In this document: positions 1 through 49,174 of the stretch, in pieces
How positions within the stretch are numbered: the first letter of the stretch is position 1
How the letters are laid out: every line of letters begins with the position of its first letter
From: Escherichia coli
Lineage (GTDB): Bacteria > Pseudomonadota > Gammaproteobacteria > Enterobacterales > Enterobacteriaceae
NCBI RefSeq assembly: GCF_003334255.1
Contig: NZ_QOWU01000040.1
Length of the DNA: 49,174 bases
Strand: one strand, 5' to 3'
The notes under the pieces: generated by a model
What the model saw: only the letters and a program-made list of their open reading frames with translations
Databases searched by the model: none
What the model was told of the DNA's origin: nothing
Program-made: the position numbers and the translations under genes

Positions 1-8
1 CGTGTCAG

Positions 9-90
9 TGGTGGCGCATTATAGGGAGTTATTCCGGCCTGACAAGAGGAAATTTAAAATAATTTTCTGACCGCGCATTTTTTATTCTTT
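9..90 (-). promoter_or_regulatory. rrnA P1: rRNA operon P1 promoter (rrnA P1) with UP element; transcription proceeds leftward out of the window
   Basis: Minus strand reads AGAAAATTATTTTAAATTTCCTCTTGTCAGGCCGGAATAACTCCCTATAATGCGCCACCACTGACACG. The -35 TTGTCA is at 40..45, the 16-bp spacer follows, the -10 TATAAT is at 18..23, then the GC-rich discriminator GCGCCACC and an initiating A near position 9. The AT-rich UP element lies at about 46..70. This matches the canonical rrn P1 architecture; hemG lying immediately upstream fits rrnA. Confidence 0.85.
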
Positions 91-94
91 ATGC

Positions 95-640
95 TTATTT
101 CAGCGTCGGTTTGTCGGTTAAATGGGCGATTTCTCGGGCGAAATTCGCCACCTGCTCCCAATCGGTATAGACAACTTCTTTGCGCGTATCCGTTTCACCG
201 CCTGACATCTTCATAATCAGCTTGATCATAAAACGGTCGTACCAGCGATAACGTGGGTAACGCAGCGCCCCGGCAATGACCGCGCAGCGATCGGGACGCC
301 ATTGCGAGTTCATCAGAAACTTGCGCGCGTAGCTGTTGGTCTGTGGAGTACGCTTCTCCGGTTTGCGCGCCACCAGATTCACGGAGTAAAAGGCGCTCGG
401 CATCGAATTCAGCCGCGTCGCATGTTTTTTGACAAATTCCTGGAACGCTGAATGGTAGTGACCATAGCGAATAGAAGCACCAATGACCACACGGTCATAG
501 TTTTCCCACTGTGGTTCTTCAATGCGGTGCACATTGGCGACATCCGCCTGGATCCCCAGTTCTTTCAGTTCCGAAGCCAGGTAGGAGGCAATCTCGCGCG
601 TTTGTCCGTCCCTTGTTGAGAAAAGAATTAATGTTTTCAC
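95..640 (-). CDS. hemG: Protoporphyrinogen IX oxidase, flavodoxin-like, menaquinone-dependent
   Basis: 181-aa ORF starting [22 protein letters not shown], recognised as HemG; flavodoxin-like N-terminus. Confidence 0.95.
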
Positions 641-651
641 GTATTACTCCA

Positions 652-2103
652 TCATTCACGCCAGAAAGTCGGGGTAAAGAGCACCAGCAATGTAAAGACC
701 TCGAGACGACCAAACAGCATGTTGGCAATCAGGATCCATTTAGCCACCGGGTTCATACTGGTAAAGTTATCAGCAACCACGCCAAGCCCTGGCCCCAGGT
801 TATTCAATGTCGCAACAACCGACGCAAAGGCAGAAAAGTCATCCACGCCCGTGGCGATAATCGCCAGCATACTGACAATAAACACCAATGCATAGGCGGA
901 GAAAAATCCCCAAACGGCTTCGAGGATACGTTCCGGCAGTGCGCGATTCCCCAGCTTAATGCTATAGACGGCGTTCGGATGCACCAGTCGTTTCAGCTCA
1001 CGGTTCCCCTGCTTAAACAGCAGCAGGATGCGGATCACCTTCAGGCCACCGCCCGTTGACCCGGCGCAACCGCCGATAAAGGCTGAACATAAAAGCAGTA
1101 CCGGCAAAAAGAGCGGCCAGCGGGCAATGCTGTCAGTTGTAAACCCGGCGGTTGTCGCCATCGACACCACCTGGAAAAACGCCTGGTTAATTGTCATCAG
1201 CGCCGAACTGTAGACATTATGAAACCACAGTACGAGGGTACAAATAACCACCAGCGTAAACTGTACGCCGATAAACATGCGAAATTCCGGATCGCGCCAA
1301 TAAACCTTCAGACTACGCCCACTTAACAGTGAAAAGTGCAGACCGTAGTTACAGCCGGAGATCAGCAGGAAGATAGCAATGATAGTGTTAATAGTCGGGC
1401 TATCGAAATAACCGATACTGGCATCATGTGTCGAGAAGCCGCCAATAGCGATAGTCGCAAAGCTATGGCCGATGGCATCAAAGGCATCCATTCCGGCAAA
1501 CCACAACGCCAGCGCACAGGCGACGGTCAGCAAGACATAAATCAACCACAGGGTTTTCGCCGTTTCCGCAATTCGCGGGCGCATTTTGTTATCTTTCAGC
1601 GGGCCGGGCATTTCTGCGCGATAGAGCTGCATCCCACCCACGCCGAGGATAGGCAGTATCGCAACCGCCAACACGATGATCCCCATCCCGCCAAACCATT
1701 GCAGCATCTGGCGATAAAAGAGGATGGCGTGAGGGAGCGAATCCAGCCCCACCAGCGTAGTGGCTCCCGTAGTGGTCAGGCCAGAGAAAGATTCAAAAAA
1801 CGCATCGGTAATCGTGAGGTTCGGGCTTTCCGAGAAGATAAAAGGGAGCGCACCGACGCTACCCAGCACGGTCCAGAACAGCACCACTATCAGAAACCCC
1901 TCACGGGATTTAAGTTCGCCTTTCTCTTTGCGGTTCGGCCACCACAGCATAGAGCCAATGGCGAGGGCGACAAAAAAGGTCTGGGTAAAAGCGCGGCCCG
2001 CTCCATCCCGGTAGATGAGTGCTACCAGCCCAGGGATAATCATGGTCCCTGAAAATAAGATGACCAGTAGTCCAACGATTCGGGTAATGGCGCGAAAATG
2101 CAT
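652..2103 (-). CDS. trkH: Trk-system potassium uptake protein
   Basis: 483-aa polytopic membrane ORF recognised as TrkH; only 11 bp separate it from hemG, so the two are probably co-transcribed. Confidence 0.95.
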   Translation of the reverse strand: MHFRAITRIVGLLVILFSGTMIIPGLVALIYRDGAGRAFTQTFFVALAIGSMLWWPNRKEKGELKSREGFLIVVLFWTVLGSVGALPFIFSESPNLTITDAFFESFSGLTTTGATTLVGLDSLPHAILFYRQMLQWFGGMGIIVLAVAILPILGVGGMQLYRAEMPGPLKDNKMRPRIAETAKTLWLIYVLLTVACALALWFAGMDAFDAIGHSFATIAIGGFSTHDASIGYFDSPTINTIIAIFLLISGCNYGLHFSLLSGRSLKVYWRDPEFRMFIGVQFTLVVICTLVLWFHNVYSSALMTINQAFFQVVSMATTAGFTTDSIARWPLFLPVLLLCSAFIGGCAGSTGGGLKVIRILLLFKQGNRELKRLVHPNAVYSIKLGNRALPERILEAVWGFFSAYALVFIVSMLAIIATGVDDFSAFASVVATLNNLGPGLGVVADNFTSMNPVAKWILIANMLFGRLEVFTLLVLFTPTFWRE

Positions 2104-2141
2104 CTCTGCCGCTTCCTTAGTTCTGCAAAACGAAGTGGGGA

Positions 2142-2756
2142 TTATTCTTCAATCGCTAACAATTGCAATGAACCACGGCTAAAATCCGCCAGCTTTGCGG
2201 AAAATTCAGCCACTTTCGCCGCCGGAAGCGCCACCCGCAGCAGAACGAATGCCTGATAATCACTGTTGATAATTTTGCCGTCACACTGCCCCAGCAACGC
2301 TTCAATGCCGGTTAACTGATGATATTCACATTGCAAAGTATATTCGGTTAATGGCGTCTTGCGTTGGGTCGTTAGCTGGCGCAGCGCCTGATTCACGCCG
2401 CCGCCATACGCTTTCACTAACCCACCGGTGCCAAGCAATATGCCGCCGTAGTAGCGCACTACCACAGCGGTAATTTCCCCGACGCCGCTGCCCATTAGCT
2501 GGGCGAGCATCGGTTTACCTGCCGTTCCCGCCGGCTCCCCGTCGTCAGAGAAACCCAGCTGTTGAGAATCATCCGGCGCACCCGCGACCCACGCCACGCA
2601 ATGGTGCCGGGCATCGGGGTGTTCTGCCCGCACCGATTCAACAAACGCTTTCGCCGCCTCAACGCCATCGGTATGCGCCAACATCGTTATGAAGCGGCTC
2701 TTTTTGATCTCTTCAACGACCGTGACCGGTGCCGCAGGAATTAACCAGCTTTCCAT
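2142..2756 (-). CDS. yigZ: IMPACT-family protein YigZ
   Basis: Track ORF 2142..2759 (205 aa, MMESW...). I recall the protein as 204 aa starting [10 protein letters not shown], so I chose the second ATG. The alternative start is 2759. Confidence 0.85.
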   Translation of the reverse strand: MESWLIPAAPVTVVEEIKKSRFITMLAHTDGVEAAKAFVESVRAEHPDARHHCVAWVAGAPDDSQQLGFSDDGEPAGTAGKPMLAQLMGSGVGEITAVVVRYYGGILLGTGGLVKAYGGGVNQALRQLTTQRKTPLTEYTLQCEYHQLTGIEALLGQCDGKIINSDYQAFVLLRVALPAAKVAEFSAKLADFSRGSLQLLAIEE

Positions 2757-4087
2757 CACGCCAGTTTCAGATCCCGGGTCATGTTTTCCACGTTGTTTTC
2801 GTGGATCACCACGTTGTCTTCGATACGAATGCCGCCGAACGGTTTCAGTGCTTCAATTTTCTGCCAGTTGAAGTGCTTGCTGAACTGCCCTTCACGCCAC
2901 GGTGCCAGTAGCGATTCGATGAAGTAGATACCCGGTTCGATGGTTAACACCATGCCCGGCTGGAGAATACGGGTGCAGCGCAGGTACGGATATTTTGCCG
3001 GTGCCGCGAGGTGCGTACCGCTATCATCCTGCATAAAACCAGCGACGTCATGCACCTGCAGGCCCAGCGGATGGCCGATACCATGCGGCATAAACGGCCC
3101 GGTAAGATCGTTTTCGACCATCGCTTCTTCACTCATATCGGTGATGATTTGATGTTTACGCAGCAGTTTGGCGATGCGCTGATGGAACTGGATGTGGTAA
3201 TCCACATAGCTGACGCCTGCTTTCATGGTGGCGATCAGCGCCAGTTGTTCATCATTAACGTCCTTCACCAGCTGCGCGTAGTCGTTGTCACTTTTTGCCG
3301 ACCAGGTACGGGTCAGGTCAGCCGCATAGCCGTTATATTCTGCCCCGGCATCCAGCAGGAAGCTGCGCATCTCTTCCGGTGCCTGATGGTCCAGTTTGGT
3401 GTAATGCAGTACCGCAGCGTGTTCGTTAAGCGCCACAATGTTGCTGTAAGGTACGTCGGTATCACGATGACCGGTCGCGGTCAGATAGGCAATGTTGATA
3501 TCGAACTCGCTCATGCCAGAACGGAACGCTTCTTCTGCCGCGCGGTGACCGTTGACCGCCATTTTCTGCGCTTCACGCATACAGGCCAGTTCGTACTCAG
3601 TTTTGAAGGAGCGATAGTAATGCAGGTAGTCGATAACCCCTTTCGGGTTGATGTTGCTGGCCTCAATACCCAGTTGCAGCGCACGTTCCGGCACCGGACC
3701 GATATAACCGATATTGCCGCGCGCAGCAGGCAGCAGGCTACCAATGCCATCGGCTTTCGGCAGCGCGATCACTTCCACATCTTCAGTCCAGAAAGAGGTC
3801 GGCAGCGGTTCGACGTTGTGCCAGTAATCAACCGGCAGATAGAACCACAGTTTCGGCTTGTTCACGCCATCCACCAGCAACCAGCAGTTTGGCACCTGAG
3901 TTACCGGCACCCACGCTTTGAATTGCGGGTTCACTTTAAACGGATAGGGATGATCGTCGAGAAAAACATTGAACAGCTCGCCGGAGTGAATAAGTAACGC
4001 ATCCAGCTTGAAGCGCGCCAGCGCATCGCGAGTCCGTTCTTGTAAGGTAGCTATATGATTTTTATAGAGCGAGGCCAGTGATTCCAT
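2756..4087 (-). CDS. pepQ: Xaa-Pro dipeptidase (prolidase)
   Basis: 443-aa ORF recognised as PepQ (M24 metallopeptidase). Confidence 0.95.
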
Positions 4088-4234
4088 TTTTTACCCTTCT
4101 GTTTTTTTGACCTTAAGTCTCCGCATCTTAGCACATCGTTCATCCAGAGCGTGATTTCTGCCGAGCGTGATCAGATCGGCATTTCTTTAATCTTTTGTTT
4201 GCATATTTTTAACACAAAATACACACTTCGACTC

Positions 4235-4251
4235 ATCTGGTACGACCAGAT
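4235..4251. promoter_or_regulatory. FadR operator in the fadBA promoter
   Basis: Palindrome ATCTGGTACGACCAGAT about 30 bp upstream of the fadB start codon; this matches the FadR operator sequence as I remember it. Confidence 0.7.
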
Positions 4252-4276
4252 CACCTTGCGGATTCAGGAGACTGAC

Positions 4277-6466
4277 ATGCTTTACAAAGGCGACACCCTG
4301 TACCTTGACTGGCTGGAAGATGGCATTGCCGAACTGGTATTTGATGCCCCAGGTTCAGTTAATAAACTCGACACTGCGACCGTCGCCAGCCTCGGCGAGG
4401 CCATCGGCGTGCTGGAACAGCAATCAGATCTAAAAGGGCTGCTGCTGCGTTCGAACAAAGCAGCCTTTATCGTCGGTGCTGATATCACCGAATTTTTGTC
4501 CCTGTTCCTCGTTCCTGAAGAACAGTTAAGTCAGTGGCTGCACTTTGCCAATAGCGTGTTTAATCGCCTGGAAGATCTGCCGGTGCCGACCATTGCTGCC
4601 GTCAATGGCTATGCGCTGGGCGGTGGCTGCGAATGCGTGCTGGCGACCGATTATCGTCTGGCGACGCCGGATCTGCGCATCGGTCTGCCGGAAACCAAAC
4701 TGGGCATCATGCCTGGCTTTGGCGGTTCTGTACGTATGCCACGTATGCTGGGCGCTGACAGTGCGCTGGAAATCATTGCCGCCGGTAAAGATGTCGGCGC
4801 GGATCAGGCGCTGAAAATCGGTCTGGTGGATGGCGTAGTCAAAGCAGAAAAACTGGTTGAAGGCGCAAAGGCGGTTTTACGCCAGGCCATTAACGGCGAC
4901 CTCGACTGGAAAGCAAAACGTCAGCCGAAGCTGGAACCACTAAAACTGAGCAAGATTGAAGCCACCATGAGCTTCACCATCGCTAAAGGGATGGTCGCAC
5001 AAACAGCGGGGAAACATTATCCGGCCCCCATCACCGCAGTAAAAACCATTGAAGCTGCGGCCCGTTTTGGTCGTGAAGAAGCCTTAAACCTGGAAAACAA
5101 AAGTTTTGTCCCGCTGGCGCATACCAACGAAGCCCGCGCACTGGTCGGCATTTTCCTTAACGATCAATATGTAAAAGGCAAAGCGAAGAAACTCACCAAA
5201 GACGTTGAAACCCCGAAACAGGCCGCGGTGCTGGGTGCAGGCATTATGGGCGGCGGCATCGCTTACCAGTCTGCGTGGAAAGGCGTGCCGGTTGTCATGA
5301 AAGATATCAACGACAAGTCGTTAACCCTCGGCATGACCGAAGCCGCGAAACTGCTGAACAAGCAGCTTGAGCGCGGCAAGATCGATGGTCTGAAACTGGC
5401 TGGCGTGATCTCCACAATCCACCCAACGCTCGACTACGCCGGATTTGACCGCGTGGATATTGTGGTAGAAGCGGTTGTTGAAAACCCGAAAGTGAAAAAA
5501 GCCGTACTGGCAGAAACCGAACAAAAAGTACGCCAGGATACCGTGCTGGCGTCTAACACTTCAACCATTCCTATCAGCGAACTGGCCAACGCGCTGGAAC
5601 GCCCGGAAAACTTCTGCGGGATGCACTTCTTTAACCCGGTCCACCGAATGCCGTTGGTAGAAATTATTCGCGGCGAGAAAAGCTCCGACGAAACCATCGC
5701 GAAAGTTGTCGCCTGGGCGAGCAAGATGGGCAAGACGCCGATTGTGGTTAACGACTGCCCCGGCTTCTTTGTTAACCGCGTGCTGTTCCCGTATTTCGCC
5801 GGTTTCAGCCAGCTGCTGCGCGACGGCGCGGATTTCCGCAAGATCGACAAAGTGATGGAAAAACAGTTTGGCTGGCCGATGGGCCCGGCATATCTGCTGG
5901 ACGTTGTGGGCATTGATACCGCGCATCACGCTCAGGCTGTCATGGCAGCAGGCTTCCCGCAGCGGATGCAGAAAGATTACCGCGATGCCATCGACGCGCT
6001 GTTTGATGCCAACCGCTTTGGTCAGAAGAACGGCCTCGGTTTCTGGCGTTATAAAGAAGACAGCAAAGGTAAGCCGAAGAAAGAAGAAGACGCCGCCGTT
6101 GAAGACCTGCTGGCAGAAGTGAGCCAGCCGAAGCGCGATTTCAGCGAAGAAGAGATTATCGCCCGCATGATGATCCCGATGGTCAACGAAGTGGTGCGCT
6201 GTCTGGAGGAAGGCATTATCGCCACTCCGGCGGAAGCGGATATGGCGCTGGTCTACGGCCTGGGCTTCCCTCCGTTCCACGGCGGCGCGTTCCGCTGGCT
6301 GGACACCCTCGGTAGCGCAAAATACCTCGATATGGCACAGCAATATCAGCACCTCGGCCCGCTGTATGAAGTGCCGGAAGGTCTGCGTAATAAAGCGCGT
6401 CATAACGAACCGTACTATCCTCCGGTTGAGCCAGCCCGTCCGGTTGGCGACCTGAAAACGGCTTAA
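4277..6466 (+). CDS. fadB: Fatty-acid oxidation complex alpha subunit (enoyl-CoA hydratase / 3-hydroxyacyl-CoA dehydrogenase)
   Basis: Track ORF 4151..6466. Start trimmed to the ATG at 4277 ([16 protein letters not shown]), which follows a CAGGAG Shine-Dalgarno and gives the 729 aa I recall for FadB. Confidence 0.95.
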
Positions 6467-7639
<1,173 letters not shown>

Positions 7640-7645
7640 CCACTT

Positions 7646-7829
<184 letters not shown>

Positions 7830-7890
7830 TGGTTTGCCAGATACGTCATAGATCTAAATGCCACTGAATAACAGTTTAGTTGCCGTTCTT

Positions 7891-7917
7891 CCCGCCTGTC
7901 AGGGGCGGGTTTTTTTA
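7891..7917 (+). terminator. Rho-independent terminator downstream of fadBA
   Basis: CCCGCC-TGTCAGG-GGCGGG stem-loop followed by T8 on the plus strand. It lies 4 bp from the fre stop, but on the minus strand it is followed by no T-run. Confidence 0.7.
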
Positions 7918-7921
7918 TATC

Positions 7922-8623
7922 TCAGATAAATGCAAACGCATCGCCAAACAGGCGATCTTCCCGCGCATTACGCTCACTGCAAAACAGATCGCGGGCAATT
8001 TTCGCCATCTCAAAACGTCCGGCAATATAGATATCATGCTCTGCCAGCGTACCGTGATCCTGCAATACCGCCGTTAACACGGTGCCAGTACGCCCACGCC
8101 AGCCCGCTTCCGGTTGTTCAACCACCGGCACCACTTGCAGACCAGGATGCTTCAACGAAAGCGCCTCAAGCTCGCAGAGATCATACAGATGCTGCTCTTC
8201 ACGCCCGCCCCAGTAAATGGTGATATCACGGTTTGGGTTACGCGCCAACGCTGTCAGCAAAATCGAGCGGGCATAAGAGAACCCGGTGCCGCCCGCAATC
8301 AAAATCATCGGACGCTCTTCATCATCGCGCAGCCACGCTTCTCCGTGGGGAATGTCGACCACGATTTGATGATCTTTGAGGATGCGGTCCATGACTGCTT
8401 TCGCGTAAAGGTTGATTTCAGAAGCGCCAATATGCAGCTCGATAAACCCTTTTTCATCCGGCGTCGAAGCCATTGAGAACGGACGTTTGTCGCGCTCATC
8501 CATCACTACCATCAAATACTGACCAGCACGAAAAGAAAAGGCCGCGTCTGGCACGATGCGGACACGATATACGGTATCCGTGATAGCTTCTACCGAGGTC
8601 ACTTTACAGCTTAAGGTTGTCAT
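7922..8623 (-). CDS. fre: NAD(P)H-flavin reductase
   Basis: Track ORF 7922..8656. Start trimmed to the internal ATG ([21 protein letters not shown]) to give the 233 aa I recall for Fre. Confidence 0.9.
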
Positions 8624-8668
8624 GCGCTTTCTCTGTCGGATCGATAAATAGGGCAAAACAAACGCGCA

Positions 8669-10162
8669 TCAGGCGCTTTTACCGTTGTTAAAAATAGCCA
8701 GTTCATCCCAGATGGCGTCAATATGCGCGACAACATCTGGATCTTTTTTGATGGGACGTCCCCATTCACGCTGGGTTTCCCCCGGCCATTTATTCGTGGC
8801 ATCCAGCCCCATTTTTGAACCCAGCCCGGAGACAGGCGAGGCAAAATCCAGATAATCAATAGGCGTATTTTCTACCAGAACAGTATCCCGCGCCGGGTCC
8901 ATACGGGTGGTAATCGCCCAAATCACATCGTTCCAGTCGCGTGCGTTAACGTCATCATCGCAAACGATCACAAATTTAGTGTACATAAACTGGCGTAAGA
9001 ACGACCAGACGCCCATCATGACGCGCTTCGCGTGTCCGGCGTACTGTTTTTTGATTGTCACTACCGCCAGGCGATAAGAGCAGCCTTCCGGCGGCAGGTA
9101 AAAATCGACAATTTCCGGGAACTGTTTTTGCAGAATCGGCACAAACACTTCGTTCAGTGCGACACCCAGCACCGCGGGCTCATCTGGCGGACGCCCGGTA
9201 TAGGTGGAATGGTAAATCGCATCTTCACGCTGGGTAATATGCGTCACGGTAAATACCGGGAAACTATCGACTTCATTATAGTAACCGGTGTGGTCGCCAT
9301 ACGGCCCTTCCGGCGCAGTTTCGCCTTGTTCGATATACCCTTCCAGCACAATCTCCGCACTGGCGGGCACTTCAAGATCATTGGAGATACACTTCACCAC
9401 TTCGGTCTTGGTGCCACGTAGCAATCCGGCAAACGCATACTCTGAAAGCGTATCCGGAACGGGAGTGACTGCACCGAGAATCGTGGCGGGATCGGCACCC
9501 AGCGCCACAGAAACCGGGAAACGTTCGCCCGGATGCGCCGCACACCACTCCTGATAATCCAGCGCGCCGCCGCGATGCGACAGCCAGCGCATAATCAGTT
9601 TGTTTTTACCAATCAGCTGCTGGCGATAAATGCCCAGATTCTGCCGCTCTTTATGTGGGCCGCGCGTCACTGTCAGCCCCCAGGTAATCAGCGGCGCGGC
9701 ATCTTCCGGCCAGCAGGTCATAATGGGAATGCGATTGAGATCGACGTCATCGCCAGAGACGATTTTTTGTTGGCAGGGCGCACCACGCAGCCGCTTTGTC
9801 GGCATGTTCAATACTTGCTTAAACTGCGGCAGTTTATCAAACAGGTCGCGGAAACCTTTTGGCGGCTCCGGCTCTTTCAGAAACGCCAATAATTTACCAA
9901 CTTCACGCAGCGCCGAAACATCTTCCTGCCCCATGCCCATCGCCACGCGCTTTGGCGTACCGAACAGGTTGCACAGCACCGGCATTGAGTAGCCTTTAGG
10001 GTTTTCGAACAACAGCGCAGGCCCACCGGCACGCAAAGTGCGGTCAGCAATTTCAGTGATTTCCAGATGCGGATCCACCGGGAGCGTGATACGTTTTAGC
10101 TCACCCTGCTGTTCAAGCAGCGTCAAGAAGTCGCGTAAATCGTTATATTTCATGGCGTCCAT
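8669..10162 (-). CDS. ubiD: 3-octaprenyl-4-hydroxybenzoate decarboxylase (ubiquinone biosynthesis)
   Basis: 497-aa ORF starting [25 protein letters not shown], recognised as UbiD. Confidence 0.95.
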
Positions 10163-10283
10163 TGTAGCCTCTTAATCTGCGCCCATTATACGGCGTTCAT
10201 CTTTGCGATGCTGTAAATTTGTTAAATTAGCGTGAACTCTGACGGTATAACGCAAACCGGGGAATATAATTAACTTAGCGTAA

Positions 10284-11596
<1,313 letters not shown>

Positions 11597-11637
11597 CCTG
11601 TACTCCATATGACAACCGCCCTGACGGGCGGTTGAAT

Positions 11638-12414
11638 TTATTCTTCAGTTTTTTCGCTTTCTGCTTCAGCGTCGTTTTCCTCTTCCCGATTTCGCCCTTT
11701 ACCAACGTAAAAGCGTGAGAAGAAGACACCGATTTCAAACAGACAGTACATCGGGATCGCCAACAGCGTTTGCGAGAAGACATCCGGCGGCGTCAGCAAC
11801 ATCCCGACAACGAATGCACCAACCAGCACATACGGGCGTTTTTTGCGTAAGTCTTCTGGCGAGGTAATCCCCATCCAGCACAGCAGCACAATTGCTACCG
11901 GCACTTCAAAGGAGACACCAAACGCCATAAACAGCGCCATAACGAAGCTTAAATAGCTGGCGATGTCGGTGGATACCTGCACCCCTTCCGGCGCGGTATT
12001 GGCAAGGAAGCCAAATGCCAGCGGAAAGACCACAAAGTAGGCGAATGCCATGCCGATATAAAACAGCAGAGAGCTGGAAACCAGCAGCGGCACCACCAGG
12101 CGACGTTCATGCTTATACAGCGCTGGGGCGATAAATGCCCACACCTGATAGAGAATCACCGGCGCTGACAGAATCAGCGACACCATAAAGGTCAGCTTGA
12201 TCGGCGTAAAGAACGGCGAGGCCACGTCGGTGGCGATCATCGTTGAACCTTGCGGCAACTGCTTGATCAATGGCGCGGATACCAGGTGATAGATGTCATT
12301 GGCGAAATAGACCAGACACAGGAATATCACGATCACCGCGATAATGCAGTTCAGCAGACGCTTACGCAGCTCAATCAGATGCGTGATAAGCGGTTGAGTA
12401 TCTTCTACAGACAT
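11638..12414 (-). CDS. tatC: Twin-arginine translocase subunit TatC
   Basis: 258-aa polytopic membrane ORF starting [21 protein letters not shown]. Confidence 0.95.
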
Positions 12415-12416
12415 GT

Positions 12417-12932
12417 TTACGGTTTATCACTCGACGAAGGGGAAGGTGCAGCGGTTTTCGGTTCAGCGTCCGCAGCAGGTTTTACCACCGGCTCTGGCGT
12501 GGTTTCTGGCTTCTGTTCCGGCGAACTGGCCTGCGTTTGTGCAGCGGCAGGCGTTACGCCCTCATGCGCAGCTTCATTATCTTTCACCACCGGGTTATGG
12601 ATGGTGTGCGCTTCATCGCTCGCCTTTTCAGGATCGTTTGCAACGTAGGAACGCTTCATCGACTCCGCGGCCTGGCGTAGTTCATCCATCGACGCTTTCA
12701 GTTCGGGCGTCAGGTTAGTGAGGCTCGCCTTTTCAACCTTTTTCAGACTGTCCTGAAACTCCTGGAGTTTTAACTCCTGGGTCAGTTCGTTCTGCACCGT
12801 TGTCGCCAGTGAACGCAACGCGCGAATCCAGCCCGCTACCGTTTTTACCGCCACAGGCAGTCGTTGCGGCCCCAGAACGACGAGGCCGATGATGAACACC
12901 AATAGCAGTTCGCTAAAACCGATATCAAACAC
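12417..12932 (-). CDS. tatB: Twin-arginine translocase subunit TatB
   Basis: 171-aa ORF starting [26 protein letters not shown]. Confidence 0.95.
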
Positions 12933-12935
12933 GGA

Positions 12936-13205
12936 TTACACCTGCTCTTTATCGTGGCGCTTCGCGTCTTCTGTTTTAGCCTGTTCCTGATTCGTATCCG
13001 CCTGCTTATCGGCGATAGTTTTCGCAGTAAAATCAGCATCCTGACTGGTTTTATCCTGCTTTGGTTCATCATCGCTCATTGCTTTTTTAAAGCCTTTGAT
13101 CGACGCACCAAGATCGGAACCGATGGAGCCGAGCTTTTTGGTGCCAAAAAGCAGTACAACGATGACGGCAATAATCAATAACTGCCAAATACTGATACCA
13201 CCCAT
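12936..13205 (-). CDS. tatA: Twin-arginine translocase subunit TatA
   Basis: Track ORF 12936..13247. Start trimmed to the internal ATG ([21 protein letters not shown]), 89 aa, which follows a GAGGA Shine-Dalgarno. Confidence 0.9.
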
Positions 13206-13283
13206 ACATGTTCCTCTGTGGTAGATGATGATTAAACAAAGCCGCATTATACGTTACACGGCCCGCCTTGAGCGATGAAAAAA

Positions 13284-15526
<2,243 letters not shown>

Positions 15527-15539
15527 TTCCGGTCTCCTG

Positions 15540-16295
15540 TCAGAACTTATAACCACGATGCAGCGCCACAACCCCTGCCGTCAGATTGTAGTAGTCGACA
15601 CTTTCGAATCCGGCATCCTGCATCATGGCTTTCAGGGTATCCTGATCGGGATGCATACGGATGGATTCTGCCAGATAACGGTAGCTGTCGGCGTCGTTCG
15701 CGACCAGTGAGCCAATACGCGGCAGCACATGGAAGGAGTATGCATCATAGGCTTTGCTCAGCGGCTCGATAATTGGCTTCGAGAACTCAAGCACCAGCAG
15801 GCGGCCGCCGGGTTTCAGCACGCGATACATTGAACGCAGTGCTTTATCTTTGTCGGTGACGTTACGCAGACCAAACGAAATGGTGATGCAATCAAAGGTG
15901 TTATCCGGGAACGGCAGCGCCTCAGCGTTCGCCTGAACATACTCAACGTTGCCAATCACACCGATATTACGCAGCTTCTCGCGGCCCATTTTGAGCATGG
16001 ATTCATTGATATCAGCAAGGACCACTTTGCCAGTTTCTCCGACCAGGCGGGAGAATTTCGCTGTCAGGTCGCCGGTGCCACCAGCCAGATCCAGCACGGT
16101 CTGCCCACGGCGTACGCCGCTGCAATCAATCGTGAATCGCTTCCACAAACGATGAATACCAAATGACATCAAATCATTCATGACATCGTATTTTGATGCC
16201 ACGGAATGGAAAACGTGGGCGACCATATCCGCTTTTTGTTCCTTCGCGACGGTCTGAAAACCAAAGTGCGTCGTTTCTTGTGACTTATCCACCAT
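15540..16295 (-). CDS. ubiE: Ubiquinone/menaquinone C-methyltransferase
   Basis: 251-aa ORF with a SAM-dependent methyltransferase motif ([11 protein letters not shown]). Confidence 0.95.
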
Positions 16296-16389
16296 CTCAA
16301 TGCCTGCTCATCAAAAAATTGTTCCAGAAGTGTAACAGATTGGGCGTCGATGCCCTAGATTTCTACCCGGCTTAACTACTCCCAATGGG

Positions 16390-17817
16390 CTAGCGCGACT
16401 GCTGATTATATTCATCATCGCGTTGATAAGCTTCATCATTCGGCTGCTCCGGAACCGACCGAAGTCGATACTCTTCATCCTGGCTCACCGCCTGTTCAGC
16501 CAAATCCGGATTAATCTCGCGTTTAATTTCTACTCCTAAACCGCGAAACGCTTCTGCCTGCGCCAGCACATTTCCGCGCCCTGAAGAGAGTTTTTTCATT
16601 GCCTGCCGATAATTATCCTGCGCTTTGTCGAGACTTTGACCAATCGCGGACATGTCATCGATGAACAAACGCATCTTGTCGTACAGCTTGCTGGCACGAT
16701 CGGCGATTTGCTGGGCGTTGCGGCTTTGATGCTCATAACGCCACAGGTTGGCGATAGTGCGCAGCGCCACCAGCAGCGTAGTCGGGCTAACCAGCATGAT
16801 GTTGTTTTTCAACGCTTCGGTGATCAGCTCCGGCTGGCGGTCAAGCGCCAGTAAAAAAGCGGGTTCAACGGGAATAAACATCAGCACGTAATCCAGAGTT
16901 CGCAGCCCCGGCAGCTGTTGATAATCTTTGCGTCCCAGCAAACGGATATGGTTACGCACCGACGCGATATGTTCCTGTAGCGCGCTTTCGCGGGTGTAGT
17001 CGTCTTCGGCGTTAAAATAGCGTTCATAGGCGACCAGCGTCATTTTGGCGTCGATCACCACATCTTTTCCCTGCGGCAGGCGCACGATGACATCCGGCTG
17101 CATCCGCGAGCGGGCGTCATTTTCGATGCTGACCTGGGTTTCATATTCATACCCTTCACGCAGACCGGAAGCCTCCAGCACCCGCGTCAATACTACCTCG
17201 CCCCAGTTGCCCTGGGTTTTATTGTCGCCTTTCAGCGCGCGCGTCAGGTTGATCGCTTCCTGGGCCATTTGCGCGTTGAGTTGCTGGAGATTGCGAATTT
17301 CGTGGGTCAGGGTATGGCGTTCTTGTGCTTCTTTACCGAAGCTGTCCTGAACCTGACGGCGGAAACCGTCCAGTTGTTCACGTAGCGGCGACAACAGGCT
17401 GTTCAGACTCTGACGGTTTTGCTCATCAACCCGGCGATTGCTGTGCTCAAAAATACGGTTGGCGAGGTTTTCAAACTGCTCACTGAGGCGCTGCTCGCTG
17501 TTAATCATCTGGCGAATTTTATCGTCAGCATGTTGCTGTGCGGCTTCCATCCGCGTGGTTACTTCACGCAGATCGGCCTCCAGAGAGGTGTTAATACTTT
17601 GCAGGCTGCGCACTTCGTTATTGAGTAACTCGCACTCTGCACGCCAGTGCTCGCTTTGGGTAATTTGTTGTTTTGCCGCGCTTAACTCCGCGACCATCTC
17701 TTCACGTTCAGCTAATTGCTCGGCTTTTTGCTGCGCATGTTGATAACTGGCAAACAGCCAGCCAATTGCCACACCCACCAACGCAATAACTGCGTAAACC
17801 ATGATTGAGAAATCCAC
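16390..17817 (-). CDS. rmuC: DNA recombination protein RmuC
   Basis: 475-aa ORF with an N-terminal transmembrane segment and a long coiled-coil region; recognised as RmuC/YigN. Confidence 0.9.
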   Translation of the reverse strand: MDFSIMVYAVIALVGVAIGWLFASYQHAQQKAEQLAEREEMVAELSAAKQQITQSEHWRAECELLNNEVRSLQSINTSLEADLREVTTRMEAAQQHADDKIRQMINSEQRLSEQFENLANRIFEHSNRRVDEQNRQSLNSLLSPLREQLDGFRRQVQDSFGKEAQERHTLTHEIRNLQQLNAQMAQEAINLTRALKGDNKTQGNWGEVVLTRVLEASGLREGYEYETQVSIENDARSRMQPDVIVRLPQGKDVVIDAKMTLVAYERYFNAEDDYTRESALQEHIASVRNHIRLLGRKDYQQLPGLRTLDYVLMFIPVEPAFLLALDRQPELITEALKNNIMLVSPTTLLVALRTIANLWRYEHQSRNAQQIADRASKLYDKMRLFIDDMSAIGQSLDKAQDNYRQAMKKLSSGRGNVLAQAEAFRGLGVEIKREINPDLAEQAVSQDEEYRLRSVPEQPNDEAYQRDDEYNQQSR

Positions 17818-17910
17818 AACGCCTCCTGACGCAACAACTTACCCGCACAAAATAGAATTGTGCTGTACAAACGTCCAGTTGGAAAGGCATTTCCTGCGAG
17901 GCGCTACGCA

Positions 17911-17939
17911 AAAATACAAAAGGCCGAACGCGTCGGCCT
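17911..17939 (-). terminator. Rho-independent terminator of udp
   Basis: GGCCGA-ACGCG-TCGGCC hairpin followed on the minus strand by TTTGTATTTT, about 20 bp downstream of the udp stop. Confidence 0.65.
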
Positions 17940-17957
17940 TCAGACAGGAGAAGAGAA

Positions 17958-18719
17958 TTACAGCAGACGACGCGCCGCTTCCACCACGATTTTCACCGCA
18001 TGGCTTTCGGTTTGTTTCATCGTCTCAGCATTCGGGATCTCTTGCTGGGTGCGGTTAACGATAACACCCGCTACCATACCGGCACGCAGGCCCTGACTTG
18101 CACACATGGTCAGCAGGGTTGCAGATTCCATTTCATAGTTCATTACGCCCATCGCCTGCCACTCTTCCATAGAACCTTTAAAGTGACGAACTACGCGACC
18201 AGAGTAAGTATCGTAACGTTCCTGACCTGGGTAGAAGGTATCAGAAGAAGCTGTCACGCCAACGTGAGTTGTCGCGCCAATGGATTTCGCAGCTTCAACC
18301 AGCGCAGTCGTACATTCGAAATCAGCGACAGCCGGGAATTCCAGCGGTGCGAAGTGCAGGCTCGCGCCATCCAGACGGACAGACGCCGTGGTAACCAGGA
18401 CATCACCCACATTAATATGCGGCTGAATAGCGCCCGTTGTACCGATACGCAGGAAGGTGCGAATGCCCAGCTGTGCCAGCTCTTCAACAGCAATAGAGGT
18501 AGACGGGCCGCCGATACCGGTAGAGCAGACGATAACAGGTTTACCATCCAGCTCTGCACGCCAGGTAGTGAATTCGCGGTGAGATGCCAGCTTAACCGGC
18601 TTATCCATCAGCGCGGCGATCTTTTCCACACGATCCGGGTCGCCAGGGACGATGGCAAGCGTAGCCCCTTGTAAATCGTTTTTAGTGAGGCCGAGATGAA
18701 AAACATCAGACTTGGACAT
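17958..18719 (-). CDS. udp: Uridine phosphorylase
   Basis: Track ORF 17958..18725 (MYMSKSD...). Start trimmed to the second ATG ([19 protein letters not shown]), 253 aa. Confidence 0.95.
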
Positions 18720-18792
18720 ATACAACTCCTCTGTGAATCGGTTTAGTCAGAAGAAGCAAAAAGACACTTTACCGAAGGGTTTAACATTTTTT

Positions 18793-18860
18793 CGTGATAC
18801 TCATCACCATGACGCAAATGCGTTGCATAAATTTACCCACCAAAAGTGATGCAAATCACA
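18793..18860. promoter_or_regulatory. Tandem CRP sites of the udp promoter (CytR/CRP-type module)
   Basis: cGTGAtactcaTCACc at 18793..18808 and aGTGAtgcaaaTCACA at 18845..18860, centres about 52 bp apart, upstream of udp on the minus strand. This is the classical spacing of CytR-regulated promoters. Confidence 0.55.
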
Positions 18861-18980
18861 TAAATCACCCTTCATTCTGCAGGACTGCATAAAAGATGAG
18901 CCGATTCAGGCAATGTGATTTGTTGCATGCTGACTATAGTTAACATTGCGCAACATTTTTATAAGGGTACGGAGAATACC

Positions 18981-19796
18981 ATGGCAACAACACAACAATC
19001 TGGATTTGCACCTGCTGCATCGCCTCTCGCTTCGACCATCGTTCAGACCCCGGACGACGCGATTGTGGCGGGCTTCACCTCTATCCCTTCACAAGGGGAT
19101 AACATGCCTGCTTACCATGCCAGACCAAAGCAAAGCGATGGCCCACTGCCAGTGGTCATTGTAGTGCAGGAAATTTTTGGCGTGCATGAACATATCCGCG
19201 ACATTTGTCGCCGTCTGGCGCTGGAGGGGTATCTGGCTATCGCACCTGAACTTTACTTCCGCGAAGGCGATCCGAATGATTTTGCCGATATCCCCACGTT
19301 GCTTAGCGGTCTGGTAGCAAAAGTGCCTGACTCGCAGGTGCTGGCCGATCTCGATCATGTCGCCAGTTGGGCTTCCCGCAACGGCGGCGATGTTCATCGT
19401 TTAATGATCACCGGATTCTGCTGGGGTGGACGTATCACCTGGCTGTATGCCGCGCATAATCCACAGCTAAAAGCCGCAGTGGCGTGGTACGGCAAACTGA
19501 CGGGCGACAAGTCGCTGAATTCACCGAAACAACCTGTTGATATCGCAACCGATCTTAACGCGCCGATTCTCGGCTTATATGGTGGTCAGGATAACAGCAT
19601 TCCGCAGGAGAGCGTTGAAACCATGCGCCAGGCGCTGCGGGCTGCTAATGCGAAAGCAGAGATTATCGTGTACCCGGACGCCGGGCATGCATTCAACGCT
19701 GATTATCGCCCGAGCTATCATGCCGCATCTGCAGAAGATGGCTGGCAGCGTATGCTGGAATGGTTTAAGCAGTATGGTGGGAAGAAGTCGCTGTAA
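18981..19796 (+). CDS. ysgA: Dienelactone hydrolase family protein (putative carboxymethylenebutenolidase)
   Basis: Track ORF 18915..19796. Start trimmed to the ATG at 18981 ([14 protein letters not shown]), preceded by GGAGAA, giving 271 aa. Confidence 0.85.
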
Positions 19797-19797
19797 T

Positions 19798-19838
19798 GAG
19801 AAAAGACCGGGTGGTATTACCACCCGGTTTGGATTTTA
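19798..19838. terminator. Bidirectional hairpin terminator between convergent ysgA and metE
   Basis: CCGGGTGG-TATTA-CCACCCGG 8-bp stem at 19807..19827, flanked by an A-tract on one side and a T-rich run on the other. Confidence 0.6.
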
Positions 19839-22097
19839 CCCCCGACGCAAGTTCTGCGCCGCCTGCACCATGTTCGCCAGTGCCGCGCGGGTTTCTGGCC
19901 AGCCGCGCGTTTTCAGGCCACAGTCCGGGTTGACCCACAGGCGCTCTGCCGGAATGCGTTTTGCCGCTTTCTTCAGCAAGGCTTCAATCCATTCCACGCT
20001 CGGTACGTTTGGCGAGTGAATGTCATAGACGCCAGGACCGATTTCATTTGGATAATCAAACTCTTCAAACGACTCCAGCAACTCCATGTCGGAACGCGAG
20101 GTTTCGATGGTGATGACGTCTGCGTCCAGCGCCGCAATCGAATCCATGATGTCGTTGAACTCGCAATAACACATGTGAGTGTGGATTTGTGTGTCATCTT
20201 TCGCCACGGCGGCGTTGATACGGAAGGCCTCTACGCCCCACTGGAGATACGCATCCCAGTCGCTACGACGCAGCGGTAAACCTTCGCGCAGCGCCGGTTC
20301 GTCAATCTGGATGATGCCAATTCCAGCGGCTTCCAGATCGGCCACTTCATCACGCAGCGCCAGCGCAATCTGTTTGGCGATGGTTTCACGGCTGACATCT
20401 TCACGCGGGAACGACCAGCAGAGTATGGTCACCGGCCCCGTCAGCATCCCTTTCACCGGTTTGTCGGTCAGCGATTGCGCATACTTCGCCCACTCCACGG
20501 TAATCGGTGCCGGGCGGCTAATGTCACCAATGACAATCGGTGGCTTCACGCAGCGGGAACCGTAGCTCTGTACCCAACCGTTTTGCGTAAAGACAAATCC
20601 GTCGAGGTGCTCGCCAAAGTATTCCACCATGTCATTACGCTCGGCCTCGCCATGTACCAGCACATCCAGTCCCAAACGTTCCTGCTCAACAATGGCCTGC
20701 TTGATATGTTCCGCAATGCCCGTGCGGTAGTTGTTGGCGTCGAGATTGCCCTTTTTGAAATCCAGACGCAGGGTACGAATTTCCGTGGTTTGCGGGAAGG
20801 AACCAATCGTGGTGGTCGGCCACGCTGGCAGTTTAAAACGCGCACGCTGGGCTTCAGCACGCACTTCATAGACATTCGCACGCTGGCTGTCCTGGGCGGT
20901 GATCGCCGCCAGACGCTTTTCTACCGCCGGATTATGTACGCGGGTAGAGTGACGACGTGCCTGAATCGGGGCGCTCCACTCTGCCAGAGCTGCCGTGTCA
21001 CCACTGTTCAGCGCATCGCGCAGCAGTGCCAGTTCATGGCATTTTTGTAGGGCGAAGGCAAACCAGCTTTTCACTTCTGCATCAAGACGCGTTTCCACGC
21101 TCAGGTCGATGGGGCTGTGCAGCAACGAGCAGGAAGATGCCACCCACAAATCACGTTTGCCGACAATGTCCTTAATTTGCGCATATTTCTCGGTAAGATC
21201 GGCGCGCCAGACGTTACGACCATTGATCAGACCCGCAGACAGCAACCAGTCAGAAGGCAGGCGCTTGTGCAGTTCAGCAACGTCATCTTTACCATGTACG
21301 AGGTCAACATGCAGACCCTGAACAGGCAGCGCAGTAATCGTGTCGAGATTTGGCGTTACGCCTTCAAAATAGGTGGTCAGCAGCAGTTTCACCTGTCCCT
21401 GGAGCGCGTCGTAAGCGGGTTTGTATGCGTCCAGCCACGCCTGTGGTAGTTCCAGTACCAGCGCGGGTTCATCAATCTGTACCCACTCGATGCCGCGTTT
21501 CGCCAGTTCTGCCAGCACTTGCTGATAAACCGGCAGAATGTCGTTCAGCAGGCTCAGGCGGTCAAATTGTTCACCTTTCACTTTCCCCAGCCACAGCCAG
21601 GTAACCGGCCCCAGCAGCACAGGTTTCACCTTGTGGCCCAGCGCCAGCGCCTCGTCCACTTCGTCCAGCAGCTGCGTCCAGGTCAGTTTGAACTGTTGGC
21701 CTTTAACGAACTCCGGCACCATGTAGTGATAGTTGGTGTTAAACCATTTGGTCATTTCCGCTGCCGCCGCAGGTTCGCCAGTCGGCGCACGTCCACGACC
21801 AATACGGAACAGGGTGTCGATATCTACCGAACCATCTTTGTTCTGATGACGCGCCGGAACGTTACCCAGCAGCAGACTGGTGGTCAGTACATGATCGTAC
21901 CAGGCAAAATCGCCCACCGGCAGCAGGTCGATACCCGCTTGCTTTTGTTGATCCCAGTGACGAGCACGCAATTCACGCCCTACCGCCAGCAGTTCTTCAC
22001 GCGTGGAGTTCCCCGCCCAATAACTTTCTTGCGCTTTTTTCAGCTCGCGACGCAGGCCAACGCGAGGGAAACCGAGGGTGTGATTCAATATTGTCAT
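19836..22097 (-). CDS. metE: Cobalamin-independent methionine synthase
   Basis: 753-aa ORF starting [29 protein letters not shown]. Confidence 0.95.
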
Positions 22098-22333
22098 TTT
22101 TTCTTCCTCTAATTATATGTAAATCCTATGGATTTTGAATTTAGGGAAGGCGGCAAGTTTATTCATCCCCGGGAGCTTACTGAAGTAAGTGACCGGGGTG
22201 GAGAAACGCAGCCAACGCACCATAAATTTAAAAGACGAAGGATTTTAGCCGTCCAGATGTTTACACATCCATAATTGGCGGTTACTGTATATTCCTCAAG
22301 CGCAAATTATTCATGCCGAAGTGAAGGACTTTC
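22098..22333. promoter_or_regulatory. Divergent metE/metR control region (expected to hold the metE and metR promoters and MetR/MetJ operators)
   Basis: 236-bp divergent intergenic region. It contains the palindrome CTTACTGAAGTAAG and degenerate 8-bp AGACGTCT-like repeats (AGCCGTCC, AGATGTTT). I did not resolve exact operator positions. Confidence 0.4.
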
Positions 22334-23287
22334 ATGATCGAAGTAAAACACCTGAAAACGCTACAAGCGTTGCGGAACTGCGGCTCGCTCGCAGCCGCTG
22401 CGGCGACGTTGCATCAGACGCAATCCGCCCTGTCTCACCAGTTTAGCGATCTGGAACAACGCCTTGGCTTCCGGCTATTTGTGCGTAAGAGCCAGCCGCT
22501 ACGCTTTACACCGCAGGGAGAAATCCTGTTGCAACTGGCAAACCAGGTACTGCCGCAAATTAGCCAGGCCCTGCAAGCCTGCAATGAACCGCAGCAGACG
22601 CGTCTGCGCATTGCCATTGAGTGCCATAGCTGTATTCAGTGGCTGACACCCGCGTTAGAAAATTTCCATAAGAACTGGCCGCAGGTAGAGATGGATTTTA
22701 AATCGGGCGTGACATTTGACCCGCAGCCCGCCTTGCAACAGGGAGAGCTGGATCTGGTAATGACGTCCGATATTCTGCCGCGCAGTGGCCTGCATTATTC
22801 GCCGATGTTCGACTATGAAGTGCGTCTGGTGTTAGCACCTGACCATCCACTGGCGGCGAAAACGCGAATTACACCGGAAGATCTCGCCAGCGAGACGCTA
22901 TTAATTTATCCGGTGCAGCGTAGTCGACTGGATGTCTGGCGGCATTTTCTTCAGCCGGCAGGCGTCAGCCCGTCACTGAAAAGCGTCGATAACACCTTAT
23001 TGTTGATTCAGATGGTTGCCGCGCGGATGGGTATTGCCGCGCTACCGCATTGGGTAGTAGAGAGTTTTGAGCGCCAGGGTCTGGTGGTGACCAAAACCCT
23101 GGGCGAAGGCTTGTGGAGCCGACTGTACGCCGCCGTGCGCGATGGCGAGCAGCGTCAGCCAGTTACGGAAGCGTTTATTCGCTCAGCGCGCAATCACGCC
23201 TGCGATCATCTGCCGTTTGTGAAGAGCGCGGAGCGACCCACTTACGATGCACCCACAGTGAGGCCAGGATCACCAGCGCGCCTGTAA
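22334..23287 (+). CDS. metR: LysR-family transcriptional activator of metE/metH
   Basis: 317-aa ORF starting [36 protein letters not shown] (LysR-type helix-turn-helix). Confidence 0.95.
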
Positions 23288-24074
23288 TAAACGTTGGCCA
23301 GTGCGGCTGTTGGTGCCAGATAGCCAGGTTTACCAGCAGCCCTGCCGGAACGTGCATATTATTCATAATGCCCAGCGTTCCGGCGTCCACCTGCGTCGCG
23401 CCGTAGTTCCACATAAAGTAGCCAATCCCGGAAGCCACCACGCCAAGAAACACCAGAATGCCCCATTGCAGCGTGGTTTGCGGCATTTTCTGCGCATTTC
23501 CCAGCAAGAACCATGCAATCACTGCCACCAGAAACGCGCCAAGATAGAACCACGCAAAGGCGTTATGCTGTGGCATCGGGCGAGTTTCCATCAGGCGTTT
23601 GTAACCCACCATGCCAATGGCAAAAGTGATATTGGAGAGTTGCACCAGCAGCAAGCCAGTCCAGAAATGGTCGGTGACCTGATCATAGCGAATAATCCCG
23701 GCACCAATCACCGCCAGCAAGGCGCTAAAGGCATAGCCCCAGCGCAGACGGCGCTTACTCATGATGTCATAAATCAGCGTGATGTAGAGCGGCGTCAGCA
23801 CGGTGAACAGCAACAGCTCGGAAACCGTCAGGTAGAGATAAGCGCGGAAACTCAGCATATACATCACGCCAAGCTGCATCGCGCCCACCAGCATATACAG
23901 GCCGACCGTTTTCAGGCTATTGCCACGGGTACGCAGAAACGGCAGAAAAACGAGTGCCGCCAGGCCAACGCGCACCAGCACCGCAAAATAGCTATCGACG
24001 TGCCCCGCAAGGTACTCGCCATAAAAGCTAAAGGAGAAGGCCCACAGAATCGTGGTGATGATAAGTAGCGCCAC
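23175..24074 (-). CDS. yigM: EamA/DMT-family inner membrane transporter YigM (recalled as the biotin transporter BioP)
   Basis: 299-aa polytopic membrane ORF starting [21 protein letters not shown]. Its 3' end overlaps the metR 3' end convergently. Confidence 0.85.
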
Positions 24075-24149
24075 AATGGAAAACTCTTTGATTAACGGGT
24101 ATCCATTGTAGCGAAGTATCAGGTTGACAACTGACCAAATAAAGAACGA

Positions 24150-24950
24150 TTACGATAAATAGAGTTTACGCAGATAATGCGGCACCGCGTCGTCGGCATT
24201 AGTACCAATCACTTCCAGCTCGGGATGAAGGTCTTTCAGACGCTGGTGCGCACTGCCCATAATGCAGCCTTTCCCCGCCATCGACAGCATTTCGGCGTCG
24301 TTCATCCCGTCACCAAACGCAATACAATCCTTCAGGCTGTAGCCCAGTTTCTTCGCCACCGCTTCCAGCGCATGGCCTTTTGAAACGCCGCCCGCCATCA
24401 CTTCCAGACAGGTTAAGGTAGAGAAACTGACGTTGACGCGATCGCCCCAACGAGCGTTAATCGCCTGCTCCAGCGGCAGCAGTTGTTCATGGGAATCGCA
24501 GGTGAAGAACACTTTGCTGACGCCTTCCGGCTCCAGTAATCCAGGCTCATACAGCGCATATTGGAACACCGCTTCTTTAAAAAAGCGCATCTCTTCCGGG
24601 CGATGGCGATTCATAAACCATTCGTCGTCGCGATAAACGTTAGTAATGATGTCCGGATTGTCGTTGACTACGCCAAACAGATCGCTGGCAATGTCGCGAT
24701 CCAGGTTATGAGCAAAAATCAGATTACCATCCAGATCGTGAACGCGCGCACCATTGGAGGTAATCATGTAAGACTTAATCTCCAGATTATCGCGAATTTG
24801 CCCCACATCAACGTGGTGACGACCGGTCGCAAACACAAAGTTGATGCCGCGCGCGGTGAGCAGCTTCAGAGTTTCTTTGGCGTAAGGGGATAACGTATGG
24901 TCGGGAGAAAGTAACGTGCCATCTAAATCAGACGCAACAACCTGGTACAT
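24150..24950 (-). CDS. yigL: HAD-family sugar/pyridoxal phosphate phosphatase (Cof subfamily)
   Basis: Track ORF 24150..25076. Start trimmed to the internal ATG (MYQVVASDLDGTLLSPDH; the HAD DxDGT motif), 266 aa, 7 bp downstream of the pldB stop. Confidence 0.85.
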   Translation of the reverse strand: MYQVVASDLDGTLLSPDHTLSPYAKETLKLLTARGINFVFATGRHHVDVGQIRDNLEIKSYMITSNGARVHDLDGNLIFAHNLDRDIASDLFGVVNDNPDIITNVYRDDEWFMNRHRPEEMRFFKEAVFQYALYEPGLLEPEGVSKVFFTCDSHEQLLPLEQAINARWGDRVNVSFSTLTCLEVMAGGVSKGHALEAVAKKLGYSLKDCIAFGDGMNDAEMLSMAGKGCIMGSAHQRLKDLHPELEVIGTNADDAVPHYLRKLYLS

Positions 24951-24957
24951 AAGAAAT

Positions 24958-25980
24958 TTAAACCTCTGTAGAGCGGTTTCCGCTGGGTGAGTTATGCCTG
25001 TTGAAAAAATCAACGATGGCGTGGAGCGCGACTGAGCGCATTGCGTCCTTTTCAAAAAGGATCTCATGGTAAGCACCTTTAATTACCAACGGCCGTCCTC
25101 CTTCGACAGGATGGCCCGCGGCGGTGCGGAGTTCACAAAAACGGTCATGCATGCGGTTATCCACCACGCGTTCCTCTTCAGCCTGCAAGAGAAGCGTTGG
25201 CGTGGCGTCATCACCCGCACCGGCTAACACCTGTTCGCCAGCCAGAATACTTTCGCGTACCCAATGGTAGGTCGGCCCACCGACGCGAATCGTTGGGTCA
25301 TCAGCATAGAAGCGTAAGTTACGTCGATATCGCTGTCTGCTGTGGGTCAGTACGTTGATAGCAAACGGCAACGCGCGCCAGCGCCCGGTGCCTATTGCAT
25401 AGCCATCACGGAAACGTGGATGCGCTTCGGCCCAGTTGAGGATCTGCCGTGCCATAAATGACGGCATACGAATCACGATCCCAAACATTGGCGCAGTTAG
25501 CGCAATGGCGTCACATACACCTGGATGGCGTTGCAGAAATAATGTGGAGATCGCACCGCCCATCGAATGTGCCAGTATATAGCGTTTACGCCACGGACCG
25601 GGCTGAACCTCCTGCTGCCAGAATGCCGCCAGATCATCAACATAATCATTAAAGCGATTAACATGCCCGAGATGCGGATCGGCTAACAGGCGACCGGAAC
25701 GTCCCTGCCCGCGATGGTCGATGATTAAGACATCAAACCCCAAATGGAACAGGTCATAGGCCAGTTCCGCATATTTTACGTAGCTCTCAATACGCCCCGG
25801 GCAGATGACTACCACCCGGTCATGGTGCTGTGCGCGAAAACGGACAAAGCGCACCGGAATGTCATCCACACCAGTAAACTCTGCTTCATCACGCTGACGC
25901 CAGAAATCAGTCAGCGGTCCCATGGTAAAAGCAGCAAACGCGTTTTCTCTTGTTTCCCAGTCTTTTTGCTGCTGAAACAT
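24958..25980 (-). CDS. pldB: Lysophospholipase L2
   Basis: 340-aa ORF starting MFQQQKDWETRENAFAAF; alpha/beta hydrolase with a GHSMGG motif. Confidence 0.95.
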   Translation of the reverse strand: MFQQQKDWETRENAFAAFTMGPLTDFWRQRDEAEFTGVDDIPVRFVRFRAQHHDRVVVICPGRIESYVKYAELAYDLFHLGFDVLIIDHRGQGRSGRLLADPHLGHVNRFNDYVDDLAAFWQQEVQPGPWRKRYILAHSMGGAISTLFLQRHPGVCDAIALTAPMFGIVIRMPSFMARQILNWAEAHPRFRDGYAIGTGRWRALPFAINVLTHSRQRYRRNLRFYADDPTIRVGGPTYHWVRESILAGEQVLAGAGDDATPTLLLQAEEERVVDNRMHDRFCELRTAAGHPVEGGRPLVIKGAYHEILFEKDAMRSVALHAIVDFFNRHNSPSGNRSTEV

Positions 25981-26090
25981 CGGGTAATCTGCCTCTTAAA
26001 CCACGTAAAATCGTTTTTTTTAGCGTGCCTGACACAACGCTGCGACAGTAGCGTATTGTGGCACAAAAATAGACACACCGGGAGTTCATC

Positions 26091-26711
26091 ATGACCTTAG
26101 AATGGTGGTTTGCCTACCTGCTGACATCGATCATTTTAAGCCTGTCGCCAGGCTCTGGTGCAATCAACACTATGACCACCTCGCTCAACCACGGTTATCG
26201 CGGCGCGGTGGCGTCTATTGCTGGGCTTCAGACCGGACTGGCGATTCATATTGTGCTGGTTGGCGTGGGGTTGGGGACGCTATTTTCCCGCTCAGTGATT
26301 GCGTTTGAAGTGTTGAAGTGGGCAGGCGCGGCTTACTTGATTTGGCTGGGAATCCAGCAGTGGCGCGCCGCTGGTGCAATTGACCTTAAATCGCTGGCCT
26401 CTACTCAATCGCGTCGACATTTGTTCCAGCGCGCAGTTTTTGTGAATCTCACCAATCCCAAAAGTATTGTGTTTCTGGCGGCGCTATTTCCGCAATTCAT
26501 CATGCCGCAACAGCCGCAACTGATGCAGTATATCGTGCTCGGCGTCACCACTATTGTGGTCGATATTATTGTGATGATCGGTTACGCCACCCTTGCTCAA
26601 CGGATTGCTCTATGGATTAAAGGACCAAAGCAGATGAAGGCGCTGAATAAGATTTTCGGCTCGTTGTTTATGCTGGTGGGAGCGCTGTTAGCATCGGCGA
26701 GGCATGCGTGA
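26091..26711 (+). CDS. rhtB: Homoserine/homoserine-lactone efflux protein (LysE/RhtB family)
   Basis: 206-aa membrane ORF starting [27 protein letters not shown]. Confidence 0.95.
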
Positions 26712-26719
26712 AAAATAAT

Positions 26720-26749
26720 GTCGGATGCGGCGTAAACGCCTTATCCGAC
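26720..26749. repeat. REP element between convergent rhtB and rhtC
   Basis: GTCGGATGCGGCGTAAACGCCTTATCCGAC, an imperfect palindromic REP consensus. Confidence 0.75.
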
Positions 26750-26772
26750 TTACTCTGAAGACGCGTCTGGCA

Positions 26773-27393
26773 TCACCGCGAAATAATCAAATGAATGCCA
26801 AATCCGGCAAATAACGCCCCGGCAAAACCATCAATCCACTTCGCCAGACGTTGATAACCACGGCGCATTTGCGGCAGGGCAAACAGGCTGGCAACGACGG
26901 TAAACCACGCCAGCGTTTCGACAATGATCAGCGCAAAAATGCCCCAGCGCGCGGTAGTGCCAACGTTATCACCGACAAACAATGAGAACACCGAGCCAAA
27001 GTAGATAATCGCTTTCGGATTAGCGAGATTGGTCAGTAAACCTTTCAGGAAACTGCGCCCACTTTTCGCCAGCTCGACCTGTGGCGCAGGTGCAGAAACC
27101 GCCTCTTTTTTCAGTGCACCACGTAGCATCTGGTAACCCATCCAGCAGAGATACAGGCCACCGCCCACCATAATCAGCGTATGCAGCCAGGCCATTTTTT
27201 CGATAATCAAATGCAGGCCAAGCAGCGCAATCCCAGCCCAAACCATTACGCCGCAGGTAATGCCCAGCACGCCCATCATCGCTTCTTTACGGGAACGACT
27301 GACAGCGGTCTGAGAGACAAAAAAGAAATCGGGACCGGGGCTCATAAGCGCCACAATGTGCACCATGGCGACGGTGAGAAATAACATCAACAT
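26773..27393 (-). CDS. rhtC: Threonine efflux protein (LysE/RhtB family)
   Basis: 206-aa membrane ORF starting MLMLFLTVAMVHIVALMSPGPDFFFV; paralog of rhtB. Confidence 0.95.
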   Translation of the reverse strand: MLMLFLTVAMVHIVALMSPGPDFFFVSQTAVSRSRKEAMMGVLGITCGVMVWAGIALLGLHLIIEKMAWLHTLIMVGGGLYLCWMGYQMLRGALKKEAVSAPAPQVELAKSGRSFLKGLLTNLANPKAIIYFGSVFSLFVGDNVGTTARWGIFALIIVETLAWFTVVASLFALPQMRRGYQRLAKWIDGFAGALFAGFGIHLIISR

Positions 27394-27456
27394 ACATTTG
27401 ACTCGCGGGGGAAACGTTTACGGAGTCTTCATACTGGCACTTTTTTATGCTGCTGA

Positions 27457-29286
27457 CTACTCTTCGTCATCGCCATCAACATGCGCACGAATCAGCGCCA
27501 TAAACGGTTTGCCAAAGCGTTCCAGCTTGCGCATCCCAACGCCGTTAACGCTGAGCATTTCGCTGGCGGTGATCGGCATCTGTTCAGCCATCTCAATCAA
27601 GGTTGCGTCGTTAAACACCACGTACGGCGGGACATTACTTTCATCGGCTATCGATTTACGCAGTTTGCGTAATTTGGCGAACAGTTTGCGATCATAGTTG
27701 CCGCCGAACGATTTCTGCATCGCTTTCGGTTTGAGCGCCACGATACGCGGCACGGCAAGTTGCAAAGAGGATTCGCCGCGCAGCACCGGGCGCGCGGCCT
27801 CTGTCAGTTGTAGGGCAGAATGCTGGGCAATATTTTGCGTCACCAGGCCGAGGTGAATCAGCTGGCGGATCACGCTCACCCAATGTTCATGGCTTTTATC
27901 ACGGCCCATGCCATAGACTTTCAGTTTGTCATGACCATAGTCGCGGATACGCTGGTTATTAGCACCACGAATCACTTCCACCACATAACCCATCCCAAAC
28001 CGCTGATTCACACGACCAATGGTGGAAAGGGCAATCTGAGCATCGGTTGAACCGTCGTACTGTTTCGGCGGATCGAGGCAGATATCGCAGTTCCCGCACG
28101 GCTCCTGACGCCCTTCGCCAAAATAGTTCAGCAATACCAGACGACGGCAAGTTTGCGCTTCGGCAAACGCGCCCATCGCATTGAGTTTGTGGCGCTCGAT
28201 ATCCTGCAACTGCCCCTGCGGCTTCTCTTCCAGACAACGGCGCAGCCACGCCATATCAGCCGGATCGTAAAACAGCATCGCTTCCGCGGGCAGGCCATCA
28301 CGCCCGGCGCGTCCGGTTTCCTGATAATAGGATTCGATATTGCGCGGAATATCAAAGTGGACCACGAAGCGAACGTTTGGTTTATTGATGCCCATGCCGA
28401 ACGCCACCGTCGCCACCACAATTTGCAGGTCATCGCGCTGGAATTTTTCCTGCACATCGGCGCGAACATTATTTTCCAGCCCGGCATGATAGGCCGCCGC
28501 GCTAATTCCCTTGCTTTGCAGGCGCGCAGCGGTGTCTTCTACTTTCGCGCGGCTGTTGCAGTAGATAATGCCTGACTTACCGCGCTGTTCCTGCACGTAG
28601 CGCATCAACTGATCGAGCGGTTTGAACTTCTCCATCAGCATGTAGCGAATATTCGGACGGTCAAAACTGCTGATTTGAATCAGCGGATCGTTCAGCCCCA
28701 GCAGGCGCACGATATCCTGGCGCGTGGTGTCGTCGGCTGTGGCGGTCAGCGCCATAAACGGCAGCGTCGGGAACCGCTGGCGCAACTGACCGAGCGCGGC
28801 ATATTCCGGGCGGAAATCGTGGCCCCATTGGGAGATACAGTGCGCTTCATCAACGGCTAATAACACCGGATTCCAGTGCGCCAGATGCTCAAGAAAGTTA
28901 TCCAGCATCAGGCGTTCCGGGGCGATATAAAGCAGACGAATTTGCCCGGTGCGGCAGCCTGTCATCACTTCAAGTTGCTGTTCGCGGGTTTGCGTCGAGT
29001 TAAGGCACGCCGCCGCCACGCCGTTGGCTTGCAGTTGATCCACCTGATCTTTCATCAACGAAATCAGCGGTGAAACAACCACGGTAAGGCCGTTTAGCAA
29101 TAAGGCAGGGATTTGATAGCAAAGGGATTTTCCGCCACCAGTGGGCATGACGACGAGGCAATCGCGGCCGGAAAGCACAGTGTCGATAATTTCTTCCTGG
29201 CCGGGGCGAAACTGTTGGTAGCCAAAGGTTTCTTGTAAAACCTGTTTAGCTCCGGACTCCAGATTCAACACTTCCGCCTGCGCCAC
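27457..29286 (-). CDS. recQ: ATP-dependent DNA helicase RecQ
   Basis: Track ORF 27457..29292 begins at a GTG (MNVAQAEV). I recall the protein as 609 aa starting MAQAEV, which corresponds to the second GTG at 29284..29286, with GGGG five nt upstream as Shine-Dalgarno. DEAH helicase, RecQ-C and HRDC regions are evident. Confidence 0.9.
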
Positions 29287-29302
29287 ATTCACCCCGATTG
29301 CC

Positions 29303-29335
29303 TGAAATAAAAACAGGCGCTATTTTCAGCGCCTG
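29303..29335 (-). terminator. Rho-independent terminator of pldA
   Basis: Perfect 8-bp stem CAGGCGCT/AGCGCCTG with a 6-nt loop, followed on the minus strand by TTTTTATTT. Confidence 0.7.
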
Positions 29336-29418
29336 CGCGAGAAACTGCAATGCTTTTAGTCTCTGAGAGGGTAATCCTGGATGCTGGATTCCAGATTTGC
29401 CAACCACTCAACCGTTCA

Positions 29419-30288
29419 TCAAAACAAATCGTTTAGCATAACCCCCACACCGACACGGGTCTGGTTGAAGTTATAGTCGATGAGCGATTCGCCATAGCCG
29501 CTGTAAACCTGAGTATAAAGGCGCACATGTTTGGTGATCGGGTAACTTAAGCCTAACTCCGCGCCGCCGTAGCCGGTGTTCCAGTTGTACTGTCCTTTCG
29601 CACTGAGCACCGCATCACCGAGGTGATAGCCGATTTTAAGCTGGTAGTAACCCATATATTTGGTGATATCCGGGTTATCGTCAGTATTACCCACCACATA
29701 CCACGGCTTCACTTCTACCAGCCAGTTACCGTTTTCTGCCATCAGGCGAGTATAAAGGCGGTTCCAGCTGCGGGAGGTCGGGTCGGAACGCCCGTTAGAG
29801 TCGTGGTTATACCCCATCTCCACATCGCGCAGCGTCCAACCTGCAAAACGGTAATCGGTGGCAAAACCGAGGAACAATTGCGGTTCGTAGTTGGTTTCAC
29901 GAAACGGTGAAGACTCTTCGCTATTGGACAGTTGCCACCAGGATTTTTGCGTATAAGACGCACCCAACACCGAGTTCGGGCCTAAAATCCCACGCCACAG
30001 CGGAAATGCCAGGCTCAACTGAAACTTTACTTCATCCTTACGCGCATTTTCCGCCCAGTCGTAACTGGCAATCGCTTCTTTATTCAGATCGCTGGTTTGG
30101 GTGTAAATGAGGTAGTTGGTGTCATAAGGATAGAGCGTGAACGGATTGTCATGCTCCTGCAGCATATTGGCGATAATACTGCCACGCACCGCTGGCGCGT
30201 CATGCACCTCTTTCACCGTTGCCTCTTGTGCATATACTGCCATAGGCAACATAAACACCGGCAACAACCAGCCCTGCAGAGTCCGCAT
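29419..30288 (-). CDS. pldA: Outer membrane phospholipase A
   Basis: 289-aa ORF with a signal peptide (MRTLQGWLLPVFMLPMAVYAQE); recognised as OMPLA. Confidence 0.95.
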   Translation of the reverse strand: MRTLQGWLLPVFMLPMAVYAQEATVKEVHDAPAVRGSIIANMLQEHDNPFTLYPYDTNYLIYTQTSDLNKEAIASYDWAENARKDEVKFQLSLAFPLWRGILGPNSVLGASYTQKSWWQLSNSEESSPFRETNYEPQLFLGFATDYRFAGWTLRDVEMGYNHDSNGRSDPTSRSWNRLYTRLMAENGNWLVEVKPWYVVGNTDDNPDITKYMGYYQLKIGYHLGDAVLSAKGQYNWNTGYGGAELGLSYPITKHVRLYTQVYSGYGESLIDYNFNQTRVGVGVMLNDLF

Positions 30289-30452
30289 CGGTCGTGTTCT
30301 CCGTAACGAATTATTGATAAGGTGAATATTTTTCTGCGGGCTATTTTACATACTTAACTCCATAGCCGTTAGTTATCCCTTCCTAAAGTAGAAACCAACA
30401 ACAAAGAAGCATAAAATCAACATTTCATTAACCAATGAAGTGTAAGGATGAT

Positions 30453-30920
30453 ATGTCTGCCGTACTGACCGCTGAACAAGCCCTGAAATTAGTGGGTGAG
30501 ATGTTTGTTTATCACATGCCATTTAACCGCGCATTGGGGATGGAACTGGAGCGTTACGAAAAAGAGTTCGCACAGCTGGCCTTTAAAAATCAGCCAATGA
30601 TGGTGGGCAACTGGGCGCAAAGCATTTTGCACGGCGGGGTCATTGCGTCGGCGCTGGATGTCGCCGCCGGTCTGGTGTGCGTGGGAAGTACCTTAACCCG
30701 CCACGAAACCATCAGTGAAGATGAACTACGCCAGCGGCTATCGCGGATGGGGACCATTGATCTTCGCGTTGATTATCTGCGCCCAGGCAGGGGCGAGCGT
30801 TTTACTGCTACTAGTAGCCTGTTGCGTGCAGGCAATAAAGTCGCCGTCGCCCGCGTTGAATTACACAATGAAGAACAGCTTTATATTGCCAGTGCCACCG
30901 CCACCTATATGGTAGGTTGA
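30453..30920 (+). CDS. yigI: Hotdog-fold (PaaI/4HBT family) acyl-CoA thioesterase
   Basis: Track ORF 30435..30920. Start trimmed to the ATG at 30453 ([18 protein letters not shown]), 155 aa. Confidence 0.85.
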
Positions 30921-30971
30921 AGACATAAAAGCAGGTAAACTGCTGTTACCAATTAAAAATGAGTATTCCCG

Positions 30972-31862
30972 ATGGATGCAAAACAAACGCGGCAGGGCGT
31001 ATTACTCGCTCTTGCCGCTTATTTTATTTGGGGTATAGCGCCAGCGTACTTCAAGTTGATTTACTACGTGCCCGCCGATGAAATCCTGACGCATCGCGTG
31101 ATCTGGTCGTTTTTCTTTATGGTGGTGCTGATGAGCATTTGCCGCCAGTGGTCCTATTTAAAAACGCTGATTCAGACGCCACAGAAAATTTTTATGCTGG
31201 CAGTCTCTGCCGTGCTGATTGGTGGCAACTGGCTACTGTTTATCTGGGCGGTGAACAATCACCATATGCTGGAAGCGAGCCTTGGTTACTTTATTAACCC
31301 GCTGGTGAACATTGTGCTGGGGATGATTTTCCTCGGCGAGCGATTCCGCCGGATGCAATGGCTGGCGGTGATTCTGGCGATATGTGGCGTGTTAGTCCAG
31401 CTGTGGACTTTTGGTTCGCTACCTATTATCGCGCTGGGACTGGCATTTAGTTTTGCCTTCTACGGTCTGGTACGCAAGAAGATTGCCGTTGAAGCGCAAA
31501 CCGGCATGTTAATCGAAACCATGTGGCTGCTGCCCGTGGCGGCAATTTACCTGTTTGCTATTGCCGACAGCTCAACCAGCCATATGGGGCAAAACCCGAT
31601 GTCGCTGAATTTACTGCTGATCGCCGCCGGTATTGTCACTACCGTACCGCTGTTGTGTTTTACCGCCGCTGCCACGCGCTTGCGTCTCTCAACGTTAGGC
31701 TTTTTCCAGTACATTGGCCCGACGCTGATGTTCCTGCTGGCTGTGACGTTTTATGGTGAAAAACCGGGTGCCGATAAGATGGTGACTTTCGCCTTTATTT
31801 GGGTGGCGCTGGCAATTTTTGTGATGGATGCGATTTATACGCAGCGTAGAACGTCCAAATAA
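30972..31862 (+). CDS. rarD: EamA/DMT-family membrane protein RarD
   Basis: 296-aa polytopic membrane ORF starting MDAKQTRQGVLLALAAYFIWGIAPAYFKL. Confidence 0.95.
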   Translation: MDAKQTRQGVLLALAAYFIWGIAPAYFKLIYYVPADEILTHRVIWSFFFMVVLMSICRQWSYLKTLIQTPQKIFMLAVSAVLIGGNWLLFIWAVNNHHMLEASLGYFINPLVNIVLGMIFLGERFRRMQWLAVILAICGVLVQLWTFGSLPIIALGLAFSFAFYGLVRKKIAVEAQTGMLIETMWLLPVAAIYLFAIADSSTSHMGQNPMSLNLLLIAAGIVTTVPLLCFTAAATRLRLSTLGFFQYIGPTLMFLLAVTFYGEKPGADKMVTFAFIWVALAIFVMDAIYTQRRTSK

Positions 31863-31956
31863 AAAATAAATATATTCTGAAAAAATATGCCGACTCTTGC
31901 ATGAGAGTGGGCATATTGCCATGCTGACCGGAGACTCATACAAGGATGTAAAATTT

Positions 31957-32337
31957 ATGTTACGTATATTTATCCCAACATCTAACGGTAAGATTTCCAG
32001 ACGTCGTTATATATTTTCATTTATTTTAATAAATTTCATTTTTGCCTTTCTTATTATCTTTTTTAACGATGGAGAAGCAGGCTTTCTTGTTATAGTCTCT
32101 ACCATCGTACTCCATTATCTCGTCATCAACATGAATTGCCAGCGACTCCGTGATAGTGGTTTCATCTATATAAAAACTTATGTTTTTGGTACATTAGCAG
32201 TATATATCATCTCTATCATCACAATGATAGCCGAAGATTTTGCCTGTTCAGGCAATGGTTCGATGATTTTTTTGATTTGTTATTTTTCCACTTTCAGTAT
32301 GCTAATGCTTGCACCTACTGATTCATCAAAACAATAG
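31957..32337 (+). CDS. yigG: Small inner-membrane protein of unknown function (YigG)
   Basis: Track ORF 31897..32337. I recall yigG as 126 aa, which matches the ATG at 31957 ([18 protein letters not shown]); alternative starts are 31897 and 31921. Very AT-rich and hydrophobic. Confidence 0.6.
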
Positions 32338-32350
32338 TTATGGAGTATTT

Positions 32351-32731
32351 ATGAGTAAGGAATATATGAACGATGGTTCATTAAGTGAAAAATGGAAATA
32401 CCGATTTAATTTTTATGATCAACATGGTTTTCCTGGATTCTGGGGGGCAACACCAGAATATAAAGCAGCATTTAAAGCATTAAAAGTAAGACAACGCTTA
32501 ACTATTCAAATGAATTTCATTGCTTTCTTCTGTTCCTGGATATATTTATTTGTCCTGGGGTTATGGAAAAAAGCAATTATAGTTCTATTACTTGGTATTC
32601 TATCTCTATTTGTTGGTGCACTAATTGGCGTTAACATTCTGGGAATTGCCGTAGCAGCCTATGTTGCTGTTAACACGAACAAATGGTTCTATGAGAAAGA
32701 GGTAAAAGGGTTAAATACCTGGAGCCTTTGA
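32351..32731 (+). CDS. yigF: Small inner-membrane protein of unknown function (YigF; DUF2628-like as I recall)
   Basis: Track ORF 32309..32731. Start trimmed to the ATG at 32351 (MSKEYMNDGSLSEKWKY), preceded by GGAG, giving 126 aa. Confidence 0.65.
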   Translation: MSKEYMNDGSLSEKWKYRFNFYDQHGFPGFWGATPEYKAAFKALKVRQRLTIQMNFIAFFCSWIYLFVLGLWKKAIIVLLLGILSLFVGALIGVNILGIAVAAYVAVNTNKWFYEKEVKGLNTWSL

Positions 32732-32737
32732 ATAACA

Positions 32738-32775
32738 GGTGGCTTAGCCAGACTAAGCCACCGCTCTCGTTTTTT
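32738..32775. terminator. Hairpin terminator between convergent yigF and corA
   Basis: GGTGGCTTAG-CCAGA-CTAAGCCACC 10-bp stem followed by GCTCTCGTTTTTT; the T-run overlaps the corA stop codon. Confidence 0.65.
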
Positions 32776-33724
32776 ACAACCAGTTCTTCCGCTTAAAGTA
32801 CAGATACGGTGCCAGGCCCGCGAGGATCATAAAGATAATCGCGCCAGGGTAGCCGAAGCTCCACTTCAGTTCTGGCATAAACTCAAAGTTCATGCCATAG
32901 CTGGAAGCAACGAGCGTCGGCGGCAGGAATACCACGGATACCACCGAGAAGATTTTGATGATGCGGTTCTGCTCGATGTTGATAAAACCCATTGCCGCCT
33001 GCATCAGGAAGTTCACCTTCTGGAACAGGGATTCGTTATGCGGCAGCAGGGATTCGATATCTCGCAGGATTTCACGCGCCTGCTCCAGTTGCCCACCCGG
33101 TAAACGCGCTTTACGCACCAGGAAGTTGAGCGCGCGCTGGGTATCCATCAGACACAGGCGAACTTTCCAGCCGATATCTTCCAGTTCCGCCAGAGTGGAG
33201 AGCGCCTCGTCGTACTCATCGCCCTGATGCCCTTCCATAATCACCCGGCTCAACTGCTCCAGGTCGCTATAGATATTTTCAATTTCATCTGCCAACTGTT
33301 CGATTTTGGTTTCGAACAGATCCAGCAGCAACTCGTAGGCGTTACCGTCTACCATCGACTGGCTACGGGCACGCATACGATACAGACGAAAAGCGGGCAG
33401 TTCACGCTCACGCAGAGTAAACAGACGACCATCACGGATGGTAAATGCCACAGTGGAGTTACCGGCGTGATCTTCCGCATCTTCAAAGAAGAAGAAGGAG
33501 TGAATATGCAGGCCGTCGTCGTCTTCAAAGAAACGTGCCGATGCTTCGATGTCTTCCAGTTCCGGGCGGGTTGCCAGGCTCTGGCCAAGTTCAGATTGTA
33601 CGCGCAGTCGCTCGTCGTCGTCCGGTTCGACAAGATCAATCCATACTGCATTTACAAGGGGTTGTGACTCTTCGACTTCCAGCCGGGTCAGTCGGTTATT
33701 TTCCAGTTGAAATGCGCTCAGCAT
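32774..33724 (-). CDS. corA: Magnesium/cobalt transport protein CorA
   Basis: Track ORF 32774..33739. Start trimmed to the internal ATG ([17 protein letters not shown]), 316 aa. C-terminal YGMNF motif present. Confidence 0.95.
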
Positions 33725-34093
33725 GACCGGGACTCCCAATGCTTAAAATATCGGACAGTTCGGTGGGCACACAGAAACAAATTGGGTTTCAGACCATTAA
33801 ACAGCCTGACTCAGCGCGACGGGAAAAATTGAGGTCGCTGACAACCGCTAAGGCTATCAGCAAAAAGGGATAGCCTTAGGAGTTGATCCTGGATGACAGG
33901 ATAGTGAGCCAGTATCTACTGGGTGTGTCCAAGGCGAATGTCCTCTTAGAGTGATCGTGCGCGCATGTTACGCCAGCAAAATTTTGCCGTCAACACGCAA
34001 CAGAACACCACAGAACAATAGTTGAACTTCGCGCTTTTTGGTACTCGTCAAGGTCGCTAACAGGATAAAAAAATCCCACATCCAGGACCTATA

Positions 34094-34858
34094 ATGGCGC
34101 ATCAGCTACTCATTGGTAAAGGAATGATCACCTTGAATCTCAAACGGATTTTTCTCGCCCTCACCTTACTTCCCTTGTTTGCTGTTGCCGCTGATGATTG
34201 CGCACTCTCAGATCCGACGCTGACCGTACAGGCGTATACCGTTAATCCTCAAACAGAGCGGGTGAAAATGTACTGGCAAAAAGCCAATGGCGAAGCGTGG
34301 GGAACGTTACATGCTCTGCTGGCGGATATTAATAGTCAGGGTCAGGTGCAGATGGCGATGAACGGCGGCATCTATGATGAAAGCTATGCGCCGCTCGGTT
34401 TGTACATCGAAAACGGTCAGCAGAAGGTGGCGTTAAATCTCGCTTCAGGTGAAGGGAATTTCTTTATCCGTCCTGGCGGCGTGTTTTATGTCGCGGGAGA
34501 TAAAGTCGGCATCGTTCGTCTGGATGCCTTCAAAACCAGTAAAGAGATTCAGTTTGCGGTGCAGTCAGGGCCAATGTTGATGGAAAACGGTGTAATTAAT
34601 CCGCGTATTCATCCCAACGTCGCCTCAAGCAAAATTCGTAACGGTGTTGGGATTAATAAACATGGGAACGCCGTGTTTTTGTTGAGCCAGCAGGCAACAA
34701 ATTTTTATGATTTTGCCTGTTATGCCAAAGCGAAACTGAACGTTGAGCAGCTGCTTTATCTTGATGGCACGATTTCACATATGTATATGAAAGGCGGGGC
34801 AATCCCGTGGCAACGCTATCCTTTTGTCACCATGATTTCCGTCGAGCGGAAAGGTTAA
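34094..34858 (+). CDS. yigE: Secreted/periplasmic protein of unknown function (YigE, DUF2233-like as I recall)
   Basis: 254-aa ORF; a signal-peptide-like segment (LKRIFLALTLLPLFAVAADD) follows a short N-terminal extension, so the true start may be an internal ATG. Confidence 0.8.
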   Translation: MAHQLLIGKGMITLNLKRIFLALTLLPLFAVAADDCALSDPTLTVQAYTVNPQTERVKMYWQKANGEAWGTLHALLADINSQGQVQMAMNGGIYDESYAPLGLYIENGQQKVALNLASGEGNFFIRPGGVFYVAGDKVGIVRLDAFKTSKEIQFAVQSGPMLMENGVINPRIHPNVASSKIRNGVGINKHGNAVFLLSQQATNFYDFACYAKAKLNVEQLLYLDGTISHMYMKGGAIPWQRYPFVTMISVERKG

Positions 34859-34897
34859 AACGATAGTTTTGTGTCAGATACTGAAGATGGCGCAGAT

Positions 34898-35005
34898 GCC
34901 GGATGCGGCGTAAACGCCCTATCCGGCCTACATGACGTTGCAATTTATTGAATCTGAATGATTTTTTAGGCCAAATAAGGTGCGCAGCACCGCATCCGGC
35001 AACGT
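34898..35005. repeat. REP pair (BIME) between yigE and the uvrD 3' end
   Basis: GCCGGATGCGGCGTAAACGCCCTATCCGGCCTAC at 34898..34931 and an inverted partial copy GCGCAGCACCGCATCCGGCAACG at 34983..35005. Confidence 0.7.
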
Positions 35006-37167
35006 TACACCGACTCCAGCCGGGCGTATGCCGCCACCAGCCATTTAATACCCTGGCCCTGAAATGCCACCTGCAAACGGCTATGCTCACCGCTGCCTTC
35101 CATATTGACAATGGTGCCTTCACCAAACTTAGCGTGGCGTACGCGCTGGCCGAGCTTGTAGCCGCTGTCGTTCTCGACCATCGGCGTACCCATCCGCTGA
35201 TGGCTGACCGGGCGGCTTACCGTGGCGCGCAGGCGCACCTCTTCCACACACTCTTCCGGCAGCTCGCCGATAAAGCGCGACGGGCGATGGTAAACCTCTT
35301 TACCATACAGACGGCGGGTTTCCGCGTAGGTCAGCGTCAGTTTCTGCATCGCGCGGGTTACGCCAACGTAGGCCAGACGGCGTTCTTCTTCCAGACGCCC
35401 GCCTTCATCCAGCGACATCTGGCTTGGGAACATGCCCTCTTCCATACCAACGATAAACACCTGCGGGAACTCCAGGCCTTTCGCCGAGTGTAGCGTCATC
35501 AACTGCACCGCATCCTGCCAGGTATCCGCCTGCCCTTCACCTGCTTCCAGTGCCGCATGGGAGAGGAACGCCTGCAGCGGCATTAAATCTTCGTCTTCTT
35601 CGTTGTAGCTGAACTGGCGCGTTGCCGTCACCAGTTCCTCTAAGTTTTCGATACGCGTCTGACCTTTTTCGCCCTTCTCCTGCTCATACATGGTACGCAG
35701 GCCGGAGTCTTTAATTACCCGGTCAGTCTGTACATGCAGCGGCATATCGGCAGTTTCCTGCGCTAAGGCGTCGATTAATTCCATAAATCGCTGCAAGGCG
35801 CTGGCAGCTCGCCCGGCGAGGGCTTTTTCCTGCAACAGCTCACGACATGCCTGCCAGAGTGTTAACTGGCGATCGCGCGATGTCTGACGTACCACGTCCA
35901 GCGTCCGGTCACCAATACCCCGCGTTGGCGTATTCACCACACGCTCAAAGGCCGCGTCGTCGTTGCGGTTGGCAATCAGGCGCAGATACGAGAGCGCATC
36001 TTTGATTTCCTGGCGTTCGAAGAAGCGCATCCCGCCGTAAATACGGTACGGCATACTGGCCTGCAATAACGCCTCTTCGAGCACCCGCGACTGGGCGTTG
36101 CTGCGGTAGAGAATGGCGCACTCGGCAAGCGCTCCGCCGTTGTCCTGCCAGGTTTTGATGCGGTTAACCACAAAACGCGCTTCATCGAGTTCGTTAAAAG
36201 CGCAATAGAGGGAAATAGGCTCACCGTCCGCGCCATCGGTCCACAGTTTTTTACCCAGACGCCCGTTATTGTTTTCAATCAGGGCGTTAGCGGCGCTCAG
36301 AATATTGCTGGTAGAGCGGTAGTTTTGCTCCAGACGAATAGTTTCGGCACCGGGGAAATCATTAAGGAAACGCTGAATATTCTCCACCTGCGCCCCGCGC
36401 CAGCCGTAGATTGACTGGTCGTCATCACCGACGATCATCACTTTGCCGGTGTCGCCCGCCAGCAGGCGGATCCACGCGTACTGAATGTTGTTGGTATCCT
36501 GGAATTCGTCCACCAGGATATTGGTAAAACGTTCGCGGTAGTGTTGCAGGATATGCGGCTTGTTAAGCCACAACTCGTGAGCGCGCAGCAGCAGCTCGGC
36601 GAAGTCCACCAGGCCCGCGCGGTCACACGCTTCCTGATACGCCTGATACACCTTCTGCCAGGTCTGCTCCACCGGATTACCGTAGCTTTGAATATGATGC
36701 GGACGCAGGCCTTCATCTTTCTGGCTGTTGATGTACCACATTGCCTGCCGCGGCGGCCACTGCTTCTCGTCGAGGTTCATGGCTTTGATCAGACGCTTAA
36801 GCAGGCGTAGCTGGTCTTCACTGTCGAGGATCTGGAAATCCTGCGGCAGATTGGCGTCCATATGGTGCGCACGCAGCAAACGGTGCGCCAGCCCGTGGAA
36901 GGTGCCGACCCACATACCGCCCTGGCTCGTGCCCATCAGTTGCCCGATACGATGACGCATCTCCGCCGCCGCTTTGTTGGTAAACGTCACCGCCATAATC
37001 GAGTATGGCGAGCAGTTTTCCACGCTCATCAACCAGGCGATACGATGCACCAGTACGCGCGTCTTACCACTGCCCGCGCCCGCCAGCACCAGAAGGTTGC
37101 TGCGTGGCGCGGCCACCGCTTCGCGCTGTTTGTCATTAAGGCTGTCGAGCAGGTAAGAAACGTCCAT
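35005..37167 (-). CDS. uvrD: DNA helicase II
   Basis: Track ORF 35005..37356. Start trimmed to the internal ATG (MDVSYLLDSLNDKQREAV), 720 aa. Walker A motif GAGSGKT present. Confidence 0.95.
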   Translation of the reverse strand: MDVSYLLDSLNDKQREAVAAPRSNLLVLAGAGSGKTRVLVHRIAWLMSVENCSPYSIMAVTFTNKAAAEMRHRIGQLMGTSQGGMWVGTFHGLAHRLLRAHHMDANLPQDFQILDSEDQLRLLKRLIKAMNLDEKQWPPRQAMWYINSQKDEGLRPHHIQSYGNPVEQTWQKVYQAYQEACDRAGLVDFAELLLRAHELWLNKPHILQHYRERFTNILVDEFQDTNNIQYAWIRLLAGDTGKVMIVGDDDQSIYGWRGAQVENIQRFLNDFPGAETIRLEQNYRSTSNILSAANALIENNNGRLGKKLWTDGADGEPISLYCAFNELDEARFVVNRIKTWQDNGGALAECAILYRSNAQSRVLEEALLQASMPYRIYGGMRFFERQEIKDALSYLRLIANRNDDAAFERVVNTPTRGIGDRTLDVVRQTSRDRQLTLWQACRELLQEKALAGRAASALQRFMELIDALAQETADMPLHVQTDRVIKDSGLRTMYEQEKGEKGQTRIENLEELVTATRQFSYNEEDEDLMPLQAFLSHAALEAGEGQADTWQDAVQLMTLHSAKGLEFPQVFIVGMEEGMFPSQMSLDEGGRLEEERRLAYVGVTRAMQKLTLTYAETRRLYGKEVYHRPSRFIGELPEECVEEVRLRATVSRPVSHQRMGTPMVENDSGYKLGQRVRHAKFGEGTIVNMEGSGEHSRLQVAFQGQGIKWLVAAYARLESV

Positions 37168-37225
37168 TGGCACCGCCGCGTAAAAATAGGTTGGGCGGAG
37201 AAGCGCAACGCCCTCCGCCAAAAAG

Positions 37226-37241
37226 CTGGGTATATATACAG
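37226..37241 (-). promoter_or_regulatory. LexA (SOS) box of the uvrD promoter
   Basis: Minus strand reads CTGTATATATACCCAG, matching the CTGT-N8-ACAG consensus, about 60 bp upstream of the uvrD ATG. Confidence 0.8.
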
Positions 37242-37250
37242 ATTTGCTGA

Positions 37251-37967
37251 TTATATCAGCGAGGTCAGAGATGCCAACCGGGAAATTTCCAGATGCGGCA
37301 GTAAACGGCTGTCCCAGGTTTGCATCAGATCGCCATTTTCCGGTCTGATCCAACAAGCCTGCATTCCGCTGCGAATTGCCCCACCCACGTCAGTGGTGAG
37401 ATCGTCCCCAACATGTAAGATCTCGCCGATCGGCACGTTGAGTTTTTCCGCAGCCAAAAAGTACATATCGCTGAACGGTTTTGAGCGCCCGTGCGGGCCA
37501 GCGCGCAGCACAAACTCAAAATAATCCCCCAAACCAAACAGCTCCGGCTGGGCGTTACCGTTGGTGATCGCCACCAGCGGCCATTTCTTCGCCAGCTGTT
37601 TTAAGGTGTCGTGAGTTTGCTGCGGGACGTCGATTCGGCTGCGCCATTTGGCAAAGTTGATCATTGCTGCGTGTGCGCCTGCACTGGCTTCTTCGGCACT
37701 CAGCCCGGCGTCGAGCATCGCTTGTTCAATCGAACGAAAACGCCAGCGCGTCACGTCGTGATAAATCTCGGGTTCCGCTTCCCGTACCGCCTGGCGCAGG
37801 CGTTGCAGATCTTCATTCTGGAAGCTGCGCAGCGCCGGATGATAATTTTGCACAAAGGTAAGCGCCTCTCGCTCGGTGCGCAAAATCACCGGACGGTTAT
37901 CGTAAAGGGTATCATCCAGGTCAAAGGTGAGCGCCGAGATGCGCCCCAAAGGCCGGTAAAAACGCAT
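37251..37967 (-). CDS. yigB: HAD-family phosphatase YigB (recalled as 5-amino-6-(5-phospho-D-ribitylamino)uracil phosphatase)
   Basis: 238-aa ORF starting [24 protein letters not shown] (HAD DxD motif). Confidence 0.9.
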
Positions 37968-38863
37968 TATTTCCCCCGTTTGGCGCGTGGATGCGCCGCA
38001 TCGTACACCGAGGCAAGGTGTTGAAAATCAAGATGAGTATAGATTTGCGTGGTGGAGAGGTTGGCATGACCCAGCAGCTCCTGCACACCACGAAGATCGC
38101 CGCTCGACTCCAGCATATGCGTGGCGAACGAGTGACGTAATTTATGCGGATGAACGTGATTATTCAGCCCTTGTTTTATGCCCCATTCGGCAAAGCGTTT
38201 CTGCACATTACGCGCGGAGATACGCTTGCCCAGTTTCGACAGAAAAAGCGCGTCGTCTTCGCTACCAAACAGGTCGCGCAAATCAAGCCAGTGCTCAATC
38301 CACGCCACAGCGTTGCGACCAATCGGCAGGCGGCGCTCTTTGCTGCCTTTCCCCATAACCCACACTTCACCAGACTCCAGGTCGAGGTGTTTAATATCCA
38401 GCCCCACCAGCTCAGAAAGACGCAGACCCGCGCCGTACATCACTTCCAGCATTGCACGGTCGCGTACAGCGAGGGGATCATTGATATCAATATCCAGCAG
38501 CCGATTCATATCGTCGACGTCGATGTTTTTCGGCAGATGACGCGGCGCTTTCGGTGCCGAAACACCTTTCGCCGGGTTAGCTTTGAGTTCGTTCTGGCTG
38601 ACCAGCCAGTCAAAAAAGCTACGTAGCGCAGAAAGCCGTAACGCCAGACTTGCTGCTCCCAGCCCTTTACGGCGACTGCGTACAGCAAAATTGCGCACCA
38701 TCGTCACATCACATTGCTGCCAGCTTTGCAGGCCGTTTTCGCTGGCAAAATTGATGATCGCCTCAAGCTGACGCTGGTAGTTAAGCAGGGTTATCGGGCT
38801 AAGCTGGCGCTCCACGCTCAGATAACGTAGGTAGCGTTCTACATCGGTGTGTAAATCGGTCAT
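37967..38863 (-). CDS. xerC: Tyrosine recombinase XerC (chromosome dimer resolution)
   Basis: 298-aa ORF starting [33 protein letters not shown]; the C-terminal part carries the conserved tyrosine-recombinase residues ([13 protein letters not shown] ... [15 protein letters not shown]). Confidence 0.95.
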
Positions 38864-39567
38864 ACGCGTTCAATCCAACGCTCCAGAAGCTCCGGCAACA
38901 TCAGCGCAATTTCATGAAGTAACTGCGTTCCTTGCCCTTGTTGATAGTGACTGGCATCGCGACTGGTAAACAGCACGACACCCAAATCAGCATCGCTTCC
39001 CAGCATCGACATCGCCACCGATCCCACCGCTTTCGCTTCCGGTAGCACCACCAGCAGCTCTGGTCCGTTAAGCGGCCCAAGATAGTGCTGTTCCTGCCCC
39101 AAACGCTGAATACGCAGCGGTTCGAAAGACTGACGGCTTAATGCCAGATGAGTGTGGTTCGACGGCGCACCTAAGCGCCAGCGATCCGGAAACAGGCGCA
39201 GACTCGCACCTGCCAGGCCGAGATCGCGCGCCCAGCGGTGAAAGCGCATCAGCATATCGTCGAGACTGCTGGCGGCGGTGAGACTGCGCTGCAGGTAGAG
39301 TAGGCGATAAAACAGGCCTTCGTTGGCGATAGCCTGTTCCATCAACAGCGCCATGTTCTCTTCCAGAACATGAATATGATTACGTGCGCGGGCCATGTGC
39401 CACTCGACCAACGAAACGGTGCCGCGTACCGGATGCGGCACACGTATCGCTTCTACTGCGCGCGCATTACGGATAAAAAACTCAGGATTTTTAATCAGAT
39501 AATCGACAACCGCCCGGTCATCAAGCTCCGTGAGTGTTTCCTGCAGTTCTTCCCCTGGTTGCTTCAT
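38860..39567 (-). CDS. yigA: DUF484-family protein of unknown function
   Basis: 235-aa ORF starting [23 protein letters not shown]; 4-bp overlaps with both dapF upstream and xerC downstream. Confidence 0.85.
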
Positions 39568-40388
39568 AGATGAATAAATCCGTCGTAGACATGTACCGCC
39601 GGGCCAGTCATATATAACGGGTGACCCGGACCTTTCCAGGCGATATCAAGACGACCGCCGGGGAGTTCCACGCGTACTTCTTCGGCCAGCAAACCTTGCT
39701 GAATCCCTACTGCAACCGCCGCACACGCGCCGCTGCCGCAGGCCTGGGTTTCTCCTGCCCCACGCTCATAAACGCGTAAACGAATATGCTCGCGCTTAAC
39801 CACTTGCATAAAACCGATATTGGCGCGCTCCGGAAAACGCTCGTGGCTTTCCAGAACAGGACCAAGCGTTTCTACCGCCGCGGTATCGACATCATCGACC
39901 TGAATCACGCAATGCGGATTTCCCATCGACACCACGCCGCATAAGATTGTCTGCTCGGCGGCGCGCATAATATAGGTCTTTTCCGCTTTGTTAGCGCGAA
40001 ACGGCACGGCGGAAGGTTCGAAGTTGGGTTCGCCCATATTTACGCGGACCAGATCATCATCGGTGACGGTCAGAACCATCCGCCCGTTGGCGGTGCTGAC
40101 GCGGATATCACGCTTATTGGTCAGTCCTTTCAGACGCACAAAACGGGCAAAGCAGCGCGCACCGTTGCCGCACTGCGCCACTTCACTGCCATCAGCATTG
40201 AAAATGCGATAGTGAAAATCCAGTTCAGGATCATACGGCGGCTCAACCACCAGCAGTTGGTCAAACCCTACCCCCAGGTGCCGATCAGCCAGGCGACGAA
40301 TCAGCTCCGGTGAAAAAAAGACATTCTGCGTTACCGCGTCGACGACCATAAAATCGTTGCCAAGGCCATGCATTTTCGAGAACTGCAT
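39564..40388 (-). CDS. dapF: Diaminopimelate epimerase
   Basis: Track ORF 39564..40391 (MMQFSK...). Second ATG chosen, 274 aa. Confidence 0.95.
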
Positions 40389-40424
40389 CATTTACTCCAA
40401 TCACGCGGGTACAGAAACTGACTT

Positions 40425-40628
40425 TTAGTAATTCACCTGGGATGGACCATCGCCAGTGGCGCGATCGTTTTTATCCGGCACCGTGGATTGCGTTTGCGTC
40501 TCTACCGGTTTGGTCGGCGGCGGTGCGTTTTTATCTGCAGGCGGGAAATAGAGCGGACCTTTCAGACCGCAGCCCGTCAGGCTGAAGAGAGTAAGTAATA
40601 CAGTGAGTGCCTTAAACACGTTTTTCAT
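40425..40628 (-). CDS. yifL: Small lipoprotein YifL
   Basis: 67-aa ORF with signal peptide and lipobox (LTLFSLTGC). Confidence 0.85.
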   Translation of the reverse strand: MKNVFKALTVLLTLFSLTGCGLKGPLYFPPADKNAPPPTKPVETQTQSTVPDKNDRATGDGPSQVNY

Positions 40629-41031
40629 TATGGATTGCCTGTAAAGTTCATCGCTTTCTGCTTTCTATCATCGCAGGAGAAGACGTAAAAGCAAGCGTTT
40701 AGCGACTCTTTATGAAGTCTGAAAAGTGAGGAAATGCTGCGAGTATAACGCTTACTCGTGGGGATTTATGTTTTGCTGGTAGTTTCGTGATCGGCACCTC
40801 GCGCCAGGATGGCTTTATGCACTATCGCAATGTGGTTTGTTTGTTGTCTTTTTTAGTTCCGTCAGCGTGAGGATGCTCGCTCGGTAAACCTGATCATAAT
40901 GTTTACCAGAAACAGGGAAAGACGTGGTGTAACTGCGCCCTAATGAAGAGACAAATCTTTCGCTACACAGAGACATCATTATTCCGGTGACGGATGAATC
41001 GTGCCGGAACGCAGCCGCAGAGGTGCAAACT

Positions 41032-41060
41032 TTGAAGCCCTGACCCCATGCCGCTATACT
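41032..41060 (+). promoter_or_regulatory. Candidate sigma70 promoter of cyaY
   Basis: TTGAAG (41032..41037), 17-bp spacer, TATACT (41055..41060), about 30 bp upstream of the cyaY ATG. Inferred from sequence only. Confidence 0.45.
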
Positions 41061-41090
41061 GCCGCCATCACTTAAAAACAGGATACAACA

Positions 41091-41411
41091 ATGAACGACA
41101 GTGAATTTCATCGCCTGGCTGATCAACTCTGGCTGACCATTGAAGAACGCCTGGACGACTGGGATGGCGACAGCGATATCGACTGCGAAATCAACGGCGG
41201 CGTACTGACCATTACCTTTGAGAATGGCAGCAAAATCATTATCAACCGCCAGGAGCCGCTGCACCAGGTATGGCTGGCAACCAAACAGGGCGGCTACCAT
41301 TTTGACCTGAAAGGCGATGAGTGGATTTGTGATCGCAGCGGCGAAACCTTCTGGGATTTGCTGGAACAGGCGGCGACGCAGCAGGCGGGTGAAACAGTCA
41401 GTTTCCGCTAA
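41091..41411 (+). CDS. cyaY: Frataxin homolog CyaY (iron-sulfur cluster assembly)
   Basis: 106-aa ORF starting [33 protein letters not shown]. Confidence 0.95.
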
Positions 41412-41450
41412 GATTGCATGCCGGATAAGCCTCGCTTTCCGGCACGTTCA

Positions 41451-43997
41451 TCACGAAAAATATTGCTGTAATAGCGGCGTATCGTGATCCTGATTGGCAG
41501 GCGGCATGTTACCGATAGATTTTGTGCGGAACGGAATCACCTGTTCACGACCATCAACCTTCACAATCTGATAGAACTGCGGCAGGTTGAAGTTGATGAA
41601 GCTTGAGCCGTAGGTAAAACGGTCATGCGATGACGAGTAGAAGCGACTGACGTCACGTACCAGCTCCTCTTTGCTGCCTTCGCAGTGGTGATATACCTCA
41701 ACCCGGTTGCTTTCGTCGAGAATGTAGATATTAAAGCCATTCTCGTCTTGCGTTTCTTCGAAAAAGAACTGGATGATCCCTTCGCTGGCAAAGCCGTCCA
41801 CCACCGCCGGTAATTTGACGTGATTGGTTTCAACCTGCACTGACAGGCCGTGCAGTTTGTTATGCGAAATCGCGCCATAAAACTCGATGGCGTTTTCCAG
41901 TTTCTGTACCGATACATTCAGGCGTTCGAAGAACAACCCCCAGGTTTGACCAGAAACGCGCAGCGCCTTGAAACGCCCGGTTTCCTGGCGGGTGCTGGAA
42001 AGACGCAATTCAATACACTCAGAAACCAGTTGCTGCACGCGAGTACGAATTAAGCCGCGCAGATGCTGGCTATAACAGAAGACTTCCACGCTATCTGGCG
42101 GTGCGGCGTCCTGATGCATTTTGCCGAGAATAGTTTTCAGGGCTTCGATCATCGATTGCTCGCCGTTGAAGTGCAGCGTACGCACTTCGTTCCACGAGTT
42201 GCGGTACAGCAGGTCAACGCTACCTACCAGGCAATTTTGATTCTCGCCAAAGCTGAAGACATCCAGCTTACGGAAATCGAAATGCACCACCTGATTGCGG
42301 AACGCCGCTGTCGGGTCATATTCCAGGTTAACGATAATCGCCAGATGGCGGATCTCACACGGGCTGTAGAGCGCCTTCGGTGTCGGTGCAGGTAAGCGCA
42401 GCGGGAAATGGTGCGACACGTCGGCGACCATCTCCTGCAACTTAGGCAAATCGACAATGCCGTTACCTTTAATATACAAACGGGTGCGCGAGGTCAGCAG
42501 GCCGTTAAACCATGCCCACGCCACCAGTTTATTCAGGTAACGGTTATATTCCAGCGGCTGATGGCTGATGATCGACTCAATATTTGGCGCGCGGTTATAC
42601 AGATACCAACCTGAACGGTTAGCCCGGCCCGGCGGCACATAAATAAAGGTCAGATTCGGTTCCGAGAGATCGGGTGAAATCTGCGGGTTTACCAGCGTCA
42701 CTTTACCTGGTAATGCTTCAAACGCGGCATACAGCTTACGCGTCAGCACGCCGATATCCTGCGGACTGGCGGAGACGCTAAGGTTATTGCGACGCGCAAA
42801 GCGGATCAGATTACGGTAGCTCTGCATCATCGCGTCGAGCAACTCGTTGTGCGCCTCACGCACCTGATCAATCTTCCAGTTAGCGCGGTTATCGAGCATT
42901 GCCAGACGAGCTTCGTCCCAACCCCACTCGCTCACTAACTGGCTCAACACTGCGCGACGCCAGCCTACGCAGGCGCGTTCACGGCTGAGCTTTTCGCACA
43001 CTTTTAAATAGAAGCAGCGACGTACTAAATCCAGACGGGTAAGATCTTCAATCGCCGTCAGGTATTCAGTAACACGCTCCAGCATCATGCAGTATGGATC
43101 GAGACCAAACGATACAATCTCGCCGTCGTGCAAACGCTGTTTGATATCTTTCGCCAGCAGACGTGGGTTCGGGTATTCCCAGGAATAGGCTTCCAGCAGC
43201 AGTGTTTTCAGTACCGCTTTGTATGGGGAATCGATACTCTTGTAGAGCTGCCAAAGGCTGGCACCAAAGTACTCTTCAGCAGAAAGCGAGCTTAAGCCAC
43301 CGAGATCCAGCCATTCATTTGGCGTCAGCACGCCCTGCGCGTAAAGCGTCATCACATAGTCGTCGTAATGCTCTTCTTCGTCGCACGGCACCATATTCCA
43401 CAGAATACGCTTACCGGCGAGACGCACGGCGGTACGATAAAATTCGTCAAGCAGCAGTATATGCTGGGTGGAGCCACAATCTTCGCCCCCCAGGCTGCCG
43501 CTTTCATTATGACGGAAGCGGTTTTCATCAATCAGGAAGAAGCTGACTTCCACACCCAGCGAGGCGGCCCAGTTTTCCAGCAGGCTACATTTACGTTGTA
43601 GCAATTGGCGCTCTTCGCTATCGAGCCAGGATTGATGACAGACCCAGATATCCAGGTCAGAGGAACAACTTTGCCCTACGGACGAGGTGCTGCCCATGGT
43701 GTATACACCAGTAATTGGAAGCTCACCTTTCGGCGGATCCTGTACTGACATTCCACGATACAGTTCAAGCTCGTTCAGGTAGTGGCGTTGAGTTTCATCA
43801 GGCGTGTAAAGGCAAATGCCTTTGGGAACGTTACCATCAAGGTAACCCGGCATTAGCGGATGGTGATAGTGCAACAATGTCGGCAGTAGACTGTAGACCT
43901 GTTGGAATGCAGGCCCCATAGCAGCAAGCGCGCGATCCACACGCAATTGATTTATGGCATCCAGTCTCTGTTTCAGAGTCTCAATATAGAGGTACAA
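41451..43997 (-). CDS. cyaA: Adenylate cyclase (class I), TTG start codon
   Basis: 848-codon ORF. The first codon on the minus strand (43995..43997) is TTG, not ATG; the track shows M by convention. The product begins (M)[23 protein letters not shown]. Confidence 0.95.
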
Positions 43998-44383
43998 GAC
44001 GTATCGCCTGATTTGCTACCCGTCATGACTGTGATTCCGCCAACATCAACGGTAACACGCGGCATTCGGGATATTTCGTATGTCAAAGGTAACCGTTACC
44101 ACTTTTCGCGCCTGGTTTTTTTAGTTTCACGACGAAAAAATGGTCTAAAACGTGATCAATTTAACACCTTGCTGATTGACCGTAAAGAAAGATGCGCTAC
44201 ATACAAGTGTAGCACCGTTTATTCTCTGTAAATTCCTTATTACAACGGCGTGAAACGCCTGTCAGGATCCACTGCCAGACCTCATTTTACGGTTTGCGCA
44301 GGCGTCTACGTTTCACCACAACACTGACATCACTCTGGCAAGGATGTTAGGATGGACCACGGATGATAATGACGGTAACAAGC

Positions 44384-45325
44384 ATGTTAGACAATGTTTT
44401 AAGAATTGCCACACGCCAAAGCCCACTTGCACTCTGGCAGGCACACTATGTCAAAGACAAGTTGATGGCGAGCCATCCGGGCCTGGTCGTTGAACTGGTA
44501 CCGATGGTGACGCGCGGCGATGTGATTCTTGATACGCCGCTGGCGAAAGTAGGCGGAAAAGGCTTATTTGTAAAAGAGCTGGAAGTCGCGCTCCTCGAAA
44601 ATCGCGCCGATATCGCCGTACACTCAATGAAAGATGTGCCGGTTGAATTCCCGCAAGGTCTGGGACTGGTCACTATTTGTGAGCGTGAAGATCCTCGCGA
44701 TGCCTTTGTGTCCAATAACTATGACAGTCTGGATGCGTTACCGGCAGGCAGTATCGTCGGGACGTCCAGTTTACGTCGCCAGTGCCAACTGGCTGAACGC
44801 CGTCCGGATCTGATTATCCGCTCCCTGCGCGGCAACGTCGGCACTCGCCTGAGCAAACTGGATAACGGCGAATACGATGCCATCATTCTTGCCGTAGCCG
44901 GACTAAAACGTTTAGGTCTGGAGTCACGTATTCGCGCCGCGTTGCCACCCGAGATTTCTCTTCCGGCGGTAGGACAAGGTGCGGTGGGTATTGAATGCCG
45001 CCTTGATGATTCACGCACTCGCGAGCTGCTTGCCGCGCTGAATCACCACGAAACTGCACTGCGCGTTACCGCAGAACGCGCCATGAATACCCGTCTCGAA
45101 GGCGGATGTCAGGTGCCAATTGGTAGCTACGCCGAGCTTATTGATGGCGAAATCTGGCTGCGTGCGCTGGTCGGCGCGCCGGACGGTTCGCAGATTATTC
45201 GCGGTGAACGCCGCGGTGCGCCGCAAGATGCCGAACAAATGGGGATTTCGCTGGCAGAAGAGCTACTGAATAACGGCGCGCGCGAGATCCTCGCTGAAGT
45301 CTATAACGGAGACGCCCCGGCATGA
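44384..45325 (+). CDS. hemC: Porphobilinogen deaminase (hydroxymethylbilane synthase)
   Basis: Track ORF 44363..45325. Start trimmed to the ATG at 44384 ([20 protein letters not shown]), 313 aa. Confidence 0.9.
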
Positions 45326-46062
45326 GTATCCTTGTCACCCGCCCGTCTCCCGCTGGAGAAGAGTTAGTGAGCCGTCTGCGCACACTGGGGCAGGTGGCCT
45401 GGCATTTTCCGCTGATTGAGTTTTCTCCGGGTCAACAATTACCGCAACTTGCTGATCAACTGGCAGCGCTGGGGGAGAGCGATCTGTTGTTTGCCCTCTC
45501 GCAACACGCGGTTGCTTTTGCCCAATCACAGCTGCATCAGCAAGATCGTAAATGGCCCCGACTACCTGATTATTTCGCCATTGGACGCACCACCGCACTG
45601 GCACTACATACCGTAAGCGGACAGAAGATTCTCTACCCGCAGGATCGGGAAATCAGCGAAGTCTTGCTACAATTACCTGAATTACAAAATATTGCGGGCA
45701 AACGTGCGCTGATATTACGTGGCAATGGTGGTCGTGAGCTAATTGGGGATACCCTGACGGCGCGCGGTGCTGAGGTCACTTTTTGTGAATGTTATCAACG
45801 ATGCGCAATCCATTACGATGGTGCAGAAGAAGCGATGCGCTGGCAAGCCCGCGAGGTGACGATGGTCGTTGTTACCAGCGGTGAAATGTTGCAGCAACTC
45901 TGGTCGCTGATCCCACAATGGTATCGTGAGCACTGGTTACTACACTGTCGACTATTGGTCGTCAGTGAGCGTTTGGCGAAACTCGCCCGGGAACTGGGCT
46001 GGCAAGACATTAAGGTCGCCGATAACGCTGACAACGATGCGCTTTTACGGGCATTACAATAA
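45322..46062 (+). CDS. hemD: Uroporphyrinogen-III synthase
   Basis: 246-aa ORF starting [19 protein letters not shown]; 4-bp ATGA overlap with the hemC stop. Confidence 0.95.
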
Positions 46063-46083
46063 CTCTCATAACAGGAAGCCATA

Positions 46084-47265
46084 ATGACGGAACAAGAAAA
46101 AACCTCCGCCGTGGTTGAAGAGACCAGGGAGGCCGTGGACACCACGTCACAACCTGTCGCAACAGAAAAAAAGAGTAAGAACAATACCGCATTGATTCTC
46201 AGCGCGGTGGCTATCGCTATTGCTCTGGCGGCGGGCATCGGTTTGTATGGCTGGGGTAAACAACAGGCCGTCAATCAGACCGCCACCAGCGATGCCCTGG
46301 CTAACCAACTGACGGCATTGCAAAAAGCCCAGGAGAGCCAAAAAGCCGAGCTGGAAGGCATTATTAAGCAACAAGCTGCACAACTTAAGCAGGCGAATCG
46401 TCAGCAAGAAACGCTGGCAAAACAGTTGGATGAAGTCCAACAAAAGGTCGCCACCATTTCCGGCAGCGATGCTAAAACCTGGCTGCTGGCTCAGGCCGAT
46501 TTTCTGGTGAAACTCGCCGGACGGAAGCTGTGGAGCGATCAGGACGTCACGACCGCTGCAGCGTTGCTGAAAAGTGCAGACGCCAGCCTGGCGGATATGA
46601 ATGACCCGAGTCTGATTACCGTTCGTCGGGCAATTACCGATGATATCGCCAGCCTTTCTGCAGTATCGCAGGTGGATTATGACGGCATCATCCTTAAGCT
46701 TAATCAGCTTTCAAATCAGGTAGATAACCTGCGTCTGGCCGATAATGACAGCGATGGTTCGCCGATGGATTCAGACGGTGAAGAGCTTTCCAGTTCCATC
46801 AGCGAATGGCGTATCAATCTGCAAAAAAGCTGGCAGAACTTTATGGACAACTTCATTACGATTCGCCGTCGTGATGACACCGCCGTACCGCTGTTAGCGC
46901 CAAATCAGGATATCTATCTGCGCGAAAATATTCGCTCTCGCCTGCTGGTCGCAGCACAAGCTGTACCGCGTCACCAGGAAGAGACTTATCGCCAGGCGCT
47001 GGAGAACGTCTCCACCTGGGTACGTGCTTACTACGATACTGATGATGCCACCACCAAAGCGTTCCTCGACGAGGTGGACCAGTTAAGCCAGCAAAATATC
47101 TCGATGGATCTTCCGGAAACCCTGCAAAGCCAGGCGATGCTGGAAAAACTGATGCAGACTCGCGTGCGTAACCTGCTGGCACAACCGGCAGCGGGGACAA
47201 CGGAAGCTAAACCTGCACCTGCACCGCAAGCTGATACTCCGGCAGCCGCGCCGCAAGGAGAATAA
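46084..47265 (+). CDS. hemX: HemX membrane protein (function unclear)
   Basis: 393-aa ORF with one transmembrane segment and a coiled-coil region ([18 protein letters not shown]...). Confidence 0.9.
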
Positions 47266-47267
47266 CC

Positions 47268-48464
47268 ATGCTAAAAGTGTTATTGCTCTTTGTGTTGCTG
47301 ATTGCGGGGATCGTGGTTGGCCCGATGATTGCCGGCCATCAGGGTTATGTGCTGATCCAGACCGACAACTACAATATCGAAACCAGCGTCACGGGCCTGG
47401 CGATCATATTGATTCTGGCGATGGTAGTGCTGTTTGCCATTGAGTGGCTACTGCGGCGGATCTTCCGCACTGGCGCGCACACCCGTGGGTGGTTTGTCGG
47501 ACGTAAGCGTCGCCGTGCACGTAAGCAGACCGAACAGGCGCTGCTGAAACTGGCGGAAGGCGATTATCAGCAAGTTGAAAAGCTGATGGCGAAAAATGCC
47601 GATCACGCGGAACAACCGGTGGTGAACTATCTACTGGCTGCCGAAGCCGCGCAACAACGTGGTGATGAAGCACGCGCCAACCAACATCTGGAACGCGCAG
47701 CGGAGCTGGCCGGCAACGACACCATTCCGGTAGAAATCACCCGCGTACGTCTGCAACTGGCCCGTAATGAAAACCATGCTGCACGCCACGGCGTGGATAA
47801 GCTGCTGGAAGTTACGCCACGCCATCCGGAAGTATTACGTCTGGCGGAACAGGCGTATATCCGCACAGGTGCATGGAGTTCGCTGCTGGATATTATCCCA
47901 TCAATGGCGAAAGCCCATGTTGGTGATGAAGAACATCGTGCAATGCTGGAACAACAGGCATGGATTGGCCTGATGGATCAGGCGCGTGCCGATAACGGTA
48001 GCGAAGGTTTGCGTAACTGGTGGAAAAACCAAAGCCGGAAAACGCGTCATCAGGTAGCGTTGCAGGTGGCAATGGCGGAACATCTTATTGAATGTGACGA
48101 TCATGATACTGCCCAGCAAATTATCATCGATGGCCTGAAACGCCAGTACGACGATCGCCTACTGCTGCCGATTCCTCGACTGAAAACAAACAATCCGGAA
48201 CAGCTGGAAAAAGTGCTGCGCCAGCAAATCAAAAACGTCGGCGATCGCCCGCTGTTGTGGAGCACACTGGGCCAGTCACTGATGAAGCACGGAGAATGGC
48301 AGGAAGCATCGCTCGCCTTCCGCGCAGCGCTGAAACAACGTCCGGACGCCTACGATTACGCATGGCTTGCCGACGCGCTGGACAGACTGCACAAGCCGGA
48401 AGAAGCTGCAGCGATGCGTCGCGACGGTTTGATGTTAACGTTGCAGAATAACCCGCCACAGTAG
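47268..48464 (+). CDS. hemY: HemY membrane protein (TPR-like; function in heme metabolism unclear)
   Basis: 398-aa ORF starting MLKVLLLFVLLIAGIVVGPMIAGHQGYVLIQTDNYNIE; 2 bp after hemX. Confidence 0.9.
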   Translation: MLKVLLLFVLLIAGIVVGPMIAGHQGYVLIQTDNYNIETSVTGLAIILILAMVVLFAIEWLLRRIFRTGAHTRGWFVGRKRRRARKQTEQALLKLAEGDYQQVEKLMAKNADHAEQPVVNYLLAAEAAQQRGDEARANQHLERAAELAGNDTIPVEITRVRLQLARNENHAARHGVDKLLEVTPRHPEVLRLAEQAYIRTGAWSSLLDIIPSMAKAHVGDEEHRAMLEQQAWIGLMDQARADNGSEGLRNWWKNQSRKTRHQVALQVAMAEHLIECDDHDTAQQIIIDGLKRQYDDRLLLPIPRLKTNNPEQLEKVLRQQIKNVGDRPLLWSTLGQSLMKHGEWQEASLAFRAALKQRPDAYDYAWLADALDRLHKPEEAAAMRRDGLMLTLQNNPPQ

Positions 48465-48501
48465 TTCCTTCTCACCCGGAGGCAAGCACCTCCGGGGCCT
48501 T

Positions 48502-48718
48502 CCTGATATATAAAAAAACGCCTGCTCTTATTACGGAGCAGGCGTTAAAACAGGTCTGTATGACAACAAGTGGGTGCTTCACTCAACGTTGTGTCCATGG
48601 TGTCTGATGAGGCATAAGCGACATCTGTCAGTGGACGATAAGCACCGTAAACGGCTCTGCGTCATTCCGGAGTTTATGAGGCACTAAGGCGAACATAAGA
48701 GATGGAATGAGCATCTAC
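48502..48718 (-). ncRNA. glmZ: GlmZ small regulatory RNA (activator of glmS translation; formerly SraJ/RyiA)
   Basis: Minus strand reads GTAGATGCTCATTCCATCTCTTATGTTCGCC ... GACCTGTTTTAACGCCTGCTCCGTAATAAGAGCAGGCGTTTTTTT, which I recognise as GlmZ, including its intrinsic terminator (10-bp stem plus T7). No ORF on this strand. The span includes the whole T-run, so the 3' end is approximate. Confidence 0.85.
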
Positions 48719-49174
48719 TCGTTTATTATGCCACAGAGAATCGGGAAATAACATCCCTTAACACTTGTTATGAGATAATTCTGTAATCCTCTTTGCTTCC
48801 TGAGTAATAACTTCCTGAGTGAATATTTAACCTGAGCTTGATCCTACACATACTTATTATGAATGATAAAATTCATTCAATTAATAACACATATATTAAT
48901 TGCCGTTAAAACTAAAAACAGCATCAATAATCAACGCGATATAATAAACCTGCCTTACATATCAACTGCGCCAGAGGTAGGATTGAAAACGCTCTCCTGA
49001 TTTTCCAATTCATTTTCTGGATAAATAAATAATTTATTTTTGTCACTATTATTTATGTAATCATCCTGTCAGGGAGAGGGATCTCAATTATCAATGCGGT
49101 AATGACTCCAACTTATTGATAGTGTTTTATGTTCAGATAATGCCCGATGACTTTGTCATGCAGCTCCACCGATT

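What the first reader, a model, noticed from the sequence alone, without database searches (positions are those of the whole stretch)
43995..43997. cyaA initiates at TTG
The first codon of the 848-codon adenylate cyclase ORF is TTG, read directly on the minus strand (plus-strand CAA at 43995..43997). There is no in-frame ATG upstream before a stop codon. A TTG start is a known translational throttle for cyaA and is easy to mis-annotate.
Basis: partly seen in the sequence, partly recalled or inferred. Interest (0 to 1): 0.35.

Follow-up and report, generated by a model that had tools for sequence, protein, structure and literature searches.

The report
E. coli cyaA starts at TTG
The adenylate cyclase gene of E. 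coli does begin with the weak start codon TTG at the stated position, but this is a textbook fact shown by experiment in the 1980s and already in standard annotation, so the finding is correct and ordinary.

Summary

- **The ORF.** The window is E. coli chromosome. An 848-codon minus-strand ORF (41451..43997) starts with TTG at 43997..43995. An in-frame TAG lies 7 codons upstream, and no ATG, GTG or TTG lies between them.
- **Annotation.** RefSeq places the cyaA start on this base. The product matches the NCBIfam class I adenylate cyclase equivalog end to end (1-848 of 848).
- **Conservation within E. coli.** The 64 nt around the codon are identical in at least 5419 of 5426 complete E. coli genomes.
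- **Conservation across taxa.** TTG occupies the same position in Salmonella, Serratia, Sodalis, Vibrio, Photobacterium, Aeromonas and four unnamed relatives. In the enterobacterial relatives, the 16 nt upstream (AATCAGGCGAnACGTC) stay nearly fixed while sequence further upstream diverges completely.
- **Coding signature.** Changes in codons 2-26 fall almost only on third positions, so these codons are translated.
- **Literature.** UUG:GUG:AUG give cyclase at 1:2:6 (Reddy 1985, cited in PMC5499595). Polyamines stimulate UUG-dependent initiation of cya (PMC7177335).
- **Mis-annotation.** Gene callers extended the ORF to upstream GTG or ATG codons in two relatives.

Interest is low. The only loose end is a short out-of-frame ATG ORF overlapping the start. 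It is not conserved beyond E. coli and Salmonella.

The parts
43995..43997 (-). TTG initiation codon of cyaA (read as fMet)
   Evidence: Read directly from the sequence. It is the ORF start and the RefSeq CDS start. It is identical in at least 5419 of 5426 E. coli genomes and is TTG at the homologous position in 11 of 12 cyaA loci.
41451..43997 (-). cyaA coding sequence: 848 codons plus TGA stop, class I adenylate cyclase
   Evidence: NCBIfam NF006977 matches 1-848 of 848 at 2047 bits. RefSeq annotation agrees.
43998..44013 (-). Conserved translation-initiation block AATCAGGCGATACGTC, with a weak Shine-Dalgarno-like AGGCGA at 44009..44004 (6 nt before the TTG)
   Evidence: It has 0-2 mismatches of 16 against Salmonella, Serratia, Sodalis and GCA_030370565. 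The 60 nt further upstream are about 70% mismatched in an ungapped comparison. The predicted anti-SD duplex is only -2.9 kcal/mol, within the background of the gene body.
44016..44018 (-). In-frame TAG that closes the cyaA frame 7 codons upstream of the TTG

Best explanation
The TTG at 43997..43995 (minus strand) is the true initiation codon of E. coli cyaA, the class I adenylate cyclase that makes cAMP. Initiator fMet-tRNA reads it as UUG, so the protein starts Met-Tyr-Leu-Tyr-Ile-Glu. UUG pairs less well with the initiator anticodon than AUG, and here it sits behind only a weak Shine-Dalgarno-like AGGCGA. Together these keep translation of cyaA mRNA several-fold below what an AUG would give. 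This fixed post-transcriptional limit holds the amount of cyclase low, in addition to transcriptional repression by cAMP-CRP. It can be modulated by factors that affect non-AUG initiation, such as polyamines and IF2/IF3 status. What is shown here: the codon, the closed upstream frame, the annotation, the conservation and the coding signature from codon 2 onward. What is taken from literature: the 1:2:6 expression ratio and the polyamine effect. What is inferred: that conservation of TTG reflects selection for low or regulatable expression.
For: - **Sequence and frame:**
- **Annotation:** the RefSeq start is on the same base in two divergent E. coli strains.
- **Family match:** end-to-end match (1-848 of 848) to the curated class I adenylate cyclase equivalog.
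- **Within E. coli:** the 64-nt block centred on the TTG is present in 5426 of 5426 genomes, with at least 5419 at >=99% identity, i.e. no mismatch in the aligned block.
- **Across taxa:** TTG is at the homologous position in a divergent E. coli, Salmonella, Serratia grimesii, Sodalis, Vibrio ponticus, Photobacterium sanctipauli, Aeromonas veronii, GCA_030370565, L011, L012 and L013.
- **Coding signature:** substitutions in codons 2-26, by codon position, are 1/0/13 (Serratia), 1/0/9 (GCA_030370565) and 5/0/12 (Sodalis). This shows protein-coding constraint directly after the TTG.
- **Upstream block:** the 16 nt before the TTG are nearly invariant in the enterobacterial relatives, while the sequence further upstream is unalignable.
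- **Literature:** UUG:GUG:AUG = 1:2:6, and UUG is phylogenetically conserved in cyaA (PMC5499595). cya belongs to the polyamine modulon through its inefficient start codon (PMC7177335).
Against: - Nothing here maps the N-terminus directly. The primary papers (Roy 1983, Reddy 1985, Thorner 1990) are not held, and no ribosome-profiling supplement could be read.
- The predicted SD pairing is weak (-2.9 kcal/mol) and no better than at many internal positions. RBS strength alone would not single out this codon.
- The Pseudomonas class I cyclase uses ATG with a different, longer N-terminus. TTG is therefore not universal in the family.
- In Salmonella an in-frame ATG lies 10 codons upstream with no stop between it and the TTG. 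The 'closed frame' argument is specific to E. coli.
Confidence: 0.96

Rival explanations
1. Translation really starts at a downstream in-frame codon (TTG codon 18, GTG codon 20 or ATG codon 27), and the TTG at 43997 is merely the first start-like triplet of the open frame.
For: These codons exist. The predicted anti-SD pairing before TTG18 and ATG27 (-3.1 kcal/mol) is no weaker than before the first TTG (-2.9).
Against: - Codons 2-26 evolve as coding sequence, with changes almost only at third positions.
- The peptide [23 protein letters not shown] is conserved from Enterobacterales to Vibrio.
- TTG18 and GTG20 are not conserved in Serratia, Vibrio or Aeromonas.
- The curated family model aligns from residue 1.
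- Mutating this UUG changes cyclase yield (Reddy 1985, cited in PMC5499595).
Confidence: 0.02
2. The TTG is the start codon, but its identity is a neutral historical accident rather than a selected translational throttle.
For: No fitness measurement was made here. Start codons are conserved in general. The Pseudomonas class I cyclase works with ATG.
Against: A single T-to-A change would create ATG. Yet TTG persists across lineages whose synonymous sites and upstream regions have diverged heavily: Escherichia, Serratia, Sodalis, Vibrio, Photobacterium and Aeromonas. Replacing it raises expression 2- to 6-fold. PMC5499595 lists the conservation as non-random.
Confidence: 0.1
3. Initiation of cyaA is governed by the overlapping out-of-frame 17-codon ORF (ATG 44026..44024, stop TGA 43975..43973). 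Ribosomes translating it would occlude the UUG or be delivered to it.
For: The ATG has a stronger predicted anti-SD duplex (-4.8 kcal/mol) than the TTG (-2.9), and the ORF spans the cyaA start. The ATG is also present in Salmonella.
Against: - The ATG is absent from a 90%-identical relative (L012), Serratia, Sodalis and GCA_030370565, all of which keep the TTG block.
- In Salmonella a 1-nt insertion changes its frame, so no peptide or stop position is conserved.
- A -4.8 kcal/mol duplex occurs at about 17% of arbitrary positions.
- No literature support was found.
Confidence: 0.04

Closest known systems
E. coli K-12 cyaA (b3806) UUG start codon, as described by Roy/Haziza/Danchin 1983 and Reddy/Peterkofsky/McKenney 1985
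   Same: It is the same gene, codon and context. The window is identical or nearly identical to every complete E. coli genome here, and RefSeq annotates the same start.
   Different: Nothing differs. This is the known case itself.
Other E. coli genes with conserved inefficient start codons used as expression limiters (spoT UUG; cra, frr, gshA and uvrY in the polyamine modulon; infC AUU)
   Same: A non-AUG start lowers basal translation and makes it responsive to the initiation machinery or to polyamines (PMC5499595; PMC7177335).
   Different: infC AUU is part of a specific IF3 autoregulatory loop. No such dedicated feedback on the cyaA UUG is documented in the sources read here.
Salmonella enterica cya
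   Same: It has the same TTG, the same 16-nt upstream block (1 mismatch) and the same N-terminal peptide.
   Different: A 1-nt insertion removes the in-frame TAG and places an ATG in frame 10 codons upstream. The 'closed frame' argument that works in E. coli is therefore not available there.

Membership tests
Class I adenylate cyclase (CyaA, NCBIfam NF006977 / Pfam PF12633 + PF01295) | Full-length match to the curated equivalog model above its cut-off | tested here: met
   NF006977: 2047 bits against a cut-off of 1761, protein 1-848 aligned to profile 1-848 of 848. Homologues that are 99% identical carry PF12633, PF26690 and PF01295.
Class I adenylate cyclase (CyaA, NCBIfam NF006977 / Pfam PF12633 + PF01295) | Enterobacterial genomic context: divergent from hemCDXY, followed by convergent cyaY | tested here: met
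   RefSeq tables for L001 and L002. The same hemC neighbour is seen in Serratia, Vibrio, Photobacterium, Sodalis and Aeromonas loci.
Genes with a functional UUG initiation codon | UUG is the first start-capable codon of the frame, with the upstream frame closed | tested here: met
   TAG lies 7 codons upstream, with no ATG, GTG or TTG between.
Genes with a functional UUG initiation codon | Coding constraint begins directly after the UUG, and the codon is conserved in orthologues | tested here: met
   Third-position bias in codons 2-26. TTG is found in 11 of 12 loci.
Genes with a functional UUG initiation codon | Recognisable Shine-Dalgarno element at normal spacing | tested here: inconclusive
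   AGGCGA lies 6 nt upstream and is conserved, but the predicted duplex is only -2.9 kcal/mol, within background. PMC7177335 classes cya as having a normally positioned SD.
Genes with a functional UUG initiation codon | Experimental proof of initiation at the UUG (N-terminal sequence, mutagenesis, initiation profiling) | not testable with these tools
   Available only second-hand: Reddy 1985 mutagenesis as cited in PMC5499595. The primary papers and profiling supplements are not held.

The most novel reading that the evidence does not exclude
The 17-codon out-of-frame ORF that starts at ATG 44026 and ends at TGA 43973 overlaps the cyaA UUG. It might be translated in E. coli and set how often ribosomes can use the weak UUG, by occlusion or by termination-reinitiation. 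That would add an unrecognised layer to cAMP homeostasis in the Escherichia/Salmonella lineage.
Probability: 0.04. Interest if true: 0.4.

Novelty: already known. Interest (0 to 1): 0.05.

Why it matters
cAMP is the master signal of carbon catabolite control in enteric bacteria, and too much adenylate cyclase is harmful. The weak UUG start is one of the classic examples of a non-AUG codon used to cap expression of a regulatory enzyme. For a genome scan the value is practical: it confirms that the annotation here is right. It also shows that longest-ORF or ATG-preferring gene callers mis-place this start in related genomes. It does not open a new question.

Tried and rejected
- **Primary papers.** I tried to read Reddy 1985 (PMC390610), Roy 1983 (PMC555187) and Thorner 1990 (PMC1204097). 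None is held, so they are cited through PMC5499595.
- **Direct initiation mapping.** I looked for cyaA in the supplements of the retapamulin preprint and of Saito et al. 2020. No supplements are held.
- **TIR structure.** I folded the TIR (-63..+48) to look for a structure hiding the UUG. The result was MFE -25.7 kcal/mol with a z-score of -0.06, so no structure beyond chance.
- **Known RNA elements.** The Rfam scan of the whole window found nothing in the cyaA leader.
- **Promoter and terminator scan.** The consensus scan of the intergenic region gave only weak consensus hits and did not recover the leader's promoter.
- **Overlapping upstream ORF.** I considered the out-of-frame ORF as a regulator. 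I rejected it as the main explanation because neither the ATG nor its frame is conserved.
- **One failed look-up.** One homologue (P0093, Gilliamella) had no contig on record.
- **Scan not run.** Twelve loci obtained by cheap exact look-ups, plus the published survey, already answer the conservation question.

Full report
**1. The observation**

On the minus strand the window reads ...ggtagcaaatcaggcgatacgtc TTG TAC CTC TAT ATT GAG..., with the TTG at 43997..43995. The mechanical ORF list gives 41451..43997 (-), 848 aa, start codon TTG. The translation is (L/M)[32 protein letters not shown]...LLQQYFS*.

Translating the same frame further upstream gives ...SHDG*QIRRYV before the TTG. That is an in-frame TAG at 44018..44016 followed by six sense codons (CAA ATC AGG CGA TAC GTC), none of them a canonical start. 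The nearest upstream ATG (44026..44024) is out of frame. Downstream, the next in-frame start-like codons are TTG (codon 18), GTG (codon 20) and ATG (codon 27). Every factual element of the finding is correct.

**2. What the locus is**

A 701-nt query across the start matches all 5426 complete E. coli genomes in the collection, always under features named cyaA and hemC. In RefSeq the cyaA CDS of strain 720632 starts at locus position 3404, which maps to window 43997, and is 2547 nt long. The neighbours are hemC/hemD/hemX/hemY, divergent upstream, and cyaY, convergent downstream. The least similar E. coli genome listed for this region (94% identical) is annotated the same way. The protein aligns to the NCBIfam equivalog NF006977 'class I adenylate cyclase' over residues 1-848 of an 848-position profile, at 2047 bits against a cut-off of 1761. 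The ORF counted from the TTG is therefore exactly the length the curated family expects.

**3. Is the TTG more than the first start-like triplet?**

Within E. coli, a 64-nt query centred on the codon is found in 5426 of 5426 genomes at 80% coverage or more. At least 5419 of them are at >=99% identity, meaning no mismatch in the aligned block, which necessarily includes the TTG.

Across genera I fetched the DNA encoding homologues by exact protein look-up and read the starts directly. The homologous codon is TTG in all of the following:
- Salmonella enterica
- Serratia grimesii
- Sodalis sp.
- Vibrio ponticus
- Photobacterium sanctipauli
- Aeromonas veronii
- three metagenomic or assembled relatives (L011, L012, L013)

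Only the Pseudomonas homologue starts with ATG, and it has a longer, unrelated N-terminus.

In the enterobacterial relatives compared, the 16 nt before the TTG (AATCAGGCGAnACGTC) differ at 0-2 positions. The preceding 60 nt are about 70% mismatched in an ungapped comparison.

After the TTG the substitution pattern is that of coding sequence. For codons 2-26, differences by codon position are:

| Relative | Position 1 | Position 2 | Position 3 |
|---|---|---|---|
| Serratia | 1 | 0 | 13 |
| GCA_030370565 | 1 | 0 | 9 |
| Sodalis | 5 | 0 | 12 |

The N-terminal peptide is recognisable as far as Vibrio and Aeromonas. This excludes initiation only at codon 27 or later, and in E. coli the frame is closed seven codons upstream. 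The TTG is the only canonical candidate.

**4. How it works**

UUG is decoded by initiator tRNA with a mismatch at the first position, and so initiates less efficiently than AUG (established knowledge).

For this gene specifically, PMC5499595 summarises the mutagenesis of Reddy, Peterkofsky & McKenney (1985). UUG, GUG and AUG direct adenylate cyclase synthesis at 1:2:6 in the native initiation region and 1:2:3 in a lacZ fusion. The same paper states that UUG is phylogenetically conserved at cyaA in many Enterobacterales and other gammaproteobacteria. It also reports that, in its model mRNA system, a UUG start was the non-AUG start least sensitive to poor nutritional state, cold and ppGpp.

PMC7177335 places cya in the polyamine modulon, in the class where polyamines enhance fMet-tRNA binding at an inefficient UUG/GUG codon behind a normally positioned SD (Yoshida 2001).

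My own numbers fit a deliberately weak site. The best anti-SD duplex upstream of the TTG (AGGCGA, 6 nt spacing) is -2.9 kcal/mol, no better than 41% of arbitrary in-frame positions inside the gene. The region has no structure beyond shuffled controls (z = -0.06). No Rfam family matches the leader.

The step from 'conserved weak start' to 'selected throttle on cAMP synthesis' is inference. It is supported by the persistence of TTG where one T-to-A change would make ATG.

**5. 'Easy to mis-annotate'**

This is borne out. In GCA_030370565 the deposited gene call begins at a GTG 11 codons upstream ([20 protein letters not shown]), although AACCAGGCGAAACGTC-TTG is intact. In L011 the call begins at an ATG 26 codons upstream ([35 protein letters not shown]), although ATCAGGCGATATGTC-TTG is present. 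In Salmonella a 1-nt insertion removes the in-frame TAG and puts an ATG in frame 10 codons upstream. The NCBI protein still begins at the TTG (P0002).

**6. Rivals**

- **Downstream initiation** is contradicted by the coding signature, the family model and the mutagenesis.
- **A neutral TTG** cannot be formally excluded without fitness data, but it fits the depth of conservation poorly.
- **Control by an overlapping upstream ORF.** The 17-codon out-of-frame ORF (ATG 44026 to TGA 43973; [17 protein letters not shown]) has a somewhat better anti-SD match (-4.8 kcal/mol). However, neither its ATG nor its frame is conserved outside Escherichia and Salmonella. I keep it only as the low-probability novel reading.

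**7. Comparison with the known, and verdict**

This is not merely like the classic cyaA UUG start. It is that case, in E. coli itself, already in RefSeq and in the literature since 1983-85.

- Observation: confirmed.
- Interpretation: supported.
- Novelty: already known.
- Interest: 0.05.

Noticed in passing
window 43973..44026 (-): An out-of-frame ATG at 44026..44024 opens a 17-codon ORF ([17 protein letters not shown]) that overlaps the cyaA TTG and ends at TGA 43975..43973. Its predicted anti-SD duplex (-4.8 kcal/mol) is stronger than that of the TTG. The ATG occurs only in E. coli and Salmonella, and in Salmonella a 1-nt insertion puts it in frame with cyaA.
   Followed up: partly
L004 1501..1533 and L011 1001..1078: Automatic gene calls in two relatives extend cyaA upstream, to a GTG (+11 codons) in L004 and an ATG (+26 codons) in L011. 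The conserved TTG and its upstream block are present in both. These are probable start-site mis-annotations in public data.
   Followed up: yes
window 44363..44386 (+): hemC has two in-frame ATGs. The longest ORF starts at 44363 (320 aa, [11 protein letters not shown]...), whereas RefSeq starts at 44384 (313 aa, MLDNVLR...). This is a second start-site ambiguity in the same intergenic region.
   Followed up: partly
window ~44149..44166 (-): The block GTTAAATTGATCACGTTT (TGTTA-N6-TCACG, resembling a CRP site) is conserved upstream of cyaA from E. coli to Serratia and Sodalis, while the flanking leader sequence diverges. From my own knowledge this fits the known cAMP-CRP repression of the cyaA P2 promoter. 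It was not tested here.
   Followed up: partly
window 44194..44215 (both strands): The palindrome GTGCTACACTTGTATGTAGCGC, followed by a T-rich run, scores as terminator-like on both strands in the hemC-cyaA intergenic region. It is also present in L011. Its function was not examined.
   Followed up: no
window 14921..15172 (-), 48512..48718 (-), 7698..7775 (-): Rfam gathering-threshold hits elsewhere in the window: Erse sRNA (319 bits), GlmZ/SraJ sRNA (218 bits) and naRNA4 (92 bits).
   Followed up: no
L005 (Vibrio ponticus), L004, L011, L012, L013: In several deposited or assembled relatives cyaA is called as two or three consecutive ORFs (for example 417 + 317 + 98 aa in L005). This suggests frameshifts or assembly errors, or pseudogenisation. 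It is why many database 'homologues' are only 300-500 aa long.
   Followed up: no

Follow-up and report, generated by a model that had tools for sequence, protein, structure and literature searches.

The region between cyaA and hemC studied here, in a window of 49,174 nt of Escherichia coli DNA (the whole stretch that was analysed, and to which all coordinates refer unless stated otherwise), is probably the known cyaA P2 promoter together with its 154-nt leader, with the CRP-like motif as the operator of this promoter and the 6-1-6 palindrome that had drawn attention to the region as an incidental feature, overlapping a conserved stem-loop of the leader that we call SL1. The palindrome itself is best explained as an accident, in which two Escherichia-specific substitutions turned a conserved, asymmetric element of the RNA level into a symmetric 13-mer. 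The regulatory region is an already known, classic E. coli promoter, and the palindrome, as flagged, is of little importance.

The initial annotation had described the region as a cyaA leader lying divergently to hemC. This assignment is right, as judged from the RefSeq annotation, in which cyaA and hemC are the flanking genes, from the open reading frames and from the spacer of 386 bp (43998-44383); the strings quoted in that annotation are all found, each at or within 1 nt of the place given for it. The cyaA frame, of 848 codons and encoding a class I adenylate cyclase, starts with TTG at 43995-43997 on the − strand, and the RefSeq start of hemC is the ATG at 44384 on the + strand. If the in-frame ATG at 44363 were the start, HemC would have 320 residues. 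Each of the 5426 complete E. coli genomes searched contains the 601 bases round the palindrome, in most cases with at least 99% identity. For the comparison between species, representative genomes were scanned with the first 200 residues of CyaA, which yielded 80 Enterobacteriaceae loci; the spacer could be delimited in 77 of them, and the conservation counts use those 77. The divergent order of hemC and cyaA is kept in 77/77 loci, with intergenic distances of 283-418 bp. According to the conservation profile and the alignments of these loci, a nearly invariant block extends from about 44240 to 44130 and contains the P2 hexamers and the CRP site, a second invariant block occupies the hemC-proximal part of the spacer, and the middle of the cyaA leader is poorly conserved. 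On the hemC side, a promoter-like site, CTGACA-18-TAGGAT (44324-44353, + strand), with a TG in front as in an extended -10, is conserved, like the hemC start region, in 77 species. The spacer also holds a 12-nt direct repeat with one mismatch, formed by ACGGTAACAAGC (44372-44383) and ACGGTAACACGC (44049-44060): the copy adjoining the hemC ATG, in the hemC translation start region, is invariant in 77 species, and that in the cyaA leader shows no conservation.

The P2 promoter (44158-44186, − strand) consists of the -35 hexamer TTTACG (44186-44181), a 17-nt spacer and the -10 hexamer TAAATT (44163-44158). These hexamers, which were read from the sequence and are absent from the output of a simple consensus promoter scan, are invariant in the family and are spaced correctly with respect to the published 5′ end. 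The core of the CRP operator, TGTTA-AATTGA-TCACG (44151-44166, − strand), has its centre at -7.5, counted from the P2 start, so that it overlaps the -10 hexamer as would be expected of a repressing site. A CRP-like motif had been noted at this place before, and it is present, the 16-mer reading CGTGATCAATTTAACA, although the string quoted for it was off by 1 nt. The core carries two mismatches to TGTGA-N6-TCACA, as CRP sites that repress or are weak typically do. Matches with two mismatches number 10 in the window, against 18.8 expected, so that a match alone is not rare and the significance of this site derives from its position and conservation, not from the quality of the match: the core is invariant or nearly so in the 77 Enterobacteriaceae, and it recurs as TGTTA(A/G)ATT(G/A)ATCACG in four more distant Enterobacterales loci. 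Repression of cyaA transcription by cAMP-CRP is established (Aiba 1985, as cited in PMC5544767 and PMC2238713), and overlap with the -10 hexamer, conservation in 77 species and this published repression together identify the motif as the known CRP repressor site. By virtue of the overlap, CRP bound at -7.5 would exclude RNA polymerase from P2, leading to the negative feedback known to act on the synthesis of adenylate cyclase.

Upstream of P2, at -43 to -64, lies the imperfect palindrome GCGCTACATACAAGTGTAGCAC (44194-44215, with 44226-44234), and directly upstream of it the conserved GAATTTACA. It was scored as terminator-like on both strands by the scan and hardly varies among the 77 species, even in the loop. 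Its few arm changes are non-compensatory, which suggests, at the level of the alignments, a candidate DNA-level site for some factor rather than an RNA hairpin.

The limits of the leader follow from published cloning primers. In Adams et al. 2021 (PMC7815308), which reports cloning of the "entire 5′ UTR" of cyaA, the gene-specific part of the forward primer starts with GTTTTAGACCATTTTTTCGTCG and the reverse primer ends with CAAATCAGGCGATACGTC, at the base before the TTG; this places the P2 transcription start at G 44151 and gives a 5′ UTR of 154 nt (43998-44151, − strand), so that the structured element of the leader described below is inside the mapped transcript. At the other end of the leader, the translation start region, (A)AAUCAGGCGAUACGUC followed by UUG (43995-44015, − strand), is invariant in the 77 loci as AUCAGGCGAUAYGUC-UUG and is found again in the more distant L082 and L084-L086. 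Translation of cyaA is limited by its UUG start codon (Reddy 1985, as cited in PMC5499595).

The inverted repeat for which the region had been singled out, GGTAAC-C-GTTACC, is indeed perfect and present at 44088-44100, that is, at +52 to +64 of the P2 transcript, where it reads GGUAACGGUUACC. Its symmetry does not go beyond chance: when the 386 bp were shuffled 2000 times with dinucleotides preserved, 32% of the products contained an equally good or better perfect inverted repeat, with arms of 6 nt or longer and a spacer no longer than 3 nt (11% when the spacer had to be exactly 1 nt), and the whole window holds 64 such repeats, about 0.5 per 386 bp. The hexamer GGTAAC occurs four times over both strands, a count that some hexamer reaches in about 20% of the shuffles. 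A further inverted repeat of the same hexamer, GTTACC-ATCAA-GGTAAC at 43830-43846, falls on Gly-Tyr...Gly-Asn codons of the cyaA coding sequence and is probably a coincidence. As RNA, the palindrome folds with -3.0 kcal/mol, a value equalled or bettered by 54 of 200 shuffles, and its hairpin has at most five pairs round a triloop, two of them G-C.

Conservation in related genomes, named by the initial annotation as decisive for the palindrome, holds for the core GGTAACGGTT, the only part kept across the 77 Enterobacteriaceae, but not for the palindrome as a whole. Its outer ACC is found in Escherichia only and is replaced elsewhere by TTT (or by TCT, TTC and similar triplets), with TAACGGTTATTTTTGACATAC in Citrobacter and Salmonella and TGACGGTTTTTGTTGAAATAC in Klebsiella; even in the Escherichia clade, one representative (L005) has lost 1 nt from one arm. 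Moreover, the two halves vary independently, with TGAC/GTTT in Klebsiella, TAAC/GTTC in Kluyvera and TAGC/GTTC in Pluralibacter, and the symmetric conservation of both arms that is expected for the operator of a dimeric regulator was not seen among the 77 Enterobacteriaceae. The core and the TTGAMAT that follows it are clearly under constraint. Within E. coli, population variation is uninformative, since the 81 bp round the palindrome are identical in 5395 of the 5426 genomes. The string ACGGTAACACG, to the left of the palindrome (44049-44059, + strand; +93 to +103 of the leader), is present as well; its reading as a related half-site is not supported, as it lies in a poorly conserved stretch and its GTTACC is changed to GTTTCC in E. 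albertii and in Escherichia sp. E1V33.

These data bear directly on the possibility that the palindrome, or its core TAACGGTTA, is the operator of a dimeric transcription factor which, bound at about +58, blocks elongation from P2. Conservation of the core at the DNA level in many genera, the 4-1-4 palindrome TAAC-G-GTTA of Escherichia, Citrobacter, Salmonella and Enterobacter, and the uniformity of the surrounding 81 bp in E. coli would all fit such a site, which we nevertheless regard as quite unlikely: the conservation is asymmetric, with ACGGTT as the best columns, and the full 6-1-6 form, at chance level in the shuffles, is confined to Escherichia and broken in L005. To our knowledge, the palindrome resembles no known regulator motif. 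A DnaA box, for which a scan had been proposed, is absent, as no TTWTNCACA with at most one mismatch occurs in 43998-44383 (the nearest are at 43394 and 44567). PhoB ChIP-seq gives a weak peak at hemC/cyaA (MG1655 3990899; PMC10294691), whose motif TTTCACGCCGTTGTAATA maps to 44239-44256, not to the palindrome, and is poorly conserved across the family; a FlhDC SELEX peak is given for the spacer at spacer resolution only.

The leader element with which the palindrome overlaps, SL1, is the 5′ stem-loop of the cyaA transcript (44098-44144, − strand; +8 to +54), with the predicted pairing ACCAUUUUUUCGUCG...CGCG-AAAAGUGGU. In the lowest-energy structure predicted for the E. coli leader, +8 to +21 pairs with +40 to +54, and the last three bases of the hairpin are the GGU of the palindrome. 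Folding of the 5′-most 66 nt gave the same hairpin in 48/48 aligned orthologues, starting with A/G8-C9-C10 and ending with GG(U) directly before AACGG. Position 9 is paired in 72/72 distinct leaders, with a mean z of -2.8 against shuffles, a somewhat generous figure because the limits of the hairpin were read off the same fold; taken singly, the E. coli sequences of SL1 and of the whole leader are no more stable than their shuffles. RNAalifold recovered only eight pairs from a plain MAFFT alignment, in which bulges shift the register and pairs are lost, and for this reason a covariance model was built on the SL1 structure and 63 sequences were realigned with it. In the model-fitted alignment, standard pairs make up 85% of the cells, a share that drops to 48-67% on sliding the partners. 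There are five pairs with changes in both partners, for instance from U-A to G-C in stems of the UUUGUC/GACAAA type and from A-U to G-C at the base of SL1, and the observed covariation score was reached by 0/500 shuffles. This covariation is modest, the sequences being related, the stem pairs mostly runs of U-A or U-G and the alignment fitted to the structure. The presence of the same helix with compensatory changes in the orthologues (48/48 and 72/72 leaders) thus has moderate, not conclusive, support, because of the close kinship of the sequences and the structure-fitted alignment. An Rfam scan of 43700-44700 with E values up to 10 returned only noise, SL1 matching no described RNA family.

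On the 3′ side of SL1 follows a conserved U-rich tract (44077-44097, − strand; +55 to +75), which reads AACGGUUACCUUUGACAUACG in E. coli and AACGGUUAUUUUUGAMAUAC in most genera and has a mean predicted unpaired probability of 0.55. Two candidate partners for it were rejected, namely the SL1 loop, in a pseudoknot (mean z +0.12 against shuffled loops in 67 leaders), and the translation start region (mean z +0.63). In terms of SL1 and the tract, the palindrome would be composite: its promoter-proximal GGU would provide the last three base pairs of SL1, its centre, AACGGUU, would open the largely single-stranded tract, and its distal ACC would be the Escherichia-specific change of UU to CC that completes the symmetry by chance.

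The T-tract pointed out after the palindrome is present, as CGCGCCTGGTTTTTTT at 44107-44122. The run proper, GGTTTTTTT (44114-44122, + strand), corresponds on the transcribed strand to the A7 run (+30 to +36) of the SL1 apical loop, whose sequence varies freely between genera, and the T-run is not conserved. Reading palindrome and T-tract as one operator or terminator-like unit is not supported: the T-run is 14 nt from a weak stem and antisense to a variable loop. Nor does the stem resemble the G+C-rich one of at least five pairs, with a loop of 3-8 nt, that was looked for, having five pairs, two of them G-C, and about -3 kcal/mol; no U-run was found 0-2 nt after it on either strand, the + strand having its T7 at 14 nt and the − strand only UUU, and a terminator pattern scan of both strands gave nothing at the palindrome. 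Among the RNA 3′ ends in the available supplement text of the Term-seq study (PMC7815308), none is listed between MG1655 3,990,900 and 3,991,199, and hence none at the palindrome (coordinates 39909xx-39911xx); the nearest ones listed there are 3990701(-), inside hemC, and 3991231(+) and 3991346(+), at +78 and +193 of the cyaA ORF. From all this, we consider the proposal that the palindrome and T-tract terminate + strand transcription, antisense to the cyaA leader and towards hemC, to be effectively refuted and hardly credible. In its favour there is only the visual impression of a stem followed by T7 in the initial annotation; against it stand, besides the distance and the lack of conservation of the T-run and the lack of a scan flag, the energy of the five-pair stem (-3.3 kcal/mol with two G-C pairs), the folding of the 45-nt stretch, which is no better than that of shuffles (z +0.86), and the lack of any MG1655 − strand 3′ end at this place in the supplement text.

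As for termination in the sense direction, the effect of Rho on cyaA vanishes in a fusion containing only the 5′ UTR (PMC7815308), which locates Rho termination inside the cyaA ORF and not in the UTR. In the same ORF there is a near-perfect hairpin, AAAGGCA-UU-UGCCUUU (43804-43823, − strand), and the listed 3′ end 3991346 (+193 of the ORF) lies 4 nt past it; the listed end 3991231 corresponds to window position 43919. It might also be thought that SL1 and the U-rich tract form an attenuator or pause site of the leader, a weak intrinsic terminator that limits read-through and whose E. coli version has been weakened by the change of UU to CC. A stable hairpin is followed by AACGGUUAUUUUUG in most genera, and in Klebsiella CACCGACGACGAATGGTG with ACGGTTTTTG was flagged as terminator-like by the scan; we hold this reading to be unlikely, however, as the U-run begins 5-8 nt past the stem, not 0-2 nt, the scan flags nothing in E. 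coli or Kluyvera, and the Term-seq supplement text lists no 3′ end in the E. coli leader. A second leader hairpin, followed by UUUU(U), is located in the variable part of the leader directly upstream of the Shine-Dalgarno region in Klebsiella spallanzanii (locus L027, 1458-1481), where the scan scored it as terminator-like. Similar hairpins are seen in the leaders of Raoultella, Kluyvera, Yokenella and Pseudocitrobacter, and E. coli, Salmonella and Citrobacter are without the U-run.

The conserved hexamer TTGACA/TTGAAA (44081-44086, − strand), inside the U-rich tract, could in principle serve as the -35 element of a second, internal cyaA promoter, with the palindrome in its upstream region. 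More than one cya promoter has been described in older work, and in Klebsiella a TATTGT stands 18 nt further on, the pair being listed as promoter-like by the scan. However, E. coli, Salmonella and Citrobacter have no -10-like hexamer at 16-18 nt (GCCGCG, GGCGAC), the sequence at this distance is not conserved, and the scan finds no such promoter in E. coli, all of which makes the internal promoter very unlikely.

The age of the different parts can be judged from more distant Enterobacterales. This set comprises four loci (L082 and L084-L086), with 71-88% identity in the N-terminal part of CyaA and one of them from Photorhabdus; a further locus, L083, was left out as E. coli-like DNA, and another for want of a DNA sequence. 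In all four (4/4), CTTTACG-N17-TAAATT is present along with the CRP core, as is the start region AUCAGGCGA-UUG, and all four are devoid of SL1 and of the AACGGUU tract, with no covariance-model match in those searched. In L082, where the N-terminal identity of CyaA is 88%, the leader is only about 28 nt long: AUCAGGCGAUAUCUC-UUG comes almost immediately after the CRP site and P2 (1100-1140 of that locus), without SL1, palindrome region or second hairpin, so that SL1 and the tract are dispensable in this lineage. The pattern indicates an ancient, indispensable set made up of promoter, CRP operator and start region, to which SL1 and the tract were added at the level of the family Enterobacteriaceae.

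Returning to SL1 and the U-rich tract, we infer that they would act at the RNA level, on mRNA stability or on the translation efficiency of this weakly translated UUG gene, rather than as a DNA site. More tentatively, they might constitute a putative post-transcriptional control element of adenylate cyclase synthesis across the Enterobacteriaceae, a possibility to which we give less than even credence. If this were true, the element may be an entry site for Hfq, an sRNA or RNase E, or else may help ribosomes at the weak UUG start, as a standby or enhancer site; a layer of RNA control would then be added to the cAMP feedback loop, and the E. coli palindrome would be a mere by-product. A text search of the literature found no report of sRNA control of E. 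coli cyaA. Expression of cyaA sets the cellular level of cAMP, and its post-transcriptional control is poorly described; a leader hairpin present throughout the family, with its adjacent tract, offers a defined place in which to seek such control, which gives the observation a modest value.

Compared with known systems, the CRP site is the cAMP-CRP operator of cyaA P2 (Aiba 1985), with the same gene, position and logic and with no difference, the site being identical. With intrinsic terminators and leader attenuators, the cyaA leader has in common, in most genera, a hairpin with a U-rich run some way downstream. It differs from them in that the Term-seq supplement text lists no 3′ end in the leader, Rho-dependent termination taking place inside the ORF. 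It differs also in the arrangement of the run, which is not next to the stem and which in E. coli is broken by CC. A further parallel may be sought in the 5′-proximal stem-loops of enterobacterial mRNAs, such as the hairpin of the ompA 5′ UTR, which affect stability or translation. Hairpins that stabilise the 5′ terminus usually have fewer unpaired nucleotides in front of them than the seven that precede SL1, and the cyaA element, whose function is a prediction, differs from the ompA type further in belonging to no Rfam family and in having no counterpart in one lineage (L082). What it shares with them is the position of the hairpin in a long leader, close to the 5′ end, and the single-stranded, A/U-rich segment that follows the conserved hairpin.

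Follow-up and report, generated by a model that had tools for sequence, protein, structure and literature searches.

The 207 nucleotides at positions 48512..48718 on the minus strand of the window, i.e. of the whole 49,174 nt stretch of DNA that was analysed, are almost certainly the known glmZ gene of E. coli, which here should work by its published K-12 mechanism. Neither the RNA nor its promoter shows any difference from K-12. Finding glmZ in E. coli DNA adds nothing new to its biology; the practical value lies in annotation. GlmZ is a textbook example of control through regulated decay of a small RNA: RNase E is brought in by an adaptor protein, against which a decoy RNA works, and the circuit governs the first committed step in making amino sugars for the cell envelope.

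An earlier note on this DNA had recognised a GlmZ small RNA on the minus strand just downstream of hemY. We searched the window in its full length for Rfam 15 families, using gathering thresholds, and obtained three hits in all. The RF00083 model (GlmZ_SraJ) matched 48512..48718 of the minus strand with 218.4 bits, far above its gathering score of 60, with an E-value of 2.6e-56 and coverage of the model from end to end (positions 1-214 of 214, cmscan). An overlapping lower-scoring match from the same Rfam clan was dropped, GlmZ being the best scorer of the clan. All 207 of 207 nt are the same as in glmZ of E. coli K-12 MG1655, and the flanks are identical from -60 to +209. The sole mismatch in the compared stretch, an A at 48509 where K-12 has a G, lies 3 nt beyond the 3' end of the RNA. 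This complete match in the same hemY-aslA context supports the identification independently of the covariance model. A chance resemblance can be dismissed in view of the E-value from Rfam, the K-12 identity and the fold energies given below.

The window is collinear (inverted) with MG1655 3986053..4035247 at ~99.96% identity, so that the neighbours of glmZ are hemY, hemX, hemD, hemC, cyaA etc. hemY occupies 47268..48464 on the plus strand (398-aa ORF, collinear with MG1655 hemY); it is the last gene of hemCDXY and is convergent with glmZ. Being on the minus strand, glmZ is opposite in direction to the plus-strand ORFs of hemX and hemY, and the gene order is that of MG1655. The linkage of glmZ to hemCDXY has been described before (PMC3045617). 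Of 5426 complete E. coli genomes, 5425 contain a match of ≥95% identity to a 296-nt query around glmZ. Both strands of 48200..49174 were read, and it holds that no complete ORF of 60 aa or more follows hemY: the longest have 36, 37, 45 and 40 aa. The one exception is an IS1 transposase ORF that continues beyond the end of the window, with just its last 19 codons inside.

Counting from the transcription start, nucleotide n of GlmZ corresponds to window coordinate 48719 - n. The primary transcript starts at G48718 (+1) and reaches its 3' end in the U-run at 48512-48518, which gives the 207 nt reported for primary GlmZ (PMC4152352). The span of 48502-48718 proposed earlier is thus exact at its 5' end, while its 3' end lies 10 nt past the U-run, the real end being at ~48512. 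Stem-loop 1 (nt 1-65, 48654..48718) was taken from the Rfam structure together with the minimum free energy (MFE) fold, and stem-loop 2 (nt 73-146, 48573..48646) from the Rfam structure. Between stem-loops 2 and 3 lies a single-stranded region of 26 nt (nt 147-172, 48547..48572), equal to the published length (PMC4737144). Stem-loop 3 (nt 173-202, 48517..48546) is an intrinsic terminator, with its U-run continuing to nt 207 (48512). All these elements are on the minus strand. Three stem-loops, the last of them an intrinsic terminator that ends in oligo(U), are what is expected for GlmZ. The fold was more stable than that of shuffled sequences (z = -3.3).

The description of the terminator as perfect was borne out by a terminator scan: the 11 pairs of the stem at 48546..48517 contain no mismatch, 7 of them are G-C, and the loop of 8 nt and the stem are followed by TTTTTATATA. 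Stem-loop 3 can be exchanged for other terminators (PMC9841335, PMC4737144). As also stated earlier, the same hairpin is not followed by a T-run on the plus strand. The sequence past it there is AAAACAGG (...GGCGTTAAAACAGG), which would provide no U-run, and the terminator scan found no terminator on the plus strand.

This leads to the 3' end of hemY, for which a second hairpin near 48474..48496 had been suggested as the probable terminator. The hairpin exists. It is GC-rich, reads CCCGGAGG-CAAGCA-CCTCCGGG on the plus strand at 48475..48496, lies 10 nt after the hemY stop and is a candidate for the hemY 3'-end hairpin. For its suggested role the evidence is the conserved position of such hairpins in relatives. 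The hairpin has 8 pairs, 7 of them G-C, and a folding energy of -15.8 kcal/mol when folded alone; the plus-strand segment 48440..48570 folds with z = -4.65, and the predicted fold holds both hairpins. Downstream follows GCCTTCCTG with 3 T in 8 nt, i.e. the GC-rich hairpin of an intrinsic terminator is present and the U-run is absent. It was not called as a terminator by the terminator scan, and since the U-run is lacking we did not class it among the canonical intrinsic terminators. We also searched the literature for experiments that map the 3' end of hemY, with no relevant result.

Among relatives, a strong hairpin was found within ~30 nt of the hemY stop in 69 of 74 cases, in ~8 of which it was the GlmZ terminator itself. 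Since relatives keep strong hairpins near the hemY stop, we consider the hemY 3'-end hairpin a conserved feature. Many relatives carry a hairpin with an unrelated stem and a clear T-run, e.g. AAGGAGGCC-AGAC-GGCCTCCTTTTTTT in Enterobacter. E. albertii retains the E. coli hairpin by means of altered pairs (CCCGGAGAU/AUCUCCGGG); 5 T in 8 nt follow the hairpin there and also in a second E. coli genome. By a strict automatic count a T-run follows the hairpin in 16 of the 69. This number is too low and for qualitative use only, as T's were drawn into A-U pairs of the stem when the hairpins were picked. The T-runs of the relatives indicate an ancestry of the hemY hairpin as an intrinsic terminator.

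Instead of terminating transcription, the hairpin at 48475..48496 may protect the 3' end of the hemY mRNA against exonucleases, with release brought about by Rho or by the GlmZ terminator hairpin read in reverse. The GCCTTCCTG tail and the failed terminator scan favour this reading. It is also in line with two findings from relatives: in ~8 species the spacer between hemY and GlmZ measures just 9-19 nt and the GlmZ terminator is the sole hairpin after hemY, and Salmonella and Citrobacter carry a palindrome without T-run at the position of the hemY hairpin. The T-runs that follow the own hairpin of hemY even by the strict count, and the 5 T in 8 nt of E. albertii and the second E. coli genome, count against it. 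Overall we regard protection of the mRNA as a possibility to be taken seriously, though doubtful. That the hairpin acts as the hemY terminator is plausible, and the hemY transcript most likely ends at or just after it, which leaves 15 nt to the 3' end of GlmZ.

The spacers themselves vary widely across Enterobacterales. From the hemY stop to the GlmZ 3' end we counted 9 to ~540 nt (loci L005-L124), in three arrangements: an own hairpin with T-run (Enterobacter, Lelliottia and others), a palindrome (Salmonella, Citrobacter), or no own hairpin. In this last arrangement only the GlmZ terminator is found (e.g. loci L016, L018, L022, L087 and L105). The palindrome after hemY in Salmonella and Citrobacter is presumably REP-like.

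Because the hemY-side hairpin has no U-run and a mere 15 nt separate the 3' ends of the two convergent genes, some hemY transcripts could read through into glmZ. Such an RNA would be antisense to the GlmZ terminator and to the glmS-pairing and cleavage region, and it would constitute a second, RapZ-independent control on GlmZ. Read-through of this kind is hypothetical, as is read-in from the IS1 element described below with extended GlmZ 5' ends, and we consider both improbable.

In K-12 the 26-nt single-stranded region is where RNase E cleaves, and it also contains the glmS-pairing residues (PMC4737144). Since glmS is located outside the window (as are glmY, rapZ, hfq and rne), the K-12 glmS leader was used for predicting the duplex. 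When the 26-nt region was paired with glmS -60..+3, nt 149-170 (48549..48570, minus strand) formed the predicted base-pairing site, in a duplex with glmS -41..-21 at -19.2 kcal/mol. Only 16 of 2000 shuffled sequences paired with the glmS leader as well as the region itself, and the best-pairing 26-nt windows of GlmZ began at nt 145-152, overlapping the single-stranded region. Two other RNAduplex set-ups were discarded: full-length GlmZ against a 206-nt glmS region yielded an unrealistic molecule-wide duplex, and a 37-nt GlmZ query yielded a duplex with a long internal loop.

RNase E and RapZ would cut at approximately nt 151/152 (48568/48567, minus strand), because the published processed product measures ~151 nt and the cut falls within the single-stranded region. 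This processed form does not have the pairing site and is inactive (PMC4152352). A central processing site at 48560..48600 had been proposed from the sequence. The approximate cut does fall in this range, at its low edge and not in its centre; most of the range (48573..48600) is the 3' arm of stem-loop 2, i.e. the recognition element for RapZ and RNase E rather than the cut site. The transcript sizes anticipated in the same note, roughly 200 and 150 nt, agree with the published primary and processed species (PMC4152352), and the partners that it named, glmS, GlmY and RapZ, agree with the literature (PMC4737144, PMC9841335).

From the identity to K-12 we infer transcription of an RNA of ~207 nt, its cleavage by RNase E/RapZ to ~151 nt and an Hfq-aided activation of glmS. 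Published work provides the binding partners: RapZ binds stem-loops 1 and 2, the latter making the RNA an RNase E substrate (PMC9841335, PMC4737144), and stem-loop 1 is bound by one dimer of the RapZ C-terminal domain (PMC9841335). Hfq is bound by a determinant in the single-stranded region together with the oligo(U) tail (PMC4737144), and its binding protects the single-stranded region (PMC4737144, PMC4152352). GlmY sequesters RapZ (PMC4737144, PMC4152352).

The steps of the mechanism are taken from work on the identical K-12 sequence (PMC4152352, PMC4737144, PMC9841335, PMC3045617, PMC2377431). Transcription from a constitutive sigma-70 promoter would start at G48718 on the minus strand and stop at the hairpin and U-run 48546..48512, giving the 207-nt RNA. 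When glucosamine-6-phosphate is scarce, full-length GlmZ would be bound by Hfq through the U-tail and the single-stranded region. The segment 48547..48572 would then pair with the glmS leader ~21-41 nt upstream of the start codon, which is expected to open the glmS hairpin that hides the ribosome-binding site and to allow more GlmS synthesis. When the metabolite is plentiful, a RapZ tetramer on stem-loops 1 and 2 would present the single-stranded region to RNase E. The cut at ~nt 151/152 (48568/48567) would remove the pairing site and leave the inactive ~151-nt species. The homologous decoy GlmY, by sequestering RapZ, would set the balance between full-length and processed GlmZ.

GlmY itself (SroF/Tke1, clan CL00011) has to be weighed as an identity for the element, which would then only sequester RapZ and not pair with glmS. 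The two RNAs are ~63% identical with the same overall fold (PMC2377431), they share the RapZ-bound stem-loops 1 and 2 and a terminator stem-loop (PMC4737144, PMC2377431), and the Rfam scan did contain the lower-scoring overlapping match of GlmZ's clan. GlmZ, however, outscored the other clan members, and the sequence is identical to glmZ of K-12. The locus is hemY-aslA and not the place of GlmY upstream of qseE/glrK. Furthermore, the single-stranded region of GlmY comprises 12 nt without glmS complementarity (PMC4737144), whereas here it comprises 26 nt and is complementary to glmS. The element shows none of the traits of GlmY; clan score, K-12 identity and glmS pairing already refute this reading, to which we assign next to no probability. 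The element is the same as GlmZ of K-12 (SraJ/RyiA, RF00083) in its 207 nt, its promoter region and its terminator, in the fold with three stem-loops, in the 26 single-stranded nt for pairing and cleavage, and in its place beside hemY.

The GlmZ structure was compared among Enterobacterales homologues. A pattern of 18 nt, 16 of them specified, was derived from the 3' arm of stem-loop 2 and run against species-representative genomes, where it yielded 120 loci. A GlmZ 5' motif and a downstream T-run were found in 92 of these, 91 of them distinct in sequence, and an alignment was made of 80 homologues and the window copy (81 Enterobacterales sequences). Under the Rfam consensus pairs 88.8% of the cells were paired. 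In the upper part of stem-loop 1 the consensus register had to be rejected: its helix 3 was only 27% paired, and the pair 14-53 was unpaired in 67 of the 81 sequences. When the register was moved by one position to that of the MFE fold, pairing reached 100% and 98.5%, and two more compensatory pairs appeared. The shifted register fits both the sequence and the covariation, while the upper part of the Rfam consensus fits poorly.

With the shifted register, 96.0% of the cells were paired, compared to 35-41% when the partners were slid by 1-3 columns, and 15 pairs were changed on both sides among the 81 sequences. None of 500 column shuffles reached the observed percentage of paired cells, number of both-side changes or covariation score. 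The compensatory changes cluster in the three stem-loops, in stem-loop 2 at its base. In the terminator stem 8 of 11 pairs were changed on both sides; the basal helix of stem-loop 2 was paired in 100% of the 81 sequences, with a change from U-A to C-G in 28; and stem-loop 1 showed a change from U-A to C-G in 14 sequences, the pairs 13-53 and 14-52 changing on both sides. In GlmZ of the Yersinia group (loci L015, L031, L065, L102, L109, L117 and L122) the tip of stem-loop 1 contains an insertion of ~15 nt, which corresponds to columns 33-47 of alignment A1; E. coli and most other genera lack it.

Two short ORFs are present, of 36 aa at 48472..48582 (minus strand) and of 37 aa at 48574..48687 (plus strand), but that a small protein from either is made instead of or beside the RNA has a vanishingly small likelihood and is excluded by covariation of the RNA type and frame-breaking indels: the minus-strand ORF begins within the RNA, crosses the terminator hairpin and passes the transcript 3' end, conservation resides in paired helices with compensatory changes and not in codons, indels not divisible by three are frequent among homologues, and the function of GlmZ as an RNA is experimentally established (PMC4152352, PMC4737144, PMC9841335).

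Upstream of the start site the minus strand reads ...GGATGTTATTTCCCGATTCTCTGTGGCATAATAAACGA followed by the G at +1. In K-12 the segment -40..+32 of glmZ is sufficient for expression (PMC3045617). The 60 nt upstream of +1, and hence this segment, are identical here. Read by hand, the hexamers of a putative sigma-70 promoter occupy 48725..48754 on the minus strand. The probable -10 element is CATAAT (48730..48725), preceded by TG at -15/-14 (48733, 48732), such that an extended -10 of TGgCATAAT would result. As a weak -35 element we propose ATGTTA (48754..48749), with 3 matches to TTGACA and a spacer of 18 nt; this is our own reading and not that of a figure in the paper. In K-12, expression drops drastically when the three -35 bases that agree with the consensus are mutated, and mutation of the -10 element abolishes it (PMC3045617). 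The promoter did not appear in the output of a sigma-70 consensus scan, because the -35 element is weak.

Expression of glmZ in E. coli is independent of GlrR and sigma-54 (PMC3045617). By its sequence the promoter in the window appears to be of this E. coli type, i.e. a single sigma-70 promoter with neither GlrR sites nor a sigma-54 promoter. GlmZ of Salmonella and Yersinia has the same RNA architecture and the same hemCDXY linkage, but the glmZ promoters of these genera depend wholly or partly on sigma-54/GlrR and contain three GlrR sites and IHF sites. In contrast, E. coli glmZ, including the window copy, would be transcribed from a single constitutive sigma-70 promoter (PMC3045617).

The environment upstream of the promoter differs from K-12, where the spacer continues uninterrupted to aslA. 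The last part of the window, 49098..49174, is the right end of an IS1. This element interrupts the spacer between glmZ and aslA and lies upstream of both, at 379 bp from the glmZ +1 and at 46 bp from the aslA start in its MG1655 placement. The minus strand of the IS1 end encodes ...SVELHDKVIGHYLNIKHYQ followed by the stop, which we take to be the C-terminus of InsB; database matches to this sequence are annotated as IS1 family transposase. The transposase gene is directed towards glmZ. According to the K-12 deletion analysis (PMC3045617), the IS1 should not affect the glmZ promoter. None of the 5426 complete E. coli genomes has the exact junction in one piece at 100%. In 13 of them there is a place that covers 80% or more of the 80-nt query for the junction, and among the matches listed most were annotated as IS1. 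In strain EP91B an IS1 lies 9 bp from the site of the window in the same orientation, and aslA is marked there as a pseudogene.

In the K-12 reference (NC_000913.3) glmZ is annotated at 3986432-3986603 (2933-3104 of our locus L001), i.e. with 172 nt ending exactly before the terminator hairpin, compared to 207 nt in the literature (PMC4152352). Among the matches listed, no feature was annotated under glmZ in the PGAP-annotated E. coli genomes (e.g. L002). We take the scan to work properly because it recovered glmZ with correct boundaries where annotation has 172 of 207 nt or none.

Two further Rfam elements were seen in the window, both on the minus strand. The small RNA EsrE (Erse, RF02757) was matched over its full length at 14921..15172 with 319.5 bits, overlapping the 3' end of ubiJ as in the MG1655 annotation. 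naRNA4 was matched at 7698..7775 within a REP array between fre and fadA. This array (7639-7830) comprises ~99 bp more than in MG1655, which indicates one extra REP repeat unit, since the BLAST segments overlap there.

Follow-up and report, generated by a model that had tools for sequence, protein, structure and literature searches.

The DNA analysed here, referred to as the window, is a stretch of 49,174 nt from Escherichia coli (GCF_003334255.1, NZ_QOWU01000040.1), and the region under study is its right edge, positions 48719–49174. Immediately to the left lies the gene for the small RNA GlmZ, which Rfam places at 48718–48512 on the minus strand; the region under study therefore starts at −1, directly next to the GlmZ 5′-end (+1, position 48718). 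A terminator-like hairpin (an intrinsic terminator) lies at 48546–48517, and the placement agrees with that of glmZ in the curated MG1655 annotation. When positions 44000–49174 were searched against Rfam at E ≤ 1, nothing besides GlmZ was found. In some lineages an additional segment of ∼590 bp separates hemY from the glmZ 3′-end and encodes a 196-aa hypothetical protein (WP_001260226.1; loci L021 705–1295, L024 705–1295 and L034 405–995); this segment is absent from both the window and K-12. GlmZ and the elements upstream of it, as read from the sequence, are:

48512–48718, minus strand: GlmZ small RNA gene (Rfam RF00083; 218.4 bits against a gathering score of 60; full model, 1–214).
48719–48758, minus strand: minimal glmZ promoter fragment (−1 to −40), matching the published ATGTTA-N15-tggCATAAT.
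48730–48725, minus strand: −10 hexamer CATAAT, occupying −12 to −7, 6 nt before +1.
48733–48731, minus strand: extended-10-like tgg.
48748–48734, minus strand: the 15-nt spacer of the glmZ promoter, TTTCCCGATTCTCTG.
48754–48749, minus strand: −35 hexamer ATGTTA, with three of six matches to the consensus.

The region was originally singled out as AT-rich, and this was borne out: its G+C content is about 33.5%, compared with 52.6% for the whole window, and the quoted AT run (ATAAATAAATAATTTATTTTTGTCACTATTATTTATG) was found on the plus strand at 49021–49057. Among 48,719 segments of 456 nt, 48719–49174 ranks 315th lowest in G+C (lowest 0.65%). Equal AT-richness was seen at only one other place in the window, about 31.85–32.7 kb (yigG/yigF); positions 31897–32731 hold yigG and yigF (DUF2628), at about 31–33% G+C. 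The region is not uniform, since positions 48719–49097, which are native spacer, have 32.2% G+C and positions 49098–49174, which are IS1, have 40.3%. The claim that it contains no ORF of 60 aa or more also held. The longest ORF has 45 aa (48863–49000, plus strand), and a second small one has 40 aa (48924–49046, minus strand). The lack of ORFs is, however, uninformative by itself, because the 7–17 stop codons found per frame are at chance level for AT-rich DNA. A repeat search returned only short, chance-level repeats, the best being CTTCCTGAGT, present twice (at 48796 and 48811).

Read along the minus strand towards GlmZ, the sequence is ATGTTA, TTTCCCGATTCTCTG, TGG, CATAAT, AAACGA and then the G at +1, with the −35 and −10 hexamers (48754–48725) separated by 18 bp ending in tgg. 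Goepel et al. 2011 (NAR 39:1294, PMC3045617) describe ATGTTA-N15-tggCATAAT as the sigma-70 glmZ promoter of Escherichia and Shigella, so the region carries the glmZ promoter of E. coli type. In K-12, DNA beyond −40 is dispensable for glmZ expression, removal or mutation of the −35 hexamer lowers expression drastically, and mutation of the −10 hexamer abolishes it (PMC3045617). Between −1 and −379 of glmZ, the window and K-12 show 100% identity. Given this identity and the published experiments on the K-12 sequence, the original prediction of a minus-strand glmZ promoter with CATAAT as its −10 was right; the element is the very motif validated in K-12 by deletion and point mutation. The accompanying suggestion of sigma-54 and GlrR scans led nowhere: no match was found in 48719–49174 to the sigma-54 element TGGCAC-N5-TTGCW (up to two mismatches allowed) or to the GlrR site TGTC-N10-GACA (up to one mismatch allowed), which by these motif scans places the promoter outside the sigma-54/GlrR-dependent glmY/glmZ class. 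By experiment, E. coli glmZ is independent of both factors: in K-12, deletion of glrR or rpoN was without effect, and E. coli GlrR did not bind glmZ DNA from −424 to +32 (PMC3045617). Judged by identity with K-12, positions 48719–49097 carry the already-characterised constitutive glmZ promoter. Sigma-70 RNA polymerase would be expected to start GlmZ at 48718 without an activator; no part would be played at glmZ here by sigma-54, GlrR or IHF, the factors on which glmZ transcription depends in Yersinia and Salmonella.

Positions 48719–49097 correspond to positions 1–379 of the 424-bp K-12 glmZ–aslA spacer, at 100% identity, and aslA starts in K-12 at spacer position 425, on the strand that is plus in the window. 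The original prediction expected aslA to be the next gene, with its regulatory region inside the stretch. The first part agrees with reference E. coli, where aslA lies on the plus strand 424 bp from the GlmZ 5′-end; the second fails for the last 77 nt, which are IS1 and not aslA regulatory DNA. The part of the spacer beyond the minimal glmZ promoter is presumably the upstream and leader region of aslA, and the following elements were recorded in it:

48759–49097, no strand assigned: rest of the native spacer (K-12 positions 41–379), identical to K-12 and dispensable for glmZ.
48758–48787, plus strand: predicted aslA promoter TTAACA-18-TGTAAT (computational prediction of PMC3946193; TTAACA at 48758–48763, TGTAAT at 48782–48787).
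48845–48872, plus strand: candidate TACACA-16-TAAAAT with an upstream TG, the sole plus-strand sigma-70-like match of the scan, at chance level.
49087–49060, minus strand: sigma-70-like match TTGAGA-16-GATGAT from the consensus scan.
49072–49045, minus strand: sigma-70-like match from the consensus scan.

A literature search for a mapped aslA promoter returned none, the nearest source being a Genomic SELEX table in which the aslA–glmZ spacer is listed as bound by RpoD holoenzyme and flagged HNS (PMC3946193, Shimada et al. 2014, who surveyed the whole genome in vitro). The aslA promoter predicted there would stand back-to-back with the glmZ promoter. The same source gives TTGAGA-17-GATGAT as a predicted ‘glmZ’ promoter, which corresponds to the minus-strand match at 49087–49060 (16-nt spacer in our scan). 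This site lies 340 nt upstream of the true glmZ promoter and 11 nt from the IS1 junction, and is probably a chance match. The sigma-70 consensus scan found three sites where 2.3–2.5 were expected by chance, so the match at 48845–48872 provides no evidence of function. The strict scan was discarded as a means of locating the aslA promoter, as it returned chance-level sites and missed the proven glmZ promoter (whose −35 matches at only three of six positions). Nearer to aslA, K-12 has a perfect palindrome, GTCATCA-TTT-TGATGAC, 21 nt before the aslA ATG and between the IS1 site and the Shine–Dalgarno sequence (locus L001, 3388–3404). Several IS1 insertions of other strains land in or beside it, and in divergent lineages two substitutions break it and create CGTCAA-CATT-TTGACG on a shifted axis. 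This palindrome could be an operator or a leader hairpin.

Identity with K-12 (strain ER1709) runs up to ...TATCAATGC and ends between 49097 and 49098, where the window changes to GGTAATGACTCC. K-12 continues with TTAATTACGTCATC...GCATGGAATTT, and the aslA ATG follows 46 nt later. The features at this junction are:

49089–49097, no strand assigned: predicted IS1 target site, (T)ATCAATGC; K-12 identity ends after 49097 (spacer position 379), and a duplication of this site would be expected.
49098–49174, minus strand: right end of IS1, 77 nt, comprising the terminal repeat and the 3′-end of the transposase gene.
49098–49120, no strand assigned: IS1 terminal inverted repeat IRR, GGTAATGACTCCAACTTATTGAT, exact at 23 of 23 positions (∼30 nt in a wider definition).
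49172–49116, minus strand: 3′-end of insB/insAB′, 19 codons specifying SVELHDKVIGHYLNIKHYQ, followed by a stop codon at 49115–49113.

The IRR occurs exactly once in the window, with no occurrence expected by chance, and the insB stop lies 16 nt from the IS1 tip, as in annotated copies. The 77 nt are identical at all positions to positions 1–77 of a complete 768-bp IS1 in 15 of the 23 copies compared. When the region was compared by megablast with 5,426 complete E. coli genomes, bases 1–379 of the query gave one match per genome, between hemY and aslA, while bases 380–456 matched features annotated in RefSeq as ‘IS1 family transposase’, at a median of ∼10 places per genome among the matches listed. 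IS1 is a 768-bp element with inverted repeats at its ends, the reading frames insA, insB and insAB′, and target duplications of 8–9 bp (PMC12428005); here, its terminal inverted repeat is present and colinear host DNA is precisely interrupted. The comparator IS1 copies at this locus are 767–768 bp long and annotated with the programmed frameshift; in IS1, a −1 frameshift yields the InsAB′ transposase. From its sequence, 49098–49174 is identified as the right end of IS1, inserted 45 bp upstream of the K-12 aslA start. As the window holds one junction only, we infer from the comparators that the element is full-length, that its target is duplicated and that aslA lies beyond it. No record among the 5,426 complete genomes contained all 456 nt in one piece at 100% identity, so this IS1 copy appears to be strain-specific.

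The original prediction also pointed to ATG codons near the edge as possible starts of an ORF running out of the window. Such codons do exist, at 49140, 49147 and 49158, but all three lie inside IS1, antisense to insB, and none is the start of a host gene. When the sequence was completed with a full IS1 copy, those at 49140 and 49158 met a stop after 12 and 6 codons, respectively. The ATG at 49147 opens a 96-aa ORF wholly within IS1 with no match to aslA, the product of which starts MEFSFSPKRL.

Insertions at this locus were then sought among the 5,426 complete E. coli genomes by searching for the spacer joined to an IS1 end in either orientation, one representative per group being mapped. IS1 was found in the orientation of the window in 21 records, and in the opposite orientation in 32. 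Within the 424-bp spacer, IS1 is present in 41 genomes, the result of at least 20 independent events in both orientations; the window, in which the spacer ends at 379, adds a 21st. The sites, in spacer coordinates (position 1 being window 48719), are:

18–25: inside the glmZ core promoter.
42–50: used twice, in both orientations.
69–77.
About 119.
139–147.
148–156.
293–301.
About 336–344.
339/340–348: three events.
372–380.
379–386.
381–388.
382–390.
About 391–398.
392–399.
406–413/414: two events, one a tandem double IS1.
427–434: inside aslA.
445–452: inside aslA.

The 22 comparator insertions in or next to the spacer are full-length IS1 elements (767–768 bp) with colinear flanks, and target duplications of 8–10 bp were found in 21 of the 22 junction pairs. 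The exception was the tandem copy of strain QEC11-421, for which the script found none and the flanking alignments indicate reuse of spacer 406–414. This strain (L002, 3416–4958) carries a tandem pair of IS1 elements, 7 bp apart, at a distance of 11 bp upstream of the aslA ATG; their identities to the reference copy are 99.5% and 96.2%. In E. coli 23CRST047 (L019, 1501–2268), as in 23CRST049, IS1 lies at −18 to −25 of glmZ, between the −10 and the −35 (window 48736–48743; duplication GAGAATCG). In 23CRST047 the native −35 has been moved about 776 bp away, and the IS1 tip provides GAGTCA (three of six consensus matches, like the native ATGTTA) at the same 18-bp spacing, with tgg-CATAAT kept; GlmZ may still be made in this strain, since a replacement −35 is at hand and the −10 is retained.

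With at least 20 other independent insertions there, the spacer has been targeted by IS1 repeatedly. Of the 21 events, 13 fall in spacer 336–414 (the 79 bp on the aslA side, 19% of the spacer; binomial P = 1.5 × 10^−5, for an interval chosen after seeing the data), which corresponds to window 49054–49097 and DNA beyond the edge. At 38% G+C, compared with 31% for the rest of the spacer, this is not its most AT-rich part. The same 9-bp targets, AACACTTGT (spacer 42–50; L016, L030) and TAATCATCC (339/340–348; L020, L026, L031), were reused independently in different strains and in both orientations, which points to a strong local site preference of IS1. The idea that an IHF site might cause such clustering stems from classical IS1 work; it found no support here, the perfect IHF consensus WATCAANNNNTTR having no match in the K-12 spacer. 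Per IS1 copy, insertions in the spacer were ∼8 times as frequent as expected from the fraction of the chromosome that it occupies (a raw value among the matches listed, which ignores kinship and dispensability). As controls, the cyaA–hemC spacer (443 bp, 46% G+C, thus of similar size but normal composition) had IS1 in 0 of the 5,426 genomes, and a yigG/yigF coding segment as AT-rich as the spacer (424 bp, 31.6% G+C) had IS1 in or near it in about nine. The aslA coding sequence, left out of the quantitative comparison, had, among the matches listed, at least one IS1 event plus one of ISVsa5 and one of IS2. It is interrupted by IS1 in SW07163, SW071611 and SW071619; in the E. coli strains E2 and L16-131 the interrupting sequences are an ISVsa5/IS10-like element and IS2. 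Elsewhere, all that is left of aslA is a remnant of about 138 nt (53 codons) beside aslB, as in loci L005, L006, L011–L013, L015–L017, L020, L025, L027, L030, L031 and L033; with the remnant present in many E. coli lineages, aslA is frequently lost in nature. A preference of IS1 for AT-rich DNA is known from classical work, and this taste, together with the dispensability of the spacer, explains most of the pattern. No report of an IS1 hot spot at aslA was found in the literature, and it is doubtful that the spacer is a genuine, possibly selected hot spot. If the clustering did reflect selection on aslA expression, turning off or rewiring this often-deleted gene, and not just the taste of IS1 for AT-rich DNA, it would represent a natural regulatory switch driven by an insertion sequence, similar to that of bgl.

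We are highly confident that the region is the K-12-like, phylogroup-A glmZ–aslA spacer (379 of 424 bp) with the glmZ promoter, followed by the right end of IS1 45 bp before the aslA ATG. The alternative that survives best is that the IS1 sequence does not belong to a simple insertion and is instead a solo or truncated end, or marks the edge of a deletion or inversion brought about by IS1, with aslA or the rest of the spacer no longer beyond it. The window contains a single junction, a genome with IS1 at a median of ∼10 places (among the matches listed) offers copies between which recombination is possible, and losses at this very locus, such as the 138-nt aslA remnant, are common; in strain C9, which has such a remnant, a second IS1 also disrupts the adjoining aslB. 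Nevertheless, the comparator insertions, QEC11-421 excepted as to the script-detected duplication, are of the simple kind, full-length and with colinear flanks and 8–10 bp duplications, and aslA is intact in the complete genomes nearest to the window, which match it at 100% identity over 19 kb, so that a rearrangement is unlikely here.

It is less probable still, and by a good way, that, besides its promoters, the spacer contains a small-protein gene missing from the annotation or a further small RNA gene. In favour of this are the ORFs of 45 and 40 aa and the minus-strand sigma-70-like matches at 49087–49060 (the one listed in PMC3946193) and 49072–49045. However, promoter-like matches occur in the number expected by chance, the Rfam search at E ≤ 1 returned GlmZ alone, and the curated MG1655 record has no other feature annotated between glmZ and aslA. 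Removal of the DNA beyond −40 leaves glmZ expression unchanged (PMC3045617), at least 20 independent IS1 insertions, distributed along the spacer, have been tolerated, and its identity between E. coli lineages is 93–95%, with substitutions spread throughout.

That all 456 bp are native regulatory DNA, with aslA starting at the edge ATGs or just beyond, is hardly credible: aslA does follow on the plus strand in uninterrupted genomes, and the spacer is of similar length there (424 bp), but the window departs from the reference at 49098 with a 77/77 match to IS1, the K-12 sequence leading to the aslA ATG past the break (TTAATTACGTCATC...GCATGGAATTT) is absent from the window, and the edge ATGs lead to early stops or to the ORF antisense to insB within IS1. 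As to the nature of the window itself, its first position corresponds to K-12 4,035,247, which falls within the rrnA P1 promoter, 284 nt ahead of rrsA (positions 1–90 begin in rrnA P1, and the reverse complement of 1–70 is TCAGAAAATTATTTTAAATTTCCTCTTGTCAGGCCGGAATAACTCCCTATAATGCGCCACCACTGACACG). Over the last 19 kb of unique sequence, the window matches several complete phylogroup-A genomes at 100% identity and K-12 almost as closely. The start in rrnA P1 and the IS1 end at the opposite edge suggest that the window represents a complete contig of a short-read assembly, ending on each side at a repeat, the rRNA operon and IS1. A length of 77, that of the IS1 overlap here, is a common largest k-mer of short-read assemblers. 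An assembly artefact, with the spacer chimerically joined to an IS1 read, might be suspected in a sequence that looks like a draft contig stopping inside a repeat, yet it is extremely improbable, since the switch coincides precisely with the first base of the IS1 terminal repeat, just as it does where IS1 has really inserted, authentic insertion sites from finished genomes cluster around this position (spacer 372–380, 379–386 and 381–388), and a contig end overlapping a repeat by one k-mer is, with graph assemblers, a normal sign of true adjacency.

In the preferred reading, that of a simple insertion, IS1 would have transposed into the spacer after position 379, with its transposase gene reading along the minus strand, towards glmZ, and its left end, which has a weak promoter pointing inward, would face aslA. 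The far junction would then be expected to read GGCAGCATCACC followed by (T)ATCAATGCTTAATTACGTC / (T)ATCAATGCTTAATTACGTCATC, an 8–9 bp repeat of 49089/49090–49097. Transcription of glmZ should be unaffected, since IS1 lies 380 bp upstream and only 40 bp are required. The gene aslA, in turn, would be cut off from all DNA upstream of −45, including both candidate promoters: IS1 appears to sit between aslA and every candidate promoter for it, these being a computational prediction and a chance-level match. No promoter would be expected in the 45 bp nearest to aslA, which are too short to hold one plus a leader with the Shine–Dalgarno sequence GGAG. If still present beyond IS1, aslA is thus probably silenced or rewired, or dependent on fortuitous transcription.

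Taken as a whole, this is known biology: a known promoter, a known spacer and a common IS end that had previously been overlooked, insertion of IS1 into AT-rich spacers being commonplace. The sole mildly new element is the recurrence of IS1 in the glmZ–aslA spacer at the population level. For annotation, the right edge of the window is to be taken as a mobile-element junction, and its terminal ATGs should not be called as an ORF. The gene aslA, which serves to mark virulence when E. coli is typed, is probably severed from its upstream region in this strain. The recurrent IS1 hits could be used to study the target choice of IS1, or selection on GlmZ or AslA levels.

The glmZ promoter described here has the same sequence from +1 to −379, and the same elements at the same distances, as that of K-12 (group III of Goepel et al. 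2011, PMC3045617), which likewise lacks sigma-54 and GlrR motifs; the only difference is that the upstream DNA is ended at −379 by IS1. The sigma-54/GlrR/IHF-type glmY/glmZ promoters of Yersinia and Salmonella share with it the gene, glmZ, and its position beside hemY, but their TGGCAC-N5-TTGCW element and three TGTC-N10-GACA sites are absent from the region. The IS1 end resembles the 768-bp IS1A/IS1B-type elements of E. coli and Shigella in its terminal repeat, its 77/77 identity, the C-terminus of InsB and its insertion into AT-rich, non-coding DNA, although only 77 nt of it fall within the window, unlike those complete elements. The closest parallel for the spacer as an IS1 target may be the bgl regulatory region, an AT-rich target of IS1 and IS5 upstream of an H-NS-silenced operon (PMC9678765, PMC8836124). 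The glmZ–aslA spacer is likewise AT-rich, is flagged as an H-NS site, lies upstream of a poorly expressed gene and has received IS1 in many separate events and in either orientation. Unlike those at bgl, however, the insertions at aslA cluster 11–85 bp before the start codon, which makes them more likely to cut the gene off from its promoter than to relieve silencing.
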